Source: Bacteroidales bacterium
Lineage (GTDB): Bacteria > Bacteroidota > Bacteroidia > Bacteroidales > WRLA01
Length of the DNA stretch: 64,000 nucleotides
Reading direction: 5' to 3'
NCBI GenBank assembly: GCA_963676415.1
Contig: OY781097.1
Span: forward strand, 3,972,965-4,036,964
Position numbers and translations under genes: made by a program. Position 1 is the stretch's first letter. Every line of letters begins with the position of its first letter. Positions 1 through 64,000 of this stretch are shown in pieces. The notes under the pieces are model-generated. The model saw only the letters and a list, made by a program, of their open reading frames with translations. It was not told where the DNA came from and did not search any database.

Positions 1-756
1 CTCTGGCAAGCCATGGAACTGGTGGAAAACGGGAATTATGCACAGGCTGAAAACATCCTGAAAGGGATTATCGACGGTTATCCCGAAGGCGAAGAAGCCA
101 TCAGCGCAACAAAAGTGCTTTATAAAATGCAGGCAAAACATAATAGTGATTATACAGGCCTGAAGCAATATTTTCAATCCACATTAGAGCTTACCGAAGA
201 CACGGCACGCATGTTCAGGTTGCTGAGGTCGATGGTTTGCTGGTGCGATGTAAAAAGCGGCAGCCTGCACCAGGCCCTTTCGGGTTTCAACCAGATCATT
301 GCCGATCCTTTTGATTATCCGGACCAAATTTTTGCCGAACTTGACAAGCAGTATGTTGAAGAACTTGTTGCTGCACAAGCTAACCTAAAGTCTGATGAAG
401 CAGGCCGGAATACTTTGGCTGCCCGTCAGTTTGAGCTTACCCGCGATTTGTTTGGCAAAGAAAAGGGTATGGACGAATGGCTTTCTGAAGAGAGCCCCTT
501 AGCAGACCTAAGCGCCTATCAAAAAACATCGGGAACAGCTACCATGCAGTTTGATTCAGAAGTTTCCGGTGAAATAGAGATCAGCCTCTACAGTATTGAC
601 GGCAGGCTTTGCCAGCAGTGGCACGTAAGTATTCAAAAAGGCGCAAACCAAATAGATGTGGAACTGAATTCAGTACCGAAAGGGGTTCATTTGGTCAGTC
701 TGCGTTCGGTAGGTGGGCAATTTTATGGCAGTGTGAAGCTAAGCATTGGACTGTAA
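1..756 (+). CDS. 3' part of a secreted protein with a TPR-like helical region and a T9SS type A C-terminal sorting domain (open at left window edge)
   Basis: The frame is open from base 1 (ctc tgg caa gcc atg). Helical 'YAQAENILKGIIDGYPEGEEA' region. C-terminus 'IEISLYSIDGRLC...VPKGVHLVSLRS...SVKLSI' resembles a T9SS CTD. Confidence 0.7.
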   Translation, partial: LWQAMELVENGNYAQAENILKGIIDGYPEGEEAISATKVLYKMQAKHNSDYTGLKQYFQSTLELTEDTARMFRLLRSMVCWCDVKSGSLHQALSGFNQIIADPFDYPDQIFAELDKQYVEELVAAQANLKSDEAGRNTLAARQFELTRDLFGKEKGMDEWLSEESPLADLSAYQKTSGTATMQFDSEVSGEIEISLYSIDGRLCQQWHVSIQKGANQIDVELNSVPKGVHLVSLRSVGGQFYGSVKLSIGL

Positions 757-838
757 ATGTATAAAAACAAATCTCAATCCATGTAAAAAAAGGAGATGGT
801 TAGCTTTTGCACTGAGCTCCACGAAGCGATTGACTCGA

Positions 839-3151
839 TTAAAAGGAAGTCAGCCCTTTTACTACTACTTCACTGAAACTCTCGCCCCCAGCCACCAAAG
901 TACACACATAAGCCCCCGGCGCCAAATCATGCGTTTGCATAAGGAAACGGCTTGCCCGGCCATGCAACATGATTTTGCTTTGGCGGACAATCTTTCCGTT
1001 CATATCGGTAAGTTGGAGCGTTGCTTCACCCTGAAATTCCAGCTTGATATTGATTTGCAAACTATTGGAAAAGGGATTGCCTTCTATTGCAAAAGCTTCT
1101 TGTTCTACATGGCTTTGGATGGGTTCGATGCCTACGGGCAGGCCGTCGCCAAAATACACCAATCGGCTTTCGCTGTGTGCATAATCATATTGAACGCAAC
1201 CAAAGGCCCATACATGATGACCATCGGGATCAAGGCAAAGACCTTCCAGTAAAGGATAAGGACCATGCATTTCCCAGCTTTCATCATTTAATTGTTCACA
1301 AAACCATGAGATATGCAGATAATCGTAATGACCAATTTTATAATTCTGATTGAATAGGGTTACCAATTGGCCATCACTTCGGATAAGCACATCAGCAATA
1401 TAGCCGCTGTCGGGTGCAGTGTAAACCGGCAATGGATCGTACAAAGGAACACGGATGCTTTCCCAAATGCCCGGATATTTTGCTTTATCCACCAAATACA
1501 TGCTGTTGTTGCCGGATGCAAAGCCCATGCGCAAGGGAGCGAGGTTCAGGGAATATGCTTCCCATCCGTCCTCTTCTTCATCAAAAACATAATAGCTCCC
1601 ATGTCCTGCTTCATCAGCACCAAATAGGGTTTTCCCGCCGGAATGGATATAGATATCATTCAGTTCCGAAAAAGCTGCCGGAAGTTGGAATTCTGTCAAT
1701 TCTTGTTGCAAAGGCTGGTTGACAAAAAGTTTTGCTTCCTCATTTTCTTTTCCAAGCAAAAACAATTGATTGGAAGCCGCATATTCCATGTCCGTTAGGG
1801 AGAAATGATCAATATCCAGTTGGGTTTCCTGCCAGGAATTGCCCTTGTTTGTTGTACTAATAATAAAGGACAAACTATCTTCTTGCGCATAAACAGCGGC
1901 TTGTTGGCCGTATTTTGATGCCAACTGTAAGTCTTTGCCCGGAAAAGGGATGCTGTCGCGGCTATAAAAGTAATCCCGGCTCTGCAACATACGATCCTGC
2001 GTTTGGAGAAACATGCTGTTGCCCATGAAAAACATATCATTAAAGGCATCAAAAAAATCCTGATGTACCGGATACCAGTTTTGCCCGTCCTGGGTTTGGA
2101 TCATTGCATAATCATAAGGCACTTCGTTTTGATGGATACGACCGGCAAAAAAAGCAATGGCCAAATCTTCTGTAAACGGATAAAGGGCTGTAACATTAGG
2201 ACTATAAAAATAAGGAAAACCGGGCATGGTATTTACGGTCCAATTATAGCCCCCGTCATGTGTAGTAATTATTTGAAATCCTCCACAATCCCCATCGCAT
2301 GAACCGTAATAATAAAAAACGGAATCGTTCACTATTTTAAGTCCTTTAGGTTTAAAGGAGACAAATTCTTCCAAAACTAATTCCCAGCTTTCGCCGCAAT
2401 CATCAGAACGAAGGAGTCCAGCTCCCCCTGAATATCGTGTTTTCTTATGTTCACTTTTGGTTATTATAATCTCTCCTGTTATCAAAAATGTTTGATCTTT
2501 CAGAAAATGCACTTCATCAACAAGGCCAAAATAATTTTGCGGACCGGCAGCCATCAGTTCAAAAAACAAACCTCCATTTGTTGTTTTATATACAAGCTGA
2601 TCTTCATAATCACCGGCTATATAAATGCCTGTATCCATATCTTTAAAAGCAACACCTAAAACTTTATCAGACTGATATATAAAAGGCTGTATGTTAATGC
2701 TTTTACTGCTCCAACTCTTTCCTCCATCTGTTGTCCTAAAAACCCGCTCCTCACTACATGCATAACCGTTCTGCTCATTCAGCATATCAATGCTTTTGGG
2801 CAGGAGTTTGATGCTGTCTGGCATGGCAAAGAGCAGTTCCCATGTATTTCCATAATCCATAGTTTTGAATAAACTGCTCTCAGAAGCTATAATGGCATTT
2901 GAACCGGAAAGCTTATGGATACTGAGCAGATGACCACTTGTAAAAGGTGGTAATGTTTCCCAATCCTGCCCTTTGCTGGAAGTAGTCAGGACTGCGCCCC
3001 AGTTCCCTACCATAAGTCCATGCTCATCGTCCCAAAATTCGATATCGTTGATGGTGGAGCCGGTAGGTTTAGGATTTGTCCAGTGGATTTGTTGGGCGAA
3101 ATTTTGTGTTCCAAAAATTATAAAAAAAAATACGATAATACTTTTTGTCAT
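839..3151 (-). CDS. YCF48/BNR (Asp-box) repeat beta-propeller protein with T9SS C-terminal domain (paralog B1)
   Basis: Signal peptide, repeated TxDxGxxW Asp-box motifs (TMDYGNTW, TTDGGKSW, SDDCGESW, THDGGYNW), CTD 'GNPFSNSL..LTDMNGKIV..LAPGAYVC'. Confidence 0.8.
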   Translation of the reverse strand: MTKSIIVFFFIIFGTQNFAQQIHWTNPKPTGSTINDIEFWDDEHGLMVGNWGAVLTTSSKGQDWETLPPFTSGHLLSIHKLSGSNAIIASESSLFKTMDYGNTWELLFAMPDSIKLLPKSIDMLNEQNGYACSEERVFRTTDGGKSWSSKSINIQPFIYQSDKVLGVAFKDMDTGIYIAGDYEDQLVYKTTNGGLFFELMAAGPQNYFGLVDEVHFLKDQTFLITGEIIITKSEHKKTRYSGGAGLLRSDDCGESWELVLEEFVSFKPKGLKIVNDSVFYYYGSCDGDCGGFQIITTHDGGYNWTVNTMPGFPYFYSPNVTALYPFTEDLAIAFFAGRIHQNEVPYDYAMIQTQDGQNWYPVHQDFFDAFNDMFFMGNSMFLQTQDRMLQSRDYFYSRDSIPFPGKDLQLASKYGQQAAVYAQEDSLSFIISTTNKGNSWQETQLDIDHFSLTDMEYAASNQLFLLGKENEEAKLFVNQPLQQELTEFQLPAAFSELNDIYIHSGGKTLFGADEAGHGSYYVFDEEEDGWEAYSLNLAPLRMGFASGNNSMYLVDKAKYPGIWESIRVPLYDPLPVYTAPDSGYIADVLIRSDGQLVTLFNQNYKIGHYDYLHISWFCEQLNDESWEMHGPYPLLEGLCLDPDGHHVWAFGCVQYDYAHSESRLVYFGDGLPVGIEPIQSHVEQEAFAIEGNPFSNSLQINIKLEFQGEATLQLTDMNGKIVRQSKIMLHGRASRFLMQTHDLAPGAYVCTLVAGGESFSEVVVKGLTSF

Positions 3152-3227
3152 GACTTAATGTTTGATACAAATCTAATAAAAAACACCCAGCACTGGATGT
3201 ACTGAGTGATTTTCTATATCAAATGCC

Positions 3228-4757
3228 TTAATAGTTCCTTCTGATGAGAAAGGTTTGTCGGTTAACAATTTTACCATTTTCATCTAAAACTGTAAGTATG
3301 TATTTATTGGGCTTCAAAGCGGAAACATCAATAGTTTCACTATAAGATGTTAGGTGAGTATTAAAATTCAAGTCGTATATTATCGATTTGTCACCCTTCC
3401 ATAAGCCTTTCAGATTGATCAATTTATCTGCAGGATTTGGATATAAGAGAACCTGTCGTATATTGATATCTGTTGTATCTGTCATTGATTTGGTTATAGC
3501 AGCGCCACCACAATTAATGGGTGGTTGGACTATTGATAAACCATGAGGCAATGCCATGGTATTTACATACTGAAAAGCAAAATAACCTCTGTAATTATCA
3601 TTTTGCATGCAATAAGTTGGGCGATAATAAGTCTCATACATCACATCTTTCATCTCAACCCATGTATCATACATATGTGCTGCATGTCCAACTAACATTG
3701 GAGCGGCATCAATCGGGATAACATCTCCAACCCCATACATTTCATCCGAAAAATAGTGTTTTTCATACCAATCGTAACACTTACCAAGCCCTTCTTCATT
3801 ACTATATTGACCGGAATAACAAATGTCATTATAATTAGTCTTTATACAATCTTTACCAATACAAGTTGCACCTGCGCCTGGACAATATGTTTCTGGTAGT
3901 ATTATGTCGAAATAGTGTTCGCCATCGCCTTGAATACCACAGTATAGGCTAAAATCCCCGTTTGGAAAGTTTTGGGTTTGAGATAAATTGTGCCAGAGCC
4001 ACTGCACCGTTCCCATATAAACATTATCCACGTTTTGCATGGTGTATCCGGATTCAATATAAGGATTGAAAAAACCATGTCCATTACCATCTGTTACTTC
4101 CATTTCGTCATAAATTTCTTTGACAAGACTTCTAAAGTTCCCTAAAACGGTATTATTGTCAGTTAAGGCAAATGAAGTACATAAATCGCTGTCCCAATTT
4201 GAAATTGTCCATGGCTCAACATTTATCACAATCCCATCAAAATGCGCCTTTTTTGTTTTAAAATCAGGGTGATATAAAATATTTTCTTTTCTGACATGTG
4301 TCTGATAGTAAACCAAACACCGTGTTTTTTGAAGAATCCTGTCTTTCATTGCTGCAATTGAAGTAAGATTACTTTCATCATTTTCAATGCCATATGCAAA
4401 AACCTTTATTCCTTTGTGGTAAGCTTTATCTACAAAATCAACTACACTGTCAAGATAGTAAGGGTATCCAGAAAGATTATCATTAAGTCCTAAATCTTCC
4501 ATATCTGGATTATTCGTTTTGGCATCCTTAAGATATAAAAATATTGTGTTAAAGCCTTTATCCTGTACATTTTTCAAAATTTCATGGTTATCATAGATTT
4601 TGAAGGCATCCTTATAACCTACTATTATCGCTTTATACCTTGTAACCTGCCCAAGCGTAAGTCCACTGATAAATAAACTAAAAATTGCTACTAAAGCCAG
4701 GCCTTTCATATTTGAAGACCAATTGTTGAATTTGTTAAAAGATCTGTTGTTTTTCAT
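3228..4757 (-). CDS. Secreted Cys-rich protein with a possible TIM-barrel glycoside-hydrolase-like domain and T9SS CTD (paralog A1)
   Basis: Signal peptide; 'GFNTIFL..FVDKAYHKGIKV..FDGIVINVEPW' resembles GH18/GHL10-like barrel strands; CTD 'LYPNPADKLINL..YILTVLDENG'. The CTD call is firm, the catalytic fold is tentative. Confidence 0.55.
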   Translation of the reverse strand: MKNNRSFNKFNNWSSNMKGLALVAIFSLFISGLTLGQVTRYKAIIVGYKDAFKIYDNHEILKNVQDKGFNTIFLYLKDAKTNNPDMEDLGLNDNLSGYPYYLDSVVDFVDKAYHKGIKVFAYGIENDESNLTSIAAMKDRILQKTRCLVYYQTHVRKENILYHPDFKTKKAHFDGIVINVEPWTISNWDSDLCTSFALTDNNTVLGNFRSLVKEIYDEMEVTDGNGHGFFNPYIESGYTMQNVDNVYMGTVQWLWHNLSQTQNFPNGDFSLYCGIQGDGEHYFDIILPETYCPGAGATCIGKDCIKTNYNDICYSGQYSNEEGLGKCYDWYEKHYFSDEMYGVGDVIPIDAAPMLVGHAAHMYDTWVEMKDVMYETYYRPTYCMQNDNYRGYFAFQYVNTMALPHGLSIVQPPINCGGAAITKSMTDTTDINIRQVLLYPNPADKLINLKGLWKGDKSIIYDLNFNTHLTSYSETIDVSALKPNKYILTVLDENGKIVNRQTFLIRRNY

Positions 4758-4942
4758 TTTCTAAGTTTTAAAATTTGATTAATCAGGTTAACAATATAAT
4801 AAATTCATAATGAACCAAATAAAAAAAATAGCGATGGGCTTAATGGAAAAAATCTTTGCTTATTTCAAATGACTACGAAACAAAAGTAAATAATTAATAT
4901 GAAACAGCAAGGAAGTTTTGTAACTATTTTGTTAACTTCCCA

Positions 4943-7234
4943 TTATTGTTTTATAATTTTTTCGCTGAAACTGTTACCCCCAGCCACAAAAGTACACACA
5001 TAAGCCCCCGGCGCCAAATCATGCGTTTGCATAAGGAAACGGCTTGCCCGGCCATGCAACATGATTTTGCTTTGGCGGACAATCTTTCCGTTCATATCGG
5101 TAAGTTGGAGCGTTGCTTCACCCTGAAATTCCAGCTTGATATTGATTTGCAAACTATTGGAAAAGGGATTGCCTTCTATTGCAAAAGCTTCTTGTTCTAC
5201 ATGGCTTTGGATGGGTTCGATGCCTACGGGCAGGCCGTCGCCAAAATACACCAATCGGCTTTCGCTGAGTGCATAATCATATTGAACGCAACCAAAGGCC
5301 CATATATGATGACCATCGGGATCAAGGCAAAGACCTTCCAGTAAAGGATAAGGACCATGCATTTCCCAGCTTTCATCATTTAATTGCTCACAAAACCATG
5401 AGATATGCAGATAATCGTAATGACCAATTTTATAATTCTGATTGAATAGGGTTACCAATTGGCCATCACTTCGGATAAGCACATCAGCAATATAGCCGCT
5501 GTCGGGTGCAGTGAAAACCGGCAATGGATCGAACAAAGGAACACGGATGCTTTCCCAAATGCCCGGATATTTTGCTTTATCCACCAAATACATACTGTTG
5601 TTGCCGGATGCAAAGCCCATGCGCAAGGGAGCGAGCTTCAGGGAATATGCTTCCCATCTATCCTCTTCTTCATTAAAAACATAATAGCTCCCCTGACCTG
5701 CTTCATCAGCACCAAAAAGGGTTTTCTCTCCGGAATGGATATAGATATCGTTCAGTTCCGAAAAAGCTGCCGGAAGTTGAAATTCTGTCAATTCCGGCTG
5801 TAAAGGCTGGTTGACAAAAAGTTTTGCTTCTTCATTTTCTTTTCCAAGTAAAAACAGTTGATCGGAAGCCGCATATTCCATGTCCGTTAGGGAGAAATGA
5901 TGAATATTTAATTGGGTTTGCTGCCATTGCTGCCCATTGTCCATTGTGTTTATGAGAAATGAAAGGCTGTCGTTTTGCGCATAAACAGCGGCTTGTGGGA
6001 CGTATTTTGATGCCAAAAGCAAGTCTTTGCCCGGAAAAGGGATGCTGTCGCGGCTATAAAAGTAATCCCGGCTCTGCAACATACGATCCTGCGTTTGGAG
6101 AAACATGCTGTTGCCCATAAAAAACATATCCGTAAAAGCCTCATAATAATCCTGATGCACAGGCCGCCAATTTTGGCCATCCTGGGTTTGAATTAGAGAG
6201 TACACATATGGCACATTTTCCTTGTAACCATAAAAAAAGGCTATTGCATCATCGGCAGAAAACGGGTATAAAGCTGTTACTGCCTGACTGTAAAAAGTTG
6301 GATAATCGGGCATGGCATTCATTGACCATGTATAGCCCCCATCATAAGTCTTAATAACCTGAAAACCACCGCAATCAGTGCAAAAGCCATAATAAAAATA
6401 TACAGAATCATTTGCTGTTTTAAAGCCCTCTGGCTTAAACCAAATCTTTTGATGAACGCCTTTGAATATGTACTCCCAGGTCTCTCCACAATCGTCTGAA
6501 CGAATCAAGCCTGGCCCATCAAAATAACTTATATTTTGTTTATCTCCTTTTGTTGTCAAAACATCACCAGTAATCAATAAGGTTTGTTTATCCAAATAAA
6601 TAAACTCATCTACATTTCCGAAATGCGCATTTTGAATAGGAATATTTGGAGTAAAAGACAAACCAGCATTAACAGTCTTATTTATCTCAAATGTTTCAAC
6701 ATCATCAACAATATAAAATCCTGTATCAATATCTTTGAACGCTACCCCTCCCAATTTATAAGATGTGGGCAAAATATTAATACCTTCGCTACTCCAGTTC
6801 CGGCCTCCATCTGTTGTCCTAAAAACCCGCTCCTCACTACATGCATAACCGTTCTGCTCATCCAGCATATCAATGCTTTTGGGCAGGAGTTTGATGCTGT
6901 CGGGCATAACAAAGAGCAGTTCCCATGTATTTCCATAATCCATAGTTTTGAATAAACTGCTCTCAGAAGCTATAATGGCATTTGAACCGGAAAGCTTATG
7001 GATACTGAGCAAATGACCGCTTGTAAAAGGCGGTAATGTTTCCCAATCCTGCCCTTTGCTGGAAGTAGTCAGGACTGCGCCCCAGTTCCCCACCATAAGC
7101 CCGTGCTCATCATCCCAAAACTCAATATCGTTGATGGTGGAGCCGGTAGGTTTGGGATTGGCCCAGTGGATTTGCTGGGCGAAATTTTTACCTCCAAGAA
7201 TTAAAAACAAGAATAAGATAATACTTTTTGTCAT
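4943..7234 (-). CDS. YCF48/BNR repeat protein with T9SS CTD (paralog B2)
   Basis: Near-identical to 839..3151 at the N- and C-terminal parts, with a divergent centre. Confidence 0.8.
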   Translation of the reverse strand: MTKSIILFLFLILGGKNFAQQIHWANPKPTGSTINDIEFWDDEHGLMVGNWGAVLTTSSKGQDWETLPPFTSGHLLSIHKLSGSNAIIASESSLFKTMDYGNTWELLFVMPDSIKLLPKSIDMLDEQNGYACSEERVFRTTDGGRNWSSEGINILPTSYKLGGVAFKDIDTGFYIVDDVETFEINKTVNAGLSFTPNIPIQNAHFGNVDEFIYLDKQTLLITGDVLTTKGDKQNISYFDGPGLIRSDDCGETWEYIFKGVHQKIWFKPEGFKTANDSVYFYYGFCTDCGGFQVIKTYDGGYTWSMNAMPDYPTFYSQAVTALYPFSADDAIAFFYGYKENVPYVYSLIQTQDGQNWRPVHQDYYEAFTDMFFMGNSMFLQTQDRMLQSRDYFYSRDSIPFPGKDLLLASKYVPQAAVYAQNDSLSFLINTMDNGQQWQQTQLNIHHFSLTDMEYAASDQLFLLGKENEEAKLFVNQPLQPELTEFQLPAAFSELNDIYIHSGEKTLFGADEAGQGSYYVFNEEEDRWEAYSLKLAPLRMGFASGNNSMYLVDKAKYPGIWESIRVPLFDPLPVFTAPDSGYIADVLIRSDGQLVTLFNQNYKIGHYDYLHISWFCEQLNDESWEMHGPYPLLEGLCLDPDGHHIWAFGCVQYDYALSESRLVYFGDGLPVGIEPIQSHVEQEAFAIEGNPFSNSLQINIKLEFQGEATLQLTDMNGKIVRQSKIMLHGRASRFLMQTHDLAPGAYVCTFVAGGNSFSEKIIKQ

Positions 7235-7954
7235 GACTTAATGTTTGATACAAATCTAACAAAAATCACCCAGCACTGGATGTACTGAGTGATTTTCTAT
7301 GCCAAATGCCTTAATAGTTCCTTCTGATGAGAAAGGTTTGTCGGTTAACAATTTTACCATTTTCATCTATGACTGTAAGTATGTATTTATTGGGCTTCAA
7401 TGCAGAAATATCAATAGTTTCGCTATAGGAAGTAAGATGGAGATTAAAATTCAAGTCATAAATAATTGATTTGTCACCCTTCCATAAACCTTTCAGATTG
7501 ATCATTTTATCTGCAGGATTAGGATATAAGAGAACCTGACGAATATTGATATCTGTAGTATCTGTTATTGATTTGGTGATAGCTGCTCCACCACAATTAA
7601 TAGGCGGTTGGGCTACAGATATACCATGAGGCAAATCCATCATGCTTGCATATTTAAACACAAAATAACCTCTATAGTTATCGTTTTGCATACAGTAGGT
7701 AGGACGGTAATAAGTTTCGTACATTAGGTTTTTCATATCTATCCATGTATCGTGCATATGTCCAGCATGTCCTACTAACATTGGAGCGGCATCAATAGGT
7801 ATTACTTTATTCGCATCATACATCTCATCTGAAAAATAGTGCTTTTCAAACCAATCATAACACCCCCCAACTTTATCTAAATTTTTGTAGTAATCAGGGT
7901 CATTAGGGTCGCCAGTGCATAATGTAGTATTATTTACTGTGCAATCGTTACCTA

Positions 7955-9071
7955 GTGTATTAATTATTTAATAAGTTAACTAATTTTCAATGCATCACCA
8001 GTATAAGTCCATCGAAAGGGCTTAGCACGTGTCTCATTGTATGTTTTCACGTATTCAATAAGTTGAGAAGCCAATTGTTCTGATGATTTCCAAACACCTC
8101 CTTTTACAACATCCTTTGTTAATATATTGAACCATATCTCGACTTGATTCAACCAAGAAGAATACGTTGGGGTGAAGTGCAATGTGATTTTCCTTTTTCC
8201 TTTCAGCCACTCCTTAACGTCTTTTTGTTTATGTACCGAAAGGTTGTCTGCAATTATGTGAAGCTTTTTGTTTCTGTATTTCCTATCAAGTGATTTTAAG
8301 AACTTTAAGAAGTTTTCTGCATTATTTGATTTAATTGTTTTGGCTGTTACTTCACCTGTATGCACTGCAAGTGCCGCAATTAACGAAACAGTTCCGTTGC
8401 GTTTGTAGGTGGCTGTTTGTCTTTTCGGATTTCCTGGCCGTAATGGCAACTCTGGCTGAGTTCTATCGAGTGCCTGTATTTGAGTTTTTTCGTCAACACA
8501 AATAACCAAAGCGTTTTCTGGTGGCGACATGTAAAGCCCAACAATGTTGGTCATTTTTTCTTCAAACTCTGGGTCTTTTGACTTGCCGCACCAATACTCA
8601 ATTTTATGTGGCTTTATGTCTGCTTGTTTAAGAATCTGAAATACTTTAGACTGGCTAATCCCTACTTCTTTGGCGATACGTTCTTGAGACCAGTTAGTGT
8701 ATCCGTCATCTGGCTTTGTGCAGGCTTTCTCAATTACCATAGCCTGTTGTTCTGCAGTGATAACCTTTGGTTTTCCACTTCGGTAAGCATCCTTCAAACC
8801 TGTAATACCTTGCTCGCGAAATCGTTGTCTCCATTTATTTACTACAGGTCTACTAAGCCCTGTTTGCTCTACTATTTCACTCATCGATAAACCTTGATCG
8901 GATAATATAATTATCTCGGCACGCTCAACGTAACGTTTTTCAAGTTTGTGTGAACGGCTCATGGAAAGAAGCTCTGCCTTCTCTTCCGTTGTTATCTGAA
9001 TGGGTTTTCCTATCCTTGCCATGTGGCAAAGATAATAAAATATTAGTTAATTAACTTTATAATTATAACAC
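7955..9071 (-). mobile_element. IS630-family insertion sequence, copy 1 (1117 bp)
   Basis: Flanked by duplicated TA (7953-54 and 9072-73) within a CTAG target. Imperfect 29-bp terminal IRs (22/29 match). Single transposase ORF; second copy at 31488..32604. Confidence 0.95.
7976..9022 (-). CDS. IS630-family transposase
   Basis: N-terminal HTHs; DDE motifs 'VICVDEKT', 'IIADNLSVH', 'LNQVEIWF'. Confidence 0.95.
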   Translation of the reverse strand: MARIGKPIQITTEEKAELLSMSRSHKLEKRYVERAEIIILSDQGLSMSEIVEQTGLSRPVVNKWRQRFREQGITGLKDAYRSGKPKVITAEQQAMVIEKACTKPDDGYTNWSQERIAKEVGISQSKVFQILKQADIKPHKIEYWCGKSKDPEFEEKMTNIVGLYMSPPENALVICVDEKTQIQALDRTQPELPLRPGNPKRQTATYKRNGTVSLIAALAVHTGEVTAKTIKSNNAENFLKFLKSLDRKYRNKKLHIIADNLSVHKQKDVKEWLKGKRKITLHFTPTYSSWLNQVEIWFNILTKDVVKGGVWKSSEQLASQLIEYVKTYNETRAKPFRWTYTGDALKIS

Positions 9072-10392
9072 TAGACAAGTATTCCCTCCTTGAGGACAAT
9101 ATGTTTCAACCATAATAATATCAAATAAGTGTTTTTGACTTCCCCCGATATTTTGTAGGCCGACCCATTTGTTTAGATTGCCATTTGGGAACTCTGTGTA
9201 TTTTTGGGAAAAATAATGAAAATTCCAATGAGCAGTCCCCATGAATTTGTTATCAAGATTTTGGAGCGTACCTGTGCTAACGTCAGGATTAAAAAAACCT
9301 TTAGTGATCATATCTTGATACATCTGTGCAACCAATTCGAAGTGATCATCTAATATTTCATTATTGTTTTCTCTTCCACCGCAATCACACAAATCATCTT
9401 CGTATGGATACACATTTTTTCCTTTATCCCAATCGTCTAAAACCCATGGCTCCATATTAGTGACAATTCCATGAAAATGAGCATTTTTATCATGAAAATC
9501 AGTGTGTTCAGTACCACCACGTACTCTTTTTTGGTAATAACATATTCTGTCAATTCTTTTTAGTACTGCTTCTTCCTTATCGGAAACTGAAGCGCCCCCG
9601 TTATAATCACATTGCAGAGCAAAGACTTTTATGCCTTGAGCATCAGCATTGTGACAAAAGTCGACAACCTTGTCTAGATACACATGAGGATCACTACCTA
9701 ATGAAATTTCCAAACCCAAATTATCGTCATCGGGATCAGTACTACAGATTTTTAGCATCAAGAAAACAGTATTTAACCCTTTTGCAGAAATATTGTTTAA
9801 AAGCGTCTGGTTACTAGTATTTTTAAAGGGGGAATCATATAAAATAACGCTTTTGTATCTTACAACCTGCCCAAGCGTAAGTCCACTGATAAATAAACTA
9901 AAAATTGCTACTAAAGCCAGGCCTTTCATATTTGAAGACCAATTGTTGAATTTGTTTAAAGATCTGTTGTTTTTCATTTTCACTTATTTTTAAAATATTT
10001 GGTTAAATAGAGCTCAAAAATGTTAAAATCACAAAAAAAATGAGTTTCCAGGCAATTTTCGTTAATAATATTTCAATTCTATCAGTAATCAGAAACTAAA
10101 AGTACAAATTATATCTACAATAACAAGTTTACAGCATATTAATTTTTTGAAAAATTAATGTATGCATTAAATAAAATATAAAACCGCATACGCCAAGGGA
10201 GCAATCACAAACACATAGCAGTTCACCCAAACCATTTTAAAACTTGATATTTCAATTTACCCTGTATTACTCATAAAACTCCTATTACGAGCGCAAAAGG
10301 CCTTAGCAGAAAGAATTGTTGTTTAAATGGTTATTTACTTGCCTGAAAAAATCAATTATTAGGTATTTTTGCAAATAGAAAAAGGATGATAG

Positions 10393-10698
10393 ATGAAATG
10401 GCTCAAAAAAATATTCCTGCTTCCGGTTTATATTTATAAATATATCATCAGTCCGCTGACGCCGCCTTCGTGCAGGCACTACCCTACTTGTTCCTCCTAT
10501 GCGATAAGTGCCGTGGAGCGTCATGGGATTATAAAAGGCGGGAAAATCGCCACAAACCGCATTGCCCGTTGCCAGCCCTGGGGCACCAGCGGATATGATC
10601 CTGTACCTCTGTTTTTATTCAAAAAACTGAAAACCCAAAAATTCCCCAGCTCGGATTTGCTTAAGGAAAGGGAAAAGCACGAAGGAGCAAAGGAATAG
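10393..10698 (+). CDS. yidD: Membrane protein insertion efficiency factor YidD
   Basis: 'YKYIISPLTPPSCRHYPTCSSYA..RCQPWGTSGYDPVP' signature. Confidence 0.92.
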   Translation: MKWLKKIFLLPVYIYKYIISPLTPPSCRHYPTCSSYAISAVERHGIIKGGKIATNRIARCQPWGTSGYDPVPLFLFKKLKTQKFPSSDLLKEREKHEGAKE

Positions 10699-10797
10699 AA
10701 CGCCACAATGTCAGTATTATTGAATATATTTCAGTTTTTACGGTCATATTGGCATTCAAATTATTAATTTTGGCTTTCGGAATCCTCCATTTTCGGC

Positions 10798-10812
10798 TGG
10801 CACATCATTTGA
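10798..10812 (+). promoter_or_regulatory. Possible sigma54-type promoter upstream of hsp20
   Basis: TGGCAC-N5-TTGA with canonical -24/-12 spacing (consensus TGGCAC-N5-TTGC), about 55 bp before the start codon. Confidence 0.4.
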
Positions 10813-10865
10813 AAGGCATAATGCGATTATATCAATTATTAACCTTAAAAATAGGAGGATAAGTT

Positions 10866-11294
10866 ATGTTACCTGTTTTAAAAAATCGTTTTGTACCCAG
10901 TTTGTGGGATGAGTTTTTTGGCAAAAACAATGTAAACCGGTTTTTCGACAGTGAATTTGCCGATACTATGCCGGCAGTGAACATCAGGGAAGATGGTGAC
11001 AGCTTCAATATCGAAGTAGCTGCTCCAGGTATCGACAAAAAAGATTTCAACATCAAAATAGAAAATAATGTGTTGAGCATCAGCACTGAGCAAAAGGCCG
11101 AAAAAGAAGAAAAGAAAGACACTTACATCCGTAAAGAGTTTAATTACTTTGGTTTTCAGCGCTCATTTGCACTGCCGGAAAGCGTAGATCACGAAAAGAT
11201 CAAGGCCAATCATAAGGATGGCGTTTTGGTGGTCAGCATTCCGAAAAAAGAAGAAGCCAAAGAAAAACCACCAAAAACCATTAAAATTTCGTAA
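10866..11294 (+). CDS. Hsp20/alpha-crystallin small heat shock protein
   Basis: 'PAVNIREDGDSFNIEVAAPG..FQRSFALPE..IKANHKDGVLVVSIPK'. Confidence 0.95.
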   Translation: MLPVLKNRFVPSLWDEFFGKNNVNRFFDSEFADTMPAVNIREDGDSFNIEVAAPGIDKKDFNIKIENNVLSISTEQKAEKEEKKDTYIRKEFNYFGFQRSFALPESVDHEKIKANHKDGVLVVSIPKKEEAKEKPPKTIKIS

Positions 11295-11300
11295 AATTAT

Positions 11301-11326
11301 AACCCGGTCAACAGCCGGGTTTTTTA
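11301..11326. terminator. Intrinsic terminator between convergent genes
   Basis: aacccgg-tcaacag-ccgggtt stem followed by a T-run. Confidence 0.75.
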
Positions 11327-11327
11327 T

Positions 11328-12323
11328 TTAATAATAATGCGTTTCAACCACTGGCTGCCAAAAGGAAAGGTACGCATCATCATTTACGGCTTTGCATACA
11401 TTTTCAAAAATACAATGCCTGTGATCGCCGATTTGAACAGCCAGGCTCAAGGAACAGGGATTTTTTGCACAACGCCCTGAGCGGCAGAGCGGTTCATCCA
11501 AACAGCAGCTCCTGCCCAAAAGATAGAAAACATCATTCATTTTTAAGGAATTGAATTCTGTTTGCGCCACAATGAGCTTTATCGCTTCAACACAAGCAGC
11601 CCGAATCGCCTCATCTGACTCCAAAACAATACGCTTTTGAAGCTTTTGCCGCAATTTCTGATCCATTATTTCAACAGCTCCGCAACGCAAAAGCACCCGC
11701 TGCATATGGTAATCCATGATGGGAACCAGATTTTCGGGATCGGAGACATGAAACAGTCCGGCATCATCAAGTAATTTGATCAGAAATGAAGATTTTTTAT
11801 GCAATGGATCCGCAAAAGCTTCCATCTGAGATAAACGATTGTATATTTCATCGCAGCTTAATTGCTGATCCTCTTTTGAAAACAAATCCGCCACAGCGCC
11901 CGGGAATTGCTTTGTCAAAAATGCAGCAGCATCCAGCATCAGCCCTGTGCGCTCTTCAAGGCGATCCAAAGTACAGCTTTCCGGATCATGGTTTTCGGCA
12001 AATAAAGGTTTGATCAGGTAAATAAGCTTCTCCTGCCCTGCTTTGAGCATGAAATCGGGATCTAGGAGTGGCGATTCATTTTCGGCAAGATGCGTGAACA
12101 CATACTCAAGATATTCCCAACCGTAAAGCTTCAGGCTTTCATTTTTAAGCGCATAAGTTTGATGGCAAATGGCCACAGAAAAGAAATACGCCCGGAAGCG
12201 GCTTTCCCTGCAGGCTTTCATTTTCAGGAAAGGCCGGTCGTAAAATTCAGGCCGGAATTCGAGTTTATTGATTATCTGTCCCAGACTGGCGCAAATGTCC
12301 TCATCAATCATAATCTTTTCCAT
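11328..12323 (-). CDS. Hypothetical protein, possible queuosine-salvage (QNG1/DUF2419)-like or HhH N-glycosylase-like fold with a C-terminal Cys cluster
   Basis: 'IMDYHMQRVLLRCG' and 'DEAIRAACVEAIKLI' resemble recalled QNG1-family motifs; Cys-rich tail 'SCCLDEPLCRSGRCAKNPC..HCIFENVC'. Confidence 0.4.
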   Translation of the reverse strand: MEKIMIDEDICASLGQIINKLEFRPEFYDRPFLKMKACRESRFRAYFFSVAICHQTYALKNESLKLYGWEYLEYVFTHLAENESPLLDPDFMLKAGQEKLIYLIKPLFAENHDPESCTLDRLEERTGLMLDAAAFLTKQFPGAVADLFSKEDQQLSCDEIYNRLSQMEAFADPLHKKSSFLIKLLDDAGLFHVSDPENLVPIMDYHMQRVLLRCGAVEIMDQKLRQKLQKRIVLESDEAIRAACVEAIKLIVAQTEFNSLKMNDVFYLLGRSCCLDEPLCRSGRCAKNPCSLSLAVQIGDHRHCIFENVCKAVNDDAYLSFWQPVVETHYY

Positions 12324-12381
12324 AACAAGCAGATATAAAAATCCCCCACATCATTTTATGCAGGGGATATTTTCGAAAATA

Positions 12382-13212
12382 TTAGTTATTTCCTAAGATG
12401 ATAGGCAGGCCGTCTTTTCCGCTTCCTACCACAATCACTTTTGTATTTGGTGATTTTGAAAGTTCGAGCGTAGCCTGTATTCCTTTTTCTTTCAGGATTT
12501 TATCGGTAATACTTGCCGAGAGGATTTCGTTGGCCCTTGCCTTACCTTCGGCATCAATCCGCTGACGTTCTGCTTCTTTTTTCGCTTTTTCAAGTTTAAA
12601 TTCATACTCCAGCGATTCCTGTTCCTGCTTCAGTTTGCTTTCGATTGCCTGCTTAATGGTTGGCGGTAAAACTATAGACCGGATAAGGATCTGGTTTAAA
12701 TCGACATATTTGTTTTTCAGGATTTTTTCTGTTTCTTCAAAAATTTCATCTTGGATCGCATCCCTTTTCGTAGAATATATCTGCTCCGGAGTATAGCGGC
12801 CGATCACACTACGGGCAGAAGCTCTCAAACTTGGTATTACTACCCTGCGCAGATAGTCCTGGCCGATATTCATATGTAGCATTCCCAGCTTCGAAAATTC
12901 GGGACGATACCATGCAGAAACATCCACTTTAATTTCCAATCCATTGGACGAAAGTACATTCATATCCTCAGCGACTTCCTGCTGACGGGTTTCATAAACG
13001 ATCATATCATTCCAGGGAGCGATAAAATGGAATCCCTCCCCATACGTTTGAGTTGTATCTATTCCTCCTCCAAAAGTACGGAAGAGCACGCCACCATGTC
13101 CGGCGTCAATGGTTACGGTAATACTGCTCCAGAAAATTACTACGATAATAACAGCGCCCAACAATAATGCAAGGGGCAAAACGCGTTTCATGTTCAATTC
13201 ATCTTGTGCCAT
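12382..13212 (-). CDS. SPFH/prohibitin (band 7) family membrane protein
   Basis: N-terminal TM helix, 'GEGFHFIAPW', coiled coil 'AIESKLKQEQ..EAERQRIDAEGKA'. Confidence 0.92.
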   Translation of the reverse strand: MAQDELNMKRVLPLALLLGAVIIVVIFWSSITVTIDAGHGGVLFRTFGGGIDTTQTYGEGFHFIAPWNDMIVYETRQQEVAEDMNVLSSNGLEIKVDVSAWYRPEFSKLGMLHMNIGQDYLRRVVIPSLRASARSVIGRYTPEQIYSTKRDAIQDEIFEETEKILKNKYVDLNQILIRSIVLPPTIKQAIESKLKQEQESLEYEFKLEKAKKEAERQRIDAEGKARANEILSASITDKILKEKGIQATLELSKSPNTKVIVVGSGKDGLPIILGNN

Positions 13213-13423
13213 AATTGTGCTTTTAAATTTTCAAACAAAGATACAATCTTAAACCGGATTTCCAATTTTGCCAGGAAAAGATTCATAAATATTCAATGAA
13301 ACGTAAATAGCTGAATAAAAATACAATAAGCTAAAAAAAAGTTTTATTTAGGGCATAAAAGCTTTATTAAATTTGCTTAGATTTGCCCACATAATCTAAA
13401 AATAACATTAACCTTAAACTATT

Positions 13424-14368
13424 ATGAACAAATTAGCAGTAATAGCTTTTGGCGGAAATGCACTACTCAGAGGCGATCAAAAAGGCACCATCGACGAGCA
13501 GGAAGCCAATGTTTTTGACACCTGCAGCCATGTTTTCGAACTTATTCGCCGTGGATATAATGTGGTGCTTGGCCATGGAAACGGCCCTCAGGTAGGCAAT
13601 GTGCTTTTGCAACACGAAGCCGGTGAGAAGGTTTTTGGTATTCCCAAAATGCCCATTGATTTTTGTGTAGCCGAAACACAGGGTTCGATTGGTTATATGA
13701 TCGAGCAGCAAATGCGCAATGTATTGATGAATGAAAACATTGAGCGCGATGTTATTACGCTCATCACGGAAGTGATGGTCGATAAAAACGATCCTGCTTT
13801 CCAAAACCCCACAAAACCGGTTGGTCCCTTTTATACCGAAGAAGAAGCAAATAAATATGCCAGCGCAACTAATGCCCAATTCGCAGCCGATCCACGGGGA
13901 AGAGGATACCGCAAAGTAGTGGCCAGCCCGCGTCCGGTAAGTATCAACAATAGAAAAACCATTGAAAACATTGCCCGTTCCGGTCAGATTGTAATCACAG
14001 TTGGTGGCGGTGGCATACCTGTTTTCAAAGTTGAAGAGAACAAACTCCAGGGCATTGATGCCGTTATTGATAAAGACCTGGCCAGCAGCATGCTTGCAAC
14101 ACAAATCAAGGCCGATGAGTTTTATATCCTAACCGATGTGCCCAAGGTTTGCATCAATTTCCATAAACCTAACCAAAAGGACCTGGATGTAATTACAGTA
14201 AGCGAAGCCGAGCAATACCTCGAAGAAGGGCATTTTGCCCCAGGCAGCATGGCGCCAAAAGTAAAAGCAGCACTCGAATTCGTGAAAAACGGCGGTGAAA
14301 AATGTATCATTACAACAGCCGCAGAACTGGATAATGAAGGCTCCGGCACACAAATTATTAAAGGATAA
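13424..14368 (+). CDS. arcC: Carbamate kinase
   Basis: 'VIAFGGNALL', 'HGNGPQVG', 'PTKPVGPFY', 'AVIDKD', 'GSMAPKV'. Confidence 0.95.
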   Translation: MNKLAVIAFGGNALLRGDQKGTIDEQEANVFDTCSHVFELIRRGYNVVLGHGNGPQVGNVLLQHEAGEKVFGIPKMPIDFCVAETQGSIGYMIEQQMRNVLMNENIERDVITLITEVMVDKNDPAFQNPTKPVGPFYTEEEANKYASATNAQFAADPRGRGYRKVVASPRPVSINNRKTIENIARSGQIVITVGGGGIPVFKVEENKLQGIDAVIDKDLASSMLATQIKADEFYILTDVPKVCINFHKPNQKDLDVITVSEAEQYLEEGHFAPGSMAPKVKAALEFVKNGGEKCIITTAAELDNEGSGTQIIKG

Positions 14369-14409
14369 ACCAAGATCACCACAAAATATAATTTTTTAAA
14401 AATCACAAC

Positions 14410-15411
14410 ATGGCTTACAATCTGAGAAACCGCAATTTCCTGAAGCTCTTAGACTTCAGCCCCAAAGAAATCAAATTTATGCTTGATCTGTCGGCAGATC
14501 TGAAAAAAGCAAAATATGCCGGCACTGAGCAACAAACAATGAAAGGCAAAAACATTGCTTTGATTTTCGAAAAAAGCTCTACACGTACACGCTGTGCTTT
14601 TGAAACCGCTGCTTACGACCAGGGCGCCAATGTAACTTATTTAGGACCTTCAGGTTCTCAAATCGGTGCAAAAGAATCGATGAAAGATACTGCACGCGTT
14701 TTGGGCAGAATGTACGATGGCATCGAATACCGTGGCTTCGGACAAGATGTTGTTGAAGAGCTGGGTAAATATGCCGGCGTTCCGGTATGGAATGGTTTGA
14801 CCACAGAATATCACCCAACACAAATCCTTGCAGATTTCCTCACAATGATGGAACACTCTGACAAGCCTTTGAAAAATGTTACTTTTGCTTATGTGGGCGA
14901 TGCACGCAACAATATGGGCAACTCACTGATGATCGGCGCTGCCAAAATGGGAATGGACTTCCGTTCTATTGCTCCAAAAAGCGTTCAACCCGAAGAAACA
15001 CTCGTAAACGAAGCCAAAGAAATCGCCAAAGAAACCGGCGCTAAAATTCTGGTTACCGACAATATCGGAGAAGGCGTTAAAGGCTGCGACTTTATTTATA
15101 CCGATGTTTGGGTATCGATGGGCGAACCCGATGAAGTTTGGAAAGAACGTATCGAGCTGCTGAAGCCTTACCAGGTAAACAAAGCAATGATGGACGCTAC
15201 CGGAAACCCGGATGTTAAGTTCATGCACTGCCTTCCCGCTTTCCACAACAGGGAAACCAAAATTGGTGAAGAAATTTACCAGAAATTTGGCATCGAATCC
15301 ATGGAAGTAACTGAGGAAGTTTTCGAATCTCCTGCATCCATTGTATTCGACGAAGCCGAAAACCGCCTGCATACCATCAAAGCAGTGATGGTTGCTACTC
15401 TTGGCGCATAA
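14410..15411 (+). CDS. argF: Ornithine carbamoyltransferase (likely catabolic, ArcB-type)
   Basis: 'STRTRCAFE', 'HPTQ', 'HCLPAFH', 'FDEAENRLH'; directly follows arcC. Confidence 0.95.
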
Positions 15412-15434
15412 GAAATCACATTTGATTTATACAG

Positions 15435-15464
15435 AAAAGACAGCTCAATGGGCTGTCTTTTTTT
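15435..15464 (+). terminator. Intrinsic terminator after argF
   Basis: aaaagacagc-tcaatgg-gctgtctttt stem plus T-run. Confidence 0.75.
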
Positions 15465-15482
15465 ATTTCGGGAAAAACTTAT

Positions 15483-15851
15483 GTTTTGACACCAAATTTC
15501 GCGGGAAGACAAACTATAAAATCTCCAACAGGTTCCTCCAAAGTTTTCCTCATGTTTCGGAAACTTTGTCGGAATGACGCGTTTTACAAAGTCAGAGGGC
15601 AAATGCGGTGCACTTCGACTTGGTTCGGCTACGCTCACCACAGGACGCTCAGTGACCAGGCCGCATTTGCCTTAAACGCTTAATAAACAGCGTCATTCCG
15701 ATCGAAACAAAGCCGAACGAAGTGATTAAGGCTTTGTGAAGGGAGGAATCTTTTGGAGTTTATTTTATTTTATTAAATATCTTATTTCCAAATATCTAAT
15801 TAATAACTAATTTCAAACATTATCATTACCCACGAAATTCCTAGTAGAACC
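15483..15851. mobile_element. MITE-like element, decayed copy of 45684..46039
   Basis: Core 15530..15750 closely matches 45733..45953. Right end ccacgaaattcctagtagaacc is intact; left end is degenerate (gttttgacaccaaatttcgcgg); no clear TSD. Confidence 0.75.
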
Positions 15852-15891
15852 AGAATTGAGATCATTCTTGAGCAAGCTCATTAACAATCAC

Positions 15892-17664
15892 CTATCCCCT
15901 AAAACTAATTTTACGCAGACGCAAACTCTTCGGCGTGATCTCGAGGAGTTCGTCATCGCGGATATATTCCATGGCTTCTTCGAGTGTAAACTCAATTTTT
16001 GGTGGCAATTTTACATTGTCATCGGAGCCGGCAGCACGCATATTAGTGAGTTTTTTCCCTTTGATGACATTGAGTGGCAGATCAATTTTGCGGGTATGTT
16101 CTCCAACCACCTGTCCTTTATACACCTGCTCACCGGGCGCCACAAAGAAACGTCCGCGGTCTTTCAGCCTGTCAATTGCATAAGCCAGTGCCTGACCGGT
16201 CTCCATAGATACCAGCGAACCGTTTTGATTGGAAATAATTTCTTCTTTCAGGGGACCATATTCGAGGAAACGGTGCGTCATTACGGCTTCGCCGGATGTT
16301 AAAGTAACCAGTTGATTACGCATCCCAATAAGGCCACGGGAAGGAACAACAAATTCAAGATGAAGGATATCGCCTTTGGGTTCCATCACCTGCATCTCCC
16401 CTTTTCTATTGGTAACCAGCTCAATGGCTTTTCCAGACATATGTTCGGGCAAATCAATGACCAGCAATTCGAAAGGCTCACATTTCTGACCATCAATTTC
16501 TTTCTGGATTACCTGGGGTTTCCCCACTTGTAGTTCATAACCTTCACGGCGCATGGTTTCAATCAGGATGGAAAGATGGAGGATTCCGCGGCCAAACACA
16601 TTAAATTTGTCTTCCGAATTGGTTTCTTCTACTTTGAGGGCCAGGTTTTTCTCCATTTCTTTCATCAGTCGGTCGCGGAGATGGCGTGATGTAACGTATT
16701 TGCCTTCTTTGCCAAAAAACGGGCTGTTGTTAATGGTAAAAAGCATACTCATGGTGGGTTCGTCCACCTGGATGCGTTGCAGTGCTTCAGGCTGCTGCAA
16801 ATCGGCTACCGTATCGCCAATATCAAATCCTTCGATGCCCACCAAAGCGCAGATATCGCCACAACTCACCTGTTTGGCTTTTTCGCGTCCCAGGCCTTTA
16901 AATACATAGAGTTCTTTAACCTTCACTTTTTTTGTTGAGCCATCGCGTTTGCAAAGTGCATATTCCTGGCCTTCAACAATATCGCCACGAAAAACACGTC
17001 CAATGGCAATCCGTCCCACAAAACTGCTGTAATCAAGGCTGGCCACCTGCATTTGCGTAGGGCCTTCAACATATTTGGGCTCGGGAATGATATCGATGAT
17101 TTTATCGAGCAAAGGCAGGATATTATCGGTAGGTTCTGTCCAGTCGTCGCTCATCCAGCCCTGCTTGGAGCTTCCGAAAACGGTTTCAAAATCGAGCTGG
17201 TCTTCGGTAGCATCAAGGCTGAACATCAAATCAAACACGGCTTGCTGTGTTTCATCCGGACGACAGTTTTCCTTATCGACCTTGTTAACCACTACAATAG
17301 GTTTTAAACCGCGTTCGATGGCTTTACCGAGCACAAAACGTGTTTGCGGCATGGGGCCTTCAAAAGCATCCACCAGCAGCAGAACCCCATCAGCCATTTT
17401 CAAAACGCGTTCCACTTCCCCACCAAAATCGGCGTGACCAGGCGTATCTATCAGATTGATTTTAATGTCTTTATATTGAACAGAAACATTCTTCGAAATA
17501 ATCGTGATTCCCCTTTCGCGTTCCAGATCATTATTGTCGAGCAAAAGCTCCGTATGTTCCTTCCTGCTGTCAAGGGTTTTGCAGGTTTCGATGATCCGGT
17601 CAACCAGGGTTGTTTTGCCATGATCTACGTGCGCGATAATGGCTATGTTGCGTATTTTTTGCAT
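15892..17664 (-). CDS. typA: Translational GTPase TypA/BipA
   Basis: 'IRNIAIIAHVDHGKTTLVD', 'DTPGHADFGGEVER', C-terminal 'GKKLTNMRAAGSD'. Confidence 0.97.
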   Translation of the reverse strand: MQKIRNIAIIAHVDHGKTTLVDRIIETCKTLDSRKEHTELLLDNNDLERERGITIISKNVSVQYKDIKINLIDTPGHADFGGEVERVLKMADGVLLLVDAFEGPMPQTRFVLGKAIERGLKPIVVVNKVDKENCRPDETQQAVFDLMFSLDATEDQLDFETVFGSSKQGWMSDDWTEPTDNILPLLDKIIDIIPEPKYVEGPTQMQVASLDYSSFVGRIAIGRVFRGDIVEGQEYALCKRDGSTKKVKVKELYVFKGLGREKAKQVSCGDICALVGIEGFDIGDTVADLQQPEALQRIQVDEPTMSMLFTINNSPFFGKEGKYVTSRHLRDRLMKEMEKNLALKVEETNSEDKFNVFGRGILHLSILIETMRREGYELQVGKPQVIQKEIDGQKCEPFELLVIDLPEHMSGKAIELVTNRKGEMQVMEPKGDILHLEFVVPSRGLIGMRNQLVTLTSGEAVMTHRFLEYGPLKEEIISNQNGSLVSMETGQALAYAIDRLKDRGRFFVAPGEQVYKGQVVGEHTRKIDLPLNVIKGKKLTNMRAAGSDDNVKLPPKIEFTLEEAMEYIRDDELLEITPKSLRLRKISFRG

Positions 17665-17735
17665 ACTTCTGAATTTGAGCGTGCAAAAATAGTCTTAATA
17701 ATCGACATTAATCAGTGTCCTTTGTGAAATAAAAG

Positions 17736-19832
17736 TTATTTCTCATCAGCATTTGAGCTTAAATACTTGTTTTTGAAATATTTGAAGAGCTCATATTGTG
17801 TTCGTATATTCTTTTTGCCACCTTCAATAATTTGGTTCACATTATCTTCATCTACGAGCCGGGCGCTGACATTATCGTTTAATTGGATATTAATAATGTC
17901 AATCAATTCCTGTTTTAGTTTTTTATCAGGAATAGGAATAACACACTCAATTCTCCGGTAAAGGTTCCGTTTCATCCAATCGGCAGAACCTATATAAACT
18001 TTCTCCTTGCCACCGGCATAGAAATAAAATACGCGCGCATGCTCGAGATAACGGTCCACAATACGGATAATACGGATATTTTTGCTGTATTTCTTATTCG
18101 GAATCAAACAGTTTACGCCACGCACCAGACAGTCGATTTTCACACCTGCTTCACTGGCTTTATAGAGTTCGGATATCATTTTCGGATCTTCCAAACCATT
18201 GACTTTAATGACAATATGAGCTTTCTCTCCTTTCTGCGCCTGCTTAATTTCCTTGTCAATCAACTTTTTAAAAGTTTCGGTCATATTGAAATTGGGCACA
18301 AGGATTTTATCAAATTTTTCCGGGGGTGTTTGATGCTCCAGATAGCTGAAGAGCTTGTTTAGATCGGAAATTATATCCGCATTGGCGGTAAAATATCCAT
18401 GATCGCAATACAATCGGGCTGTTTTTTCGTTAAAATTCCCGGTTCCGATAAAACTCAAATCACGGTTTTCACCCTTCGGTCCTACTTTTCTTTTGATAAG
18501 TGCAACTTTTGAATGCACTTTTAAGCCCGGCAGAAAATAGATTATCTTGATACCGGAATGTTTCATTTCCCGGGCATACTGCAAGTTGGCTTCTTCATCA
18601 AAACGGGCTTTCAGCTCCACAAAAACAGTCACATTTTTTCCACTGAGTGCAGCACGAATCAGGCTGTTGACCACTGCAGAATTGGAAGCAACACGATACT
18701 GGGTAATCTTAATGCTTTCCACATCACCGTTATGACCGGCTTCCTGCAAAAAGCTGATAAAATATTCGAAACTTTGGTATGGAAAACTTAAAAGTACATC
18801 CTGATTTTCAACAACCTGAAGCATTGAGGCTGCGTTTTCGAAAACCGGCAGTCTAATCGGTTTTATATTTTCCAGTTCATGCTGCGGATGAAAAGGGTTT
18901 GGAAAGGAGAAAAAATTCCTAAAATTATTGGTCCTCCCTCCTTTTACGATTGTATCGTGCGATATATCAAGTGTTTCCAAAAGGAAGTGCAACATATTCT
19001 CGGGCATTTCCTTATTGAACTGGAATCGGTTTGGCCGTCCTACAGCGCGGGTTTGTTCGAGCTGTTCAATAGCCTCGATCAGGTCCTCATTGTCGTAATC
19101 TTCATAATCCAGGTCTGCATCGCGGGTAATTTTAATGGTGTACCAGTTATTGATATGAAAACCTGGGAAAATTTCATGGGCATAGCGCATAATCAAATCT
19201 TCCAGGAACATCACGCTATGGCGGCCTTCTCGCACCGGAAGCTGGATAAAACGCGAAATATCATGATCGGTCGGCAGTTTCAGCAAAGCATAACGCGGAG
19301 TGCGTACTTTAATGCTCCCGAGTGTTTTCTGTTTGGTATAGAGCTGGATTGCGATATAAATCTGGCCAGTTCGTAAAAATGGCCGGATACGTTTTTTAAT
19401 CAAAAGTATGGGCTGCACTGCCGGCAAAACTTCATGCGAAAAAATGCTGTGGGCATGAGCTTCCTGCTCAGCATTCAAACGGGCATCAAAGGCGGGCAGC
19501 TCAATGCCAATTTCTTCCAGCTTCGGGAGGATACGGTTATAAAAAAGCTCGTTAAACTCAATCTGGTGGCGCGATACAATTTTGTTGATCTCACGGATAA
19601 AAGCATCCGGTTTAACGCTCTTATACTTCGGATGCTCCGGATCCAGGCTACGTTCCAGTTCGCGGTAATAACTTACGCGCACGCGGTAAAACTCTTCCAG
19701 ATTATTGGAATATATTGCCAGGAATTTGATGCGTTCGTACAAAGGAAGACCTTCATCATAAGCAACTTCCAATACCCTGTGGTTAAATGACAACCAACTT
19801 ATGTCACGGTTAAAAAAACGATATGTTGCCAT
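17736..19832 (-). CDS. ppk1: Polyphosphate kinase 1
   Basis: 'FFNRDISWLSFNHRVL', 'ELKARFDEEAN', 'KVHSK', 'RYLEHAR', 'GSADWMKRNL'. Confidence 0.95.
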   Translation of the reverse strand: MATYRFFNRDISWLSFNHRVLEVAYDEGLPLYERIKFLAIYSNNLEEFYRVRVSYYRELERSLDPEHPKYKSVKPDAFIREINKIVSRHQIEFNELFYNRILPKLEEIGIELPAFDARLNAEQEAHAHSIFSHEVLPAVQPILLIKKRIRPFLRTGQIYIAIQLYTKQKTLGSIKVRTPRYALLKLPTDHDISRFIQLPVREGRHSVMFLEDLIMRYAHEIFPGFHINNWYTIKITRDADLDYEDYDNEDLIEAIEQLEQTRAVGRPNRFQFNKEMPENMLHFLLETLDISHDTIVKGGRTNNFRNFFSFPNPFHPQHELENIKPIRLPVFENAASMLQVVENQDVLLSFPYQSFEYFISFLQEAGHNGDVESIKITQYRVASNSAVVNSLIRAALSGKNVTVFVELKARFDEEANLQYAREMKHSGIKIIYFLPGLKVHSKVALIKRKVGPKGENRDLSFIGTGNFNEKTARLYCDHGYFTANADIISDLNKLFSYLEHQTPPEKFDKILVPNFNMTETFKKLIDKEIKQAQKGEKAHIVIKVNGLEDPKMISELYKASEAGVKIDCLVRGVNCLIPNKKYSKNIRIIRIVDRYLEHARVFYFYAGGKEKVYIGSADWMKRNLYRRIECVIPIPDKKLKQELIDIINIQLNDNVSARLVDEDNVNQIIEGGKKNIRTQYELFKYFKNKYLSSNADEK

Positions 19833-19953
19833 GCAGAAATTCCTTTTTGATTGAAGGGCAAGTTACACAAAAAGCCTGACCTGCCTTTACGCAGAGCTTT
19901 ATTTTTTTGCTATTTTTGGCGGGTTTTACGAATATATCATAAATAAAACCGGA

Positions 19954-20505
19954 ATGTCAAAAAGAATTTCGATGAAAATTTTCATAACCACACTATCTGT
20001 TTTTCTGCTGTTTTTGGGATATGTGCATCAGCTTCAGGCGCAAAATACGCTTAAAGACCGAGGCTATATTGTTGAAGTGGGCGATCAGGCTCCTGTTTTT
20101 ACGGCAAAGCTCGACAATGGCAAGCAATTCAACCTTAAAAAGCAAAGGGGCAATATTGTGATGTTGCAGTTCACTGCCAGCTGGTGCGGTGTGTGCCGCA
20201 AGGAAATGCCGCATATCGAAAAGAGGATTTGGCAAAAATTCAAAGATAAAGGCGTAGTTGTTATAGGTATTGATCGCGATGAACCATTGGAAACAGTACA
20301 AAAATTCGCAAAACAGACCGGCATCAGCTACCCTCTGGCACTCGATCCGGCCGCGGAAATCTTTCAGCTTTATGCTCATCCCAAGGCCGGTGTTACGCGC
20401 AATGTCCTGATCGACAGGGAAGGCAAAATAGTGTTCCTTACCCGATTGTTCGACGAAAAAGAGTTTGATGCGCTAATCGGTAAAATAGAAGAATTACTGA
20501 AATAA
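19954..20505 (+). CDS. TlpA/redoxin family thiol-disulfide protein
   Basis: Signal peptide; 'FTASWCGVCRKEMP' WCxxC motif. The start may be a few codons later. Confidence 0.9.
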   Translation: MSKRISMKIFITTLSVFLLFLGYVHQLQAQNTLKDRGYIVEVGDQAPVFTAKLDNGKQFNLKKQRGNIVMLQFTASWCGVCRKEMPHIEKRIWQKFKDKGVVVIGIDRDEPLETVQKFAKQTGISYPLALDPAAEIFQLYAHPKAGVTRNVLIDREGKIVFLTRLFDEKEFDALIGKIEELLK

Positions 20506-20560
20506 AAATTGATATCCAGTAAATTACATCCGAAAAACAAATCAAATTTTATACGCTTCC

Positions 20561-21337
20561 ATGAAACAAATATTCCTGACGGCACTGATCCTGTTCTACA
20601 GCCTGTTTTCCATTGCTCAGGTGAATACGGAAAAATACCGCAAATACGGAACGAAGCCCGGGTTTAATACAAATTTGGGACTGAATGTTGGCTACGAAAA
20701 AGGTAATTCCAATTATCTGACAACCGAAGCCAAAATCCGTTTTGACTACAATATGATCCGGTATAACTTTTTTCTGGTAGGAAGTATTGATTATAAAGAT
20801 GCGAACGAAGAAAAAGTAAAGAACAAAGGGTTTGCGCATTTTCGGGCCATCAGGAAACTCAGCAAGGTGTTTTCAACAGAAGCTTTTGCGCAGCTCGAAT
20901 ACGATGAGTTTATTGATTTGAACGAAAGGTTGTTGCTGGGTGGCGGAATCCGTTTAAACCCCACGAATGCGGGAAATAAACCGGACAGCCTCCGGAAACT
21001 GGATTTCCATATTGGTATTGGGATGATGTATGAAGATGAAGAATATCAAAATCTGGAATCCGGCCTGAACTTTAATACAGAGGCACGCTCAACGAATTAT
21101 TTATCGGTCGATTATGATCTTACCCAAACAGCGAACATTGCCGGAGTATTTTATTATCAGCCTTTAGTACGTGATTTTTCTGATTTCCGCTTTATGGCCG
21201 ATGCCGTTCTGGAAGTAAAAGTTTTGAAAAGGCTCTTTTTACAAATAGTGCTGCATTATAAATACGACAGCCGACCGGAAATTGTTGATGTAAAATACGA
21301 TCTGGAACTGGAAAACGGACTACGGTTTAACTTGTAG
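20561..21337 (+). CDS. DUF481-like outer-membrane beta-barrel protein
   Basis: Signal peptide 'AQVNTE', 'AFAQLEYDEF', 'YKYDSRP', amphipathic strands. Confidence 0.7.
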   Translation: MKQIFLTALILFYSLFSIAQVNTEKYRKYGTKPGFNTNLGLNVGYEKGNSNYLTTEAKIRFDYNMIRYNFFLVGSIDYKDANEEKVKNKGFAHFRAIRKLSKVFSTEAFAQLEYDEFIDLNERLLLGGGIRLNPTNAGNKPDSLRKLDFHIGIGMMYEDEEYQNLESGLNFNTEARSTNYLSVDYDLTQTANIAGVFYYQPLVRDFSDFRFMADAVLEVKVLKRLFLQIVLHYKYDSRPEIVDVKYDLELENGLRFNL

Positions 21338-21523
21338 GGGAGATTTGTATATTTACACATTATGGACAAACTCTAATTATACGAAGCACACACAGGACGG
21401 TAATTTTATTACGGTCGTCTTTCCTTTCTACTCTTATTTTCAAAAGTTTTTAGCTCTTTCTTCCCGCTCTTCCCAATAATTCCTTAAATTTACTCCAAAT
21501 CAATTCCAAGCAACAGAGCCTAT

Positions 21524-24500
21524 ATGAAAACTGAATTATTTAAACTATCCCATCCGGAAAAAAGGGAGCTGATTACCGAACAATTATATCCCGCCACGGC
21601 ATTTGCCAATAATCCCTTTCTGCTTCGTTTTAAAGGACTTGCAAAAGCAGAATATCTGGAAACCGCACTATTGAAAATTGTGGAAACGCACGATGCCCTG
21701 CGCACGCAATTCACACAAAAAGAAGGCGTATTCTATCAGTATGTAGCTCCTTATCAGGATTTTGTACCCGATTATCTCGATTTTTCGGATAATTATGGCC
21801 GCAAGCGCTTTCATCAGTGGATCGACAAAGCACGAAACCATGTTTTCCGTTTTACCGACAGCCGTTTGTTTTATGCCGCCATCCTCAAATTACCGGACGA
21901 TGAACACGCTATTTTCCTGAATGTACATCATATCCTTTCTGATGGGTTTACTTTCCATCTGCTGATCCATCAATTGGAGTACGTTTATAAACAATGTGTT
22001 GCTGGTGCGTCCACCGATTTGCCCGGGACACCTTCGCATTTGCAATATCTTGATTTTGAAAAAGAATATAAGGAATCATCGGCTTTTAAGCGCGACAAAT
22101 CCTATTGGGAAGGTTGTTTTGATGAACTGCCGCCCGAACTGGTCCATCCCATGATCCGCTCCACAAAAGCTAATATTAAGGTAAAACACAGGGAATTGAA
22201 GCTGGATGACCAAACCGGGCGCGATGTGCTGGAATTCTGCCATATTCACAAAATTTCCTATTACAATCTGATGCTTGGGGTATTCAGTATTTATATGAGC
22301 AAAGTAAGCCGCAATGAGGAAATTGCCATCGGAAGTATGACGCACAACCGCTACCGGCCGGAAATGAAACAAATGGCCGGGATGTTCGTCAATGCTTTTC
22401 CCTTTGTTTCATCGCCTTTGGAGGATATGAAAGCCATTGATTTCCTGAAATCGACCAATGACGATTACCGCTATATCCTGAAAAACCATTCGGCTTATCC
22501 TTTGGATATTATGATGGACGACCTGCGCAAAAAACACGATACGCTGCACAATCTAATGAATTATATGCTAATTGGGCAGGGAGACTACAGCACGGAGCTT
22601 TTCAAAGCAGAAATCCACTTCCCTGATTATGAACAACCACCCTTCCAGTTGATCCTGAACCTGTTTTTTAACGACAGTCCGGGCGGTTTCCGCTTGCTCT
22701 ATGTTCATCCTGAAGAAGCTTTTAGCAAACAAGATATACAACATATTCACAATCAATTAGAAGCTTTACTTAAAGCAATACTTGATAAACCGGAAACAGA
22801 AATAGGTGCTATTCCTTTTTGTCCGCAAGCCGAAAAACAAGAACTGTTACGGCAGGTCGGAAGCAGCATAAAACCTTTGCAGGATGAAAAAACCGTGGTG
22901 GATTTATTCCGCGACACGGCACAAAAATTCCCGCAGAATACAGCGCTGGTTTGCGATAAAAAGCAAATCACCTATGCTGAATTGGATGCAAAAAGTGAGC
23001 GTATTGCTGCTTTGCTCAAACACAAAGGGGCGCAAAAAGGCGAAATTATTGCCGTACTCAGCGATCCGGATATGGCCATGGTGTGCGGACCGCTCGCAGC
23101 ATTGAAAGCTGGCTGTGCCTATATGCCCATTGATCATCAGTATCCTGCTGAGCGTGTAGCTTTTATGCTTAAGGATTCTTCATGCCGATTTATCCTGAGC
23201 CGCAATAAATTCCTTGAAAACCTCAGTGATTTTGATGGCGAAATTATTGATCTAGACCATCTTCCCGAAAATATTGAGCCACAAAAAGCGGAAAGCACGA
23301 ATTGGGACGACCCAGCCTATATTATTTATACGAGCGGCTCAACAGGAAAGCCCAAGGGGGTTTTAATTGGCCACCGTGCGTTGCGTTACCGCATGGACGA
23401 TATGTTGCAGCGCATAGAAGCCAATGAGACAGACCGTTTTACGAAATTTGCCGGATTTGGATTTGATGCTTCTGTTTTTGAAATTTTTCCGGCTATCCTC
23501 TCCGGAGCTGCATTGCATATCCTGAATGATGACCTCAAACGCAATGTGAAGCAGCTTTTTAATTATACCATTGAAAACCAAATTACAAAGAGCTTCCTGC
23601 CGACACAGTTCCTGGAGCAGTTTATGGAGATGAAAGCAGAGGGCTGTCTAAAAATCGTTTATACCGGCGGCGATAAACTGCAGCGTTTTACCAAAAGCTC
23701 CTATCGGGTATTTAATTTTTATGGCCCTACAGAGGCTTGCGTTTATGCCACTTGCCATGAAGTGGATCATATAGAAGATAACATCCCGATTGGCGAAGCT
23801 GTGCTGCATACGCGCATTTACATCCTCGATAAGCACCAAAATCCTGTGCCACAAGGCATTGCAGGTGAACTTTGTATTGCTGGGGAAGGTCTGGCCATGG
23901 AATACCTGAACCTGCCCGAAAAAACAAAAGAGGCATTCATCAACGATCCTTTCTACGAAGGCGGGAAAATGTACCGCACTGGCGATCTGGCCCGCTATCG
24001 GATGGATGGAAAAATCGAATTCCTGGGCAGGATTGATTTTCAGGTAAAAATCCGTGGATTCCGCATCGAACCAGTTGAAATTGAGCGCGTAATGCTCCAG
24101 TTTACGGATGTGCGCGAAGTGGTTGTCGTGCCCCGAAAGGACAAAAATGACAAAGCCTACCTTTGTGGGTATTTTACTTCCTCACGCAAAATTGAAAAGA
24201 AACAACTCACTGATTTTCTGGGAAAAGCACTGCCCGATTATATGATCCCGGCATTTTTGATCCAACTCGATCAAATGCCAATTTCTACCAGTGGGAAAAT
24301 CGACCGTAAATTATTGCCTGAACCCACTGTGGAGCGAGAGCTTGTCCCTGCAGAAAATGGTGTGGAAGAAAAGCTGCTCGCTTTCTGGAAAGAAATATTG
24401 GGACTTGAGGAAATAGGGGTTACGGAAAATTTCTTTGATCTGGGTGGTCATTCCCTGAAAGTGACTCAGTTACAGACTGAAATACAAAACTTCTTCCATG

Positions 24501-27500
24501 CGGATATCCCTTTCTCACAATTGTTTGCCCATGCCAACATCCGCGAACAGGCAATACTGGTAAAATCAGCGCGCAAGGTTTCCGTTGATACCATCGAACG
24601 TCTGGATGCCCGCGATTACTATCCGGTTTCCTCCGCTCAGAAACGCCTGGTTTTCTGGGAGGAAATGAGCAATGCCGGACTGATGAACAATATTCCACTG
24701 ATTATCAAGCTTAAAGGGAAAGTTAACGAAGCTGATATTAGCTCAGCCATCGACAAAATTATCCAACGCCATGAATCTTTGCGCACAAGTTTTGATATCA
24801 TCAATGGGGAAGCGGTACAGATTGTGCATGATAATCTACGTTTTAAAAAGAAAATAAAAGATATAAAACCCACGGAGCTGGATGCATATATCGAAGATTT
24901 TGCCCAACCGTTTGATATACGCAAAGCACCTCTTTTCCGTATTCATTTGCTTCGTTTTTCAGCTGATGAATATTGCCTGCTCATGGATTTCCATCATGCA
25001 ATATTTGATGGCAGCTCCTACCTCCTGTTTTTTAATGAATTGTGTGCAATACTGGAAAACAAGGTTTTACCAACACTTCATGTGCAATATCGTGATTTCG
25101 CCGACTGGCAAAACCGCATCCATATTTCGGATATGATGCAGGAACACGAACAATGGTGGATGAACCTTTTCCGCGATGAAGTCCCTGTTCTGGATCTGCC
25201 AACGGATTATCCGCGCCCTGCCGTTTTGCAGCAGGCAGGCAAGACCTACAGCACTTTGCTTTCGAAAGAAATGTCGGCAGGCATACACACTTTTGCTATA
25301 GAACACCAAATTACCCTCTACCCTCTTTTTGTAGCTGTATTCAGCAGTTTATTAGGACGTTACGCTTCCAAAGACGATTTGGTTCTGGGAGCAGGAATGG
25401 CGGGACGCGCGCATGTGGACGTGCAAAACCTGATCGGGATGTTTGTAAACACCATCGTATTGCGCAATAAACCTGTTGCAGAGAAAAGCTTTACGGACTT
25501 TATGCTGGAAGTACAGCAAAACTTTCTCGAAGCTTTTGATCATCAGGATTATCAGTTTGAACGCCTGGTTGAAAAACTCAAGATCGAGCGAGATTCCAGC
25601 CGTAACCCGCTTTATGATGTCGCCCTTGTTTATCAGAGCATGGGCTTTCCAAAACGCAATATCAACGGCCTTCAGCTTACCGCTGAGGAACTTCCTGCTC
25701 CGGCAGCTCATGCCGACATCATGCTGGAAGTCGTGGAAGAAGGCGATCAGTTCCGCCTGAACTGGGAATACCGTAGCAGTTTATATCGTGAAGATACCAT
25801 TGAGCGCATGTGCAGGCATTTCGTTCAGCTAATGGGCAATATTCTGCATGATCCAAATGCCAAAATTGGTGAATACGAAATAGTTACACCTACTGAAGAG
25901 CAAATGTTGCTGCATGGTTTCAATCAAACGGAAGCTTCCTGGCCGGATACGGAATGCGTACATTATATCATTGAGCAGCATGCAGCACTCAATCCGGATC
26001 ATATCGCACTTACATTCCGCGATCAAAAGATGAGCTATGGCGAGATGAACCATAAAGCCAATCAACTGGCGCATAAACTGCGCGGCATGGGCGTAAAACC
26101 CGATGATTATGTGGGTATTATGATGGACAACAGCCTGGAAATGATTGTATCCATTCTGGCCATTCTGAAATCCGGTGGTTGTTATGTGCCTATGAAACCC
26201 GATTTCCCTGCCGACCGTGTACGCTATATGCTCGAAAATTGTGGTGCCCGTTTTATGGTTTGTCCGAAAAATTATCAGGAAAAAGCATTGGGATTCAATG
26301 GTGCATTTATTGATGTTTCAGACCCTCAGCTTTTTGAAGGAGATTTACCAAACCCGGAACATATCAACAAGCCGTCCGATCTGATTTATGTAATCTATAC
26401 ATCCGGCTCGACCGGAAAACCCAAAGGTGTCATGCTGGAGCACCGCAACATCACGCGCTTGTTTATCAATAGCGAAATGCCTTATAAACTTGATAATAAG
26501 GATGTTTGGAGTATGTTCCATGCCTTTTCGTTCGATTTTTCTGTTTGGGAAATATTCGGGGCTTTGCTTTATGGTGCACGACTGCTCATTGTTCCCAAGG
26601 ATGTGATTATCAATCCGTCCAGCTTTTTGCAGATGCTGAAAGATGAAAAAGTGACCATTCTGAGCCAAACGCCAGGAGCTTTTTATAACCTGATCGAAGA
26701 AGATCTGAAAACCGGAGACCACGATCTCGCTATCCGCTATGTAACCTTTGGAGGTGAAGCACTTAAGCCTGCCTTGCTGGCTGACTGGCACAAAAAATAT
26801 CCGGATAGCCGACTGATCAATATGTACGGAATTACGGAAACAACGGTGCATGTAACTTTCAAGGAAATAGGTGATTATGAAATTGAGAACAATATTTCGA
26901 ATATTGGTGTGCCCATTCCTACCCTGCGCACTTATGTGATGGACGTGCGTCAGAAGCTGATGCCTATTGGTGCTCCGGGTGAAATCTGCGTAACCGGCGA
27001 TGGACTGGCACGTGGCTATCTCGGATTGCCGGAAATGACGGCCTCACGATTTATCCCAAATCCATATCTGCCCGATGAAAAAATCTATCGTTCGGGCGAC
27101 TTGGCACGTATGCTGCCCAATGGCGAAATGGAATATCTGGGACGTATCGACTTCCAGGTGAAAATCAGGGGATTCCGTATTGAACTTGGCGAAATTGAAA
27201 ACCGCCTCCTCACCCACCCCGATGTGCATGAATGCATTGTGCTGGCGCGCGATGACGAACATGGCGATAAATACCTCATTGCTTATCTGGAAACCGAAGA
27301 ACATCTCGCTGTTGGCGATATCAAGGAATTTCTGCGAAAAGACCTGCCCGATTATATGATTCCGGGCTATTTCATTTGCCTGTCCAAATTCCCCATGAAT
27401 GTCAATGGTAAAGTTGACAGAAAAAACCTTCCGCTGCCCGATGAACATATTGAAACGGGTAAAGAATTTGTTGCGGCACAAAATGAAGTACAAAAGAAAA

Positions 27501-29407
27501 TTGCCCTGGCTTTTGAGAAAATTCTCGCTATCACGGAAGTAAGCATAGAAGACGATTTCTTTGATATTGGAGGGCACAGCCTCCGTGCCGTAAGCCTTGT
27601 GGCTGAGCTTCAAAAAGACTTTGAAGTGAGCGTCAACGATATTTTTGAATACCGGACTATTGAGAAGCTGGCTGTCAACATCAAGGAGAAAACGCTGGAC
27701 ATCAGCAAAAAACTGGCACAAATCCCCGAAGTACTGCTGAAGCAGGCAGAGCGCTCCATGGCTTTTGAAAAATCTGAAGCCTATACAAAACGTATGCAGG
27801 CTTATCGTGACCATTTTAGCCGCTACGATCAGCTCGAAGCCCGCAACGATAATGATTACCGCAAAATACTGCTAACGGGCACAACGGGTTATCTTGGCGT
27901 TCATCTTCTGCATGAACTGCTCAGCGATGGCACTACCGAAATTTATGTGCTGGTACGTGGAAAAGATACTAATGACGCTCAAAACCGCCTCAGCAGGCAT
28001 ACTTCCTATTATTTTGGCCGGGATTATTGCCACGATTATGAAGAACGTTTGCATGTGCTCTGCGGTGATCTGGGACAACCTGATCTGGGTCTGGGCGCTG
28101 ATCTTTATCATGATCTTGCCACAAAACTTGATGCCGTTTATCATCCGGCTGCCCTGGTAAAACATTATGGAGATATTGAAGTATTCCGCAAAAATAATGT
28201 GGAAGCTGTGGCTTATCTGCTCGATCTGGCGCAAAAAAGCCGTAAAAAAGACTTCCATCATGTGAGCACGCTTTCGGTTTTCAATGGAAGCGTGGAAGGC
28301 AGGCATGATGTGCTCTATACCGAAGATGATTATGATAGTGGACAGCAGTCGGGCAATTATTATGCGCAAACCAAATTTGAAGCCGAAAAACTAGTGATGG
28401 ACGCGCGCAGTAATGGTCTGAACACCAGCATTTACCGAATTGGCAATGTGTCTGTAAACAGCCGCACCGGCAAATTGCAATCGGATGTGGAAGGCAATGC
28501 ATTCTACAGCGTGCTGAAAGCTTATGTGAATATTGGCGCAGTACCTCAGGAGTTTAATGAAGTGGAATTTGCCTGGGTGAATGAACTTGCTGCATCTATC
28601 GTGTTGCTTTCAAAACAAACTGCGCTCAACAACGCCTGTTGGCATTTATGGAATACAAACAAGATACAGCTGGCCGATGTGCTGTCCGATAAAAAGCTCA
28701 ATTTAAACATAGAACCTATGGATTTTGAAGGTTTTGCAGCTTATCTTGCCCGTCTTTATGATGTAACGGCATTTAAACCACATATCGAAAAGTTGTTGCT
28801 GCATATGGGCTGGATTGACTTGTTGAATGCACGTCCGGATGAAGTGCTGAAGGAAATCACCATTGAACATATTATTTCTGAACGCACCGATTTCGTACTG
28901 CATAAACTGGGTTTTGTCTGGCCGGCCAATGATGCAGCACTATTGCGTAAAATGCTGATTCAGGCCCTGGCAGAACGCATGGCCTTTATGCGACAGGAAA
29001 ATCCTTTCGGAAAAATCAGTGAAGAACTGGCCGAAGCCCTTGCTCCCATTATGCGGCGCAAATACTACAAAGAAGGCGAAGATGTGCTCTGGGAAAATGA
29101 AAAAGCGGACCACCTCAATATCATTGAAGATGGATATGCCGAACTGAGCCGTCATTCTGCTACCGGATGGCTGGGCACTATTGGGCTGAGCCAGAAAGGC
29201 GGTATGCTCGGACTGGAAAGCCTTACAGCCGATAAACGCTCGGCAGTAATAGCCGAAGCAATTTTGAGCGGAATCACTCTTTATGAAGTCGATAATGAAA
29301 AACTCAAACTGTTGATGCAGCAAAACCCTGCAATAGCGATGCATTTCATCGATTTGATGGGCGACAGCATCAGGAAGCTTGAGCGGATGATCGTTAACTT
29401 GGGCTAA
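21524..29407 (+). CDS. Bimodular NRPS: starter C-A-T-C-A-T-thioester reductase (R)-cNMP-binding-like domain
   Basis: C motifs HHILSDG and HHAIFDG; A motifs YTSGSTGKPKG x2 and YRTGDL/YRSGDL; T motifs FFDLGGHSL and FFDIGGHSL; R motifs 'LTGTTGYLG' and 'YAQTK'. The last ~140 aa ('YYKEGEDVLWENEKADHLNIIEDG..GGMLGLESL..RSA..NPAIA') resemble a Crp/CAP effector domain. Confidence 0.93.
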   Translation: MKTELFKLSHPEKRELITEQLYPATAFANNPFLLRFKGLAKAEYLETALLKIVETHDALRTQFTQKEGVFYQYVAPYQDFVPDYLDFSDNYGRKRFHQWIDKARNHVFRFTDSRLFYAAILKLPDDEHAIFLNVHHILSDGFTFHLLIHQLEYVYKQCVAGASTDLPGTPSHLQYLDFEKEYKESSAFKRDKSYWEGCFDELPPELVHPMIRSTKANIKVKHRELKLDDQTGRDVLEFCHIHKISYYNLMLGVFSIYMSKVSRNEEIAIGSMTHNRYRPEMKQMAGMFVNAFPFVSSPLEDMKAIDFLKSTNDDYRYILKNHSAYPLDIMMDDLRKKHDTLHNLMNYMLIGQGDYSTELFKAEIHFPDYEQPPFQLILNLFFNDSPGGFRLLYVHPEEAFSKQDIQHIHNQLEALLKAILDKPETEIGAIPFCPQAEKQELLRQVGSSIKPLQDEKTVVDLFRDTAQKFPQNTALVCDKKQITYAELDAKSERIAALLKHKGAQKGEIIAVLSDPDMAMVCGPLAALKAGCAYMPIDHQYPAERVAFMLKDSSCRFILSRNKFLENLSDFDGEIIDLDHLPENIEPQKAESTNWDDPAYIIYTSGSTGKPKGVLIGHRALRYRMDDMLQRIEANETDRFTKFAGFGFDASVFEIFPAILSGAALHILNDDLKRNVKQLFNYTIENQITKSFLPTQFLEQFMEMKAEGCLKIVYTGGDKLQRFTKSSYRVFNFYGPTEACVYATCHEVDHIEDNIPIGEAVLHTRIYILDKHQNPVPQGIAGELCIAGEGLAMEYLNLPEKTKEAFINDPFYEGGKMYRTGDLARYRMDGKIEFLGRIDFQVKIRGFRIEPVEIERVMLQFTDVREVVVVPRKDKNDKAYLCGYFTSSRKIEKKQLTDFLGKALPDYMIPAFLIQLDQMPISTSGKIDRKLLPEPTVERELVPAENGVEEKLLAFWKEILGLEEIGVTENFFDLGGHSLKVTQLQTEIQNFFHADIPFSQLFAHANIREQAILVKSARKVSVDTIERLDARDYYPVSSAQKRLVFWEEMSNAGLMNNIPLIIKLKGKVNEADISSAIDKIIQRHESLRTSFDIINGEAVQIVHDNLRFKKKIKDIKPTELDAYIEDFAQPFDIRKAPLFRIHLLRFSADEYCLLMDFHHAIFDGSSYLLFFNELCAILENKVLPTLHVQYRDFADWQNRIHISDMMQEHEQWWMNLFRDEVPVLDLPTDYPRPAVLQQAGKTYSTLLSKEMSAGIHTFAIEHQITLYPLFVAVFSSLLGRYASKDDLVLGAGMAGRAHVDVQNLIGMFVNTIVLRNKPVAEKSFTDFMLEVQQNFLEAFDHQDYQFERLVEKLKIERDSSRNPLYDVALVYQSMGFPKRNINGLQLTAEELPAPAAHADIMLEVVEEGDQFRLNWEYRSSLYREDTIERMCRHFVQLMGNILHDPNAKIGEYEIVTPTEEQMLLHGFNQTEASWPDTECVHYIIEQHAALNPDHIALTFRDQKMSYGEMNHKANQLAHKLRGMGVKPDDYVGIMMDNSLEMIVSILAILKSGGCYVPMKPDFPADRVRYMLENCGARFMVCPKNYQEKALGFNGAFIDVSDPQLFEGDLPNPEHINKPSDLIYVIYTSGSTGKPKGVMLEHRNITRLFINSEMPYKLDNKDVWSMFHAFSFDFSVWEIFGALLYGARLLIVPKDVIINPSSFLQMLKDEKVTILSQTPGAFYNLIEEDLKTGDHDLAIRYVTFGGEALKPALLADWHKKYPDSRLINMYGITETTVHVTFKEIGDYEIENNISNIGVPIPTLRTYVMDVRQKLMPIGAPGEICVTGDGLARGYLGLPEMTASRFIPNPYLPDEKIYRSGDLARMLPNGEMEYLGRIDFQVKIRGFRIELGEIENRLLTHPDVHECIVLARDDEHGDKYLIAYLETEEHLAVGDIKEFLRKDLPDYMIPGYFICLSKFPMNVNGKVDRKNLPLPDEHIETGKEFVAAQNEVQKKIALAFEKILAITEVSIEDDFFDIGGHSLRAVSLVAELQKDFEVSVNDIFEYRTIEKLAVNIKEKTLDISKKLAQIPEVLLKQAERSMAFEKSEAYTKRMQAYRDHFSRYDQLEARNDNDYRKILLTGTTGYLGVHLLHELLSDGTTEIYVLVRGKDTNDAQNRLSRHTSYYFGRDYCHDYEERLHVLCGDLGQPDLGLGADLYHDLATKLDAVYHPAALVKHYGDIEVFRKNNVEAVAYLLDLAQKSRKKDFHHVSTLSVFNGSVEGRHDVLYTEDDYDSGQQSGNYYAQTKFEAEKLVMDARSNGLNTSIYRIGNVSVNSRTGKLQSDVEGNAFYSVLKAYVNIGAVPQEFNEVEFAWVNELAASIVLLSKQTALNNACWHLWNTNKIQLADVLSDKKLNLNIEPMDFEGFAAYLARLYDVTAFKPHIEKLLLHMGWIDLLNARPDEVLKEITIEHIISERTDFVLHKLGFVWPANDAALLRKMLIQALAERMAFMRQENPFGKISEELAEALAPIMRRKYYKEGEDVLWENEKADHLNIIEDGYAELSRHSATGWLGTIGLSQKGGMLGLESLTADKRSAVIAEAILSGITLYEVDNEKLKLLMQQNPAIAMHFIDLMGDSIRKLERMIVNLG

Positions 29408-29447
29408 ATGCCAAAAAACTGCAAACGCCATGATTTGTTAAATTAGA

Positions 29448-29485
29448 TTAAAGCCTTCTTTAAATATTGTTAATGAAGGCTTTAA
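29448..29485 (+). terminator. Hairpin/terminator after NRPS
   Basis: ttaaagccttc...gaaggctttaa, 11-bp perfect stem. Confidence 0.6.
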
Positions 29486-29560
29486 AGTGCTTTCAGCTTG
29501 TGCTGGTCATTTTTTTAGAAAAAAAGTGAAGCAATCACTTGACTGATCAGGAATTCTTTC

Positions 29561-29568
29561 TATCTTTG
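29561..29568 (+). promoter_or_regulatory. Bacteroidota sigmaA -7 element for tRNA-Arg
   Basis: TATCTTTG (TAnnTTTG) with TTG at 29539-41, 19 bp upstream. Confidence 0.65.
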
Positions 29569-29601
29569 CAGCCGCAAATGACACAAAAAGTCAAGTTTGC
29601 A

Positions 29602-29675
29602 GGACCCGTAGCATAATTGGATAGTGCACCTGACTACGGATCAGGAGGTTAGGGGTTCGAATCCCTTCGGGTTCA
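29602..29675 (+). tRNA. tRNA-Arg(ACG)
   Basis: Acceptor GGACCCG/CGGGTTC, anticodon arm CCTGA-CTACGGA-TCAGG, T-loop GTTCGAATC. Confidence 0.96.
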
Positions 29676-29685
29676 CTTGAAAGAC

Positions 29686-29720
29686 AGCCTGTTACAAAGA
29701 AATTTGTGACAGGCTTTTTT
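29686..29720 (+). terminator. Intrinsic terminator after tRNA-Arg
   Basis: agcctgttacaaa-gaaa-tttgtgacaggct plus T-run. Confidence 0.8.
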
Positions 29721-29888
29721 ATTTATGGGCATTTCAATAATTACCCGCAAAGCAGGCACGAAATATGGAACAGGATCATTCTTTAATAATCGGCCCATTT
29801 TATTAGAGTTAATATATAAATGCATTCATATTTTTGTTAAAATTGTAGATTATTTTCAAAACCAGCTAATTAGCAAATAAAACTTACA

Positions 29889-30452
29889 ATGGCGAACGAT
29901 ACAACTTTGCAGGACATCATTGACTCACGTATTTTAAACAATCGGAAAATCCTGCTCTGGGGGCAGATCGACGATAAACTGGCAAAATACGTCACAGAGC
30001 GGATGTTATATCTTGAAATGATCTCACCGGAACAGGAAATTCAGTTAATAATCAATAGTCCAGGTGGTTATGTAACTTCAGGTTTTGCAATTTATGACAC
30101 CATGAACTGCATCAGCAGCCCGGTTTCGACGGTTTGTACGGGTTTGGCGGCTTCCATGGCGTCGATCCTATTATCTAATGGCATAAAGGGCAGGCGCTTT
30201 GTTTTGCCTTTGGCACGGGTGATGATCCATCAGCCCAGCGGTGGTGCAGGAGGATCTGCTTCGGATATTGAAATCCAACTGGACGAAATCATCAAAACCA
30301 AAAAACTCGGTGCTGCTTTGCTGGCAAAAAACTGTGGACAGAGCATCGAAAAAGTCCAGGAAGACTTTAACCGCGACTACTGGATGTCGGCCGAGGAATC
30401 GGTTAAATATGGTATTGTTGACAGTATCATGAACCAAATGGTTGAAAGCTAA
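29889..30452 (+). CDS. clpP: ATP-dependent Clp protease proteolytic subunit (short N-terminus, possibly a second-type paralog)
   Basis: 'INSPGG', catalytic 'AASMAS', 'IHQP', 'RDYWMSAEES..YGIVD'. Confidence 0.93.
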   Translation: MANDTTLQDIIDSRILNNRKILLWGQIDDKLAKYVTERMLYLEMISPEQEIQLIINSPGGYVTSGFAIYDTMNCISSPVSTVCTGLAASMASILLSNGIKGRRFVLPLARVMIHQPSGGAGGSASDIEIQLDEIIKTKKLGAALLAKNCGQSIEKVQEDFNRDYWMSAEESVKYGIVDSIMNQMVES

Positions 30453-30454
30453 GG

Positions 30455-31285
30455 TTATGGCCTGTTGAATTTTACGGACAAACCCAGCGTGATGCTCAGG
30501 TTTGTATTGTGCGCATCCGAGCTGATACCATAGTAGTTCTTAAGCTCACGTACAAGTGGGGAATCCGGAATTTTTACCCAGGTATTCGCGTTGAGTGCAT
30601 CGATTTTTGCAAGCCCATAGCTGTACCTGAAACGTGCAATAATATCTATGCTCCCGCTTATTTTTTGCTTGAATCCCCCGCCAATAAGCAAGCCGTAATC
30701 GAATGATGTGGTATGTCCGGGAGTGGCATCAGGGATATCGTGCCAACAATTGCACATCGGCTGGCCAGTATCTTCACTCGTCCATGATCGGCACTCTTCA
30801 ATAAAAATATAGCTTCGCATCCAAATTCCACTATATATACCCGCTTCTAAAAAAATGCGGGCTGATTTTAGCAGATAACGCCTGTAAACCAAAGGGATTA
30901 CCAGATAATCATTTGTAAGTTTCTTAAGATAGCTGTAATGTTGATCGCTTCCGTAATCGCTTGTCCAGCTTGTATGGTATTTCAGATTATTGCCTTTTGT
31001 TTCAAAATAAAAACCCACCAATAAACTTTGCCTGGCATCCAAATGATACTCAGCATCGACCCCAAACGTCAATCCTTTATATGATTCTCCTTCATATTTC
31101 GGACTGATATAAAGAAAATTATAGTGAGAATCGAACGGATTCGTTTTCACAAAAAAGGGATCACGATTTATAAAGCCTGAGATATTCAGGCCATAATGAA
31201 AATTAAGGGAAAAGCCTGTGCTGTCCTGTGCATAAGACGCGATAATTAAAAGGCTTAAAATGATTAAGGCGTAGAGTTTTTTCAT
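30455..31285 (-). CDS. Outer-membrane beta-barrel (porin/PorT-like family) protein, intact paralog
   Basis: Signal peptide, 'DYLVIPL', 'FDYGLLIGGG', 'ARFRYSYGL'. Confidence 0.7.
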   Translation of the reverse strand: MKKLYALIILSLLIIASYAQDSTGFSLNFHYGLNISGFINRDPFFVKTNPFDSHYNFLYISPKYEGESYKGLTFGVDAEYHLDARQSLLVGFYFETKGNNLKYHTSWTSDYGSDQHYSYLKKLTNDYLVIPLVYRRYLLKSARIFLEAGIYSGIWMRSYIFIEECRSWTSEDTGQPMCNCWHDIPDATPGHTTSFDYGLLIGGGFKQKISGSIDIIARFRYSYGLAKIDALNANTWVKIPDSPLVRELKNYYGISSDAHNTNLSITLGLSVKFNRP

Positions 31286-31487
31286 TGATTTTAAACTGTT
31301 TATATTTTATAGGAAATTCCAATCGTAATACTCAGGCTGGTATTGCGTGCATCCGAGCTGATACCATAGTAGTTTTTTAGATTATATACAGTGGAAAAAT
31401 TTGGCATGATTTTTTCCCAGGTATTTTTATTGAGTGCATCAATTTTAACAAGTCCATAGCTATATCTGAGGCGCGCATTAATTCCTA

Positions 31488-32604
31488 GTGTATTAATTAT
31501 TTAATAAGTTAACTAATTTTCAATGCATCACCAGTATAAGTCCATCGAAAGGGCTTAGCACGTGTCTCATTGTATGTTTTCACGTATTCAATAAGTTGAG
31601 AAGCCAATTGTTCTGATGACTTCCAAACACCTCCTTTTACAACATCCTTTGTTAATATATTGAACCATATCTCGACTTGATTCAACCAAGAAGAATACGT
31701 TGGGGTGAAGTGCAATGTGATTTTCCTTTTTCCTTTCAGCCACTCCTTAACGTCTTTATGTTTATGTACCGAAAGGTTGTCTGCAATTATGTGAAGCTTT
31801 TTGTTTCTGTATTTCCTATCAAGTGATTTTAAGAACTTTAAGAAGTTTTCTGCATTATTTGATTTAATTGTTTTGGCTGTTACTTCACCTGTATGCACTG
31901 CAAGTGCCGCAATTAACGAAACAGTTCCGTTGCGTTTGTAGGTGGCTGTTTGTCTTTTCGGATTTCCTGGCCGTAATGGCAACTCTGGCTGAGTTCTATC
32001 GAGTGCCTGTATTTGAGTTTTTTCGTCAACACAAATAACCAAAGCGTTTTCTGGTGGCGACATGTAAAGCCCAACAATGTTGGTCATTTTTTCTTCAAAC
32101 TCTGGGTCTTTTGACTTGCCGCACCAATACTCAATTTTATGTGGCTTTATGTCTGCTTGTTTAAGAATCTGAAATACTTTAGACTGGCTAATCCCTACTT
32201 CTTTGGCGATACGTTCTTGAGACCAGTTAGTGTATCCGTCATCTGGCTTTGTGCAGGCTTTCTCAATTACCATAGCCTGTTGTTCTGCAGTGATAACCTT
32301 TGGTTTTCCACTTCGGTAAGCATCCTTCAAACCTGTAATACCTTGCTCGCGAAATCGTTGTCTCCATTTATTTACTACAGGTCTACTAAGCCCTGTTTGC
32401 TCTACTATTTCACTCATCGATAAACCTTGATCGGATAATATAATTATCTCGGCACGCTCAACGTAACGTTTTTCAAGTTTGTGTGAACGGCTCATGGAAA
32501 GAAGCTCTGCCTTCTCTTCCGTTGTTATCTGAATGGGTTTTCCTATCCTTGCCATGTGGCAAAGATAATAAAATATTAGTTAATTAACTTTATAATTATA
32601 ACAC
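31488..32604 (-). mobile_element. IS630-family insertion sequence, copy 2 (1117 bp)
   Basis: TA duplication (31486-87 and 32605-06) in CTAG. Colinear with copy 1; differences seen at 31620 and 31758. Confidence 0.95.
31509..32555 (-). CDS. IS630-family transposase
   Basis: 348 aa, identical to copy 1 except a Q/H change in 'HKQKD/HKHKD'. Confidence 0.95.
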   Translation of the reverse strand: MARIGKPIQITTEEKAELLSMSRSHKLEKRYVERAEIIILSDQGLSMSEIVEQTGLSRPVVNKWRQRFREQGITGLKDAYRSGKPKVITAEQQAMVIEKACTKPDDGYTNWSQERIAKEVGISQSKVFQILKQADIKPHKIEYWCGKSKDPEFEEKMTNIVGLYMSPPENALVICVDEKTQIQALDRTQPELPLRPGNPKRQTATYKRNGTVSLIAALAVHTGEVTAKTIKSNNAENFLKFLKSLDRKYRNKKLHIIADNLSVHKHKDVKEWLKGKRKITLHFTPTYSSWLNQVEIWFNILTKDVVKGGVWKSSEQLASQLIEYVKTYNETRAKPFRWTYTGDALKIS

Positions 32605-33260
32605 TAGCTGATTTGTGAGCATAAACTTATATCCAGCGCCTAAAACCAGTCCATAGTCAAAGGATGTGGTATGGTTTTCAATGCCCTCATGATAGAAAAA
32701 CATATGGGATTTCCATGGACTGCTTTCACCTTCATACAGTATGGATAAATTTTCTGCCTCCGAAACATAACTCTTTAACCAAATGCCACCATAAAAGCCG
32801 GCTTCCAGAAACAATTTGCGGTTTTTCAGGAAATAACGCCTGTAAACCAAAGGAATGACCAGGTAGTCATTGTTTATTTTCCTCTGAAATTCAAGTTCAT
32901 TATAAGATCCAAAAGGTGTTGTCCAGCTGGAATCAAGATGTTGGTTATAGCCTTTTGCTTCCAGATAAAAGCCTAATACAACGCTTTGTTGTGCATTAAT
33001 ATGATATTCGGCATCAAGTCCTAGTATCGGTTCGGTTTGAGCATCATCAATATAACTGGTGCCAATATTCACTGAATGCACAATATACTGCTGGGGCTTA
33101 TAAAGATTCCGAAAAGCCGGATCGCGGTTCACAAAATTTGAAAAACTGATGCCCATCTGAAAACCTATGGAAAAGCCTGTACTGTCCTGTGCATAGGATG
33201 GAATAGTTAAGATGAATAAAATAAGAATACTGTAGAGTTTTTTCATTGGTTTTAACTTGA

Positions 33261-33743
33261 TTATTGCTTATTTGACTGATTAATGATTTCGGAAAAAAGT
33301 TTCCTTAAAAAAGGCTTAACCGCCTCAAAAATACCTTCTTCCGAACTTTCGCGCGGTCCGGCGATATTGAGCACACGGATTTTATTTCTTTCAATCCAGC
33401 CCAATACATCTTCAATACTGTTTTGCCTGTCCAAACACACTTTGAGGCAGGCTTTATTATGCTCTTCACAAAAAACAGCTGTAAGCGCCGTTCCTTTATC
33501 CATTTGTTTCTTATAGCAAATCAAACTTGCGTCGCTTTCCAATACATTTTTTAAAGTCCGGTCGGTATATTCGTCCGATTTCAACTCTGTTAGCGGATAA
33601 TGCTCCGGAATCCTTCCATCCTCTGCCCTGCGGCCTTTGGGACAAAAACCTCCTGTTTCAATGCCCAGTTCCATTGCAGCATCCAGTGCGGCACGGTCTG
33701 CCCCTCTTTGTCCTCCGCTGATGATTTTAATTTTTTTGCTCAC
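33261..33743 (-). CDS. Putative molybdenum carrier protein (SLOG superfamily)
   Basis: 'IISGGQRGADRAALDAA..GGFCPKGRRAEDG..RTLKNV..LNIAGPRES'. Confidence 0.85.
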   Translation of the reverse strand: MSKKIKIISGGQRGADRAALDAAMELGIETGGFCPKGRRAEDGRIPEHYPLTELKSDEYTDRTLKNVLESDASLICYKKQMDKGTALTAVFCEEHNKACLKVCLDRQNSIEDVLGWIERNKIRVLNIAGPRESSEEGIFEAVKPFLRKLFSEIINQSNKQ

Positions 33744-34119
33744 GAATCTAACAGTTCCAGTAATAATTCCGCAAGGTATGATATTTTTAGAAATATTCAG
33801 TTATTTAAGCAAGCTGATTTTAATAATAAGATTTAATTTAAATACTCACCGAATGATTTTTGGTAATCCCTTAAACAAAAAAAGCCCTCCAAAATGGAAG
33901 GCTTTGCTTATTCTATATATCAAGAGACTACAATTTAGTATTTGTCCAAAAAGTCTGATTTCTGGACGGAAACTATTTCGATTCTGTCCATAGAGTCGGG
34001 AGTTTGCTCTATAAAGTTCAAATTCAAGGCGTGTGAAAAATCCAAACCGGATAATACTTGGGTATTTGAGGATTTGGATTTTGAGCAACAACGAAGAAGT
34101 TGAGCTTTATAGACGAACT

Positions 34120-35898
34120 CTATTTTGATTTTATATAATTCACCAGCCCCTTCTGATTAAAAATATTCATCAGTTGCTCGGGCAGTGGATTAAAGCGGAA
34201 TTCCTTATCAGCGATGCGTACAATACCTTTATCGAGTTGTACATCCACTTCTGCTCCTGCTACATAAGCATCAACAGCTTCCGGAAGTACCAGGATAGGG
34301 AGTCCCTGGTTTACAGACGAACGATAGAAAATACGGTTTACCGATTTTACAATAACGGCTTTCACTCCGGCATGGGCCAAACCAACAGCCGGATGCTCGC
34401 GCGAGCTGCCACAACCAAAGTTTGCTCCGGCCACCAAAACATCGCCTTCGCCTACCCTGTCTTTAAAACTGGCATCAAAGCCTTCGAAAAGATGGGGCAT
34501 GATTTTTTCCGGTTCAGAGCTTTTTACCGCATAAGTGAGGTTTCCGGCAAACATCAGATCGGTATTGATATTGTCGGCATCGGCATAATTCCAAACACCT
34601 TTGATATAGCGGTCGTCTCCTTCGGCAATATCAACGGTATCGCCTTTTTCCACTTTGTAGGGATATTTCTCTTTTGCAGGCTCATGGCGCGGATCGGTAA
34701 TCTCGCCTTTTACAGCCGACCATGCCACCGCAGCAGGACTGGCCAGATATACGAAACTCTCTTTATTGCCCATGCGGCCTTTGAAATTCCGGTTGGCCGT
34801 GCTGATCACATTAAATCCGTCGGCGGGAATCCCCTGCCCTGTTCCCAGGCATGGTCCGCAACTGGCGGCCAGTACATTGGCTCCGGCTTCCATAAATACT
34901 TCGATCAGCCCTTCGCGCAATGCCTGCAGGTAAATCTTTTGTGAAGCAGGTACAATCAACATTTGCACATCGGGATGTACTTTATGGTCGCGCAATACCA
35001 AAGCGGCTTCCATCAAATCTTCAAAACGGCCATTGGTACAGGTTCCAATGAGAGCCTGATGGATTTTTGTGCCTTTTACTTCGGCCAGTGCTTTTACATT
35101 ATCTACCTGATGTGGCACGGCAACCAGCGGATACAGCTCGTTTAGGTTGATTTCGATTTCGCGGGCGTAAACCGCATCTTCATCGGCCCAAACACCTTTG
35201 ATTTCTTCGCCTTCGAAAAATTCTGCCAGCACTTCATCTGCCGGGAAAGCGGCATTTTTGGCGCCCATTTCCGATGCCAGGTTGGCAAGTGTCATGCGTT
35301 GCGGTACGGTCAGGCTTTTTACGCCTTCGCCGTGATATTCAATGCTCATATAATCGGCTCCGCTCGATCCGATCATGCCAATAATCCACAGGCTGATGTC
35401 CTTGGCATAAACGCCTTGTGGCAGTTCGCCATGCAAAGTGATTTTGATGGTTTCGGGCACGCGGAACCATGTTTCGCCCTGTTTCCAGAGTCCGGCGGCT
35501 TCCGTGCGGTCGATACCGGCAGCAAAGGCATTGAACGCTCCGGCAGTACAGGTATGGCTGTCGCTGCCTACAATCACCATCTCCGGACGGGCATATTCCG
35601 ACATGATCTGGTGGCAGATCCCTTTGCCGGCATCATGGAATTTGGTGATGCCGTATTCTTTCACCAGCTCCCTGATTTTTTGATAATCATTGGCCAGTTT
35701 GGCATTGGTTGGTGGTGCGTTATGATCCAGAACAATCAATAACTGATTGGGATCGAAAGGCTTTTCGCCATTCATTTTCTGAAATGTTCCGGCAATACTG
35801 GCGGTATTATCGTGTGTTAGAACGATATCCGGCTTTCTAAAAACGATGGAACCCGCATCGGCTCCAAAAATCTTCTCAGCAAAAGTTTTTCCAGGCAT
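34120..35898 (-). CDS. Aconitase-family dehydratase (3-isopropylmalate dehydratase/homoaconitase type), large and small subunits fused
   Basis: 'DSHT', 'IGTCTNGR', 'SCGPCLG', 'STANRNFKGRMG', followed in-frame by swivel-domain 'DNINTD' and 'NFGCGSSREH'. Start placed at MPGKTFAEK. Confidence 0.85.
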   Translation of the reverse strand: MPGKTFAEKIFGADAGSIVFRKPDIVLTHDNTASIAGTFQKMNGEKPFDPNQLLIVLDHNAPPTNAKLANDYQKIRELVKEYGITKFHDAGKGICHQIMSEYARPEMVIVGSDSHTCTAGAFNAFAAGIDRTEAAGLWKQGETWFRVPETIKITLHGELPQGVYAKDISLWIIGMIGSSGADYMSIEYHGEGVKSLTVPQRMTLANLASEMGAKNAAFPADEVLAEFFEGEEIKGVWADEDAVYAREIEINLNELYPLVAVPHQVDNVKALAEVKGTKIHQALIGTCTNGRFEDLMEAALVLRDHKVHPDVQMLIVPASQKIYLQALREGLIEVFMEAGANVLAASCGPCLGTGQGIPADGFNVISTANRNFKGRMGNKESFVYLASPAAVAWSAVKGEITDPRHEPAKEKYPYKVEKGDTVDIAEGDDRYIKGVWNYADADNINTDLMFAGNLTYAVKSSEPEKIMPHLFEGFDASFKDRVGEGDVLVAGANFGCGSSREHPAVGLAHAGVKAVIVKSVNRIFYRSSVNQGLPILVLPEAVDAYVAGAEVDVQLDKGIVRIADKEFRFNPLPEQLMNIFNQKGLVNYIKSK

Positions 35899-36316
35899 GT
35901 ATTTAAATTTTGGTTTGTATTCCAATTTCAAAAATAGAAAGAATTGGATTGATCTGTTCAAAAAGCTGTACCGGAAAATAATTTAGGATGGTTTTAATTT
36001 AAAAACAATACAATTATTGCTTTTCCAACTTAGAACAAAACGCAATGACCTTTCAACTATCGTAAAATGAAGAAAACCTTCAAACTTTACATTAATATTT
36101 TGCAATACTATGTATTAGTTTTAGGCTATGTATTTTTACCATAAAAAATTTATAATCAGAGAAATACAAATAATATTTTGAATTTTGAAAAATTGTATTA
36201 CCTTTGTTTCCTTCAAAAGTGAATGAGATTCGGGGGATTCTTTGTTTAGGAATAAACCATTTACTTTCAAAAAAGTTCTTACAATATTAAGTTCATTAAT
36301 CAAAATCACCAACATC

Positions 36317-37933
36317 ATGAACGAGTTCAAAAACAAAGAGTATGATGTGATTATCATTGGTGGCGGGGCTACAGGAGCCGGAACGGCACGCGATTGTGCC
36401 ATGCGCGGACTGAGCGTTTTGCTGGTTGAGCGCCATGATTTTGCTACCGGGGCAACCGGGCGAAACCACGGCCTTTTGCATTCTGGTGCACGCTATGCAG
36501 TTACCGACCACGAATCGGCTACGGAATGCATTCAGGAAAACATGATCCTGCGCCGTATTGCCAGCCATTGCGTGGAAGAAAACGATGGTTTGTTTATCAC
36601 CTTGCCCGATGACGATCTCTCATATCAATCTCAGTTTGTTGATGCCTGCAGCAAAGCCGGCATTCCAACTGAAGTAATTGATCCCCAACTGGCCCGCAAA
36701 ATGGAGCCTTCCGTAAATCCCGACCTCATTGGCGCAGTAAAAGTGCCCGATGGCTCGGTCGATCCTTTCCGCCTTACCATGTCCAATGCCCTGGATGCAA
36801 AAATCCACGGTGCCGATTTGCTGACACAGCACGAAATCACGGGTTTTATCCGCTCGCAGGAAAAAATTACCGGAGTTGAGCTGTTTAACCATGCCCGTAA
36901 GGAAAGTGTTCAGTTTCATGGAAAAATCATTGTTAATGCCGGGGGAATCTGGGGGCAGCATATTGCGGAGCTGGCAGGTGTGCGCATCAATATGCTTCCT
37001 GCTAAAGGATCTTTATTGATTTTCGGACATCGTGTTAACAATATGATTTTGAACCGCTGCCGTAAACCCGCCAATGCGGATATCCTGGTTCCCGGCGATA
37101 CCATTTGCCTCATAGGAACCACTTCCGACCGCATTCCTTACGATCAGATCGATAATATGTTTGTCTCCAAAGACGAGGTAGATGTGCTCATCCGCGAAGG
37201 AGAAAAGCTCTCTCCTACTTTGGCTTCTACACGGATTTTGCGCGCTTATGCGGGTGTGCGCCCTTTGGTTGCTGCCGATGATGATCCGAGCGGACGCAAT
37301 ATCAGCCGGGGCATTGTGCTGCTCGACCATCAGGAGCGCGATGGACTGTCCGGTTTCATTACCATCACCGGAGGCAAGCTGATGACTTATCGTTTGATGG
37401 CAGAATGGACTACCGATTTGATCTGTAAAAAACTATCTGTCGAAAAATCATGCGAAACAGCAGAAAAACCGCTGCCGGGTTCGGAGAAAGATGATTTTAA
37501 TATCAAGAATGCCTCACAAAAAATTTATTCGGGCATTGCACAGAAATCGGCAGTGCACCGCCATGGTTCGCTGGCGCCGGATATTAAAAACGGCAATGGC
37601 GATGAATCCCTGGTTTGCGAATGCGAAGGCGTTTCCATTGGCGAAGTAAAATACGCCATTAAGGAGCTGCATGTCAATAATCTGGTGGATCTGCGCCGCC
37701 GCACACGTGTGGGCATGGGCACCTGCCAGGGCGAGCTTTGCGCCTGCCGTGCCGCAGGAATGCTCTGCGAAGCTTTTGAAGAAACCGGAAAAGCCAAAGA
37801 CGATCTGGCCGATTTCCTGCAGGAACGCTGGAAAGGCATGTATCCCGTGGCATGGGGCGAAACCATCAACGAGATTCAGTTTACCTCCTGGATTTATGAG
37901 GGAATCTATGGTTTGAAGGAAAAACAGAACTAA
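36317..37933 (+). CDS. glpA: Anaerobic glycerol-3-phosphate dehydrogenase subunit A
   Basis: 'IIGGGATG', 'GATGRNHGLLHSGARY', C-terminal BFD-like 'RVGMGTCQGELC'. Start placed at MNEFKNK. Confidence 0.95.
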   Translation: MNEFKNKEYDVIIIGGGATGAGTARDCAMRGLSVLLVERHDFATGATGRNHGLLHSGARYAVTDHESATECIQENMILRRIASHCVEENDGLFITLPDDDLSYQSQFVDACSKAGIPTEVIDPQLARKMEPSVNPDLIGAVKVPDGSVDPFRLTMSNALDAKIHGADLLTQHEITGFIRSQEKITGVELFNHARKESVQFHGKIIVNAGGIWGQHIAELAGVRINMLPAKGSLLIFGHRVNNMILNRCRKPANADILVPGDTICLIGTTSDRIPYDQIDNMFVSKDEVDVLIREGEKLSPTLASTRILRAYAGVRPLVAADDDPSGRNISRGIVLLDHQERDGLSGFITITGGKLMTYRLMAEWTTDLICKKLSVEKSCETAEKPLPGSEKDDFNIKNASQKIYSGIAQKSAVHRHGSLAPDIKNGNGDESLVCECEGVSIGEVKYAIKELHVNNLVDLRRRTRVGMGTCQGELCACRAAGMLCEAFEETGKAKDDLADFLQERWKGMYPVAWGETINEIQFTSWIYEGIYGLKEKQN

Positions 37934-38010
37934 TGCATTTAACCTTTATACGTTTGTTCGGAATATTCCATATGGAGGCATGATGTACAAACGAAAAAAT
38001 AAGACAAATC

Positions 38011-39261
38011 ATGAAATTTGATAATATAATAATAGGCGGCGGATTGACAGGACTCAGCTGCGGGATCCGTCTCGCTGAAGCAGGCCGTAAATGCGCCATC
38101 ATTTCATCGGGTCAGAGTGCAATTCATTTTTTCTCAGGCTCTTTGGATCTCTTATCTGCCATAGGCGATGATGTTGTAAGCCAGCCATTGGAGGCAATGA
38201 AATTATTGCCCGGGCATCATCCTTATCAACGTTTGGGCATAGAAAACTGCACGCGACTGGCCGAAGAATCACAGGCTCTGCTGGAACGCGCCAAGCTGAA
38301 ATTCCGGGGCTCTGCACAGCAAAATCATTATGTGATGACACCCATGGGCGGAATGAAGCCCACCTGGCTTACGCTGGATGATTTTACAACATTCGATAAT
38401 GGTGAAGATTTTCAATGGAAGAAAGCAAAAATCATGAATTTTAAAGGCTTTCTGGATTTTCATACATTATTTGTAAAAGATGGACTGGCAAAAATGGGCG
38501 TATCTGCTGATATTCACGATATCGCTATGAAAGAATTTGAAGCCATCCGCCGCAATCCCAGCGAAATGCGCTCATCCAATATCGCCAAAGTTTTTGATCA
38601 GGGCGATGCGCTGAACGAATTTGCCGCAAAAGTCAATGAGCTGAGCCATGATACCGAAGTAGTGATTTTACCGGCTGTTTTTGGCCTGTTTGAAAATGAT
38701 GTGGCCAGGCAGCTGAAAAGTATGATCGAAAAACCATTGCTGCTGCTTCCGGCCATCCCTCCTTCCGTTCCCGGCATACGCAGCCAGATCCTGCTCCGCA
38801 AGCGCTTTGAAGAACTGGGCGGTTTGTATTTTCTGGGCGATCATGTGAATGATGGCATCATTGAAGGAAATCAGCTCAAAGAAATCCATACGACCAATCA
38901 CGGCGACATCAAAATGGAAGCAGACCAATATATCCTGGCCACCGGAAGCTTCTACAGCAAAGGTCTGGTAGCCACACCGGAGAAGATCTATGAACCCATT
39001 TTCGGTTTGGATATTGATGCTTCGGACAAACGTGAGGACTGGTTTGACGAAAAAGTGTTCAACAATCAGCCATTCATGCAATATGGCGTAAAAGCGGATA
39101 AAAATTTCCGCGCTACGATCAATGGAAAAACCATTGATAACCTGTTTGTTGCCGGTTCAGTGCTGGGGGGCGCCAATGCCCTGAAAGAAGGCAGCGGAGC
39201 CGGAATAAGCTTACTAACATCACTTTATGTAGCTGAAAAACTCTTAAAATCAGTGCAATGA
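38011..39261 (+). CDS. glpB: Anaerobic glycerol-3-phosphate dehydrogenase subunit B
   Basis: 'IIGGGLTGL', 'SAIHFFSGSLDLL', 'PPSVPGIR', operon context. Confidence 0.93.
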   Translation: MKFDNIIIGGGLTGLSCGIRLAEAGRKCAIISSGQSAIHFFSGSLDLLSAIGDDVVSQPLEAMKLLPGHHPYQRLGIENCTRLAEESQALLERAKLKFRGSAQQNHYVMTPMGGMKPTWLTLDDFTTFDNGEDFQWKKAKIMNFKGFLDFHTLFVKDGLAKMGVSADIHDIAMKEFEAIRRNPSEMRSSNIAKVFDQGDALNEFAAKVNELSHDTEVVILPAVFGLFENDVARQLKSMIEKPLLLLPAIPPSVPGIRSQILLRKRFEELGGLYFLGDHVNDGIIEGNQLKEIHTTNHGDIKMEADQYILATGSFYSKGLVATPEKIYEPIFGLDIDASDKREDWFDEKVFNNQPFMQYGVKADKNFRATINGKTIDNLFVAGSVLGGANALKEGSGAGISLLTSLYVAEKLLKSVQ

Positions 39262-40514
39262 ACAAGGATAAATTTAACCCTTTAAATATAAGCGACAACA
39301 ATTTCGAGCAATGTGTAAAATGTACCATCTGCACGGTTTATTGCCCTGTCGTTGCGGTAAATCCCGATTATCCGGGGCCGAAGCAATCCGGTCCCGATGG
39401 CGAACGCATGCGCCTGAAAGATCCCTCCTATTTCGATGAAAACCTGAAACTTTGCCTCAACTGCAAACGCTGCGAAGTTGTTTGTCCTCATGGCGTGAAA
39501 ATAGGCGACATTATACAGGCTGCGCGCATCAAATACAGCAAGAAAAAGCCAAAATTGCGCGATATGATCCTGGCAAATACGGATATCGTGGGCACAATGG
39601 CCAGCACTTTTGCGCCTATTGTAAACACGACAGTAGCTTTGAAACCGGTACGTTCCATTATGGATGGTGTACTTAAGATCGATCATCACCGGGTATTTCC
39701 AAAATATTCCGGCCTGCGTTTCGAAACATGGTTTAAACGCCATGCCGCTAAAAAGCAGGATGCCTTTAAAAAGCATGTAAGCTATTTCCACGGTTGCTAT
39801 GTAAATTATAATTTCCCGCAACTCGGCAAAGACCTTGTAAAAATTATGAATGCAGCCGGATATGGTGTCCATTTGCTCGAAAAGGAAAAATGCTGTGGCG
39901 TTGCCCTCATTTCCAATGGTTTGATCAAGCAAGCCTCCAGACAGGCGAAACATAATGTGGCTTCTTTAAAGAAATCCATTGTGGATAAAAATATGCCGGT
40001 GATTTCCACTTCATCTACCTGTACCTTTACTATCCGTGATGAATATCCGCACCTGTTGGGTGTTGAAAATGATGAAATCCGCACCGACACCGAACTGGCT
40101 ACACGTTTCCTGTTCCGCCTGATCGATTCCGGCAAACTGAAGCTGGCATTTAAAAAGGATTATACCAAACGCATTGCATACCATACGCCCTGCCATATGG
40201 AAAAGCTGGGCTGGTCGGTATATTCTACTTCCCTGCTGCGCATGATTCCGGGTGTTGATTTTGTGATGCTCGAATCGACTTGCTGTGGTATTGCCGGAAC
40301 CTATGGTTTTAAAAAGGAAAACTACGAAACAGCACAAGGTGTTGGACAGCCGCTTTTTAATGCCATTGAAAGCTCCGGTGCCGACTTTGTGGCCACCGAT
40401 TGCGAAACCTGCAAATGGCAGATCGAGATGTCCACTTCAGCGAAAGTGCACAACCCGATTTCTGTTTTGGCAGATGCTTTGGATGTAGAAGCAACGATAA
40501 AGTTGAACTCGTAG
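39258..40514 (+). CDS. glpC: Anaerobic glycerol-3-phosphate dehydrogenase subunit C
   Basis: Two CxxCxxCxxxCP ferredoxin motifs, CCG domains, 'CCGIAGTYGFK'. Confidence 0.95.
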   Translation: MNKDKFNPLNISDNNFEQCVKCTICTVYCPVVAVNPDYPGPKQSGPDGERMRLKDPSYFDENLKLCLNCKRCEVVCPHGVKIGDIIQAARIKYSKKKPKLRDMILANTDIVGTMASTFAPIVNTTVALKPVRSIMDGVLKIDHHRVFPKYSGLRFETWFKRHAAKKQDAFKKHVSYFHGCYVNYNFPQLGKDLVKIMNAAGYGVHLLEKEKCCGVALISNGLIKQASRQAKHNVASLKKSIVDKNMPVISTSSTCTFTIRDEYPHLLGVENDEIRTDTELATRFLFRLIDSGKLKLAFKKDYTKRIAYHTPCHMEKLGWSVYSTSLLRMIPGVDFVMLESTCCGIAGTYGFKKENYETAQGVGQPLFNAIESSGADFVATDCETCKWQIEMSTSAKVHNPISVLADALDVEATIKLNS

Positions 40515-40523
40515 AGAGCGGCA

Positions 40524-40589
40524 GTTCGGGAAGACGCTCCATACGACAATTTCCAATGATTGTGTAATGGAGCGTCCTTTCGACGAGCG
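40524..40589. repeat. 66-bp hairpin direct repeat, copy 1 (copy 2 at 41410..41475)
   Basis: gttcgggaagacgctccatac...tggagcg.cctttc.acgagcg in both copies; internal stem gacgctcca/tggagcgtc. Confidence 0.85.
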
Positions 40590-40628
40590 CAACGGTTGGG
40601 GAATCCGCCAGGCTTAAGCACCCTTTTA

Positions 40629-41024
40629 TTAGTTTGTAGAAAGTACTAATTCCTTTAACTGTTTATTTAATTCCGCAACTTCAGGCACTATTGACAATAC
40701 AGTTTTTTCATCAAATTCAATGAAGTCGGAATAATCCGATTCCTGTCGCCAATCAAATAGATGAGCATATAATCTGCCAGATTTACGCGACAGCTTACCG
40801 GTTTTCACAAAGTGAAAAAATAATTGTGTTTTTATACCATTGTGTGTATCAGCTTTTATAGCCGACTTAAATAGTAAAGCATTAGCCAGGTGAAAGCTTG
40901 AGTAATACAATCGGTTCACTGCAGAATTCCATCTTTTGTTTTCCAACAACAAAAGGGCGTCCTCAAATACTTCATTCGATTTTGAAATTCTGTACTTGAT
41001 ATAATCCTCTTTATTCCCCTTCAT
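40629..41024 (-). CDS. HEPN domain protein (MNT-HEPN toxin-antitoxin module)
   Basis: 'SAVNRLYYSSFH..THNG..LFDWRQESDY' with an RxxxxY-type HEPN motif; overlaps the MNT gene by 4 bp. Confidence 0.88.
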   Translation of the reverse strand: MKGNKEDYIKYRISKSNEVFEDALLLLENKRWNSAVNRLYYSSFHLANALLFKSAIKADTHNGIKTQLFFHFVKTGKLSRKSGRLYAHLFDWRQESDYSDFIEFDEKTVLSIVPEVAELNKQLKELVLSTN

Positions 41025-41344
41025 ACTAAAAGCACCCCTTCATTTTTAATATTTTCATAAAGAGGTGTAATACTGTATTTATCCTCCCATTCTTTTTCAG
41101 AATAAACAAATGTTGAAATACCTTCGCCGGTTTCCAATTGCAGGTCAAAAAGCAAATCCCTGAATTCCATTTCAGTAGTGCGACCAACTTTTGCCTGTGG
41201 CAATAATATAAGTATATCCCAATCAGATTCAGGATGCATGTCTCCGCGCGCTCTTGAGCCAAAAAGCACAATTTTTGCAGCAGGTTCTTTCCGGATTATC
41301 TGCTGCCGGATTAATTCAGTAAATTGTTGATCTCTAATGGTCAT
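41021..41344 (-). CDS. Minimal nucleotidyltransferase (MNT) antitoxin-like protein
   Basis: 'LFGSRARGDMHPESDWDILI' GSxxxG..DxD motif. Confidence 0.9.
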   Translation of the reverse strand: MTIRDQQFTELIRQQIIRKEPAAKIVLFGSRARGDMHPESDWDILILLPQAKVGRTTEMEFRDLLFDLQLETGEGISTFVYSEKEWEDKYSITPLYENIKNEGVLLV

Positions 41345-41409
41345 AATAAACAAAAATACGAAATTTTATGAAACAATCCCGTTTAGGTTTGAGTCCCCTC
41401 ACACTTCGT

Positions 41410-41475
41410 GTTCGGGAAGACGCTCCATACTGCAATTCCCTACAATTGGTGATTGGAGCGCCCTTTCAACGAGCG
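41410..41475. repeat. 66-bp hairpin direct repeat, copy 2, within a cluster of REP-like palindromes
   Basis: Matches 40524..40589; followed by gagcgtagcgagg and cttcgcgtcttagcgccttagcgaga REP-like motifs. Confidence 0.85.
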
Positions 41476-42198
41476 TAGCGAGGAGAAACCCCAACACCCC
41501 TTCGCGTCTTAGCGCCTTAGCGAGAAAAAAATCAGCGCTCTTTGTGGTTCAAGCGCCCAAATCACCCACTTCATTGCCACAAACCCGCATGTATCACAAA
41601 TAATCAGGTATTTACAGCCCATGATCTGTATTTTATATACAAAAATCTGCATATTTCGGCAAAGCACATGCAGGTCTCCTGATCGTATATAACTGAGAAT
41701 AAGACAAAATTTTAATCACAGTATTTACTACATATAGATAATTATCCTATATTTGTGATGTCCTAATCGTACAAAAATTGATATATGAAGCGAATTAGAG
41801 GAAATAAAAAGCTAAGACGTGGCGTGATCGGGTTGAAAAAAACTTTTGAACCAGATGGATGAACATTAATTTTATTGGTCAGAGGCAAGGTATAAAGTAT
41901 TGAACGTGTTGGGTAAGTTTTCGGGATTTAGATTCATAAAGAATTTTGAGAAAAAAAAAGGAAAGCCCCTTGAGAATTACACAAGGATTAGCCCGGCAAA
42001 TATCAAGAAAACGCCTGACTTGCCTGATGATTTTAAATATGATAAAACATCAAATAAATAAAAGACGCAATGTCGGTTTATAAAGGTTCTTTGGGGTTAA
42101 TAAACCGACAAAATGTGGGATTATAAATGAGTTAGGGGGCATTTAAACAAAGTTTGTAGCTTTATAGAAAATACAAAAACTAATCGATAAAATTTAAC

Positions 42199-42867
42199 AT
42201 GAAACGATTTAAGGAATTAGAAATAACTTCGAATGAAAAGGAACTTATTGATTTTCTTGATTTATTAAAAAGATCTGAGACAAATAAGTGGAAGTATGAA
42301 AAGAAATTAACCAAAGACTATGCAATAAATATCATGAGTTCTGAAGAAAAAGTTGCATGTTTCAAAGCAAATTCATCAAAATATTATCATGCAATAATCT
42401 GGATGGTAATAAGTGATAGTCGAGGAAAAAACCAATTGAGAGTATCAAATATTGTTTCAAGAGAGATTCCATATCTAGGCAAGGACTTATACAATGAAAT
42501 AGTAACCAACTTTTATAATGATTTTGTATTTAAGTATAAAACAGATTCAATTAAAATCACTCTTACGTCAGATGACATTTCAATCGAGGAAATTGCAAAT
42601 AAAAAAACAGCAGAAAAACTTAAGAGATGGGAATCTTCATGTAATCGTTCAACAGGAAATTCTCACCCATTAGAAAGAGAAAGATGGTTTGATTTTATAA
42701 AAACAGCCGTTGATACTGATTCTGAATTATTAACAGGAGATTTGGAACAATGGTTAACTGAAGAGAAGAATTGGATTATAGAAGAGAATAATGTAACAGA
42801 GAGAATTATCCTTGATTTTGAATATGGAAGGGACTTAGTTAAATATTATGTTGGAAAAAGTTACTAA
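42199..42867 (+). CDS. Hypothetical protein (AT-rich, first gene of a cassette-like pair)
   Basis: 222-aa ORF, motifs 'LRVSNIVS', 'CNRSTGNSHPLERERWFDF'; 20-bp overlap with the PIN gene. Confidence 0.8.
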   Translation: MKRFKELEITSNEKELIDFLDLLKRSETNKWKYEKKLTKDYAINIMSSEEKVACFKANSSKYYHAIIWMVISDSRGKNQLRVSNIVSREIPYLGKDLYNEIVTNFYNDFVFKYKTDSIKITLTSDDISIEEIANKKTAEKLKRWESSCNRSTGNSHPLERERWFDFIKTAVDTDSELLTGDLEQWLTEEKNWIIEENNVTERIILDFEYGRDLVKYYVGKSY

Positions 42868-43558
42868 AAAGCCAATTGGAAAAATAATCTCTCAATCAAA
42901 AAAAGAAAATACTATTTTTCTTTTCTGGGACACTTGTAGCCTCCTTGATATAATTCGACTACCATTTAGAACAAATTCTGACAACAATCTTAAACTCTAT
43001 CAAAAAATAAACGAGTTAATTAAAGCAGACAAAGTTGTTTCAGTGGGTTCAGCTTTGACCATCGCAGAATTGAGTTACAACTTTCCAAGAGTTGAACAGG
43101 AGTACGATAATTATTTAAAAAAATTACAACGAGATTTTGACCTCCATGAAAAATACTTAATCAGATGTAATAGTATTGAAAATCCCATGTTGACTTTTCA
43201 GTTAACAGAAAAAGGATTAAAACAGCAACTTATTAAATTGTTTATTGATATTATTTCAAAAACAACATTTGTATCAGAAAAACAAGATTTTAATAAGTTT
43301 GCTCATTTTCGTGTTTCATATCATATGGCACCTGCTCAAAGAAAAGGAGAATATAAAGACTGTTATATTTGGGCAACTTGTTTAGAATTAGCTCAAGAAC
43401 TTAAAGCGACCAATAACGAAGTAATATTTTTTACACGTAATAAAGATGATTTTTATGATAATGGAGATTTATTTGGTCAAATTAAAAATGATTGTAGCAA
43501 AGCAAAAATAAAAGTGAAATGTGAGATTGGAGAATTATATGGAGAGATGAACAATTAA
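42848..43558 (+). CDS. PIN-domain (putative RNase) protein
   Basis: Acidic PIN motifs 'FWDTCSLLD', 'TIAEL', 'KDCYIW', 'FFTRNKDDF'. Confidence 0.7.
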   Translation: MLEKVTKKPIGKIISQSKKENTIFLFWDTCSLLDIIRLPFRTNSDNNLKLYQKINELIKADKVVSVGSALTIAELSYNFPRVEQEYDNYLKKLQRDFDLHEKYLIRCNSIENPMLTFQLTEKGLKQQLIKLFIDIISKTTFVSEKQDFNKFAHFRVSYHMAPAQRKGEYKDCYIWATCLELAQELKATNNEVIFFTRNKDDFYDNGDLFGQIKNDCSKAKIKVKCEIGELYGEMNN

Positions 43559-43562
43559 AAAC

Positions 43563-43758
43563 GCCCCCTAACATTTTGTATATTGCATAGGGCAGAAAGT
43601 GCGTATTTGAGCATTTTATCTTTTTTCAGCACCGCCGAAGCACAGCTTAGACGGCGTACCTAATTCTTAGGTGTCAAACCTGTGCTTCGACTACTTAGTA
43701 GCCTGACAGGAAAGTGCTTAAAACGCCATACGCAACATACAATTTACTGTTAAAGGAC
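43563..43758 (+). other. attC-like long imperfect palindrome
   Basis: Starts 4 bp after the stop with gcccctaac. Arms tgtatattgcatagggc/gccatacgcaacataca, gcgtatttgagcatttt/aaagtgcttaaaacgc and cgaagcacag/ctgtgcttcg; ends with gttaaaggac. Confidence 0.6.
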
Positions 43759-43842
43759 GTTTTGTCAATACCCATTTTGTGGGGTTTTGTATAGCTGTTT
43801 CTTTTAGCCGGTGCGGTGGGTCAACTTAGTCCGGAATATCCA
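43751..43842. repeat. 92-bp direct repeat, copy 1 (copy 2 at 46127..46218)
   Basis: Ungapped alignment with 6 mismatches in 92 bp. Confidence 0.9.
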
Positions 43843-43992
43843 ACAAAAAATTAATATCCACAGATCGCAAATATTTGCTAATTTTAGCCATAATTAACGG
43901 TTGTTTGGATGAGAATAAAGTTCTTTAGACAGCTTGTCCCGAAATTTTTCGGGTGATTGCTGTTATGGCATTATATTTAAACCAGCAAGATT

Positions 43993-45522
43993 ATGGGAAA
44001 AATAAAATATATTTTAATACTTGTTTTGGGCCTAAGTTTGCTTATCAGTATTATGCAGACCACAGAAACAGCAATAAAGCAGTCTGAGTTTTCGAATATG
44101 AGACACTATGTTTCAATTGATGGTTTATGGCAATGTACAACTGATACAGAATATCAATATCCACACGGAACACTTAAGTACTTTATAAAAATATATGGAG
44201 ATGCTTTTGGAGAAATCACAGCAAGAGGATGTTTCATGTGGGATGACCGTTTTTACGATTATTGGGAATTTGATACTGTTCGATTCATAGAATCTACCAA
44301 TGAACTTTTGCTTATTGATAACGAAGGCGGTAAATATAGAGGGACTATTGATATAAAGAAAGAAGAAATTAGGGGATTTGCTTTCTGGGAACCAGAAAAT
44401 AAAAATGATTCCATTAAACTTAATTTTCAACGGGCAGAAAAAGACGTTGTTAATAAATTGTTTTTTCCTATCACTCCGGGGACTGAAGGAAGTATTGCAT
44501 ATACTTATTATCAACCTGAACAGTATGATAATTATCTAAATATAGGTTCAATATTCAACTATATTACTGACTCAACAAGCTTTTACGATGTAATGGGGAA
44601 AATTATAAAACAAAAATTTGGTCGTTTGGAATCATTATTAATTATTAAAGATCAAAAGCTGATTCTTGAAGAGTATTTTTATGGTTACAACAAAACTCAA
44701 TTACATTACATTAATTCATGTACAAAGAGTATAACTTCTTTGTTATTGGGAATTTTATTAGAACATCATAAAAAACTTAATGTTGATCAATCTATTTTTA
44801 ATTATTTTCCCCAGTACGATACATTACTTAATGCAGAAAAGAAAAAAATCACACTTAGACATGTATTAACTATGACATCTGGAATTGAAGAGGGAGAAGA
44901 TTTCAATGGCGCTAACCCAGAAGAATTTATAAAATATAAACTAAGCCTTCCATTGGAATCAAACCCTGGAGAAAAATTCCAATACAGCAATGAATCCACA
45001 AACCTACTTGGGTGTATAATTTATACCCTCGAGAATAAGCAAGCTGATGAATTTGCGAAAGAAGTACTTTTTAACAAGTTAGGTATTAACAATTTTATTT
45101 GGGATAAAGAAAATGGAATTCTGTCTTGTGCAAGTGGTCTTTATATGTATCCAAGAGATATGGCAAAAATTGGCTTGTTGAGTTTAAATGATGGTTGTTG
45201 GAATGGGGAACAAATAGTCTCGAAAGAATGGATTAAAATTTCAACAAAACCACATGTAACCGAGAGTGAATTCTTTGATTATGGATTCCAATGGTGGCAC
45301 AGATCAAAGCAAAACAAATCGTGGTGGGACAGTCCATTACATGGAAGTAAAAATGAACATGATATGTTTTTAGCACTTGGTTATGGTGGGCAGTATATAA
45401 TGGTAATAAAAGACCTTAATATGGTTATTGTAATAACATCATCTGACAATAATGAAAGTAATGGTTTGGCATTTACTAAAATTCCAATGATAATTGAAGA
45501 AGTAGTTCCATTATTTAAATAA
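43993..45522 (+). CDS. Serine hydrolase, beta-lactamase-related family, with N-terminal extension
   Basis: SxxK 'SCTK', YxN 'YSN', 'LLLGI', 'PRDMAKIG', 'ALGYGGQ'; signal peptide; AT-rich. Confidence 0.85.
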   Translation: MGKIKYILILVLGLSLLISIMQTTETAIKQSEFSNMRHYVSIDGLWQCTTDTEYQYPHGTLKYFIKIYGDAFGEITARGCFMWDDRFYDYWEFDTVRFIESTNELLLIDNEGGKYRGTIDIKKEEIRGFAFWEPENKNDSIKLNFQRAEKDVVNKLFFPITPGTEGSIAYTYYQPEQYDNYLNIGSIFNYITDSTSFYDVMGKIIKQKFGRLESLLIIKDQKLILEEYFYGYNKTQLHYINSCTKSITSLLLGILLEHHKKLNVDQSIFNYFPQYDTLLNAEKKKITLRHVLTMTSGIEEGEDFNGANPEEFIKYKLSLPLESNPGEKFQYSNESTNLLGCIIYTLENKQADEFAKEVLFNKLGINNFIWDKENGILSCASGLYMYPRDMAKIGLLSLNDGCWNGEQIVSKEWIKISTKPHVTESEFFDYGFQWWHRSKQNKSWWDSPLHGSKNEHDMFLALGYGGQYIMVIKDLNMVIVITSSDNNESNGLAFTKIPMIIEEVVPLFK

Positions 45523-45683
45523 TATTACAATTCCCAACAATTAAGCATCGTTTTCCGTCCAAAGCCGATATATCCCGCTAGGCAGGACAGGTAATGCTTT
45601 GTGCCTGTCCCGAGAATCACACGGGACCTGTCCCGGGCCATTCGGGAAAAACCGGCATACATTTATTTTGGGGAATCATTTTC

Positions 45684-46039
45684 GGTTCTACACGGAATTT
45701 CGTGGAAAGAAAAATTACTTTATTTCAAAACAGATTCCTCCAAAGTTTTCTCATACTACGGAAAACTCTGTTGGAATGACGCGTTTTTATGAAGTCAGTA
45801 GGCAAATGCGGCGCACTTCGACTTGGTTCGGCTACGCTCACCACAGGACGCTCAGTGACCGGGCCGCATTTGCCTTAAACACCTAATAAGCAGCGTCATT
45901 CCGACCGTAACAAAGCCAAACGAAGTGATTAAGGCTTTGTGTAGGGAGGAATCTGTTAGGGATCAATAGTTCATTAATAAATATCTGCATATTTTTTTCA
46001 ACCATTATTATTATTACCCACGAAATTCACAGTAGAACC
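45684..46039. mobile_element. 356-bp non-autonomous MITE with ISL3-like ends
   Basis: 22-bp TIRs (19/22 match) starting GGTTCTAC; perfect 8-bp target duplication TCATTTTC at 45676-83 and 46040-47; no transposase. Confidence 0.88.
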
Positions 46040-46126
46040 TCATTTTCTACAGTATATTCCACCAACCACCTTTTGTGAAGTAAAAACAAGCCATTTTCGG
46101 CAGATAGCTTTGCCATGCAATAATTC

Positions 46127-46218
46127 TAAAGGACGTTTTGCCAATACCCATTTTGTGGGGTTATGTATAGCTGTTTCTTTCAGCCGGTGGGGTGGTTCAG
46201 CTTAGTCCGGAATATCCA
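46127..46218. repeat. 92-bp direct repeat, copy 2 (upstream of fabG)
   Basis: Matches 43751..43842. Confidence 0.9.
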
Positions 46219-46312
46219 TCGTAATCCCCACCAAAACCAAAGCCGCAACAAAATTGTTATATTTGTGGCCGAAAAAATTGTCGAAGCAAATTATTAATTA
46301 AAAAATACACGC

Positions 46313-47059
46313 ATGAAATTACTGGAAGGAAAAACAGCTCTGATTACCGGTGCTGCGCGCGGAATCGGTAAAGGCATTGCACTTCGTTTTGCACAGGAAG
46401 GTGCCAATATTGCTTTCACGGACCTGAAACGCGATGAAGTAATGGAAGAAACCGAGAAAGAACTTGCCGCCCTTGGTGTTCAGGCCAAAGGTTTTGCTTC
46501 CGATGCAAGCTCTTTTGAGCAATCCGAACAGCTTATCGCTGATGTTGTTAAAGAGTTTGGCCGCATCGACGTATTGGTCAACAATGCCGGCATCACCCGT
46601 GATAACCTCCTGATGCGCATGAGCGAAATGGATTGGGATCTGGTAATCAAAGTGAACCTCAAGTCGATTTTCAATATGACCAAAGCGATACAGCGCACCA
46701 TGCTCAAGCAACGTTTTGGCAGCATCATCAATATGAGTTCTGTGGTTGGTGTTGGCGGTAATGCCGGACAGGCAAACTACAGTGCTTCCAAAGCCGGCCT
46801 GATTGGTTTTACCAAGAGCATTGCACAGGAAATCGGCTCACGCAATATCCGCGTGAATGCCATTGCCCCGGGTTTCATCGAAACGGAAATGACGGCAAAA
46901 CTCACGGACGAACAGCGCGATGCATGGATCCAGGACATTCCTTTGCGCCGCTCCGGCAAACCCGAAGACGTGGCCAATGTTGCCCTTTTCCTGGCCAGCG
47001 ATTTGAGCAGCTACGTAAGCGGACAGGTGATCAATGTTTGTGGCGGCATGAAAATGTAA
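46313..47059 (+). CDS. fabG: 3-oxoacyl-ACP reductase
   Basis: 'TGAARGIG', 'VNNAGITRDNLLMRM', 'GNAGQANYSASKAG'. Confidence 0.95.
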   Translation: MKLLEGKTALITGAARGIGKGIALRFAQEGANIAFTDLKRDEVMEETEKELAALGVQAKGFASDASSFEQSEQLIADVVKEFGRIDVLVNNAGITRDNLLMRMSEMDWDLVIKVNLKSIFNMTKAIQRTMLKQRFGSIINMSSVVGVGGNAGQANYSASKAGLIGFTKSIAQEIGSRNIRVNAIAPGFIETEMTAKLTDEQRDAWIQDIPLRRSGKPEDVANVALFLASDLSSYVSGQVINVCGGMKM

Positions 47060-47065
47060 TCCAGC

Positions 47066-49156
47066 TTGAACATCCAAACCGAATATCCGGAAATCCTGAT
47101 ACCGGTCGCAATAATCGCAGGGCTGTTGTTTGCAGCAGCCCTGTATTTCCGCGACCGCAAAAATGAATTCGGGCGCTTGCCCCTTTTCGTTATGGCTGCT
47201 TTGCGCTTTCTGGCGGCCTCTACCCTATTCTTTTTGCTGCTCGGGCCGATGATCAGCGGAAACCAAAAAATCATACAAAAACCTCTTCTGCTGTTTTTTA
47301 CTGACAATAGCTCATCCATTGCCCTGCGCTCCGATTCTTCCGAACTCCGGAAAACACAGAAGGAAATCCATCAGATGGCAGCATCTTTTGCCGAAGAATT
47401 TGATACGGCTTTTTTTACTTTCGGAAACAAAGTGAAAAATCAGCCGATAGGCACTTTTAATGAAGAAATTTCTGATTACAGTGAGGTAAACACCTATATC
47501 AAAAACCTTTACCGTGGCCGCATGCCTGCCGGGATAATCCTTGCCGGAGACGGGCGTTTCACCCGTGGCAGCAATCCGCTTTATGCCACTGCCCTGCATC
47601 CTGCCAAAGTTTATACCATCGCATTGGGCGACAGCAGCAGCATACGCGATCTTGTACTCAAAAAAATAAATTACAACAAAAGGGTTTTCCTGAACAATAA
47701 ATTCCCCATTGAAGTTATTGTGCAGGCAGAAGGCATGAAAGGTCAAGAGGCACAATTGCGCATTACCGAAGCCGACAGCCTGCTCCATGAAGAAAATTTT
47801 ATTGTTCCGTCATCGAATTATACTGCCGGAAGGCTGGTTTATCTCAAAGCAAACGAAAAAGGCTTTCGGAAAATCAAGGCAGAGCTGATCCAAAGCGATA
47901 TTGCAGAAATCAGCAAACAAAACAATGCCGCCAATGCATATTTTGAAGTGGTTTCGGAAAAGAAAAAAATCGTTTTGATTTATGATGCCCCGCATCCTGA
48001 TGTTGCGGCTGTGCGAAATGCCCTGAGCAGCGACCTGAACTATCAGTTTACCGCCGGAAATTATAATCAGCTCAAAGACAGCATTTTGGGATGCAACTTA
48101 CTAATTCTGCACCAGCTTCCTGCCCAAGGAAACATTCCGGCAAAACTGGCGCAAAGCATTCTTGATCAGAAAATCCCGACGCTTTACATTCTTGGCGGAC
48201 AATCAGATATTCAGAGTTTCAATCAAATGCAGGCTGTTTGTCAAATCCTTCAAAACAATACAACGAACAGTTTTGACGAAGCCTATCCATTTTTGAACGA
48301 AAGCTTTAGCCTGTTTACACTGGAAGATGGTCTCAGCAAAAAGATGAAGAACTGGCCACCGCTGCGTGTAGCTTTTGGAAATTATCAAACATCAGGCAAC
48401 AGCCAAAGCCTGATAAATCAAAAAATCGGACGTATCCAAACAACACGCCCGCTCATTGCTTTTGGTACATTCAATGATATAAAAACCGGCATTATTGCAG
48501 GAGAAGGCATCTGGAGATGGCGCATCAGCAATTACAAAAACAATGAAACACATCAGGATTTTGATCAGCTGATCCGCAGGATGGTACATTATCTTTCGCT
48601 CAATGAAAATAAGAAAAAGCTGCGCATCGACCTACCGGATGAAATATCGGAAAACGAAGAGCTTACAGGAAGTGCCATTTTGCTCAATGACGCCAATGAA
48701 CCCGTCAACCAGCCTGATTTACAGATCAATCTGCAGGACGACTTAAGCGGAAATTCCTTTGATTTCGTTTTTTCACGCCAGGGCAACAGCTACAAATTGC
48801 GGGCCGGACAAATTCCGGTAGGTTCCTACCGCTGGACAGCCAGCACTCAGTTGGGCAATAAAAGATACACAGAAAACGGCAACATCAATGTCAGTTCCCT
48901 GCAATTGGAACAGCTCAACCTGAAAGCCAACCACCAGCTGATGCAGCAAATTGCACTGAAATACCAAGGGCAGATGTTTTATCCCGACCAAATGCAGGCT
49001 TTGCAAAATGCGATAAGGGAAAATATCCCCGCACAGGAAAACATACGCTACCGCAAAAAAACCGAACCTTTGACCAATTTCTGGTGGATTGCCGCTGTAA
49101 TTGTGCTGTGGCTGGCATCTGAATGGTTTTTACGCAAGCGTTTCGGTTCCTACTAA
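47066..49156 (+). CDS. Membrane-anchored protein with vWA-like region
   Basis: N- and C-terminal TM segments, 'FFTDNSSSI', 'ILAGDG', C-terminal 'EWFLRKRFGSY'; TTG start. Confidence 0.6.
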   Translation: MNIQTEYPEILIPVAIIAGLLFAAALYFRDRKNEFGRLPLFVMAALRFLAASTLFFLLLGPMISGNQKIIQKPLLLFFTDNSSSIALRSDSSELRKTQKEIHQMAASFAEEFDTAFFTFGNKVKNQPIGTFNEEISDYSEVNTYIKNLYRGRMPAGIILAGDGRFTRGSNPLYATALHPAKVYTIALGDSSSIRDLVLKKINYNKRVFLNNKFPIEVIVQAEGMKGQEAQLRITEADSLLHEENFIVPSSNYTAGRLVYLKANEKGFRKIKAELIQSDIAEISKQNNAANAYFEVVSEKKKIVLIYDAPHPDVAAVRNALSSDLNYQFTAGNYNQLKDSILGCNLLILHQLPAQGNIPAKLAQSILDQKIPTLYILGGQSDIQSFNQMQAVCQILQNNTTNSFDEAYPFLNESFSLFTLEDGLSKKMKNWPPLRVAFGNYQTSGNSQSLINQKIGRIQTTRPLIAFGTFNDIKTGIIAGEGIWRWRISNYKNNETHQDFDQLIRRMVHYLSLNENKKKLRIDLPDEISENEELTGSAILLNDANEPVNQPDLQINLQDDLSGNSFDFVFSRQGNSYKLRAGQIPVGSYRWTASTQLGNKRYTENGNINVSSLQLEQLNLKANHQLMQQIALKYQGQMFYPDQMQALQNAIRENIPAQENIRYRKKTEPLTNFWWIAAVIVLWLASEWFLRKRFGSY

Positions 49157-49171
49157 AACACTCAAACGACT

Positions 49172-50437
49172 ATGGTTACAACATTTTTCTGGATTATCAT
49201 CGGAATTTTTTGTTTTGAATTTGTGCTCGAACGCATACTTTCTGCCCTGAACAGCAGCTACCGCAGCAAGCCTGTCCCGAAACTGCTGGAAGGCATTTAT
49301 GACAATGAAAAATACCGTAAATCGCAGCAATACGGCCACGACAAAGACCGCTTTGGCATGCTCTCGTCCGGCATCAGTTTTATAGCCACACTTTGCGTTT
49401 TGGTTTTTGGAGGCTTTGGATGGCTCGATGGTTTTGTGCGCCAATTCAGTGGTAACGAAATCATTGTCAGCCTTTTGTTCTTTGGAATTTTGGGCCTGGC
49501 CGCCGATATCCTCTCCACTCCTTTTGCGCTCTATTCCACTTTTGTGATCGAAGAAAAATACGGTTTCAACCGCACCACACCCAAAACCTTTGTTTTGGAC
49601 AAGCTTAAATCATGGTTGTTGAGCATCATCATTGGCGCGCCGCTTTTTGCACTCATCATCTGGCTGTTTGAAATCAGCGGTGATCTGTTCTGGATCTGGG
49701 CCTGGATTGTGATGTCAGCATTCAGTTTGTTTATGATGCTCTTTTATTCCAATCTGATTGTACCGCTTTTCAACAAACAAAAACCGCTGGAAGAAGGAAA
49801 GCTGCGCGATGCGATTGAATCCTTTGCACAAAAAGCCGGATTTAAGCTCAAAAATATCTACACCATAGATGGCTCCAAACGCAGCACAAAAGCCAATGCC
49901 TATTTCACCGGATTGGGGCCCAAAAAACGAATTGTGCTGTACGATACGCTTATCAATGAGCTGAGTACCGACGAAATTGTGGCTGTCCTGGCCCATGAAG
50001 TCGGGCATTATAAGCACAAGCACACGCTTTTCGGGCTGGTTTCCGGCATCTTGCAAACCGGATTATTGTTGTTTTTGCTTTCGCTCTTCATCCAGAAAGG
50101 TTCGGATATTGCGGCAGCTATTTCAATTGCCATTGCCGGCGGAACGGCAGTGCCCGCATCATTCCATTTGGGCATTCTGGCCTTTGGGATTTTGTACAGC
50201 CCGGTAAGTATGATTCTCGGCTTGGGCGGCAATGTACTTTCGCGTAAATTTGAATATCAGGCCGATGCCTTTGCCGCAAAATACGATTTAGGCGATGCGC
50301 TTATCAATGCATTAAAAACGCTCAGCAAAACCAGTTTGAGCAATCTGGTACCCCATCCGGCCTATGTTTTTGTGTATTTTTCGCATCCTACTTTGTTGCA
50401 GCGGGTTAAAAAAATAGTAATATTACCTAAAGTCTAA
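49172..50437 (+). CDS. M48 family (Ste24-like) zinc metallopeptidase
   Basis: 'DGSKRSTKANAYFTG', 'AHEVGH', 'EYQAD', 'HPTLLQR'. Confidence 0.93.
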   Translation: MVTTFFWIIIGIFCFEFVLERILSALNSSYRSKPVPKLLEGIYDNEKYRKSQQYGHDKDRFGMLSSGISFIATLCVLVFGGFGWLDGFVRQFSGNEIIVSLLFFGILGLAADILSTPFALYSTFVIEEKYGFNRTTPKTFVLDKLKSWLLSIIIGAPLFALIIWLFEISGDLFWIWAWIVMSAFSLFMMLFYSNLIVPLFNKQKPLEEGKLRDAIESFAQKAGFKLKNIYTIDGSKRSTKANAYFTGLGPKKRIVLYDTLINELSTDEIVAVLAHEVGHYKHKHTLFGLVSGILQTGLLLFLLSLFIQKGSDIAAAISIAIAGGTAVPASFHLGILAFGILYSPVSMILGLGGNVLSRKFEYQADAFAAKYDLGDALINALKTLSKTSLSNLVPHPAYVFVYFSHPTLLQRVKKIVILPKV

Positions 50438-50493
50438 TACAATTTCAGGTAATTTTGTATTTATATACAAAACCCAATTAATGATCTTGTAAA

Positions 50494-52386
50494 ATGGAAC
50501 AAAACAAAGTAGATGCTTTTAGGTCTTACTTAAGTAAACCCACTGATTATGCCATTTTATTAACAGGCAAATGGGGAACTGGTAAAACCTATTTTTATAA
50601 AAATCATTTGGAGAAAGAAATAAAGTCTGTTCCAAGCAGCTCTGTTTCAAACTCAAATAGTTTTAAATCTGTTTATATTTCACTTTTTGGTCTAAAATCC
50701 ATTCAAGAGATTGAAGCTCAAATTGCATTACATTTCATTACAAGCAAAACAAAAATACCACTATCAATAGCAAAAAATCTATTTCGGGGTATTTTCAGTA
50801 TAAGCCAGCTTGGAGATATTGATAATTACATAAAAGACTGGGAAAAAAGCACCAATGAAACCATCAACTTTAATGAAATTGTTCTCTGCTTCGATGACTT
50901 AGAAAGAAGAGACGAAAAATTACCAATCAATGAATTTCATGGTTATATTAACAATCTTATTGAAACCTATGGCTCTAAAATTATCCTAATTAATAATGAA
51001 ACTGAAATAAAGGACAAAGATTACAAATTAACAAAGGAGAAAGTTGTTGGAATAACTATTGACTATAATCCTAGCACAAGGCAGCAGGTCATGAAAATCA
51101 TAAATTCTAATTTATGGAAAGAATCTTCTAAATTCAAGGAACTCATAACAAATAATCTTGATGAAATATCAGTCCAACTTGAGCATGCCAACCAGAACTT
51201 ACGAACAATTATTTTTATACTTGAACAAATTAAAGACATATATTATCTAATTCAATTAGAGCTCACTAAAAAACAATTAGAGAAAATAAAAGAACGTACT
51301 TATGACCTTTTAAAATTTGCTATAAGCATATCAATTGAGTACAAAGAAGGAATGCTTAATTTTAATAATCGGCATGAAATAGAATATACCTCTAAGACAT
51401 CTTACGAAAAAGTCCTGATTGATGGTTTTCTTGAAGACCGTGAAAAAAGTGAATCAGAAGACAAGGATAAATATCGTACTAAATTTATCGAGAAATACTT
51501 TAAGCGAGAAGCTCACTACTATTTTATTGAGTCAATCTATAATTATATTACACACAAAAACAGAAAATTTAATTGCCACAAATTCTATAACGAATTTGAA
51601 AGCTTATTTGCAAGACCTACCCGAAAACTTGAATATATCCTTTTGGATAATCTAAATTCTGATGAAGCTTGGCGTCTTACAGATAAACAGTATCGAACCC
51701 ATATAGAAGCAATGTTAAAATATGCTTTTGATGGTAGTTACAAAATCTCTGAATTACTTTCCGTTTATAACCTATCTTTTAGATTTAACAACGTTTTAAA
51801 CCTAAAGCCTAAAGAGCTGAGGAAACAAATCATATGGCATCTAAAGAGAAATATTAATTCTTATAAAGCAGAAGAAACCTTAGAACATATACTTGAGATT
51901 TACGATACGAAAGATGATATCTCAAATGAAGCCAGAGAACTCATTAAAGAACTGTTGGCAATCAACGAAAAGATAATTGAGCAAAACAGAACTGAAAAGT
52001 TTTCTGAAATAATAAAGAAGCTATTCTATTCAACATCAGACTTTATAGATGAATATAGAAATACAACCAAAAATGACTGGGCTTCTCAACCAATTTTCGC
52101 TTATCAATCACCATATAAATTCAATATTTCACTTAATAAGCTACATATACTTTGCTTAGTGAAAATATATACATTCTTAAGAGATCGGTATATCAATGAA
52201 AGGCTCCCATTAAATACAGGAAGTTTTATAGAGGAGCTCCCCTTCTGGAAAGAACTTTCAGTAAGGCTAAAACCTAGCTCAATATCAAGAAAAAGGAAAA
52301 ACCGAAAAAACTATATCTTGGATCTTATTTGGGAACAAACAAAATTGATCGTAGAGAAAATGGAAAAGATATACGGGTCAAAATAA
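50494..52386 (+). CDS. KAP-family-like P-loop NTPase (AT-rich)
   Basis: Walker A 'LTGKWGTGKT', 'YISLFGL', Walker B 'LCFDDLER', long helical C-terminus. Confidence 0.75.
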   Translation: MEQNKVDAFRSYLSKPTDYAILLTGKWGTGKTYFYKNHLEKEIKSVPSSSVSNSNSFKSVYISLFGLKSIQEIEAQIALHFITSKTKIPLSIAKNLFRGIFSISQLGDIDNYIKDWEKSTNETINFNEIVLCFDDLERRDEKLPINEFHGYINNLIETYGSKIILINNETEIKDKDYKLTKEKVVGITIDYNPSTRQQVMKIINSNLWKESSKFKELITNNLDEISVQLEHANQNLRTIIFILEQIKDIYYLIQLELTKKQLEKIKERTYDLLKFAISISIEYKEGMLNFNNRHEIEYTSKTSYEKVLIDGFLEDREKSESEDKDKYRTKFIEKYFKREAHYYFIESIYNYITHKNRKFNCHKFYNEFESLFARPTRKLEYILLDNLNSDEAWRLTDKQYRTHIEAMLKYAFDGSYKISELLSVYNLSFRFNNVLNLKPKELRKQIIWHLKRNINSYKAEETLEHILEIYDTKDDISNEARELIKELLAINEKIIEQNRTEKFSEIIKKLFYSTSDFIDEYRNTTKNDWASQPIFAYQSPYKFNISLNKLHILCLVKIYTFLRDRYINERLPLNTGSFIEELPFWKELSVRLKPSSISRKRKNRKNYILDLIWEQTKLIVEKMEKIYGSK

Positions 52387-52403
52387 TTGACGATTCAATT
52401 GAA

Positions 52404-53219
52404 CTACAACTTCGCTCCGCATTTTTTGCAATAAACCGCATCATCATCGTGATCGGAAGCATGGCATCCTTTGCAAACATGCGTATTTTCAGCTGCTTTT
52501 TGATGTTTGGTCAACTCAGAAGTGATGATACCCGTAGGCACGGCAATAATGGCATAACCAATGATCATGATAATGGAAGCCAGCGCCTGACCCAAAGCAG
52601 TTTGCGGGGAAATATCGCCATAACCCACGGTAGTAAGCGTTACGATGGCCCAGTAAATTGCCCGTGGGATGCTCGTAAAACCGTTTTCTGGTCCTTCGAT
52701 AATGTACATCAGGGACCCCATCAAAACAACGATTGTGATCACAATTTCGAGGAAAACCACAATTTTATGGCGGCTGGCCCTGAGGGAAATCATCAGAACA
52801 GCACTGGCACGGATGTAGCGCGCCATCTTTAACACCCTGAATATCCGAAGGAAGCGCAAAATCCGAATTACGATTAGATAGTGAGAGCCAACCAAAAACA
52901 GGCTTAAATATGTAGGCAATATTGATAAAAAATCGATAATCCCGAAAAAGGAAAAAATATAGCGCAAAGGTTTCTGTGTGGAGTAGATCCGCAGCACATA
53001 TTCCGCAGTAAAAATCACCGTAACGCCCCATTCGATGAAGAGCAGAAATTCGTGGTACTGAGCATGTATCTCAGGCACGGAATCGAGCAAAGCGATCAGC
53101 ACACTGATAAAGATAAGCCACAAAAGTGCTACGTCAAAATTCTTTCCGGCAGGCGTATCTGCTTCAAAAATTATTTCGTAAATCCGGTTTTTAAGGCTTT
53201 TTCTTTGATCCTGCATCAT
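52404..53219 (-). CDS. Ion transporter (potassium channel, 6TM)
   Basis: S4 'RILRFLRIFRVLK', pore 'TLTTVGYGD'. Confidence 0.92.
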   Translation of the reverse strand: MMQDQRKSLKNRIYEIIFEADTPAGKNFDVALLWLIFISVLIALLDSVPEIHAQYHEFLLFIEWGVTVIFTAEYVLRIYSTQKPLRYIFSFFGIIDFLSILPTYLSLFLVGSHYLIVIRILRFLRIFRVLKMARYIRASAVLMISLRASRHKIVVFLEIVITIVVLMGSLMYIIEGPENGFTSIPRAIYWAIVTLTTVGYGDISPQTALGQALASIIMIIGYAIIAVPTGIITSELTKHQKAAENTHVCKGCHASDHDDDAVYCKKCGAKL

Positions 53220-53245
53220 GGCTTTCGTTGGAATTATGCACTAAA

Positions 53246-54076
53246 TTACAAAATTACGGCCTTCTCAGACACGCCCATTCCAAAAAGTGCAAAATCGAAG
53301 CGCACCGGATCGGCCGGATCAAATATCCGCAATGAAGATGTAAGTTCCTCCACGGCTTTCCAATCATCCTGCTTTCGAATAAAAAGTCCAAGCTGCCTGC
53401 CCACCCTGCCCGAATGCACATCGAGCGGGCACATCAATATCGATGGCGATATATTTTTCCACAATCCAAAATCCACGCCTTTGTCGTCGTCGCGCACCAT
53501 CCAGCGCAAAAACATATTCAGCCGTTTGGCTGCGCTGCCTTTGGCCGGACTGGAGATGTGCTTTTCTGATCGCTGCTCGTGTGCAGATTGCATCATCAAT
53601 TCCCGAAAACGATTGATTCGGCTGTACACATCTTCCTCAGGATCATCTCCGCTGAATACTTTTTCCAGTCCGCCATGATGTGCGTATAAATGGCGTAAAC
53701 CCGATATAAAAAACAAAAGATCAGGATATTGAAACGTACGGTGTTTAAAATGTTCAAGCCTTTTCAAATCACTGCCCCCGGCATTCATCACAAAATCAAA
53801 GGGCGCATGATCCATCAATGTCATCAGCTTTTGCGCATTGGCAACAATCATCTTACGATTGCCCCATGCAATGGTAGCGCTGAACAAAGCCGATATTTCC
53901 TTGTCTTCCTTACGTTTAAAAGAATGCGGTATGCTTATGGGGTCATCATTAATAAAAGAGGGATTATTATAGTAAGCATATTTTTTTTCGAGCAAATCAC
54001 GTACTTTATCCAGATAAATATTGACAATTTTAGGAGCCATAGATTTAAAGTGAAATTTTACGGAACATTTCAGCAA
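53246..54076 (-). CDS. TIGR02757/DUF2400 family protein
   Basis: 'DDPISIPH', 'SAAKRLNMFLRWMVR', 'PLDVHSGR', 'DPVRFDFALFG'. Confidence 0.85.
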   Translation of the reverse strand: MLKCSVKFHFKSMAPKIVNIYLDKVRDLLEKKYAYYNNPSFINDDPISIPHSFKRKEDKEISALFSATIAWGNRKMIVANAQKLMTLMDHAPFDFVMNAGGSDLKRLEHFKHRTFQYPDLLFFISGLRHLYAHHGGLEKVFSGDDPEEDVYSRINRFRELMMQSAHEQRSEKHISSPAKGSAAKRLNMFLRWMVRDDDKGVDFGLWKNISPSILMCPLDVHSGRVGRQLGLFIRKQDDWKAVEELTSSLRIFDPADPVRFDFALFGMGVSEKAVIL

Positions 54077-54812
54077 TCAATATCCCACCCGCCACAGAGG
54101 CATTGAGCGATTCGGCCACTTTCTCCCCTTTTTGTGCCGGGATGCTTATTTTACGTTTCACTGCCTTTGCCAATTCAGCGCGGATACCATGCGATTCGCT
54201 GCCAATGATCAAAGCAGTTTGTTTTGGAAAATCGCATTTGAAAGCATTTTCACCATCGAGAAATGCTCCGAATGCAGTATAGTTGGAGTGTTTTAACAGG
54301 GCTGCGATTTCCTCTGCCGGGGCATAACGGCATCGTACCGAACGCAAAGCGCCCATTGTGGCCTGCACAACTTTTGGGTTGTAGTGTTCAACACAATCAT
54401 TGGTCATCACAAGTTCCTCAAAACCGAACCAGTTCATCGTCCGGATGATGGTTCCCATATTACCAGGATCGCTGATTCCATCGAGGACAATGATAGGTTT
54501 TTCAGAATTTTCCGGCAAAACACCGATGGGATCATCCGGTATTGGAAAAACGCAAAGCAACTGATTAGGTGTTTTGAGGTTAGAGATTTTTCCCAGCTCT
54601 GTGGCATTGATTTCCGTAATCTCAACCCAGGAGGGGAAAGAATGGTTTTCGAGAAAACCGGCAAGCGCATAAAGCTCACAGGAAGGCCAGGAATATCGCA
54701 GCAGATCAAGACAAACTTTGGGCCCCTCAGCAATAAAGAAACCCAGTTTTTGGCGGTATTTCCTCTGTGCCAATGACTGGAGGCGTTTTATTTGGTTTTT
54801 TGTAAGTGCCAT
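54045..54812 (-). CDS. TrmH/SpoU family RNA methyltransferase
   Basis: 'LDGISDPGNMGTIIRT', 'IGSESHGI', 'ESLNASVAGGI'. Confidence 0.92.
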   Translation of the reverse strand: MALTKNQIKRLQSLAQRKYRQKLGFFIAEGPKVCLDLLRYSWPSCELYALAGFLENHSFPSWVEITEINATELGKISNLKTPNQLLCVFPIPDDPIGVLPENSEKPIIVLDGISDPGNMGTIIRTMNWFGFEELVMTNDCVEHYNPKVVQATMGALRSVRCRYAPAEEIAALLKHSNYTAFGAFLDGENAFKCDFPKQTALIIGSESHGIRAELAKAVKRKISIPAQKGEKVAESLNASVAGGILIAEMFRKISL

Positions 54813-54893
54813 GCGACAAAGTTAAGAATCAGTGGCAGATAAAAAAAAAGCGCCCCGAAAAACAGAGCGCTTTAAATATTTTGTGCTGTAGAA

Positions 54894-55343
54894 TTATTCA
54901 GCAAAAACTTCAAAACTGATTTTTGCACCAATTTCTTTGTGCAGTTTCACATCGGCATTATACGTACCGAGTTCTTTAATAGAGCTGCCATCAACAAAGA
55001 TTTTCTTACGATCCACATCGTAATTAAATTGTTCTTTCAGTGCATCCGCAATTTGCAGGGCATTTACAGAACCAAAGATTTTACCATTGCTGGAAGCTTT
55101 GGCACCGATACGCACGGTAAGGCCTTCGAGAGCTTCTGCAAGAGCAGTACTTTCTTTGCGGATTTTTTCTTCTTTATATGATTTCTGACGGAGCAGTTCT
55201 TCATGTGCTTTACGTGCAGATTTTGTAGCGAGGATAGCCATTCCCTGTGGGATAAGGTAATTACGTGCAAAGCCATCCTTAACGGTTACGATTTCATTAG
55301 CATAACCGACACCTGTAACATCTTGTTTTAAAATAATGTCCAT
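54894..55343 (-). CDS. rplI: 50S ribosomal protein L9
   Basis: 'VKDGFARNYLIPQG', 'IFGSV'. Confidence 0.97.
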   Translation of the reverse strand: MDIILKQDVTGVGYANEIVTVKDGFARNYLIPQGMAILATKSARKAHEELLRQKSYKEEKIRKESTALAEALEGLTVRIGAKASSNGKIFGSVNALQIADALKEQFNYDVDRKKIFVDGSSIKELGTYNADVKLHKEIGAKISFEVFAE

Positions 55344-55355
55344 TTTGTGTCCTCC

Positions 55356-55625
55356 TTATTTTAATAAATCACCAACATAAGGCATGAGGGCGATATGACG
55401 TGCCCTTTTTATGGCCTGTGCAACTTTCTTTTGATATTTTGTGGAAGTACCGGTAAGACGGCGTGGAAGAATTTTTCCCTGCTCGTTTACAAACTTCATC
55501 AGAAAGTTTTCGTCTTTATAATCGATATACTTAATGCCGCTTTTTTTGAAACGACAATATTTTTTCTTGCGGGTATCAACAGCAATTGGCGTTAAATACC
55601 TGATTTCTGAATTTTGTTGTGCCAT
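55356..55625 (-). CDS. rpsR: 30S ribosomal protein S18
   Basis: '[29 protein letters not shown]'. Confidence 0.97.
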
Positions 55626-55644
55626 TTTCTTTTCGTTTTAATTC

Positions 55645-56004
55645 TTAGGATTGAACTTCTTCTTTTTTGGCTTTCGCTGCTTTGCGTTTTTTCTCGTTAT
55701 AAGCAACAGCATGCTTGTCGAGTTTTACTGTTAAAAAGCGAAGAACGCGCTCATCGCGTTTAAAAGCCAGTTCCATATCCTGGATCATGGCACCTGTTTC
55801 ATGAGTAAACTCAATCAGGTGATAAAATCCTGATGATTTCTTTTGGATCGGGTATGCCAGTTTACGCATGCCCCAGTGCTCTTCGTGCACTATCTTACCG
55901 CCGTTCTCTGTGATGAACGACTGGTACTTTTTAACCGCTTCCTTCATCTGTTCTTCAGACAAAACGGGAGTTAAAATGAAAACGGTTTCGTACTGTTTAA
56001 GCAT
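55645..56004 (-). CDS. rpsF: 30S ribosomal protein S6
   Basis: 'YETVFILTP', 'WGMRKLAYPI'. Confidence 0.97.
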   Translation of the reverse strand: MLKQYETVFILTPVLSEEQMKEAVKKYQSFITENGGKIVHEEHWGMRKLAYPIQKKSSGFYHLIEFTHETGAMIQDMELAFKRDERVLRFLTVKLDKHAVAYNEKKRKAAKAKKEEVQS

Positions 56005-56300
56005 TTCTTTGATTTTTAAATAATTAGAACTAAATTCTTAAAACGGGTTGCAAAATTAAACTATTTTTTAATGTGCACAAATATAGAATAGAAAAAATTC
56101 AAAGCAAATGTATCTTAATCAAGCCTTATGAATCCAAAACAGATGATGAAATGAGTCCCCAAAAAAAGCTACTGCGCGGAAACTCCATCTTTTCTGACCG
56201 GACCTAAATTAATTTCAGAAAAAATATTGATATAACGTTATTCAAAATCAATTATTTAACAATAACACAGCTGTTTAAGCTAAATTTTTTTCCTGAAAAG

Positions 56301-56331
56301 TTTGGTTATTTAAAAAAAGGCAGTACTTTTG
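56301..56331 (+). promoter_or_regulatory. Bacteroidota sigmaA promoter for the tRNA-Glu pair
   Basis: TTTG (56301-04), 19-bp spacer, TACTTTTG (56324-31). Confidence 0.75.
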
Positions 56332-56393
56332 CATCCCCATTCGGGAAAAAGATCTTTAAATGTTGTTGTACTTATCATGAACTAAAGAACAAT

Positions 56394-56468
56394 GCTCCGT
56401 TCGTCTAGGGGTTAGGACGCCAGGTTTTCATCCTGGTAGCAGGGGTTCAAATCCCCTACGGAGTACCA
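56394..56468 (+). tRNA. tRNA-Glu(TTC), copy 1 with encoded CCA
   Basis: GCTCCGT/ACGGAGT acceptor, CCAGG-TTTTCAT-CCTGG anticodon arm, GTTCAAATC. Confidence 0.96.
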
Positions 56469-56479
56469 AGACAGTTCAT

Positions 56480-56551
56480 GCTCCGTTCGTCTAGGGGTTA
56501 GGACGCCAGGTTTTCATCCTGGTAGCAGGGGTTCAAATCCCCTACGGAGTA
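56480..56551 (+). tRNA. tRNA-Glu(TTC), copy 2
   Basis: Identical 72-nt body; followed by caa rather than cca. Confidence 0.96.
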
Positions 56552-56562
56552 CAACAACAGCG

Positions 56563-56593
56563 AAGCCTGGCAGAAATGCCGGGCTTTTTTTTT
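56563..56593 (+). terminator. Intrinsic terminator after the tRNAs
   Basis: agcctggca-gaaa-tgccgggct plus T-run. Confidence 0.85.
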
Positions 56594-56716
56594 AATGTAT
56601 GATTGTTTTTTTAGCCTGCTCTATTCATAAAATGCAAACAAAATATTGTAAGCAGCTAAAAATTAGGTTTTTACTAATTTTATATCCTAAAATTGAATTT
56701 GTTCGCATTTTACCAG

Positions 56717-56814
56717 TGCATTAAATCAGGCCATCTGCTTCGTTGCTAAAGCTTTGAAATAGGCGACTATATCTTCAGCTTTAGACGCCTCACATCAGAC
56801 CTGAATTTAAAGCA
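56717..56814. repeat. ~98-bp imperfect palindrome (REP/REPIN-like)
   Basis: tgcattaaatcagg/cctgaatttaaagca outer arms and ctaaagct/agctttag inner arms. Confidence 0.55.
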
Positions 56815-56845
56815 TGAATAAAGCAGGTTAGGAAAAAAAAGAGGC

Positions 56846-57319
56846 TCAATCCCCTTTTTTCGAAAATAGCGAAACCACAAAAGATTTGACAACTTCTGCG
56901 GTTGTTTTGTAGGGATCGCGTTTTCGTGCTTCACTGTAATCAGCCATAGCGCTGATGTAGGAGCCCAGTTGCTGCTTGGCTTTTGCGCGATAAATGTATG
57001 CCTGAACATAATTTTCGTTGATTTTAATGGTATTGGTCAAATCCAAAAGCGCATCCTCAAAGCGGCCCAACTGAAAATAAGAATATCCCCGTATAAAAAA
57101 CAAATCGGCACTGACAATGCCGCCGGCAATCATCTCACTGCTGCCCACGATGGCTTCCACATAATTATTGTTATTGACCTGTTGCATCAGGCTGTCAATA
57201 CTTTGCGACCTGACTGTTTCAGCACAAAGCAGGAACAAGATCAAAACTGCAGAAAAGTAAATCTTCCTTATCATAGAATACCATTTTAATGATTCAAAGG
57301 AGCTTACAAAGCCATTCAA
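56846..57319 (-). CDS. Tetratricopeptide repeat protein
   Basis: 'FFIRGYSYFQLGRFEDALLDL..AYIYRAKAKQQLG'; signal peptide; the start is probably a later Met. Confidence 0.8.
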   Translation of the reverse strand: MNGFVSSFESLKWYSMIRKIYFSAVLILFLLCAETVRSQSIDSLMQQVNNNNYVEAIVGSSEMIAGGIVSADLFFIRGYSYFQLGRFEDALLDLTNTIKINENYVQAYIYRAKAKQQLGSYISAMADYSEARKRDPYKTTAEVVKSFVVSLFSKKGD

Positions 57320-57415
57320 ATACTAAACGTCCATCGGGCATATATTGTTACAGGAAAAAACAAAAAAAGCCCTCCACCTAAAAAGATGGAAGGCCGGTAA
57401 ACGCATACGCCATTT

Positions 57416-58852
57416 TTAGAATTTGTAACCCAATGTCAAAGCGATGCTTGTATTTGAAATATCGTTTGTAACTACCGGACGGTTGCTGCTTACGTAATAC
57501 GGATAATATTTTTGTGTTGAGCTGGCCTGCACAAAAGAAAGATCCATTGCAAACTGCTGATAACGATAGCCCAGGCCAAGCGAAAAACTGCTGACAGCAG
57601 CATCATTTATTTCAGTATCTTTATAAGGGCTTGTTTCGTAGGCATAACCACCCCGGAAGCTAAACGGCCCGTAGCGCCATTCGGTACCTACACGTAATTT
57701 GTGCTGCGAAGTATAAGTATCGCTAATTGCCTGATTTTGATCATAAAATTCTCCACTTGGTCTTAGTTTTGCTCCCGAATAATCCACGTATTCGTAATCT
57801 GCCGAGAGCATTCCATTTGTCCCGAAAATGAAAGCCAAACCTCCCATTGCACGCCAGGGCGTTACCATTTCATAATTGTATTCGCTGTATGGACTGTCCA
57901 CATACTGATTATCGTACAAGCTATCAAAAGCTGAGCTCATGCTATAACGCCAGCGGTCCTGCATACTTCCAAAATAAGTTGGTGTATGGATTGCAGCACC
58001 TAAACGAAGGAAATCTGTTGCGCGGAATATCAAACCAAATTTACCATTGATACCGGTTCCTCTGGTTTCAATACTTTCGGTAAACTTCATCGACTGAAAA
58101 TACGGATTTTTTCCCTCAGAATCTTCTTCGGTGTAAACCGCATCATAATAATAGCGGATAATGGGCATGCCCAGGGTAACACCAACATATAACCGGTCGC
58201 TGTAATTCCCCGAAACGGAAAAGACCATTTCGTTCATAGCGCCGCTGGATTCAGATGTTTGCCTTTGATAAACATCACCTTCCTGCATATCCGAAAAGTA
58301 CTCGCCCCCATCTTCAAAGATGAGATTGGCTTTCTCAGCCATATCTGTAATCGATCCATCCTGAATCCCATACAAATTAGCATCAGCTACCATTTGGGTC
58401 AGCATAGAATTATTCGGGTTAAAACCTTCAAAAAACATGCGCCCATGGAAATCATTGATCCGGTTCACTCCAAACCCAAACTGCACATTGCGCCAGCCTG
58501 CTTCTTCAAGACGGTTGGGGTAAGTCATGGTCAGAACTACACCCAAATTATTGAAATTAAAGGTGTAGCTGTCATCACTACGCAGGTTTCCAAAGTACTC
58601 CGATTCTGTTGAAGAAAAATAAAGCGAAGGCGTAACTGTAAAATCCGATGTTTTGAACAGGCCCATACCAGCAGGGTTGGTACTGAGCACACTGAAATCG
58701 GCGCCTACGGCAGAAAATGCACCCGACATACCCGAAAAGCGTGCTGTACCACTGTAGGTTAAGTTCGAATAGCGCAAAGCATCCATCGCGTTCTGCCCGA
58801 ATGTAACCGCAGAAAGCAATATCAGTGCAATGAGGACATTTAGTTTTTTCAT
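57416..58852 (-). CDS. Outer-membrane beta-barrel (FadL/OmpP1-like)
   Basis: 'GTARFSGMSGAFSAVGADFS..NPAG' plug motif, terminal aromatic 'LGYKF'. Confidence 0.8.
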   Translation of the reverse strand: MKKLNVLIALILLSAVTFGQNAMDALRYSNLTYSGTARFSGMSGAFSAVGADFSVLSTNPAGMGLFKTSDFTVTPSLYFSSTESEYFGNLRSDDSYTFNFNNLGVVLTMTYPNRLEEAGWRNVQFGFGVNRINDFHGRMFFEGFNPNNSMLTQMVADANLYGIQDGSITDMAEKANLIFEDGGEYFSDMQEGDVYQRQTSESSGAMNEMVFSVSGNYSDRLYVGVTLGMPIIRYYYDAVYTEEDSEGKNPYFQSMKFTESIETRGTGINGKFGLIFRATDFLRLGAAIHTPTYFGSMQDRWRYSMSSAFDSLYDNQYVDSPYSEYNYEMVTPWRAMGGLAFIFGTNGMLSADYEYVDYSGAKLRPSGEFYDQNQAISDTYTSQHKLRVGTEWRYGPFSFRGGYAYETSPYKDTEINDAAVSSFSLGLGYRYQQFAMDLSFVQASSTQKYYPYYVSSNRPVVTNDISNTSIALTLGYKF

Positions 58853-58992
58853 GGTATTATATTTTATTCGTTTTTTATCTGTTAACATTTAATATTTCAG
58901 GCAATACGTCATTCCAATTTATACTGCTATTGCCATACGGGATGTTCCTGCATATTTTTCAATAAGCCGGAGACATTCAATATGAAAACACC

Positions 58993-60738
58993 TTATCGGC
59001 GACGACCTCCGCCGGAAGAGCCGCTGCTCCTGCTGCTGCCACTCGAACCTGATGAACGGGACGGACTGGAATAAGATGATCCAGAAGAACGTGATGAGGA
59101 AGAACGTGATGGACTTGAATAGCTACTGCGCGACGGGCTGGAATAGCTTTTGGTACGTGTGCTGCTGCTTCGGCTTGGCGAGCTGTAGCTTCTGCTTGCC
59201 GGCTGCGAATAAGAAGTCCGGGATGGTTTTGAATAAGTACGTGTTGTTGTGGAACGCGTATTATTTGAACGTGCCGCTGGCTGACGAACCTGCCTGCTTT
59301 GCGAAGTGCGGTCGTAGCGGTTTACCCTTGTGTTATTATTTGATGTCCTGTTGGGAACAATGGACGAACGTGAGGGCGCAGTATATTCTGTGCTCGAGCG
59401 GCGTGTATTGCTGCCCGGCTGGGTATATCGCTTGGTTTGTGATGCAGGATTGGATCGTGCACGCGACAAATCTGAAGCGCTCATACGGTTTTGCCTGCTG
59501 TAGCGGTTATAATCGCCCGAACCGGCACCTGATGTGCGTGAATACCTTGATTGCGAACGTGCAGTACGTGGGTCTGTATTTTGATTTGTACGCGCATTAG
59601 CTGAGCGCGGAGTATTTTCACGGCTGGTTTTTGCCACATCAGAACGTGAATCTGTTCTGTTGGTTTGGGCGGCATTTGCCCTTCTGGTGCTTACAGAGGC
59701 AGCACGATCGTTTGTTGCGGTGCCTGTGCGTTCTTTCGTAACAGAAGCATCACCTCTGGCGTGTGCAGCACGATCAGTGTTTACTGCGGAAGCACGGTCG
59801 CTGATGGATGATGAACCATCTTTCGTGCGTGGAGTAGCATTTGCCCCTCCCCTTGCCCATGATGCGCGGTCGCCAAGTGTAGCGCCTGTTCCGGCAAAAC
59901 GGGCTCCATCGGTATTGCCTCGTCCGCGACGTGGTCCGTAATAATATCCGGAGGCATTTCCGTGATGACTGCCACCACCCCAGTAGTAGCCGTCATACCA
60001 ACCATTCCAATAGCCGTTCCAATAGCTGTTGTAACCGTAGTAAGGGTATCCCCAGCCATATCCGGGATAGCTCCAAGCGGGATAACCCCAACCGAAACCT
60101 ATTGAGCCCCAGCCCCATCCTAATGAAAAGCCCCAATTTCCTCCGTAATAAGGCCAGCCCCAGTTATTGCCTACATAAATACTTGTTCCCCAATAAAATG
60201 GATCATAGGTATAATAATAAAGGTCGGTGTAGCACGGATCGTAATAACCAAATCCGCTGTATGGACGGTGAAAACGGTTGATGCGGGCAGCGTAGCTATA
60301 ATCGTAATAATCATCACCGAATGAAAAATCATCCGTTTCGTAATAGTAATTGTTAGTGACGTATGCTTGCCCATCTTCATCCGTAAACTCCTCGGTTGTA
60401 GTGTAAACCGGTTCATCGGGATTTGTTTGCGGAGCCTGGCTGTATTCACTGTACTGGCGCATATCGCTGGCAAGGGAACGTTCCTCAGGTTCCTGATACT
60501 GATAATCATTTTCGGGTTCCTGATAAATATGACGCTCAACAACTTTAACCTGCTGCGGTTCCTGCGCCAGATCGGATGATTTTTGCTCAGAGGCTTTGGC
60601 ATCCGTTGCGGTTGGATGGCTTTGCGAATTGCTTACCGAATAGTAAGCATCATCATAAGGTGTTGAAGCTGTGTATGTGGAAGTACAGCCCAACATCAGA
60701 AATGATGATATGATTGCGATGGAAATAAATGATCTCAT
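58993..60738 (-). CDS. Lipoprotein with Gly/Trp/Tyr-rich middle and Ser/Arg low-complexity tail
   Basis: Lipobox 'FLMLGC'; 'YDYSYAARINRFH' motif; SRSS-rich C-terminus. Confidence 0.75.
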   Translation of the reverse strand: MRSFISIAIISSFLMLGCTSTYTASTPYDDAYYSVSNSQSHPTATDAKASEQKSSDLAQEPQQVKVVERHIYQEPENDYQYQEPEERSLASDMRQYSEYSQAPQTNPDEPVYTTTEEFTDEDGQAYVTNNYYYETDDFSFGDDYYDYSYAARINRFHRPYSGFGYYDPCYTDLYYYTYDPFYWGTSIYVGNNWGWPYYGGNWGFSLGWGWGSIGFGWGYPAWSYPGYGWGYPYYGYNSYWNGYWNGWYDGYYWGGGSHHGNASGYYYGPRRGRGNTDGARFAGTGATLGDRASWARGGANATPRTKDGSSSISDRASAVNTDRAAHARGDASVTKERTGTATNDRAASVSTRRANAAQTNRTDSRSDVAKTSRENTPRSANARTNQNTDPRTARSQSRYSRTSGAGSGDYNRYSRQNRMSASDLSRARSNPASQTKRYTQPGSNTRRSSTEYTAPSRSSIVPNRTSNNNTRVNRYDRTSQSRQVRQPAARSNNTRSTTTRTYSKPSRTSYSQPASRSYSSPSRSSSTRTKSYSSPSRSSYSSPSRSSSSRSSGSSYSSPSRSSGSSGSSRSSGSSGGGRRR

Positions 60739-60855
60739 GATAACCTCCGTATTTAAATTCATATTTGCATTTTTCTCGTTCTTTCTTATTATTTTTGCCG
60801 CTTTCGGCACTAATAAGTGCTTAAATAAATTCAAATATCATACCATTTTTCAATT

Positions 60856-62328
60856 ATGGCTAAGAATTTTTCGACAAGAGAAGAAAATTATGCACAGTGG
60901 TACAATGAGTTGGTCATTAAAGCCGATCTGGCAGAGAACTCTGCGGTACGCGGATGCATGGTAATCAAACCTTATGGTTATGCAATCTGGGAAACGATGC
61001 AAGGCGTACTGGACAAGATGTTTAAAGATACGGGACATGTGAATGCCTATTTTCCCATTTTCATTCCAAAATCATTTTTCAGCCGTGAAGCCGACCACGT
61101 AGAAGGATTTGCCAAAGAATGTGCGGTAGTTACGCATTACCGTTTGAAGAACGATGAGGAAAACGGTGGCGTTGTGGTTGATCCGGCAGCAAAGCTCGAA
61201 GAAGAACTGATTGTTCGCCCCACATCCGAAACCATTATCTGGGACACCTATAAAAACTGGATCCAAAGCTATCGCGACCTGCCTTTGCTCATCAACCAAT
61301 GGGCCAACGTAGTCCGCTGGGAAATGCGCACCCGCCTGTTCCTCCGCACAGCCGAATTTCTTTGGCAGGAAGGTCATACAGCGCATGCCACACGTGAAGA
61401 AGCCCTGGAAGAAACACAGAAAATGATTGATGTTTATGCTGATTTTGCCGAAAAATGGATGGCCATTCCGGTTATCAAAGGGCGCAAATCGGAAAGCGAA
61501 CGTTTTGCCGGTGCACTCGATACTTATTGTATTGAAGCCCTGATGCAGGACGGAAAAGCACTGCAAGCTGGTACAAGCCACTTCCTCGGACAAAATTTCG
61601 CCAAAGCTTTTGATGTTAAATACCTCAACAAAGAAAACAAACTGGAACACGTTTGGGCAACCAGCTGGGGCGTTTCAACCCGCCTGATGGGTGCGCTTAT
61701 TATGACACATAGTGACGACAATGGTCTTGTACTGCCTCCAAAACTTGCTCCTACACAGGTGGTTATTGTTCCTATTTATCGCAAAAGCGAACAACTGGCC
61801 GAAATTTCAGAAGCAGCCAATAAAATCAAAAAACAGCTCGAAGCCAAAGGCATCAGTGTGAAATTTGACGACCGCGACACCTTTAAGCCCGGTTGGAAAT
61901 TTAACGAATACGAATTTAAAGGCGTTCCGGTACGTTTTGCTCTCGGTCCGCGCGATCTGGAAAACGGCACGATTGAAATTGCCCGCCGCGATACACTGAC
62001 AAAGGAAGTTATCCAACTGGAAGATGCAGCCGAAAAAGCGGAACAGCTTTTGGAAGAAATCCAGCAAAACCTCTATGACCGCGCCTTGAAATTCCGTGAA
62101 GAAAGCACTTATAAAGTGGATACATGGGATGGCTTTAAGGAGCAAATTGAAAAAGGCGGTTTCATCCTCGCGCATTGGGACGGCACAGCCGAAACCGAAG
62201 AAAAAATCAAAAACGAAACCAAAGCCACTATTCGCGCCATTCCTTTCAATAGCGAAATGGAAGAAGGTGTTTGCGTGTATTCAGGCAAAGCCTCCAAACA
62301 AAGGGTGTTGTTTGCACGCGCTTATTAA
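60856..62328 (+). CDS. proS: Proline--tRNA ligase (archaeal/eukaryote-like type)
   Basis: 'VRPTSE', '[13 protein letters not shown]', '[13 protein letters not shown]', ends 'FARAY'. Confidence 0.97.
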
Positions 62329-62348
62329 AAAAAACATTCAACAAATCA

Positions 62349-62384
62349 AAAAGCCGGAGGAAAATTTTCTTCCGGTTTTTTTAT
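62349..62384. terminator. Bidirectional terminator between proS and cysNC
   Basis: aaaagccggagga-aaat-tttcttccggtttt stem with A/T runs on both sides. Confidence 0.7.
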
Positions 62385-62453
62385 TCCTGTGCCATATCAA
62401 AAAACCGGAACAGCCTGAGCCATTCCGGTTTATTAAATTATCTCATTCAGGAA

Positions 62454-64000
62454 TTATTTTCCCGCGAGCACTTTTTCAACAATTTCAACAATTCGTTCTT
62501 CGATCTCCAGAGGGGTGACGGTAAATTCGGCATTTACAGGAGGATCATATTGGGCATCAACACCCGGAAGGTTGGAAAGCAGTCCTTCATCAGCTTTTTT
62601 ATACAGTTCGGGTTTATTGCTTTTACAATAATCCAGGCCGGCATCCATATGCACCAGGTGGAAGCGCTCTTTTCCGATCATTTCGGCAACCTGCTTCCGT
62701 ATGCTTTCGCTGGGTGAAATGAAGCTGCAAATGGCAATAATTCCCTGATCGTTAAGCAAACGCGCAACATGAGCCACCCTGCGGAGGTGCTCAGCACGGT
62801 CGGCAGGGCTGTGGTCCAGTTCGCGCGAAAGACCGGAACGCACTGTGCTTCCATCGAGGAGGACAGCTATTTTCTTTTCATCAAACAATTGCCGTTCAAG
62901 GGCATAAGCCAGTTTATTCTTTCCAGAGCCATGCAGGCCGGTAATCCAGATGGTAGAAGCTTTCTGCTGATAACGTTCTTCGCGCTCCTCATCCTTAATC
63001 AAGCTTTCGCCCCTTTGAATTTTCTGGAGATCCGTATCGGTAATCCGGCTGTAGAGGTTCTTCTCATCCAGTTTATCAATGATCATCCCCACAGCGGAAG
63101 TATTGTGTGTCATTGGATCGATCAGTACAAATGAACCTGTTGTATGATTTTTCTCATAGGGATCAAAGAAAATCGGTTTGACCGTAGTCAGGACAACACG
63201 TGCTATTTCATTGAGCTTCAAGGAATCTGTTTCGCCGCGTTCGAGGGTATTTACATCCACCTGATATTTAATGCGGTCGATACGTGCACGGGTAGCGTTG
63301 GTGGTATGCTTGATATAAAACTGTGTACTAATATCCATAGGACTTTCGTCCATCCAAACCATCATTGCTTCAAAATGGCGTTCGGCCCTGGGCTGGTTAT
63401 CAGGATGTACGATCATTTCGCCGCGGCTGATATCGATTTCATCTTCCAGCGTAAGGGTAATAGCCTGTGGGGGGAAAGCATAATCCTGGTCACCTTCTGA
63501 GCCAATAATGCGGCTTACTTTCGATGATTTCCCACTGGGCAATGCTGTAATTTCATCACCTTTACGGACAATACCGGATGCTACACTTCCGGAAAAGCCA
63601 CGGAAATGGATATCCGGACGGTTCACAAACTGGACAGGAAGGCGGAAATCTGCAAAATTCCGGTCGCTGCCCACATGCACATTTTCGAGGTATTCCAGCA
63701 TGCTTTCACCGTGGTACCAGGGCATTTTATCGGATCGGTCCACTACATTGTCTCCTTTCAAAGCTGATAGCGGAATAAACTCAATATCAGGGATATTCAG
63801 TCCGGTAACAAAATCTTTATAATCGCTGCAAATCTGGTCAAAGACCTCTTTTTTATAATCCATGAGGTCCATTTTGTTTACAGCAACTACAACGTGCCTG
63901 ATTCCCAACAGGCTTACAATAAATGTATGGCGCCGGGTTTGAGTGATTACGCCTTTACGGGCATCTACCAAAAGAATGGCAAGGTTTGCCGTAGAAGCTC
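62454..64000 (-). CDS. cysNC: Bifunctional sulfate adenylyltransferase subunit 1/adenylylsulfate kinase (5' end beyond right edge)
   Basis: The frame is open to the window edge ([16 protein letters not shown]), 'AVNKMDL', 'SALKGDNV', then an APS-kinase domain '[11 protein letters not shown]'. Confidence 0.92.

Follow-up and report, generated by a model that had tools for sequence, protein, structure and literature searches.

A cyclic-nucleotide-binding-fold domain on the terminal reductase of a Bacteroidales non-ribosomal peptide synthetase: a candidate regulatory sensor

The 64,000-nucleotide stretch of Bacteroidales DNA analyzed here (the window; contig OY781097.1 of assembly GCA_963676415.1) encodes a two-module non-ribosomal peptide synthetase (NRPS) whose terminal thioester reductase (R) is followed by a domain of the cyclic-nucleotide-binding (CNB) fold. 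There is next to no doubt that this domain and the family of R-CNB synthetases around it exist. Far from being confined to this genome, the fusion belongs to a sizeable family, undescribed in the literature searched. Judged from alignments and a tree, the tails belong to a separate CNB clade whose members also sit on terminal condensation (C) domains and on MFS/HEAT-repeat proteins, and this clade is without the canonical cyclic-phosphate-binding arginine. Our preferred reading, to which we give a probability of roughly 45%, is that the tail is a regulatory sensor for a small molecule other than cAMP or cGMP and would gate either product release or the overall activity of the enzyme.

The NRPS gene (positions 21524-29407 of the window, on the + strand as are all features below; ATG start; 2627 residues) was assigned the order C-A-T-C-A-T-R-CNB from the open reading frame list, its translation and Pfam, which returned Condensation twice, AMP-binding twice with AMP-binding_C, PP-binding twice, NAD_binding_4 (residues 2117-2346) and cNMP_binding. 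The two PF00668 matches (585 bits) are the N-terminal C1 (21542-22849), with HHILSDG at residues 135-141, and C2 (24611-25912; residues 1030-1463), with HHAIFDG at residues 1157-1163. The adenylation domains (TIGR01733, 826.7 bits; cutoff 317.4) are A1 (22901-24319; a TIGR01734-like match at residues 460-932) and A2 (25973-27412; PF00501/PF13193, residues 1484-1963), and their codes, DAFFYGFVYK and DFWSTGMVHK, both end in K. Carrier domains T1 (24368-24553; PF00550, residues 949-1010) and T2 (27491-27679, boundaries approximate; the second PP-binding stretch) present the phosphopantetheine serines S977 and S2019, each within GGHS. The R domain (27839-28978; PF07993, 175 bits) was located by this profile and by fold matches, and holds the nucleotide site TGTTGYLG (2118-2125) and a T2249, Y2280 and K2284 triad. 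Both HHxxxDG motifs, both serines, the nucleotide site and the triad are identical across the four closest full-length homologs. The earlier note, made from the sequence alone, had described C-A-T-C-A-T-R with intact catalytic motifs, and the Pfam domains and the invariance of the motifs bear this out: by these measures the protein is an intact two-module enzyme, and its R domain looks catalytically competent.

The A1 code reads as branched-aliphatic/Ile-like, and that of A2 is identical at 8 of 10 positions to the canonical Thr code DFWNIGMVHK; as a check on the A2 columns, in relatives the same alignment columns yield the canonical codes for Thr and for Asn. A starter (lipo-initiation) C domain, which opens RupA-like N-acyl dipeptide aldehyde synthetases, is no more than a putative assignment for C1, which scored best against the elongation C domains BacC, PvdL and LgrA (~75-80 bits) and lower against the solved starter C domains RzmA and SrfAA (~48-50 bits). 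A PF00668 search of the genome found this to be its sole NRPS, and the N-terminal position of C1 in it implies that the donor for C1 is supplied in trans. The host genome has one ACPS-family gene, in a 259-residue frame, as a candidate PPTase for the carrier domains. An (acyl-)Ile-like-Thr dipeptide aldehyde is the probable product; R domains can stop at the aldehyde or go on reducing to the alcohol.

The enzyme resembles the AusA/PznA type (aureusimine, A-T-C-A-T-R), which likewise joins two NRPS modules to a terminal NAD(P)H thioester reductase. The AusA profile NF047350 gave the best NCBIfam match of the present protein (1681.9 bits, below the equivalog cutoff of 2500), and the R domain of AusA ranks among the closest folds to the R domain here; unlike AusA, the enzyme carries an additional N-terminal C domain as well as the C-terminal CNB domain. 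RupA-type synthetases (ruminopeptin), the dipeptide-aldehyde NRPSs of gut bacteria, share the C-A-T-C-A-T-R order and differ in that the present enzyme has the CNB tail and comes from an environmental Bacteroidales MAG. To our knowledge, a CNB domain is absent from the published AusA and RupA architectures. Dipeptide aldehydes and pyrazinones are documented products of bimodular reductase-terminated NRPSs (PMC12327764). The best fold matches of residues 2106-2490 were MxaA (myxalamid), CpkC TR and an archaeal NRPS T-R (E 1e-24 to 1e-26, TMt 0.76-0.81), all with the same GxxGxxG and Thr/Tyr/Lys motifs. Those proteins end with R, whereas here its final helix runs on into the CNB domain; none of the solved R domains in the structural comparison is followed by one.

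Some 137 residues lie past the R domain. The earlier note had placed about 140 extra residues at approx. 28990-29407 and proposed to compare them with cNMP_binding by profile and structure; the CNB-fold domain maps to residues 2491-2627 (28994-29404) and is supported by PF00027, AlphaFold, Foldseek and dN/dS, with the Pfam cNMP_binding core (PF00027) at residues 2513-2601 (29060-29326). PF00027 matched the full NRPS with 28.3 bits (gathering cutoff 27.5) over profile positions 2-89 of 89 and the isolated tail with 32.9 bits. A family profile of 26 tails matched the CNB domains of PKG, PKA-R and Crp in the PDB (E 1e-37 to 1e-10). AlphaFold modelled the tail as a CNB beta-barrel (pLDDT 89.2) in the order N-helix, 8-stranded barrel, short P-helix, and B and C helices. 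Foldseek matched this model to the CNB domains of PKG, Crp and GlxR with probability 1.00, the closest fold being the cGMP-binding PKG CNB-B (TM 0.87-0.91, rmsd 1.5 A).

A single helix forms both the end of R and the start of the CNB domain, as its N-helix. A didomain model of R-CNB reached a pTM of 0.84, possibly dominated by the large R domain, and a pLDDT of 88. The R domain of a Paenibacillus protein ends within tail residues 1-27. At the other end, the C-terminal helix is full-length (~25 residues) with a conserved L..L.VN.G ending; the NRPS stops directly after it, and all homologs finish at the same ...VNLG position. No HTH family was found in the tail up to E 10, in agreement with the earlier claim that an HTH is missing. 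A concealed HTH downstream of the CNB domain is excluded by the lack of any profile match and by the mere 194 bp between the stop codon and a tRNA-Arg.

Other NRPSs with R and cNMP domains, for which a search had been suggested, do exist: of the 150 best clusters at 50% identity, at least 55 have a T-R-CNB terminus, and a search for family tails gave 33 matches below 1e-30. These synthetases carry one to five modules and come from Bacteroidales, Syntrophomonas, Wallbacteria and Eremiobacterota MAGs, a patchy spread across several bacterial phyla, mostly uncultured. Across the phylum the fusion was found in 1 of 401 sampled genomes, with no second copy among the 400 other species representatives. 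Three full-length homologs share 68, 62 and 33% identity over the tail, which diverges at a rate like that of the other domains. In this lineage the CNB part has a dN/dS of 0.024-0.054, compared with 0.04-0.10 in the other domains, and is under strong purifying selection. The codes of the last A domain are diverse across the family (Thr, Asn and others), so the tail is not tied to one particular terminal amino acid or class of product. A full-text literature search found no description of an R-CNB fusion.

A CNB tree that also took in Crp and tandem-CNB proteins contains a 96/91 split uniting all 63 of 63 R-CNB tails, 2 of 2 C+CNB proteins and 8 MFS/HEAT+CNB proteins; Crp and tandem-CNB proteins fall outside it. 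Because this CNB type is attached to unrelated output proteins, it looks like a regulatory module. The hallmark of the clade, in our 59-tail alignment, is a GWxGT motif (GWLGT in the NRPS; residues 2548-2552, 29165-29179) on an extended beta4-beta5 hairpin, which is 5 residues longer in family tails than in PKG. Its W occurs in 59/59 tails, the two G in 57/59 and 56/59, and the T in 50/59. The motif is common to the C+CNB and HEAT+CNB relatives as well, which makes an R-domain-specific interface unlikely.

The equivalent of the phosphate-binding cassette (PBC), GLESLTADKRSAVIAEA (residues 2563-2579; 29210-29260), is non-canonical in the tail alignments, with the family consensus G-E-E-S-L-x4-P-S-S-V-T-A-E-A. 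The cassette of canonical cAMP/cGMP receptors, G-E-x-A-L...P-R-[ST]-A with an invariant Arg, is not what the NRPS tail has: CNBs outside the clade retain P-R-[ST]-A whereas the clade has Pro-Ser-Ser there, and the column of the canonical Arg is Ser or Ala (S/A2573) in 51/59 tails. Other pocket residues are kept, namely G2563 (53/59), E/D2565 (43/59), T/S2576 (44/59) and E2578 (47/59). The 'GLE' (2563-2565) and 'RSA' (2572-2574) reported in the earlier note are both present. 'RSA', however, which it took for a Crp/CAP-type signature, only resembles the canonical phosphate clamp, since R2572 falls in the column of the Pro, one position ahead of the canonical Arg; it stands 9 residues past the PBC Gly, against 10 in PKA and 11 in CAP. 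Arg occupies this column in only 6/59 family tails, and one close homolog has Gln and one distant homolog Glu. The suggestion that the ligand may not be cAMP gains support, albeit not through the argument from GLE versus GE; the clade-wide Pro-Ser-Ser is the better basis.

The six family contexts inspected showed no conserved cyclase, regulator or other signalling gene. The only recurrent neighbor is an Sfp-type PPTase, together with an MFS gene in one clade, where it lies immediately upstream of the NRPS (loci L022 and L023). In the window, as at a further family locus (L027), housekeeping genes surround a solitary NRPS gene. A scan for riboswitches and other known RNA elements around the gene found only the adjoining tRNA-Arg, and scans for promoters and terminators did not exceed the shuffled background. 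Elsewhere in the host genome there are five homologs of class III cyclases.

The arrangement of a CNB module that is joined to, or governs, a catalytic output domain has parallels in PKA-R, PKG, Epac and HCN, which share the fold; the tail differs from them by P-S-S in place of the P-R-[ST]-A clamp and by the extended GWxGT hairpin. The cAMP-gated protein acetyltransferase of mycobacteria is a further precedent for a CNB-controlled enzyme, and no report of an NRPS release domain as the output of a CNB was found in the literature searched. The barrel and long C-helix are also shared with the Crp/FNR family (FNR, CooA, NtcA, DNR, PrfA), certain members of which respond to other ligands and not to cNMP. 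The sensor domains of DNR, NtcA and FNR are among the sequence and fold matches of the tail, which, in contrast to that family, has no HTH DNA-binding domain and is covalently joined to an enzyme. A physical tie between CNB and the production or export of secondary metabolites is on record for CAP_ED (CNB) domains on long-type bacteriocin C39-peptidase ABC exporters and for CNB proteins in geosmin clusters (PMC4558948); in these cases the CNB domain belongs to a transporter or to a stand-alone protein and not to an NRPS megasynthase.

If the tail is a sensor, the CNB domain would act as a modular C-terminal allosteric module, with a ligand other than cAMP/cGMP sitting in the still-conserved pocket. 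The signal could pass via the helix common to the end of R and the CNB N-helix, and via the B/C-helix lid; reductive release would be switched on or off by the CNB domain, and the output of aldehyde or alcohol product gated thereby. This reading is supported by the full-profile Pfam match, the PDB profile matches and the confident model, by the conserved fusion with its low tail dN/dS, by the recurrence of this CNB type on output proteins of unrelated kinds, by a pocket that is conserved though non-canonical, by the didomain model, by a tail that does not track product chemistry, and by an R domain that appears competent. Against it, the conserved pocket region could be structural, the didomain pTM might mostly reflect R, and the fusion is rare in the phylum. 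We advance only tentatively, and with more doubt than belief, the broader proposal that R-CNB and C-CNB would be the first built-in allosteric switches of NRPSs, in which the P-S-S/GWxGT clade would bind a non-cyclic-nucleotide metabolite and open or close release, and that the same clade would control the MFS/HEAT transport proteins.

The main rival, unlikely in our view but deserving serious weight, is a ligand-free architectural role in which the C-helix, the GWxGT hairpin or both dimerise or oligomerise the synthetase or stabilize R. The long, full-length C-helix with its conserved end is also the dimerisation element of the Crp family, no signalling gene is conserved beside family members, and the invariant Trp at the tip of the hairpin is better explained by contact with a protein than with a ligand; these points also count against a sensor. 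The loss of the ligand-clamping Arg throughout the clade adds to the case for this rival. On the other hand, a brace specific to R would not be expected on terminal C domains and MFS/HEAT proteins, the PBC-equivalent residues are conserved where drift is expected in a pure scaffold, and NRPSs are mostly monomeric.

Improbable, to our mind, is a docking or recruitment module that binds a partner protein (an exporter, a tailoring enzyme or a membrane site) and not a metabolite, as X domains and COM domains do in other NRPSs. The exposed hairpin and the extreme C-terminus are both conserved, CNB domains of a sister clade are attached to MFS transporters, and at two loci the gene just before the NRPS encodes an MFS protein; yet no partner gene is shared by the different contexts, and the NRPS stands alone at two others. 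Slightly less probable still is a canonical second-messenger switch, in which cAMP or cGMP would be bound via R2572/S2573/A2574 and E2565 and release coupled to the cyclic-nucleotide level. The Arg or Lys at 2572 in this lineage ('RSA', 'RAA') with a Glu after the PBC glycine, the cyclase homologs of the host and the PKG-like fold are in its favor, but the offset and variability of position 2572 and the P-S-S type of the entire clade are not. A lost stop codon that fused the remnant of a Crp-like gene as a non-functional tail, for which nothing speaks beyond a Pfam score just over the cutoff, can be dismissed given dozens of divergent homologs with an identical end point, a dN/dS of 0.02-0.05 and a confident fold. 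Two of the outcomes that the earlier note named as refutations, a one-off fusion and a tail that fails to model as a CNB barrel, are thus contradicted.

The output of NRPSs is known to be controlled by transcription, by precursor supply and by helper proteins such as MbtH-like proteins. We know of no ligand-sensing domain inside an NRPS megasynthase, and a full-text literature search found none. The R-CNB tails define an Arg-less CNB clade, and if the tail merely dimerises the enzyme it would still be a new structural element of NRPS termination modules, though of narrower interest. A conserved sensor-fold domain on the release domain of at least 55 clusters would offer a direct, testable instance of an assembly line gated after translation. 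Should the preferred reading of the tail as a sensor be true, product output would be controlled post-translationally inside a single polypeptide, the domain would be a portable switch for engineered NRPSs, and the ligand or deletion of the tail may offer a handle to wake the 'silent' single-gene clusters of uncultured anaerobes.

The gene at 21524..29407 (+) is a single unbroken ORF of 2627 aa, in which Pfam places two Condensation domains, two AMP-binding domains with AMP-binding_C, two PP-binding domains, NAD_binding_4 (residues 2117–2346) and a full-length match to cNMP_binding (PF00027; residues 2513–2601, profile positions 2–89 of 89). This bears out the earlier note, which had read an NRPS with an extra C-terminal cNMP-binding-like (CNB) domain. 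The catalytic motifs it had called intact are present in all NRPS domains and do not vary among the four closest full-length proteins; in the reductase (R) domain, GxxGxxG and T2249/Y2280/K2284 are unchanged across 19 diverse members of the R-CNB family. The modelled R domain resembles those of MxaA, CpkC, an archaeal NRPS and AusA by structure comparison. AusA is also the best NCBIfam match, but the 1682 bits fall short of that family's cutoff (2500), and the protein is therefore not an AusA ortholog.

Ten-residue codes were extracted from alignment columns anchored on GrsA numbering, giving DAFFYGFVYK (Ile-like) for A1 and DFWSTGMVHK, 8/10 to the Thr code, for A2. The extraction is validated by relatives, in which the same columns yield canonical Thr (DFWNIGMVHK) and Asn (DLTKIGEVGK) codes. 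Judged by the last A-domain codes, the terminal amino acid varies across the family. C1 is closer to ordinary elongation C domains than to solved starter C domains, which leaves N-acylation of the product plausible, not proven.

The tail is a genuine CNB domain. PF00027 scores 28.3 bits on the full protein (gathering cutoff 27.5) and 32.9 bits in a scan confined to the last 200 residues. With E allowed to reach 10, the tail still shows no HTH family, as the earlier note had read. A profile of 26 tails matches the CNB domains of PKG, PKA-R, Epac and the Crp family in the PDB (E 1e-37 to 1e-10). AlphaFold modelling of the last 177 residues (mean pLDDT 89.2, pTM 0.77) gives N-helices, an eight-stranded barrel with a short P-helix, and B and C helices, as expected for a CNB domain; Foldseek places this model on PKG CNB-B (TMt 0.87–0.91, rmsd 1.5 Å) and on the effector domains of Crp, GlxR and Mtb-CRP (probability 1.00). 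The R-CNB didomain model is also confident (pLDDT 88.1, pTM 0.84), and no solved structure spans R and CNB together (TMq ≤ 0.61). In the model of the tail, a long helix (tail residues 21–41) runs into the CNB N-helix, and a Paenibacillus NRPS match confined to tail residues 1–27 places the normal R terminus inside it.

A word-indexed tail search found three further proteins of 2628–2629 aa with an identical Pfam set and tail identities of 68, 62 and 33%; their identity in the CNB part (66, 59 and 29%) falls in step with the divergence of the C, A, T and R domains. When 1.84 billion representatives were searched exhaustively with a profile, 33 matches fell below 1e-30. When NRPS domains were mapped onto the best 150 matches, 60 carried the R+CNB pair, with the CNB at the extreme C-terminus in 55, some of these being fragments. 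Architectures range from C-A-T-R-CNB (about 1500–1630 aa) and C-C-A-T-R-CNB (about 2000 aa) through two modules, the commonest form (about 2610–2660 aa), to three (about 3620–3640 aa) and four to five modules (4895 and 5238 aa). The named members belong to Syntrophomonas, Ca. Wallbacteria, Ca. Eremiobacterota and Bacteroidales MAGs or to an anaerobic-digester bin, and every one is annotated solely as “amino acid adenylation domain-containing protein.” Against three syntenic relatives (91–96% aa identity), dN/dS is 0.024–0.054 for the CNB part and 0.04–0.10 for the other domains. The fusion is rare: in an even sample of the phylum, the window's own genome is the only one of 401 species genomes in which the tail is part of a giant frame, the other matches being Crp-sized or 490–690-aa proteins that share the CNB part only. 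Close homologs, the wider family, taxonomic spread and selection exclude the accidental one-off fusion or artefact that the earlier note had allowed for; R-CNB NRPSs are a real, conserved family.

The pocket departs from the canonical one. The phosphate-binding cassette of cNMP receptors reads G-E-x-A-L-x4-P-R-[ST]-A, its Arg clamping the cyclic phosphate, and the equivalent tail consensus is G-E-E-S-L-x4-P-S-S-V-T-A-E-A, with Ser or Ala at the Arg position in 51 of 59 tails, in line with the suggestion that the ligand may not be cAMP. “GLE” (2563–2565) and “RSA” (2572–2574) are both present, but “RSA” is a look-alike of the clamp, since R2572 aligns with Pro, one residue ahead of the canonical Arg, and homologs have R, Q or E in its column. 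Residues G2537, E2540, S2545, G2548-W2549-x-G2551-T2552 and G2563 are (near-)invariant in the 59 tails (W in 59/59), the GWxGT lying on a β4–β5 hairpin five residues longer than that of PKG.

A maximum likelihood tree of 120 CNB domains splits (support 96/91) into a Crp-type plus tandem-CNB side and a side with all 63 R-CNB tails, P0105, P0106, eight short fragments and eight MFS/HEAT-repeat+CNB proteins. CNB domains outside this clade retain P-R-[ST]-A. On the tree split and this cassette difference, the tails belong to a distinct Arg-less CNB clade that caps the C-terminus of unrelated output proteins. The metagenomic proteins P0105 (645 aa; GWAGS, P-S-S) and P0106 (713 aa; GWLNS) are condensation-domain proteins ending in this CNB subtype, confirmed by Pfam; both nest within the R-CNB clade, and the tail therefore also occurs away from reductase termini. 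P0109, P0114, P0127, P0132, P0135 and P0154 (750–1012 aa) combine HEAT repeats with a C-terminal CNB, two showing a weak, sub-cutoff MFS match. As the sister group of the NRPS tails they likewise have the Arg-less P-S-x cassette, some also GWEGT, and they make up a second output class of the same putative sensor.

The genome (4.86 Mb, one contig) has this NRPS as its sole NRPS, one ACPS-family PPTase (259-aa frame) and five class III cyclase homologs. The window neighbours are housekeeping genes (argB-like kinase, OTCase, typA, ppk1, AhpC/TSA protein, DUF481); tRNA-Arg(ACG) follows 194 bp after the NRPS gene (29602–29676), with a strong terminator-like hairpin beyond (29686–29715). In a distant clade of Bacteroidales/Bacteroidetes MAGs (L022, 12–11194, and L023), an R-CNB NRPS 37% identical to ours is encoded by a compact operon (class-V aminotransferase-like PLP enzyme, MFS transporter, NRPS, Sfp-type PPTase), after which comes an S41 peptidase gene on the opposite strand. 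Two further contexts have a PPTase gene on the opposite strand, just downstream of the NRPS gene, and in one more the NRPS stands alone, as in the window. Among the R-CNB gene contexts examined, neither a cyclase nor a regulator recurs.

Directly downstream of the NRPS and tRNA lies a second ClpP gene (29889–30452 (+), 187 aa) with its active-site Ser/His motifs (GLAASM, MIHQP); another ClpP in the genome (G000:C1:4628790) scores better. The related loci L018 and L019 have no ORF matching it, and L018 has a 1170-aa SNF2-family helicase downstream of the NRPS. With a peptide-aldehyde synthetase next to it, this ClpP could be a protease copy of the resistance type, or its position could be chance at a variable spot linked to the tRNA. 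A DDE_3/HTH transposase gene (31509–32555 (−)) separates outer-membrane β-barrel genes (30455–31285 and 32596–33246) that are directly adjacent in L018 and L019, and is therefore a recent insertion. In close relatives, DUF481 and the NRPS are separated by an additional gene, which in L018 (1008–2393 (−)) encodes a 461-aa protein that, by its C-terminal sequence, looks like a T9SS-sorted secreted protein; the window has only 186 bp there, and a contig of run X3 has its joint at 21365/21377. Run X7, a poly(A) marine metatranscriptome, has short contigs that match the gene along 21851–29144 at about 90–99% identity, including the R-CNB junction (28898–29144), weakly suggesting that a close relative of the gene is transcribed, with DNA carry-over possible. 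The sequence also occurs in runs whose labels are algae and activated-sludge metagenomes, a hint at the habitat.

With the domain, its fold, conservation, clade and non-canonical pocket established, we put slightly under even odds (about 0.45) on a modular regulatory sensor. The tail would sense a ligand other than a cyclic nucleotide, and its ligand state would control reductive release or overall turnover of the NRPS. We favour this reading because unrelated effectors are capped by one CNB clade, the pocket has kept its residues though they differ from the canonical set, a helix links the tail to R and the didomain model is confident, and the tail is independent of product chemistry. The main rival, itself rather unlikely, is that the C-helix and hairpin dimerise or stabilise the enzyme without a ligand. 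Partner docking by the tail seems quite improbable. A true cAMP/cGMP switch in the window's lineage has a slim chance. The observation in the earlier note is confirmed, and its interpretation partly supported.

No description of an NRPS, reductase or megasynthase fused to a cNMP, CNB or CAP_ED domain was found in the searchable literature, of which coverage was incomplete, and the R-CNB architecture must already be listed in domain databases; “undescribed” therefore holds for the searchable literature only. Gating of enzymes by CNB domains is known in general. The nearest published analogues tie such domains to natural-product machinery: ABC exporters of bacteriocins bear CAP_ED domains, and geosmin clusters encode CNB proteins (PMC4558948). 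The R-CNB NRPS combines two known things, a reductase-terminated NRPS and a CNB module whose regulatory role, like the function of the family, we infer.

Follow-up and report, generated by a model that had tools for sequence, protein, structure and literature searches.

Integron-like gene arrays in Bacteroidales

The closest published description of the array analysed here is probably that of the rAID-1 (recombinase-associated acquired interbacterial defence) arrays, clusters that are widespread in Bacteroidales (Ross et al., 2019; bioRxiv 10.1101/471110; follow-up preprint PMC12247911). In the excerpted texts of that description, a 5' XerD-like recombinase with at least 44% identity to BF9343_RS08045 is followed by at least two co-oriented accessory genes with a GC content of at most 41% and by conserved repetitive intergenic sequences that are 'reminiscent of integrons'. 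The cargo consists mainly of orphan immunity genes that act against toxins of other bacteria. The same excerpts give enriched motifs only, neither AAC/GTT cores nor end-to-end complementarity, and they likewise do not describe a fold of ~137 nt or arrays that lie orphaned at a chromosomal GTT (bioRxiv 10.1101/471110; PMC12247911). The second point of reference is provided by sedentary chromosomal integrons and CALINs, whose definitions build on IntI, attI and attC and which include, for example, the Vibrio VCR arrays (IntegronFinder; PMC4889954, PMC9024848). Integron surveys have found nearly no integrons in Bacteroidetes (PMC9024848).

The array studied here lies in a 64-kb stretch of a Bacteroidales chromosome (the window), where it occupies a chromosomal GTT located between the genes glpC and fabG. 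With considerable confidence, window positions 42132-43749 can be described as one gene cassette in its integrated form, belonging to a Bacteroidales system of site-specific recombination that resembles integrons. This cassette is the first in the array and ends in a folded site, termed P (Table 1).

Table 1. Features of the array and its left flank (window coordinates).
Feature	Position	Strand	Remarks
Left flank with insertion point	42060..42130	+	Conserved, single-copy; ends just before the G of G/TT
Left core, GTT + AGGGGGC	42131..42140	+	Crossover triplet and the cassette's own 7-nt core (R'-derived half)
Cassette gene 1, 222-aa protein	42199..42867	+	Function not matched to a family; 20-nt ORF overlap with the PIN gene
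Cassette gene 2, PIN_12 (DUF4935) protein, 236 aa	42848..43558	+	Pfam PF16289, 36.3 bits (cut-off 32)
Right core, GCCCCCT + AAC	43563..43572	+	R''-like core, 5' foot of the folded site; pairs with 42131-42140
P, attC-like folded recombination site of the cassette	43570..43751	+	AAC ... GTT, 182 nt, imperfect palindrome
Unpaired conserved motif TGACAGGAAAGTGCTTAAAACGCC	43704..43727	+	3' arm of P; no pairing partner
Closing triplet GTT	43749..43751	+	R' crossover triplet; ends the cassette; the next bases, AAAGGAC..., are the neighbour's
Second unit, 5' end scrambled	43752..45535	+	Repeats D7 and E2, beta-lactamase-fold gene
Repeat D7	43751-43842		Second copy 46127-46218, 93% identity
Leader-like repeat E2	43842-43975		~12 copies, each upstream of a different gene
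Beta-lactamase-fold gene, 509 aa	43993-45522		Pfam Beta-lactamase, 115 bits
Q-type site, AAC...GTT class	45536..45605	+	3' of the beta-lactamase-fold gene; left part of repeat family E1
Distal remnant, 5' region of a recurrent cassette	45606..46232	+	Ends in D7 copy 2

Cassette boundaries and strain variation

The left core GTTAGGGGGC (42131-40) and the right core GCCCCCTAAC are complementary at 10 of 10 positions, and the latter begins 5 nt downstream of the last base of the PIN gene's stop codon. A sequence-only reading of this DNA had already pointed to complementary cores at both ends of the unit and to a palindrome after the genes that closes on another core; both were confirmed, the palindrome running from AAC (43570) to GTT (43749-51). 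The asymmetry that it described, in which the left core corresponds to the cassette's own R'' and the distal R' is contributed by the neighbour, holds for many cassettes, both within the genus (five genomes) and in unrelated Bacteroidota. Its right core, CCCCTAAC, is indeed the complement of the left one and lies at 43565-72, one base away from the coordinate given. As that reading also stated, the window heptamers CCCTAAC and GTTAGGG deviate at one position each from the consensus RYYYAAC / GTTRRRY.

Comparison with related genomes places the breakpoints at the same bases (a slash marks the crossover point). The left flank is 93% identical in genomes G001 and G002, the shared sequence runs to ...AATGAG/TT, and identity ends exactly past ...AATGAGTT; divergence sets in immediately past the GTT of the left core. 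Beyond this GTT, a different 3.25 kb is found in G002 and a different 12 kb in G001. G002 retains P at 97% identity behind different genes, and there conservation with the window begins precisely at the AAC of the right core. Further copies of P close with ...TTTACCGTT, followed by unrelated 7-mers. An empty-site allele, proposed earlier as a check, was present in none of G001-G004; relatives hold other cassettes at the same G/TT. At this recombinase-less chromosomal site between glpC and fabG, sister genomes have acquired different cassettes. The island has a GC content of 28-35%, compared with 44-52% in the flanks and 41.9% in the genome.

The flank itself contains a hairpin (42071-42110), GTCGGTTTAT...ATAAACCGAC, followed by AAAATGTGGGATTATAAATGA directly ahead of G/TT. 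A P-type fold is missing from it, and it does not convincingly resemble the recombinase-proximal attI-like region; the possibility that 42060-42130 is a degenerate attI or attC arm was dropped for this lack of similarity. What had been taken for the partial right arm of another site (42070-42140) is instead single-copy conserved flank with a small hairpin and without P-type features.

Core complementarity across sites and genomes

The relation between the two ends can be formulated as a rule: a cassette starts with GTT and 7 nt and ends with the reverse complement of those 7 nt and AAC, ahead of a folded site. Among the 20 sites detected in the source genome by the covariance model R1, the rule is exact at 8 and satisfied with at most one mismatch at 16. 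In controls with swapped 7-mers, the corresponding counts were 6/372 (1.6%) and 86/372 (23%), giving binomial P values of ~5e-10 (exact) and 1e-7 (at most one mismatch). Where there is one mismatch, it is mostly at the distal (7th) core position. Further exact pairs occur in the source genome (positions 3769852, 2365349 and 2692154) and in its relatives: GTTGTGGCAC with GTGCCACAAC in G002, GTTGGCAACA with TGTTGCCAAC in G001, and both GTTAGGGCAC with GTGCCCTAAC and GTTATGCCCG with CGGGCATAAC in G004. Cassettes of a second, Q-type class of sites follow the rule as well.

The same gene pair is also the first cassette behind a 377-aa tyrosine recombinase at locus L172 of another genome (70% and 67% identity). 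There, the cassette is bounded by GTTAGGTGGC...GCCACCTAAC, with a G>T change relative to the window at one end that is matched by C>A at the other. In a third context, loci L173-L176, the bounds of the pair are GTTATGGGGT...ACCCCATAAC.

An alternative, which we regard as unlikely, would see in P and the remaining repeats common intergenic elements (REP, MITE or terminator-like) and would attribute strain differences to homologous recombination only. The genome is indeed rich in repeats, with ~100 matches of a MITE and the families D7, E2 and D11; D7 holds a terminator-like hairpin, CCCATTTTGTGGG followed by a T-run, and the array is clearly scrambled in parts. Homologous exchange could also place the same P behind different genes, as seen between the window and G002. 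However, it does not account for complementary 7-nt end cores that are specific to each cassette, for the compensatory change between homologous cassettes, for breakpoints exactly at G/TT and AAC or for the fact that distant taxa consistently have their arrays directly 3' of a recombinase from one and the same family.

Recombinases associated with the arrays

The earlier statement that the window holds no integrase was borne out, as tblastn searches with array recombinases gave no match across its 64 kb. Elsewhere in the genus, arrays are headed by an Xer/IntI-like tyrosine recombinase of 483-485 aa with an N-terminal extension of ~200 aa, whose homologues carry the source annotation 'site-specific recombinase XerD'. 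At the loci inspected in G003, G004 and L172, chains of cassettes begin ~100-400 nt past the recombinase stop codon, and the same start was observed, among the matches listed, at L093, L103, L107, L109, L115, L116 and L127 (Bacteroidota/Ignavibacteriota). Chains behind the recombinase were oriented forward in 11 cases and in reverse in 1, again among the matches listed. This adjacency makes the 483-485-aa recombinase, which heads arrays of this kind across Bacteroidota as well as in the genus, the most likely candidate for the acting enzyme. In the source genome, a recombinase of the genus type is broken (2950149-2951922), and because this is the only near-full copy, the array here is probably frozen.

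That a housekeeping Xer or another host enzyme moves the cassettes, as for IMEX, CTX phage and pdif modules, is very unlikely. Xer enzymes can act on folded single-stranded hairpins, as in CTX phage; the array recombinase is itself Xer-like, and the only intact tyrosine recombinases of the genome are an XerD-like protein, an XerC-like protein and a small one inside an IS91-like cassette. Against this explanation, no 28-bp sequence resembling dif was recognised within P, and many taxa start their arrays right behind a dedicated recombinase gene, which favours a cis-linked enzyme.

A canonical integron remnant, in which IntI acts on attC and the IntI gene has been lost or lies elsewhere, would explain the AAC/GTT cores, the R-box complementarity and the imperfect palindrome, all of which follow attC logic, and one genome of the order, G031, does encode a true IntI (325.8 bits with TIGR02249, cut-off 265). 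For this genus, the explanation is nevertheless largely refuted and barely tenable. TIGR02249 detected nothing above 85 bits in the source genome and nothing at E<=1e-30 in five genomes of the genus, and the array-linked recombinases reach 183-246 bits, in two stretches. They lack the ~40-aa insertion (..ALERKYP..) seen in the IntI of G031, and with it the additional domain around patch III by which IntI is recognised in canonical integrons. This IntI-specific (I2) domain is regarded as necessary for recognising and recombining folded attC sites. In the neighbourhood of the G031 IntI, the inspected intergenic stretches measure ~45-100 nt and include one possible attC-like site and no P-like site. 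Chromosomal integrons further differ from the arrays described here in that the recombinase of the latter is co-oriented with the cassettes and, in the genus, carries the N-terminal extension, that the conserved complementary R box comprises 10 bp (6-7 variable nt) rather than 7 bp, that sites of 125-200 nt bear a family-specific unpaired motif and that cassettes often span 1-3 kb with several genes.

Structure and distribution of P-type sites

Folded as DNA, the bottom strand of P reaches -44.9 kcal/mol, compared with -22.5 +/- 3.5 for shuffled sequences (z -6.4; 0/200 shuffles equal), and the top strand folded as RNA gives a z of -4.0. Asymmetric unpaired bases lie between the outermost helix and the next one and are conserved beside the R box; both the bottom-strand fold and these bases had been named in the sequence-only reading as points to be checked. 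In an alignment of 16 sites, 85.7% of the cells are paired (64% in shuffles, 27-41% in slid controls) and 15 of 20 pairs are changed on both sides. The covariation score of 0.497 was reached by none of 500 shuffles, which scored 0.136, and slid controls stayed at or below 0.116. G-U pairs occupy only 3/315 cells, so that both strands can fold and a DNA structure fits better than an RNA; P may act as folded single-stranded DNA. The unpaired motif in the 3' arm corresponds to conserved columns 153-175 of alignment A2 (consensus TTGACAGGAAnGnnCTTnGnAATCC), outside the paired columns, and is a candidate protein-binding element. An RNA function of P, as a 3' UTR element or a small RNA, to which the covariation would then be due, can be set aside as extremely improbable: strong covariation and a position directly 3' of genes on the coding strand are compatible with it, but G-U pairs are nearly absent, an Rfam search of P, E1 and the MITE gave no match at the gathering threshold or even at E<=1, and the outermost helix uses cassette-specific bases of the cassette's 5' end, 1.4 kb away, which an RNA would not need.

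As for the exchange itself, the most likely route would be through a circular intermediate. In a free circle, the site would close as a 10-bp duplex, GCCCCCT-AAC with GTT-AGGGGGC, with the predicted junction ...CAATTTACTG/TTAGGGGGC... (also written ...CAATTTACTG/TTAGGGGGCATTT...). Recombination at G/TT with a resident GTT would open the circle, and after integration TT-AGGGGGC would form the first cassette bases while the neighbour's sequence would follow the closing GTT. The deletion allele predicted after excision reads ...ATAAATGAG/TTAAAGGAC....

BLAST with P retrieves three close copies only, and a covariance model was needed for the remainder; strict scans for hairpins with ungapped arms missed most sites because of bulges. 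Model R1, which scores the window P at 129.6 bits, detected 20 P-type sites in the source genome at E<=0.01, a search for similar sites having been suggested beforehand, and 11-38 per genome in the genus. Within the order, 32 of the 41 genomes sampled and 28 of the 35 genera contain at least one site at E<=1e-5. In G036, six P-type sites extend over ~43 kb downstream of a recombinase. The length is usually ~137 nt, mostly 134-140 and overall 125-200 nt, and the 182 nt of the window site represent a long variant. The remark that the site is longer than a typical attC (~57-141 nt) therefore applies to the window copy and not to the family, most members of which fall inside this range.

Comparison with rAID-1 arrays and integrons

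The rAID-1 arrays were compared by their description. The recombinase-headed arrays of G003 and G004 resemble them, as does the composition of the window island, with co-oriented genes from 42199 to 45522, 28-35% GC and the repeats P, Q/E1, D7 and E2. Unlike rAID-1, the window array has no recombinase. Scans of the cassette proteins, made with profiles other than the immunity families of Ross et al., returned PIN_12, HEPN, nucleotidyltransferase and the beta-lactamase fold and no known immunity family.

Likenesses to chromosomal integrons concern both sites and arrays. Cassettes are bounded at G/TT, and their starts complement the R'' box of their own 3' site; the defining elements of attC, an imperfect palindrome, R''/R' cores and a start complementary to the own R'', are all found. 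The palindromes keep their structure but vary in sequence, and sites of similar type are found repeatedly in the same lineage. Entry of new cassettes appears to be recombinase-proximal, recombinase-less clusters occur, and IS elements and group II intron remnants are found in the arrays. As a CALIN is defined by at least two attC without an integrase, the window, with two sites (P and the Q-type site) and no recombinase in 64 kb, can be given this name by analogy only, since neither site is a canonical attC and the second has a degenerate core. Of the two interpretations offered in the sequence-only reading, the long-attC cassette system is supported; the CALIN-like remnant describes the locus, and a canonical integron is not involved, given the lack of IntI. 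The window array is read here as belonging to a Bacteroidales analogue of integrons, orphaned and scrambled in part: a chromosomal site without recombinase can serve as a cassette hotspot, and the local array is a decayed copy.

At the sequence level, the signature of integron-type exchange is complete, yet it is tied to a recombinase without the IntI-specific domain. Whether P-type and Q-type sites together with this insertion-less Xer/IntI-like recombinase form a second integron lineage, across the order and probably the phylum, appears to us evenly balanced. If so, genes would be captured through folded AAC...GTT sites with a cassette-specific 10-bp R box and without an I2 domain, orphan arrays could be seeded at plain chromosomal GTT sites such as that between glpC and fabG, the rAID-1 clusters would be the gut-Bacteroidales branch of this lineage, and the reported near-absence of integrons from Bacteroidota would be a detection artefact. 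Should the link to the enzyme hold, rAID-type arrays, which are relevant to interbacterial defence in gut Bacteroidales, would gain a concrete recombination mechanism, and cassettes could be discovered in the phylum by a simple rule and a covariance model.

Distal part of the array and cassette cargo

The second unit breaks the core rule, with the start AAAGGAC facing the end core AATTCCC-AAC; it is found in G003 and missing from G002. Its Q-type site has GCC in place of the closing GTT. Among 16 Q-type sites typed in the genome, which measure 50, 70, 72, 92, 93 or 133 nt, fold into hairpins and begin ~12 nt past the stop codons of diverse genes, 10 close with GTT and 6 with GCC or GCT. The rule break and the GCC closure indicate that part of the array owes its form to events of another kind, for instance deletion, recombination (homologous or at secondary sites), or MITE or IS insertions. 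E1 had been considered as a single long attC and was dropped, as it has no overall hairpin and consists of a short AAC...GTT site and the 5' part of the next cassette. The recurrent cassette to which the distal remnant belongs carries, elsewhere, an antisense IS91-like transposase and a small recombinase; in the window, the remnant is interrupted by a 356-nt MITE (45684-46039). Comparison with G001 and G003 places the right edge of the variable region at ~46232.

The cargo of the window comprises the 222-aa and PIN_12 pair, a HEPN/nucleotidyltransferase pair and the beta-lactamase-fold protein. The 222-aa protein has no match in Pfam, NCBIfam or PADLOC, and its AF2 model (pLDDT 73) no PDB fold match at E<=0.001; 14 homologues share 55-70% identity with it. 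PIN_12 homologues (59-67% identity) retain the same upstream partner, and the pair is present on each of the five contigs examined for homologues P0002 and P0007 of the PIN protein. Together, the two genes form a mobile module, and the PIN_12 protein is a likely nuclease within what would be a toxin-antitoxin or defence-like pair. In other arrays of the genome, translations read by eye resemble methyltransferases and MBL-fold, Fic and RelA/SpoT-like proteins.

Cassette boundaries and complementary cores

The stretch from 42132 to 43749 is well supported as a gene cassette. The sequence-only reading had described two ORFs, flanking cores and a palindrome, all of which were confirmed, and the two 10-mer cores are exact reverse complements. 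The unit sits in a low-GC island (28-35%, in a genome of 41.9%) flanked by two genes with a GC content of 44-52%: a GlpC-like one, identified from its translation, which ends at 40514, and a FabG-like one, which starts at 46313. Its gene pair, the PIN_12 protein and the 222-aa partner, has a small homologue set. An ENA contig (L172) carries a pair 70% and 67% identical to that of the window; a 377-aa tyrosine recombinase immediately precedes this pair, which makes up the first cassette there. Its bounds are GTTAGGTGGC...GCCACCTAAC: compared with the window, G>T at the cassette start is matched by C>A at its end. A third context, bounded by GTTATGGGGT...ACCCCATAAC, is found on JGI and ENA contigs (L173-L176). 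The occurrence of the pair in three contexts with a compensatory core change therefore indicates that the unit moves whole and keeps its ends complementary.

The same rule applies to the first cassette of the same-genus genome G002 (start GTTGTGGCAC, end GTGCCACAAC), a core pair of G001 (GTTGGCAACA and TGTTGCCAAC), other arrays of the window's genome (GTTGTGTGGC/GCCACACAAC, GTTGGGCATA, GTTGGCGGTA) and G004 (GTTAGGGCAC/GTGCCCTAAC and GTTATGCCCG/CGGGCATAAC). A covariance model of the family of the folded site P (R1) detects 20 P-type sites in the window's genome, with an exact upstream GTT plus the reverse complement of the 7-mer at 8 of the 20 and at most one mismatch at 16. When 7-mers were swapped between sites as a control, this was seen in 6/372 and 86/372 combinations, respectively (binomial P = 5e-10 and 1e-7). 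Single mismatches mostly fall on the distal seventh position of the core.

Features of the cassette locus and recombinase genes of the genome (window coordinates unless marked genome)
Feature	Position	Strand	Remarks
HEPN gene	40629-41024	-	region 40524-41496
Nucleotidyltransferase gene	41021-41353	-	region 40524-41496
D11 repeats	40524-40594, 41410-41480		80% identical
Left core GTTAGGGGGC	42131-42140	+	from sequence
Cassette ORF 1, 222 aa	42199-42867	+	overlaps ORF 2
Cassette ORF 2, 236 aa (PIN_12)	42848-43558	+	overlaps ORF 1
Right core GCCCCCTAAC	43563-43572	+	from sequence
Imperfect palindrome P	AAC 43570 to GTT 43749-43751	+	from sequence
Conserved motif TTGACAGGAAnGnnCTTnGnAATCC	43704-43727		3' arm of P, unpaired
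CCCATTTTGTGGG + T-run	43771-43783, 46147-46159		terminator-like, opens D7
E2	43842-43975		leader-like repeat
Q-type site	45536-45605		closes with GCC in place of GTT
MITE, 356 nt	45684-46039		inverted ends GGTTCTAC...; splits cassette remnant
MITE target duplication, 8 bp, TCATTTTC	45676-45683, 46040-46047
D7, second copy	46127-46218
XerC-like recombinase	genome 555691-556536		intact
XerD-like recombinase	genome 3781772-3782686		intact
280-aa tyrosine recombinase	genome 4098732-4099574		intact

Strain variation at the locus

The locus was compared with four genomes of the same genus. The window, G001 and G002 have a common left flank (~93% identity) that extends to ...ATTATAAATGAGTT; beyond GTT their DNA differs (AGGGGGC..., GGCAACA... 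and GTGGCAC..., respectively), with the break at G|TT. The differing DNA amounts to 3.25 kb with three cassettes in G002 and 12 kb in G001, and the variable region has its right edge at ~46232. The G002 array closes with a copy of P that is 97% identical to that of the window behind a different gene pair, the identity starting exactly at AAC. No empty site was detected in the four genomes.

Upstream, the HEPN/nucleotidyltransferase gene pair is flanked on both sides by D11, a palindromic repeat of ~70-100 nt with ~15 matches in the genome. G001 and G002 have one D11 and lack the gene pair, which therefore represents a separate insertion/deletion polymorphism.

Fold and distribution of P-type sites

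Folded as DNA, the bottom strand of P reaches -44.9 kcal/mol versus -22.5 +/- 3.5 for shuffles (z -6.4); the top strand folded as RNA gives z -4.0. In an alignment of sixteen P-type sites from five genomes, 85.7% of the cells are paired versus 64.3% for column shuffles and 27-41% for slid partners, both sides change in 15 of 20 pairs, and the covariation score is 0.497 versus 0.136 for shuffles, none of 500 reaching 0.497. G-U pairs occupy 3/315 cells, so the hairpin is possible on both strands, a capacity that fits a DNA structure. Beside the R box, a few bases of just one arm are left unpaired. P-type sites mostly measure 134-140 nt; the window copy, with an extra internal branch, measures 182 nt. 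Within the genus, R1 detects 11-38 sites in each genome (E<=0.01); across the order, 32 of 41 genomes and 28 of 35 genera have one or more (E<=1e-5). In G036, a recombinase gene is followed by six sites spread across ~43 kb. Together, the core rule, strain variation and conserved fold support the earlier proposal of a Bacteroidota-specific long-attC cassette system.

The remainder of the array

The GTT of P is directly followed by AAAGGACGTTTTG..., which runs into the 92-nt repeat D7, the leader-like repeat E2, a 509-aa beta-lactamase-fold gene and the repeat E1. E1 consists of a short hairpin site of the AAC...GTT kind (Q-type; 50, 70, 72, 92, 93 or 133 nt) and the beginning (5' part) of a cassette that recurs in the genome. 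Elsewhere this cassette contains antisense genes for an IS91-family-like transposase (by eye, from translation) and a recombinase of 280 aa, and ends with a P-type site of its own. The Q-type core of the window, AATTCCC-AAC, mismatches the start of its unit; given this mismatch, the GCC closure and the MITE split, the second unit is scrambled and the array decayed.

The MITE has ~100 genome matches (nhmmer), including a second window copy at ~15462-15851. The second half of D7 is also a multi-copy repeat in G001-G003, each of which has roughly 4-10 more copies. E2 (~130 nt) lies directly 5' of about a dozen different genes, at least two encoding beta-lactamase-like proteins, and also 3' of a repeated transposase-like gene (~519 aa, judged by eye), and could serve these genes as a common promoter/5'UTR module.

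Candidate recombinase and related systems

As the sequence-only reading had stated for integrases, the 64-kb window contains no relative of the tyrosine recombinases that head the arrays. No integron integrase was detected in the window's genome or genus either (best TIGR02249 score 85 bits, cut-off 265). Several arrays of the window's genome start after a conserved ~230-nt stretch, ending ...GGGTTCTTATATRCRGRA|GTT, 3' of a tyrosine recombinase C-terminus. The gene is intact in G003 and G004 (483-485 aa) and broken in the window's genome, G001 and G002. On NF040815 ('XerA/integron integrase'; cut-off 220) its catalytic half reaches 215 bits, and on the IntI model 183 bits in two stretches; recombinases of L172, Flavobacterium and Ignavibacteriota behave similarly (199-246 bits on the IntI model). 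The alignment shows that all these array recombinases lack the ~40-aa ALERKYP-containing insertion of the true G031 IntI. Among the matches listed for a profile of the family, 80 loci were considered, of which at least 11 forward and at least one reverse show strict cassette chains just 3' of the recombinase, in Bacteroidales, Flavobacteriales, Cytophagales and Ignavibacteriota. It is this adjacency that links enzyme and sites and suggests the array recombinase as the acting enzyme; a circular intermediate and folding of single-stranded DNA would probably be involved.

The whole genome yielded just three intact tyrosine recombinase genes, seemingly few for a 4.9-Mb Bacteroidales genome with many mobile-element remnants. 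G031, from the same order, encodes a true integron integrase (L075, contig C35; TIGR02249 325.8 bits) and also has ~20 P-type sites together with an array-recombinase homologue (64% identity), which shows that a single genome can accommodate both systems.

Bacteroidetes contain almost no integrons according to IntegronFinder 2.0 (PMC9024848). In its architecture, the present system is alike to the rAID-1 clusters of Bacteroidales. Three features define these clusters (Ross et al., bioRxiv 10.1101/471110): the recombinase at the 5' end is XerD-like, the genes share one orientation and have GC <=41%, and the motifs between them are repetitive and 'reminiscent of integrons'. The same definition appears in a 2025 preprint (PMC12247911), and hairpins, cores and end complementarity go unmentioned in the text consulted of either paper.

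Other elements within cassette arrays

At C1:4098513-4101267, the antisense IS91-family-like transposase (379 aa, by eye) and 280-aa tyrosine recombinase form a cassette-like unit with a Q-type site before and a P-type site after it, which could be either a site-targeting IS or a true cassette. Deletion derivatives are located at 2573026, 2575695, 2693370, 2964714 and 3921732, and several copies have internal deletions that join codons 1-60 of the recombinase to the final 14 codons of the transposase. Cassette arrays also contain group II intron RT/maturase-like gene copies (C1:2961311-2962876, 4102745-4104310) and apparent intron 3' remnants (3771102-3771300, 2966808-2966887), all judged by eye, which recall the group IIC-attC introns of integrons.
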